A DNA stretch of 12,387 nt from Deltaproteobacteria bacterium (GCA_012514925.1 JAAYZI010000029.1:1-12387); one strand, 5' to 3'. Positions 1 through 12,387 are shown, counted from the stretch's first letter. The notes: generated from the sequence alone by a model not told the origin. Translations and numbers: made by a program.

Positions 1-409
1 TGCTGAAAGCCGCCTGGCGGATGCTAAGGCTCAAGTTGAAAAGGTAAGAGCCGAGTGGAGCGCCAAGATCAAGACGTTGGGAGTTCACGGTGAAAACAGG
101 GCGCGAGTGCTGCATTCAGAGGGTGACCTGTACGAGGCCCAAAAGAACGCAGAAGGTGATTTGTTTGTTGCCAAGGCTAAGGCAGAAGTTGATAGGTTGC
201 GGGCGGATGCTTTAGCCGCCAAAGGGGGAGGAGACGTTTATGTCGCACGCGAACTGGCACCGCTTCTTAGCTCTTTAAAGGGCGGAGTTATTGGTCAAAT
301 TGATCCTTATAACTTCGAAGAGTGGCTTAAGCGTTTTGGAATCGCCGGGGCAACCGGAACACGGTCGGAGGGCGGGGCCGTTTTGGAAGTCAGGGAGGCT
401 AAGCCATGA
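1..409 (+). CDS. SPFH/band-7 family protein, C-terminal fragment; the ORF enters the window from upstream
   Basis: Frame 2 is open from nt 2 to the TGA at 407-409 with no upstream stop. The Ala/Glu/Lys-rich coiled-coil tail and ...GGGDVYVARELAPLL...IDPYNFEEWLKRF parallel the C-terminus of the next protein (GGRAILKLDLSRNL...IDTNELLKQIGVF), so the two are tandem paralogs. The stop overlaps the next start (ATGA). Confidence 0.5.
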   Translation, partial: AESRLADAKAQVEKVRAEWSAKIKTLGVHGENRARVLHSEGDLYEAQKNAEGDLFVAKAKAEVDRLRADALAAKGGGDVYVARELAPLLSSLKGGVIGQIDPYNFEEWLKRFGIAGATGTRSEGGAVLEVREAKP

Positions 410-1479
410 ACAGGGTTTTAAGGTGGGGGCTGGCTCTCCTTTTGATTTTTACTCTTAGCGCCTGTGAATCGCCGATCAAACACTTAGGTCCGGCAGAGTA
501 TGGGGTGGTGTTTAGAACTCTTCCTCGTTTCTTGGGTGGCGGGTTGGCAAACAAAGTTCGACGCCCCGGGGAGACTTTTATTCTCTGGCCTTGGGACACC
601 GTATATGTATTTGATACAAAAATTCAAACTCTAGAGTGGGGGCAGGCTGGAAGGGGCAGCAATTCCACGCGGGACGATTACGTGCAGACGCGCGCGGTAG
701 ATGGCAATGAAGTTTCATTGGCAGTGCGGGTGCAGTTTGCGATTACCACAGATGAAAAAGATCTGCTTTACCTTGTTCAGAATGTGGGGACTTCGAACGC
801 TGCGGTAGAACAGGTTGTGATTGCCGCCGCGCGCGCCGACCTGCGTACAGCTATGAACCGTCTAAAGACCGGCGAGTTTCTTATTAACGTCGCCAAATAC
901 CGTGGTGAGTCTGATGCGAAGAAAGCGCTGCAGGATAGGCTTGGTCCCTACGGCATAAATATCGTAAGTGTCAATCTTAGTGAGCACCGTTTTGAACGGG
1001 TGCTTGCGGATGGCTCTATCGACAGGTCTTACCAGGAACGCATCAATCGTATCCAAGCTCTAGAACAGGAGACCGCCCGTGAAGTTTTAAATATCGAGGC
1101 GGTTAAAGCCGATAAAGAGCGCGAGTACAATAACATTCAAGCGGTGGTAAACGCGCAGGTGGCGGAAGCCGAGGGGTATAAAAATCAGGCGCGTTTAAGG
1201 GGTGACGGCTATTCAGAGGCCAAACAAAACGAGGCAAAAGGCGTGTTAGCAAGTGGGCAGGCCCAGGCGAGCGGACTTGCGGCGCAGGTCGCCGCGCTTA
1301 GCGGGCCGGGTGGGCGCGCCATTTTAAAGCTTGACCTTTCCCGAAATCTCCAAAAGGCCGAGCCTAAGTTTGTGCTTATGGGAAAAACCGCCCCCGGTGA
1401 GGAGGGAATTGAGGTTAAGCGAATCGACACGAATGAGCTTCTAAAGCAAATCGGAGTCTTTGAGGGGCTCTCAAAATAG
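406..1479 (+). CDS. SPFH/band-7 (stomatin/prohibitin/HflKC-like) domain lipoprotein
   Basis: 357-aa ORF. ATG preceded by AGGGAGG with a 7-nt spacer. N-terminus MNRVLRWGLALLLIFTLSAC is a lipoprotein signal with lipobox LSAC. Central region GVVFRTLPRF...ILWPWDTVYVFDTKIQTLEW...LRTAMNRL...GINIVSVNLSE is typical of the SPFH fold. The C-terminus is an Ala/Gln/Glu-rich coiled coil. Confidence 0.7.
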   Translation: MNRVLRWGLALLLIFTLSACESPIKHLGPAEYGVVFRTLPRFLGGGLANKVRRPGETFILWPWDTVYVFDTKIQTLEWGQAGRGSNSTRDDYVQTRAVDGNEVSLAVRVQFAITTDEKDLLYLVQNVGTSNAAVEQVVIAAARADLRTAMNRLKTGEFLINVAKYRGESDAKKALQDRLGPYGINIVSVNLSEHRFERVLADGSIDRSYQERINRIQALEQETAREVLNIEAVKADKEREYNNIQAVVNAQVAEAEGYKNQARLRGDGYSEAKQNEAKGVLASGQAQASGLAAQVAALSGPGGRAILKLDLSRNLQKAEPKFVLMGKTAPGEEGIEVKRIDTNELLKQIGVFEGLSK

Positions 1480-1545
1480 TGTGTCTTCAAAGGCAATGTA
1501 CCAACTCAAAATGGGATTACCACACAAAGTAAAGGCACCCTCTGG

Positions 1546-1608
1546 TTGATAGCCCTTATATATCAATGCTATAACCACGGAGCGTTTTATAGTTTATCAG
1601 AGTATAAT
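1546..1608 (+). promoter_or_regulatory. Candidate sigma70-type promoter elements for the aro/phe operon: TTGATA (1546-1551)-N18-TATAAC (1570-1575), plus a perfect TATAAT at 1603-1608 only 13 nt before the ATG
   Basis: AT-rich 142-bp gap between the SPFH gene stop and the first operon gene. Hexamers were read directly. No SD precedes ATG 1622. Confidence 0.25.
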
Positions 1609-1621
1609 TTCTCAGGCCGTT

Positions 1622-1906
1622 ATGAATGAGCAAAAGAACGACGAGGATACCGTAGGTACCGACCTTTCAACCGTTAGAGAGGAAATTAATCGCATTGATC
1701 GCGAACTGCTGAGGCTCCTCTCTGAGAGACGGGCGTGCAGTAGCAAAGCAGTGCAAGTAAAGGAGCTTGTACATAGCCCCATCCGGGACCGGGGACGTGA
1801 AGAACAGTTGCTTTTGGACCGTATCCAAATAGCTAAAAGTTTTGGGTTAGATGCCCACTACACAACCAAGGTGTTTCATCAGATTTTAGATGACTCGATC
1901 CACGCG
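1622..1906 (+). other. AroQ-class chorismate mutase domain of the fusion protein
   Basis: Helical CM signature residues (R..R, K, RDxxRE, Q) spaced as in the E. coli P-protein N-terminus. Confidence 0.75.
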
Positions 1907-3694
1907 CAGCAAGAGCACTTGCAACGCCTCGCCAATGCCGATAAGGCCGGAGATGCGCTGGTGCGGGTGGCCTTTCAAGGTATAGAAGGTTCTTTCAGCC
2001 ATATGGCGGCGCTTGAGTGCTTTAGCAGTCGCACCTCGCAGGCGGTTTACTTGGGTTGCCAGACCTTCAAGGAAGTTATGACGGCAGTGGAACAGGGACG
2101 GGCCGATTATGCCATTGTGCCTGTTGAGGATACCAGCTCAGGGGGTATTAATGAGGTCTACGATCTCTTACTGCACACACAGCTTGCAATTGTAGCTGAG
2201 AAAAAAAGCCGCGTAGTCTACTGTTTATTGGCGCTTCCTGCAGCCACGCTTAGCGGCATCAAGAAAGTCTTCTGTTCTCCGGCTGCGGCGCTTCAGTGCA
2301 GCAACTTTCTCTCTCGCCTGCCTAACTGTCACGTCGAGTACTCTACGGATGCCTCTCTTTCGGGCAAGCGCATCTCCGAAGGCTCAGACAAATCGGTAGC
2401 AGCGATTGCTAGCGAAGAGGCGGCCAGGCTCTTTGGATTGGCGGTTCTGGAACGCGGCATCACCAATCAGGAGGAGAATTACACTCGCTTTTTGATCGCC
2501 GCCAGGAAGCCGGTGAAAGTTGATCTTAGAATTCCTTGCAAAACTTCGATTGTGATATCGACCGCGCAAAAACCAGGCGCTCTGGTGGAGGCCCTTCTGG
2601 TTTTCAGGGAGAACGGCATTAATCTCACCAAACTGGAGTCTCGTCCTGTTATCGGAAATCCCTGGGAGGAGATGTTCTACGTAGATTTCGAGGGCAATCT
2701 GGAAGAGGATCGGGTCAAGTTGACTTTGGATGAGCTCACTCGCAAAGCGCGCTTTATCAAGGTGCTGGGAAGTTATCCCTGCGAAGAAGTGCCCCCCACC
2801 CAGATCTCGGCAAAGCAGAGGTTGAATTCCGGCGCGAATGCTGGCGCTGAAATTAAACCTGTGGCTAAGGCTGCGGCACCTGCCCCAAAGGTTTCCTCCA
2901 AGGCGAAGGGCTATCGCCTTGGCAGTAGGGAGTATAAGGCTGAGGATACCATTATAGATGTGCGAGGCATTAAAATAGGCGGCGGCGGTTTTGTGGTCCT
3001 GGCTGGTCCGTGCTCAGTTGAGTCTTATGATCAGGTCATGGCATGCGCACGTGAAGTTAAGGAAAACGGCGGAGTAATCCTAAGAGGTGGCTGCTTTAAG
3101 CCCAGGACTTCCCCCTACAGTTTTCAGGGCATGGGTTATGAGGGGCTGGATATCTTGGCGCAGGCTGGGCGCAAGTACGGCCTTCCGATTATAACCGAAG
3201 TGCTTTCAATCGAGGATATGGAACGAGTCGCTGAAAAGTCTGACATGATCCAGATTGGCGCGCGCAACATGCAAAATTTCACTCTGCTTAGTGAGGCCGG
3301 GCGCATGCATCGCCCGGTGCTCCTAAAGCGAGGCATGAGTTCCTCCCTGGAGGAGCTGCTGCAGGCCACGGAGTATATTTTGGCGCAAGGTAATCAGCAG
3401 GTGATCTTATGCGAGCGGGGTATTCGTACTTTTGAGACCGCCACTCGCAGCACTCTTGATCTGAGCGCCGTGCCGGTCTTAAAGGCGCGCTCGCATCTTC
3501 CGGTGATCGTGGACCCTTCGCATGCGGCAGGGGAGCGAGATCTTGTGCCGCCTCTGGCCTTAGCGGCCAAAGCGGTCGGAGCTGATGGCATTATCGTGGA
3601 GATTCATCCCGAACCTGAGAAGGCACTTAGCGACGGCCCGCAAGCATTGCGCTTTCCAGAATTCGCGGATTTAATGCTGAGGCTTTTGGCTTGA
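1622..3694 (+). CDS. pheA-aroG: Trifunctional fusion: chorismate mutase (AroQ) / prephenate dehydratase with ACT domain (P-protein, PheA) / 3-deoxy-D-arabino-heptulosonate-7-phosphate synthase class I-beta (AroG/AroA-Ibeta type)
   Basis: Single 690-aa ORF. aa 1-95 align by eye to the E. coli PheA CM domain ([19 protein letters not shown]...[12 protein letters not shown]...[18 protein letters not shown]). PDT motifs present: [15 protein letters not shown] and TRF (nt 2483-2491). ACT domain carries GALV (2576-2587) and ESRP (2636-2647). The linker [39 protein letters not shown] follows. The C-terminal about 260 aa are near-identical in motif content to T. maritima-type [17 protein letters not shown]...LAGPCSVES...[17 protein letters not shown] (3098-3130)...[11 protein letters not shown]...VLLKRGM...[11 protein letters not shown]...IVDPSH...[12 protein letters not shown]. 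Confidence 0.88.
1958..2780 (+). other. Prephenate dehydratase catalytic domain plus ACT regulatory domain of the fusion protein
   Basis: The TRF motif and the GALV/ESRP motifs are present. Confidence 0.75.
2781..2908 (+). other. Low-complexity Ala/Lys/Pro-rich interdomain linker; contains a C6 homopolymer (2789-2794) and an in-frame GAGG-TTG potential internal start
   Basis: Read directly from the translation and nucleotide sequence. No stop codon in frame. Confidence 0.55.
2909..3694 (+). other. DAHP synthase class I-beta (KDO8PS-like TIM barrel) catalytic domain of the fusion protein
   Basis: The [11 protein letters not shown] motif distinguishes DAHPS from KDO8P synthase (KANRSS in KdsA). 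Metal/PEP ligand motifs CxxE/GPC, IQIGAR, KRG, DPSH and HPEP are present. Confidence 0.85.
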
Positions 3695-4785
3695 TGCAAC
3701 AGCTTGAGATCAATATCGGCGCGGCCCAGGCAGAGACATATAAAATTTGGGTTGGCTCTGGGTTGATTTCGAAAGTGCCGGAGTTCTTCGACCTCTCGTC
3801 TTATAGCCGGGTGGCGGTGTTAAGTGATCATAATGTAGCGCCGCATTGGGGTGCCACTCTAGTTGAAGCCCTCTCGCATCGCGCCGAGCTGATTGTAATC
3901 CCCGCAGGCGAGGAGGCTAAGAACATCACCACAGTGGAGCTGGTGTGGAGGCGGCTCTTAGAAGCTGGCTGTGATCGAAAGTCTCTGGTGCTTAATTTAG
4001 GTGGAGGGGTGGTCGGTGATCTAGGAGGTTTTGCTGCGGCCAGTTATATGCGTGGTGTTGATTTTGTGCAGATACCGACCACGTTGCTTTCGCAGGTCGA
4101 CGCCAGTGTGGGCGGCAAGCTTGGCATTAACTCGGCGGGAGTAAAGAATTTAGCCGGTGTATTTAGGCAGCCGCGTGGGGTGATCATCGATACCGATACG
4201 CTTAGTACCCTGCCCAAACGGGAGCTACTTTCCGGGTTGGCCGAAGTCCTAAAGCATGGGCTTATTCGAGACGCTGATTATTTTACCCAGGTGTGTGGGC
4301 TTGGAGAAGCGGTCTTTGAGCCTAAAAATTTGGAACAGATAATCCTTCGCTCCTGCCAAATTAAGGCTGAAGTGGTGCAAGCCGATGAATTGGAGGGTGG
4401 ACTTAGAAAGATTCTAAATTTCGGACATAGCATCGGGCACGCCATCGAAATCCTATCACATGCGAGGCTTCCGGCGGAGCATCTGTTGCACGGTGAGGCA
4501 GTGTCGTTAGGCATGTTGGCCGAAGCCAAACTCTCTGAGCTTGCGGGGTTTATCAGCGCGGCCGACCTGGACCACATCCGAGCTGGTTTGCAGGGCTGTG
4601 GTCTTCCGGTCACGTTAAAGCAGCGCTTCGCTCTGGAGGATCTACTAGCCAAGCTGAAATTAGATAAGAAGAATGTAGGCGGTGTTCTTAAGTGGACATT
4701 ACTTCGCGCTTTAGGTGAGGCTGTTTTTGATGTTGAGATCTTGCCCGAGTTGGTTGAGCAGTCCCTTAGAGAGGAGTTTGCTTGA
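3694..4785 (+). CDS. aroB: 3-dehydroquinate synthase
   Basis: ATG 3694 overlaps the TGA of the upstream gene (TGATG). The ORF track offers TTG 3691 as an alternative. NAD-binding motif GGGVVGDLGGFAAASYMRGVDFVQIPTTLLSQVDASVGGKLGIN and metal-binding HGEA / FGH motifs are present. Confidence 0.9.
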   Translation: MQQLEINIGAAQAETYKIWVGSGLISKVPEFFDLSSYSRVAVLSDHNVAPHWGATLVEALSHRAELIVIPAGEEAKNITTVELVWRRLLEAGCDRKSLVLNLGGGVVGDLGGFAAASYMRGVDFVQIPTTLLSQVDASVGGKLGINSAGVKNLAGVFRQPRGVIIDTDTLSTLPKRELLSGLAEVLKHGLIRDADYFTQVCGLGEAVFEPKNLEQIILRSCQIKAEVVQADELEGGLRKILNFGHSIGHAIEILSHARLPAEHLLHGEAVSLGMLAEAKLSELAGFISAADLDHIRAGLQGCGLPVTLKQRFALEDLLAKLKLDKKNVGGVLKWTLLRALGEAVFDVEILPELVEQSLREEFA

Positions 4786-6125
4786 AGGCGGTGGAAAAAA
4801 CAGTGGAGTCAGAGCAAGGGAGCGCGCGGGTGCTGCTTACGCCGCCTAGGCACCGGATTGAAGGCGAAATTTTACTTTCCGGCTCCAAAAGCTACACCAA
4901 TCGCGCATTAATCTTAGCGGCCCTAGCCGATGGCCGAAGTGAGTTAATAAACGCCTCAAGTAGTGACGATTCTAAAGTGATGCTTTCTGCGCTTTCTAAG
5001 TTAGGAGTAAGCTTTGGATGGCGGGATGAAACGTTGTGGGTGCAGGGTTGTGGTGGGCGTTTCAAACCGTATCAGGGAGATATTGATCTTGGCCCAGCCG
5101 GCACATGCATGCGCTTTCTTACGGCGTTATGCGCTTTTGTTGAAGGCGTAGATGTTGTGCTAAGAGGCAGCAAGCGCATGCACACCCGGCCAATCGCCGA
5201 TCTGGTTGAGGGGCTTAAATCTCTGGGGGCACAGATCGAATATGTGGGGAGCTTTGGATGCCCGCCACTTAGGATCCTGGGCCGAAGTGCGCCGTCTTTG
5301 GGCAGGGTGAGTTTGAGCGGTGCTGCCAGTAGTCAATTTTTTAGCGCCCTTCTTATGGTGTCTCCTTTCTTTAAGGAGGGCTTAGAGATTGAAGTGCTGG
5401 GAGAGCAGGTTTCAAAGTCCTACATCGATATGACCGTTGCAAGTATGCGCGCCTTTGGGGTGGAGGCGCAAAATCAAGGGTACTGCCGTTACGCTGTGCC
5501 CGCGGGAGCCAGGTATCAAAGTAGGGTGCAGGTAATAGAGCCTGATGCTTCGGGAGCTTCCTACCTGTGGGGGATCGCCGCGATTTCGAGGGGGCGGGTT
5601 AAGGTTAAGAACCTCTCTTTTGGATCGGCCCAGGGGGACATAGCCTTTCCTAAGTTTCTGGAGCGAATGGGATGCCGTGTAAGCTGCTCGGCCGCATCTG
5701 AACCCGCTTGGATTGAGGTCGAGGGTCCCGCGCGGCTTATAGCGCTTGAGGCCGATATGTCATCCTGCCCGGATACGGCGCAGAGTTTAGCGGTGGTGGC
5801 AGCTATGGCTGAAGGGGAAAGTCGCATCCATGGATTGAGCACTCTGAAACATAAAGAGACCGACAGGTTGGTAGCGCTGCAGCAGGAGCTTGCGCGGGTA
5901 GGAATAACCAGTCGTGTCACTGAGAGCGAGATTTATGTGCAGGGGGGAGATCCTCACGCCGCTTCGATTAAAACTTACGACGACCATCGTATGGCGATGT
6001 CTTTTGCTATGCTTGGATCGAAGCTGGATGGGTTGGCGATAGAGTCACCTGCGGTTGTTACCAAATCGTTTCCTGACTTCTGGGAACAGTTAAGTCGGCT
6101 TGGCATAGGGGTAAGATGCGAGTAA
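4782..6125 (+). CDS. aroA: 3-phosphoshikimate 1-carboxyvinyltransferase (EPSP synthase), class I-like
   Basis: LLSGSKSYTNRALILAALADG, LGPAGTCMRFL, KETDRL and YDDHRMAMSFA motifs. Aligns along its length to E. coli AroA. The start is uncertain: TTG 4782 overlaps the aroB stop. An in-frame GTG at 4830 is preceded by AAGGGAG (4816-4822, 7-nt spacer) and gives an N-terminal length matching E. coli. Confidence 0.9.
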   Translation: MKAVEKTVESEQGSARVLLTPPRHRIEGEILLSGSKSYTNRALILAALADGRSELINASSSDDSKVMLSALSKLGVSFGWRDETLWVQGCGGRFKPYQGDIDLGPAGTCMRFLTALCAFVEGVDVVLRGSKRMHTRPIADLVEGLKSLGAQIEYVGSFGCPPLRILGRSAPSLGRVSLSGAASSQFFSALLMVSPFFKEGLEIEVLGEQVSKSYIDMTVASMRAFGVEAQNQGYCRYAVPAGARYQSRVQVIEPDASGASYLWGIAAISRGRVKVKNLSFGSAQGDIAFPKFLERMGCRVSCSAASEPAWIEVEGPARLIALEADMSSCPDTAQSLAVVAAMAEGESRIHGLSTLKHKETDRLVALQQELARVGITSRVTESEIYVQGGDPHAASIKTYDDHRMAMSFAMLGSKLDGLAIESPAVVTKSFPDFWEQLSRLGIGVRCE

Positions 6126-6625
6126 CCCTGGTAGGCTTTATGGGATGTGGTAAAAGCACAGTCGCGGCGCTGTTAGCGCGCAGACTGGGCTGGCGCTTAG
6201 TTGAGATGGATGAGTTGATCCTAAGCAACTCCGGTGAAGAGTCTATTGAAGATATTTTTCAAAAACGGGGCGAGGGGTATTTTAGAGACCTCGAGTGTGC
6301 TTGCCTTAATTCCCTGAGCAAGGAGGATAAACTGGTGGTCTCTGCCGGCGGAGGAGTGGTTATGCGCCCTGAAAACCTTGACGCTCTTAAGGCGGGTGGG
6401 GGGAAGGTTGTTTACCTAGAGACCGGTTTTGAGGAGGTTAAAAAGCGTCTGGGGGATGGCCGGGGACGGCCGCTTTTTCAGGATGTAAAGCAAGCGGAGA
6501 ACCTATACATTTTTCGTGTTCCACTTTATAAAAGATTTTGCGATGTTAAGGTAAAAAGCGAGGATAAAACTCCCGAGCAGGTCGCGCAGGAGATTCAAGT
6601 TTGGTTAGCTCAAGCCGGTAAATAA
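6116..6625 (+). CDS. aroK: Shikimate kinase
   Basis: 169 aa. P-loop VGFMGCGKSTVAALLARRLGW. The start overlaps the aroA 3' end by 10 nt. SD-like AGGGGTAAG upstream. Confidence 0.88.
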   Translation: MRVTLVGFMGCGKSTVAALLARRLGWRLVEMDELILSNSGEESIEDIFQKRGEGYFRDLECACLNSLSKEDKLVVSAGGGVVMRPENLDALKAGGGKVVYLETGFEEVKKRLGDGRGRPLFQDVKQAENLYIFRVPLYKRFCDVKVKSEDKTPEQVAQEIQVWLAQAGK

Positions 6626-6626
6626 C

Positions 6627-7463
6627 ATGCGGGTCACAGCAGAAAGTAAACTCTGTATCATCATTGGAGATCCGGTGGCGCATAGCCTTTCGCCGTTAAT
6701 ACACAACGCGGCATTCTTGGCGTGTGGTTTGGATTCTAAGTTCGCATTTATGGCTGCGCGTGTGCGAGAAGACGATCTTAAAGCCGCGATCTTCGGGCTG
6801 CGCGCGCTGGGCGCGCGCGGGGTGAGCTGCACCCAGCCTCATAAGGTTGCTGTAATGCAGTTCTTGGATGAGATCGACCATGCGGCTCGTCAGGTTGGCG
6901 CGGTCAATACAGTCGTCAACCAAGATGGCCGACTGTGCGGTTATAACACCGACACCTTGGGAGTTGTAGGGCCGCTTAAGAAGCGTACGACTCTGCGCGG
7001 AAAGAAGGTGGGGCTGATCGGTGCCGGTGGGGCCGCACGTGCGGCACTTTTCGGTCTAAAACAAGAGGGCGCAGAGGTGACCGTTTTTAACAGGTCCAAG
7101 GAGCGTGGGAAGGAGTTGGCAGATGCGGCTGGATGCGACTTTTGTCCGCTTTCTGAGTTCGGTGCGGGCTTGGGTTTTGAGATTCTTGTTAACACCACCT
7201 CACTTGGTATGTACCCGCATCCGGACGAAACGCCGCTTGCGGCTGAGCAGATTCAGGCCGGGCAAATTGTATTTGACGCTGTGTATGCGCCTTATCAGAC
7301 CAAGCTGCTTAGCATAGCCCGCAGCCGCGGAGCTGAAGTGGTGCACGGCACGGAGATGTTTATTGCGCAGGGTGCCGCTCAGTTTGAACTCTACACAGGC
7401 ATGTCCGCACCGCTAAGTGCGATGGAGCAAGCCCTGCATCTGCATTTGGGGATTAAACCGTGA
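6627..7463 (+). CDS. aroE: Shikimate 5-dehydrogenase
   Basis: IIGDPVAHSLSPLIHNAAF substrate-binding motif, NTD catalytic motif (GYNTDTLG), and GLIGAGGAARA dinucleotide-binding motif. Starts 1 nt after the aroK stop. Confidence 0.88.
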   Translation: MRVTAESKLCIIIGDPVAHSLSPLIHNAAFLACGLDSKFAFMAARVREDDLKAAIFGLRALGARGVSCTQPHKVAVMQFLDEIDHAARQVGAVNTVVNQDGRLCGYNTDTLGVVGPLKKRTTLRGKKVGLIGAGGAARAALFGLKQEGAEVTVFNRSKERGKELADAAGCDFCPLSEFGAGLGFEILVNTTSLGMYPHPDETPLAAEQIQAGQIVFDAVYAPYQTKLLSIARSRGAEVVHGTEMFIAQGAAQFELYTGMSAPLSAMEQALHLHLGIKP

Positions 7464-8152
7464 TTAACTACTGTTTACCGATTATTGAGCGCGAGGCTGA
7501 ATTTGTGCGGGAGCTGATAGACCGCAGCCGTGCCGATTATCATTTTATAGAGATCTGGCTTGACTATATTCAGGAGTTGGATCCCTTTTTTGTAGAAGAG
7601 CTTGCGGCGAGTTTAGGAAGTCGACTCATTTTTTTATTCAGACGCCAAGGGCTTGACAAAATACAGATGCCTCTTGAGAGTCGCTACCGCATTATTTACA
7701 AGATTTCGGAGAGCGCAAGTTTTTTGGACTTGGACCTTACGACTCAGGTTGAAGAGCTGGATTACATAAGAAGGGAAGGGCTTTCGCCCAAGTTAATCCT
7801 CTCCTACCACAATTACATAGAGACCCCGGATTGGCCGGTGCTACGCAAGTTGGCGGTGACGATGCGTAGGAACCGCGCCACAGTTTGTAAGGTGGCTTGT
7901 ATGTGCAACAGCCCTGAGGATGCGGTGCGTTTACTGACGTTGCAGATGGAGTTTCGGAAAAACGCTGTGCGCCACATTGTGCTTGGCATGGGAGGATATG
8001 GGGCAGTAACTCGTATCTTCGGCACTCTTTGGGGAAATGAGATGATCTTCGCTCCGTCTTCGCATCAGAGCGAATCCGCGCCGGGTCAGCTTACCCAAGG
8101 AGAGCTGGCGCAAATTTTTAAGATTCTGGAGGGGCAAAATGGGCGGAAATAG
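7460..8152 (+). CDS. aroD: 3-dehydroquinate dehydratase, type I
   Basis: 230 aa. The GTG start overlaps the aroE stop (GTGA). Type I features: LILSYHNYIETP and an active-site Lys context CKVACM (Schiff-base lysine region). Sits between aroE and aroC in the operon. Confidence 0.75.
   Translation: MINYCLPIIEREAEFVRELIDRSRADYHFIEIWLDYIQELDPFFVEELAASLGSRLIFLFRRQGLDKIQMPLESRYRIIYKISESASFLDLDLTTQVEELDYIRREGLSPKLILSYHNYIETPDWPVLRKLAVTMRRNRATVCKVACMCNSPEDAVRLLTLQMEFRKNAVRHIVLGMGGYGAVTRIFGTLWGNEMIFAPSSHQSESAPGQLTQGELAQIFKILEGQNGRK

Positions 8153-12387: not shown

Follow-up and report, generated by a model that had tools for sequence, protein, structure and literature searches.

A conserved fusion of chorismate mutase, prephenate dehydratase and class I-beta DAHP synthase, predicted to be trifunctional and possibly under a common phenylalanine sensor

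Regulatory domains of the closest described enzymes

Feedback control of DAHP synthase (DAHPS, also DAH7PS) is a textbook example of modular allostery, and the add-ons dissected in class I-beta enzymes are an FXD/ACT-like domain, an N-terminal chorismate mutase (CM), and a C-terminal CM. The T. maritima enzyme (PDB 1rzm, 1vr6 and 3pg9) carries an aromatic-amino-acid-binding domain of ferredoxin/ACT fold directly N-terminal to its I-beta barrel. The enzymes of Bacillus subtilis, Listeria monocytogenes and Geobacillus sp. (PDB 3nvt, 3tfc and 5j6f) have an AroQ-type CM N-terminal to the barrel, and in this Bacillus type the CM sits directly against the barrel, where its chief role is to sense prephenate (PMC8408635). 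In Prevotella nigrescens and Porphyromonas gingivalis, the CM is linked to the C-terminus of DAH7PS, and a reciprocal dependence of both activities has been shown (PMC8408635, PMC12202928). A sequence-only reading of the DNA described here had held that known I-beta enzymes carry only a small N-terminal add-on, which is incomplete given these characterised C-terminal fusions.

The fusion protein described below shares features with each of these systems. Like the Prevotella and Porphyromonas enzymes, it places the first shikimate step and a branch-point enzyme, which catalyze non-consecutive reactions, in one chain; those enzymes have the opposite order (DAH7PS, then CM) and contain neither a prephenate dehydratase (PDT) nor an ACT domain. 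Like the E. coli P-protein (PheA), it has the order CM-PDT-ACT with the AroQ active-site residues and the TRF, GALV and ESRP motifs, but it continues into a 300-residue C-terminal extension comprising a linker and a DAHPS barrel. The same domain order is on record: for Shewanella oneidensis, an aroQ-pheA gene fused to an aroA(I-beta) 'pseudogene' was described (Song, Bonner, Jensen et al. 2005, BMC Biol 3:13, PMC1173090). This remark and the hundreds of database proteins with the same order overturn the novelty that the sequence-only reading had implied. The remark is the only mention of the CM-PDT-ACT-DAHPS architecture that we found in the full-text literature, where few subscription papers are covered, and no biochemical study of the activity or effectors of any such protein was found in the same literature.

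The fusion gene, its domains and its operon

The window, that is, the whole stretch of 12,387 nucleotides that we analyzed, contains a single uninterrupted ORF at positions 1622..3694 of the plus strand, which starts with ATG and comprises 690 codons followed by TGA, according to both the ORF list and the translation. From the N- to the C-terminus, Pfam and NCBIfam profiles identify CM, PDT, ACT, a linker of ~44 residues, and a class I-beta DAHP synthase barrel. The continuous frame and the profile matches agree with the earlier reading, which had placed CM-PDT-ACT-DAHPS(I-beta) in one 690-residue chain with no stop or frame change. That reading had also assigned the last two committed steps of phenylalanine synthesis to the chain. 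CM and PDT in fact open the Phe branch as its first and second steps, and transamination, the last step, is not part of the fusion. The protein is identical to a database entry (P0001) with the NCBI name 'MAG: bifunctional 3-deoxy-7-phosphoheptulonate synthase/chorismate mutase [Deltaproteobacteria bacterium]'.

The AroQ-type CM domain (residues 18-97, positions 1673..1912, plus strand) matches Pfam CM_2 with 62 bits as well as PDB 1ecm, and it barely passes the P-protein CM model TIGR01797 (CM_P_1; 75.5 against a cut-off of 73.7). Residues R19, R36, K47, D56, R59, E60 and Q96, which we take to correspond to the active-site residues R11, R28, K39, D48, R51, E52 and Q88 of EcCM, are all present, and the full set is found in 115 of the 118 full-length relatives considered below. 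The catalytic domain of PDT (residues 116-296, positions 1967..2509, plus strand) scores 173 bits against Pfam PDT and contains the TRF motif as T288-R289-F290; when the AlphaFold2 model of the fusion is superposed on 6vh5 and 2qmx, two PDT structures with bound Phe, the TM score is 0.84. The ACT regulatory domain of PDT follows at residues 306-386 (positions 2537..2779, plus strand). Direct reading of the DNA confirms that GALV (residues 319-322, positions 2576-2587) and ESRP (residues 339-342, positions 2636-2647) are both intact, as had been claimed, and G319, L321, S340 and R341 are invariant among the 118 relatives. The profiles CM_2, PDT and DAHP_synth_1 are all matched, while Pfam ACT aligns to residues 309-365 with 22.9 bits, under its gathering score of 27. 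The ACT fold and motifs are nevertheless present, and the AlphaFold2 model shows the beta-alpha-beta-beta-alpha-beta order, with strands at 306-314, 335-343, 346-357 and 376-386 and helices at 320-330 and 363-375. The E. coli P-protein equivalog model NF007910 aligns over residues 14-393 with a score of 390.6, below its cut-off of 577. This part of the fusion is P-protein-like in architecture and, by the NCBI threshold, falls outside the E. coli-type equivalog.

The class I-beta (beta/alpha)8 barrel occupies residues 431-690 (positions 2912..3691, plus strand). It matches Pfam DAHP_synth_1 over residues 444-681 with 268 bits (threshold 25.5), and it passes the I-beta profiles TIGR01361 (DAHP_synth_Bsub; 387.6 against 267.75) and NF006421 (429 against 335). 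Residues C464, K493-P494-R495, R548, K569, H634, E660 and D671 are all present, and this nine-residue set is intact in 116 of the 118 relatives. On the basis of T. maritima and P. furiosus structures, we take C464, H634, E660 and D671 to be metal ligands, and KPR, R548 and K569 to bind substrate. Superposed on the solved DAH7PS enzymes of P. furiosus and A. pernix (PDB 4c1k, 4c1l, 1zco and 1vs1), the modeled barrel gives an rmsd of 1.4-1.5 Å over 254-261 alignment columns, a TM score (target) of 0.93-0.94, and 59-60% sequence identity. Every catalytic, metal-binding and Phe-sensing residue that we checked in the fusion is present. The barrel has no FXD domain, and Pfam finds no match to PF18152 (DAHP_snth_FXD) anywhere in the fusion protein. 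The seven unfused DAHPS genes that we checked next to pheA in other genomes all encode an FXD domain at the N-terminus. This comparison is in line with the earlier proposal that the P-protein occupies the N-terminal regulatory position.

The fusion gene is the first gene of a translationally coupled shikimate operon, in which it is followed by aroB, aroA, aroK, aroE, aroD and aroC, all on the plus strand. The gene for 3-dehydroquinate synthase (aroB, 3694..4785; Pfam DHQ_synthase and DHQS_C) has an ATG that overlaps the TGA of the fusion gene by 1 nt (TGATG), and the start of aroA (EPSP synthase, 4782..6125; Pfam EPSP_synthase, 337 bits) overlaps the stop of aroB. The remaining genes encode shikimate kinase (aroK, 6116..6625; Pfam SKI, 140 bits), shikimate dehydrogenase (aroE, 6627..7463; Pfam Shikimate_dh_N, SDH_C and Shikimate_DH), type I 3-dehydroquinase (aroD, 7460..8152; Pfam DHquinase_I, 110 bits) and, as the last gene, chorismate synthase (aroC, 8139..9227; Pfam Chorismate_synt, 468 bits). 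Judged by homology, the operon including the fusion encodes all seven steps to chorismate and two further steps to phenylpyruvate. We found no second DAHPS gene in the operon, the search covering the 12.4-kb contig. Upstream of the operon (1480-1621), a consensus scan detected no sigma-70-like promoter, and terminator-like sites occurred at chance level only. A leader peptide, attenuator or riboswitch in this region was considered and rejected, as there is no Rfam match at gathering thresholds in the whole window and the sole small upstream ORF, MGLPHKV, contains no Phe. This operon context is not general for the family; parts of it are shared only by two of the loci compared (L001 and L081), and most relatives are found in unrelated contexts.

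Distribution of the fusion and fate of its barrel

Database searches found at least 118 distinct full-length relatives with 55-72% identity, most of which cover 96-100% of the query. All four domains are conserved across the 118 relatives, and the linker alone varies. The four-domain architecture is far beyond chance. The fusion order occurs in hundreds of database proteins, including RefSeq and UniRef entries of named species, its carriers include bacteria in culture, and single-stretch matches over residues 13-688 were obtained to many representatives of 50%-identity clusters. Among the loci compared, the fusion is a single ORF at L001-L009 and L013. The contig search for relatives covered at least 600 stretches, and the taxa obtained from it are a sample rather than a census.

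The linker (positions 2780..2911, plus strand; residues 387-430) is 44 residues long and lies between YP386 and Y431; no other stretch of the protein is as poorly conserved. It is rich in Ala, Lys and Pro and predicted to be flexible, with block-mean pLDDT values of 56-63 over residues 401-430. Among the 118 relatives it ranges from 36 to 58 residues (median 43); its sequence is not conserved, but A, P, S and K are abundant throughout. The sequence-only reading had described it as a 40-residue Ala/Lys/Pro linker with a continuous frame. It had also asked that a missed stop or frameshift in this region be excluded, naming a C6 tract at 2789-2794 that is actually at 2792-2797. A sequencing or assembly error of this kind, joining two adjacent genes through a missed stop or an indel, would suit the source, a 12.4-kb MAG contig, and the homopolymer that the linker contains. 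However, more than 118 independent clusters, obtained with different technologies and in different assemblies, show this architecture collinear and in frame, and the relatives include named species and multi-megabase contigs, the largest being 10.4 Mb. We therefore regard an artefact as refuted for practical purposes, with a negligible residual probability. The protein of the window is a real, ordinary member of the intact subfamily of a known fusion family, and for the window itself there is nothing new beyond this membership.

Relatives with all nine DAHPS residues and the same architecture were found in Aliikangiella maris, A. coralliicola, Iodidimonas gelatinilytica and a Melioribacteraceae bacterium. 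Their other catalytic and sensing positions are the same or nearly the same as in the window protein. They differ from it in phylum, sequence and genomic context, and the seven-gene shikimate operon is absent from most relatives. Their RefSeq and UniRef labels are 'bifunctional 3-deoxy-7-phosphoheptulonate synthase/chorismate mutase', '3-deoxy-7-phosphoheptulonate synthase', 'chorismate mutase' and 'hypothetical protein'.

The second group in the family is of the Shewanella type, which also occurs in Ferrimonas, Paraferrimonas, Agarivorans, Corallincola, Oceanimonas and others. Like the window protein, these proteins contain CM, PDT, ACT and an I-beta barrel, are collinear with it over the whole length, and have the same or nearly the same CM, PDT and ACT residues. 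Their barrels, in contrast, lack the Cys, His, Glu and Asp metal ligands and the KPR motif; the nine positions read 'SR--KEYN-' in S. sediminis and 'CKPRRKHED' in the window protein. We confirmed that the barrel of the fusion is catalytically dead in Shewanella, Ferrimonas, Agarivorans and others. After clustering at 50% identity, 62 representatives have an intact CM-PDT portion, and in 44 of them the barrel has lost the catalytic set; all Shewanella, Ferrimonas and Agarivorans proteins that we checked are of this kind. One genome with a degenerate barrel (L084) also has a separate I-alpha aroF. By extension, the barrel of the window protein could be without catalytic activity and serve the P-protein as a structural or regulatory appendage, with the real DAHPS of the organism encoded elsewhere. 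We consider this very improbable for the window protein, since its barrel keeps the complete nine-residue set (C, KPR, R, K, H, E and D) and is 59-60% identical to solved archaeal DAH7PS enzymes, and since 116 of its 118 closest relatives are intact. In addition, the gene leads an operon that encodes the six remaining shikimate enzymes but no further DAHPS, which sets it apart from its Shewanella-type counterparts. We note that intact and decayed barrels together form a natural series for studying how a catalytic domain turns into a regulatory or structural one.

Related arrangements of the same genes are also found. Unfused adjacent pairs of pheA and aroA(I-beta) are common (L012, L020, L037, L048, L051, L063 and L075), and Thermoanaerobacter is listed with 'pheA > aroAI-beta' in PMC1173090. 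PDT-ACT-DAHPS fusions without CM exist (L010 and L011), and so do fusions in the reverse order, FXD-DAHPS-PDT-ACT, which also match PF18152.

Predicted structure and possible regulation by phenylalanine

Taken together, the conserved aroQ-pheA-aroA(I-beta) fusion is probably a trifunctional enzyme whose ACT domain possibly also relays Phe to DAHPS. The predicted enzyme would combine DAHP synthase, at the entry of the shikimate pathway, with CM and PDT, at the entry of the Phe branch. By homology to characterised P-proteins and PDTs, L-Phe would bind to the ACT domain at GALV and ESRP, inhibiting PDT and CM. It is conceivable, at somewhat less than an even chance, that the ACT domain, which takes the place of FXD just upstream of the barrel, also transmits Phe binding to DAHPS. 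The signal would then pass through a changed packing of the P-protein module on the barrel, in the way that the ACT-like domain acts in T. maritima DAH7PS, and one Phe sensor would feed back on both carbon entry and branch exit.

Such gating of DAHPS by Phe and ACT is plausible, and its support consists of a topological analogy and the inter-domain arrangement in the AlphaFold2 model. The model of the 690-residue monomer, built with 118 sequences, has a mean pLDDT of 89.3 and a pTM of 0.84. A pTM of 0.84 over 690 residues indicates that the barrel is confidently placed relative to the P-protein part, where pTM is the one measure of this packing and the model is of a monomer. The model of a Shewanella-type fusion has a pTM of only 0.54, which counts against such gating. 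We found no solved structure that spans more than one module of the fusion in sequence and fold searches of the PDB. CM, PDT and DAHPS all function as oligomers, whereas the AlphaFold2 model is a monomer.

As for the topological analogy, the T. maritima enzyme matches the fusion in sequence from residue 428 to 686, and Foldseek aligns its ACT-like domain and barrel in order with those of the fusion over 380 columns. The two proteins differ in several respects. The fusion uses the ACT domain of PDT instead of an FXD domain (PF18152), its linker is ~44 residues rather than short, and its add-on is a bifunctional enzyme of 390 residues rather than a domain of ~70 residues. The predicted orientation between ACT and barrel is also different: when both are aligned jointly, the rmsd is 12-16 Å (12 Å for 1rzm). 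The ACT domain in the model is thus placed differently from the regulatory domain of T. maritima, and this predicted placement counts against the proposed relay.

We also considered whether the CM, instead of the ACT domain, senses for DAHPS, with a prephenate- or chorismate-bound CM dimer closing over the barrel entrance as in the Bacillus and Geobacillus enzymes. This is the demonstrated mechanism of I-beta enzymes with an N-terminal CM (PMC8408635). The protein scores 391.7 bits against the NCBIfam model for bifunctional DAHPS/CM (NF009239, cut-off 279), and the CM active-site residues are nearly invariant. The barrel of the fusion is 52-55% identical to those of this type, and the best-scoring stretch for NF009239 covers the barrel (residues 431-686). 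The Bacillus type is defined by a CM joined directly to the barrel through a short linker, whereas ~330 residues of PDT, ACT and linker part the two here. The CM-less fusions argue that CM is dispensable for such proteins, and the CM of the fusion presumably does most of the CM catalysis in the Phe branch rather than being a spare regulatory copy. Sensing by CM therefore seems improbable to us.

The remaining alternative is that pheA and aroA(I-beta), once neighboring genes, were joined when the stop codon separating them was lost, and that the fusion serves only co-expression, fixed stoichiometry or co-assembly. Phe would then regulate PDT and CM as usual, and the barrel would be independent and effectively unregulated, like bare archaeal barrels. 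The long, low-complexity and unconserved linker, with its low pLDDT, is as expected of loosely tethered domains. The reverse-order and CM-less fusions, together with the frequent unfused pairs, indicate that the fusion as such needs no specific allosteric geometry, and because the fused reactions are non-consecutive, substrate channelling is no argument for a defined geometry. The linker and the occurrence of reverse-order fusions fit loose coupling of the domains just as well as they fit Phe gating. On the other hand, the pTM of the alignment-supported model implies a defined inter-domain arrangement. The FXD domain found in all seven unfused neighbors of pheA is missing here, which would leave carbon entry without feedback. 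In addition, many lineages, including Shewanella, Ferrimonas and Agarivorans, keep a dead barrel that is full-length or nearly so (about 150-259 of the 259 columns of the barrel aligned), which suggests that the barrel matters to the P-protein part in a non-catalytic role. Weighing these points, we consider a loosely tethered, independent barrel possible and rather doubtful.

Relay of Phe from ACT to DAHPS, if it occurs, could be part of a fourth mode of I-beta DAH7PS allostery, in which the ACT domain of a catalytic P-protein replaces FXD and one Phe sensor throttles DAHPS, CM and PDT. We put this forward as a speculative extension, to which we give a minority chance. The coupling may be reciprocal, with the barrel serving as a structural or allosteric partner needed by the P-protein part. 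Reciprocal coupling would explain why Shewanella, Ferrimonas, Agarivorans and others that have other DAHPS isozymes keep a pseudoenzyme barrel. The fusion family would then join the three kinds of add-on already dissected as a fourth, with a whole bifunctional enzyme and its own sensor serving as the add-on.

We note that database names for the family are inconsistent and include 'bifunctional DAHP synthase/chorismate mutase', 'chorismate mutase/prephenate dehydratase', 'prephenate dehydratase' and 'chorismate mutase'. As a consequence, pathway reconstructions miss one activity of intact members and wrongly credit DAHPS to degenerate ones.

Fusion chain, relatives and conserved residues

The fusion gene (1622-3694, + strand) is a single ORF of 690 codons, running from ATG to TGA without a stop or frame change, as the sequence-only reading had claimed. 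Pfam recovers CM_2 (aa 18-97), PDT (aa 116-296), ACT (aa 309-365) and DAHP_synth_1 (aa 444-681, 268 bits) in the proposed order, the ACT match (22.9 bits) lying below its gathering score of 27. Among the NCBIfam models, the protein passes those specific for I-beta DAHP synthases (DAHPS; TIGR01361, 387.6 vs 267.75; NF006421, 429 vs 335) and the P-protein chorismate mutase (CM) domain model TIGR01797 (75.5 vs 73.7), and misses the E. coli P-protein equivalog NF007910 (390.6 vs a cut-off of 577). The GALV (nt 2576-2587, +) and ESRP (nt 2636-2647, +) motifs, described as intact, are both read straight from the DNA. The 44-aa linker lies between YP386 and Y431 (nt 2780-2911, +), and its C6 run occupies 2792-2797 (+), three bases from the position first reported. 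CM and prephenate dehydratase (PDT), earlier called the last two committed steps of phenylalanine synthesis, are the first two of the Phe branch; transamination is absent from the chain.

In a protein database search, the window protein itself was found as P0001, an NCBI MAG protein named 'bifunctional 3-deoxy-7-phosphoheptulonate synthase/chorismate mutase [Deltaproteobacteria bacterium]'. At least 118 other clusters at 90% identity carry the same Pfam set (667-714 aa, 55-72% identity, coverage mostly 96-100%). Across 118 relatives, conservation is high throughout the four domains; the linker alone is poorly conserved, with a length of 36-58 aa and many A, P, S and K residues. Three of these clusters are represented on Acidobacteriota-labelled contigs as long as 10.4 Mb. 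Among the matches listed in species-representative genomes, one ORF encodes the fusion in MAGs of Acidimicrobiia, Melioribacter, Ignavibacteriaceae, Acidobacteriota, Holophagales, Actinomycetes and Krumholzibacteriia. Collinear single-ORF relatives and multi-Mb contigs thus rule out, for practical purposes, a missed stop or frameshift.

In the alignment of the 118 relatives, the AroQ active-site set R19, R36, K47, D56, R59, E60 and Q96 (which we take to correspond to R11, R28, K39, D48, R51, E52 and Q88 of EcCM) is invariant or nearly so. The same is true of the ACT residues G319, L321, S340 and R341, of R289 in the PDT TRF motif, and of the I-beta DAHPS set C464, K493-P494-R495, R548, K569, H634, E660 and D671, all nine of which are kept in 116 relatives. 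The full TRF triplet, present in the window protein, is found in 85/118. Its first-position Thr, important for catalysis in the E. coli P-protein, is missing in 15 of the 118 closest relatives (NRY in 13, ARY in 1, IRY in 1; aa 288-290, alignment A2). An AlphaFold2 model built with the 118 relatives has a mean pLDDT of 89.3 and a pTM of 0.84. Its barrel matches the P. furiosus and A. pernix enzymes at 1.4-1.5 Å (59-60% identity), and its PDT-ACT part matches the Phe-bound PDT structures 6vh5 and 2qmx with a TM of 0.84. PDB sequence and fold comparison returned no solved structure spanning more than one module of the fusion. Judged by sequence, these comparisons show that the protein is real and complete, with residues compatible with Phe sensing and all three activities. 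Homology to P-proteins and PDTs predicts that Phe binds at the ACT domain, inhibiting both CM and PDT.

Intact and decayed barrels

The novelty implied for this architecture does not hold, as RefSeq and UniRef already contain the fusion and the literature mentioned it twenty years ago. A passage in Song et al. 2005 (PMC1173090) describes S. oneidensis aroQ-pheA fused to an aroA-I-beta 'pseudogene', and our own sequence comparison confirms this Shewanella pattern. The window protein is a further member of a known, database-abundant fusion family. When 1.84 billion representatives were searched exhaustively with HMMER, dozens of collinear CM-PDT-ACT-barrel proteins were found. At 50% identity, intact barrels form 11 clusters, the window's included, vs 44 clusters of full or near-full-length barrels without the metal ligands and KPR motif, a count that overstates the decayed share because decayed domains diverge faster.

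Intact barrels occur in Aliikangiella maris, A. coralliicola, Iodidimonas gelatinilytica and a Melioribacteraceae bacterium. Decayed ones occur in many Shewanella species, Ferrimonas, Paraferrimonas, Agarivorans, Aliagarivorans, Alginatibacterium, Corallincola, Oceanimonas, Oceanisphaera, Zobellella, Motilimonas and Celerinatantimonas (database proteins P0162-P0309, P0542, P0485, P0453, P0445 and others). The CM, PDT and ACT residues are kept in all these organisms, intact- and decayed-barrel alike. The decayed-barrel locus L084 (fusion at 6001-7983) has the E. coli-like order raiA > pheA-fusion ... < tyrA < aroF, where aroF is a separate I-alpha DAHPS. The Shewanella-type fusion shares the domain order of the window protein but has lost the catalytic set that the latter keeps. 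Decayed barrels retain the core motifs GNQQ.iLCe.G.rtf, PviLeRn and shLP..vnp, and in an AlphaFold2 model of the Shewanella type the barrel is folded (block-mean pLDDT mostly 87-95). From these sequences and models, it looks as if an enzyme domain has repeatedly been turned into a pseudoenzyme domain.

A full-text search, with subscription journals mostly outside its coverage, found no biochemical study of a CM-PDT-ACT-DAHPS fusion. In our view, experimental work would pay off on the family rather than on this window, above all in comparing intact with decayed barrels. We note that database names are inconsistent (P0001, P0002, P0028, P0346, P0365, P0485, P0492): 'bifunctional DAHP synthase/chorismate mutase', 'chorismate mutase/prephenate dehydratase', '3-deoxy-7-phosphoheptulonate synthase', 'prephenate dehydratase' and 'chorismate mutase' are all in use. 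Every one leaves out at least one domain, and some assign DAHPS activity to decayed barrels.

Alternative fusions and regulation of the barrel

Unfused pheA and I-beta aroA are often adjacent (loci L012, L020, L037, L048, L051, L063, L075), and the DAHPS carries an N-terminal ferredoxin-like domain (FXD, PF18152) in 7/7 examined. The window-type fusion lacks FXD and has the ACT domain of PDT plus the linker in its place. This substitution favours the tentative reading that the Phe-binding event expected to inhibit PDT and CM would also gate DAHPS. The persistence of dead barrels, implying a non-catalytic role within the fusion, points the same way, as does the pTM of the window model, which over a 690-residue four-module chain requires a confidently placed barrel; the Shewanella-type model reaches only 0.54 despite its well-folded barrel. 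However, the model shows a single chain of an obligate oligomer, and its ACT domain is oriented unlike that of the T. maritima enzyme (rmsd 12-16 Å). The linker is also long and unconserved. A barrel only loosely coupled to the P-protein part, like beads on a string, is a somewhat less likely alternative. Gating of DAHPS by CM or prephenate seems improbable. The sequence-only interpretation is thus partly supported, in its architecture and intact motifs.

Fusions that lack CM or run in the reverse order also weigh against gating of DAHPS through ACT. PDT-ACT-DAHPS without CM occurs in Vulcanimicrobiota and Gemmatimonadales MAGs (L010:9884-11755, L011:9950-11698). Reverse-order single ORFs, FXD-DAHPS-PDT(-ACT), occur in Spirochaetaceae and Spirochaetales MAGs (L030:345-2336, L050:6846-9026), a bacterial isolate bin (L056:2190-4124) and Ruminococcus intestinalis (L058:9803-11740); in these, the same two enzymes appear to have been joined independently, with the barrel's own regulatory domain kept. 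The 1036-aa protein P0120 has four modules, Aminotran_4-CM-PDT-DAHPS. In locus L081 (9080-12082), 18 bases separate the fusion from a stand-alone Aminotran_4 gene on its upstream side; before that gene come three leuC/leuD/leuB-like genes with Aconitase, Aconitase_C and Iso_dh domains, and aroB and aroA follow the fusion. This arrangement is likely the precursor of P0120, which would cover entry and all three Phe-branch steps if its class IV aminotransferase uses phenylpyruvate.

Shikimate operon and neighbouring genes

Downstream of the fusion on the same strand lie aroB, aroA, aroK, aroE, aroD (type I) and aroC (3691-9227, +), with stop/start overlaps at 5 of 6 junctions and aroK and aroE one base apart. 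In addition to CM and PDT, the operon supplies each of the seven steps to chorismate. Because it has no other DAHPS, its gene content argues for the barrel as the enzyme at work at pathway entry in this genome. Upstream of the operon, an Rfam search, a consensus scan and inspection of ORFs turned up neither an Rfam element nor a sigma-70-like promoter or Phe-rich leader. The context is not general: parts are common to loci L001 and L081, and most relatives are placed elsewhere.

Elsewhere in the window, a flagellin gene (10570-12369, -) has Flagellin_N and Flagellin_C ends in Pfam, with the variable middle swapped for ~400 aa of FG-GAP/VCBS-like repeats. The true start may differ from the listed GTG, since the N-terminal match begins at profile position 59. 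The adjoining gene (9482-10213, -) encodes a predicted secreted protein of ~243 aa with collagen-like G-x-y triplet repeats (Pfam Collagen, two stretches).
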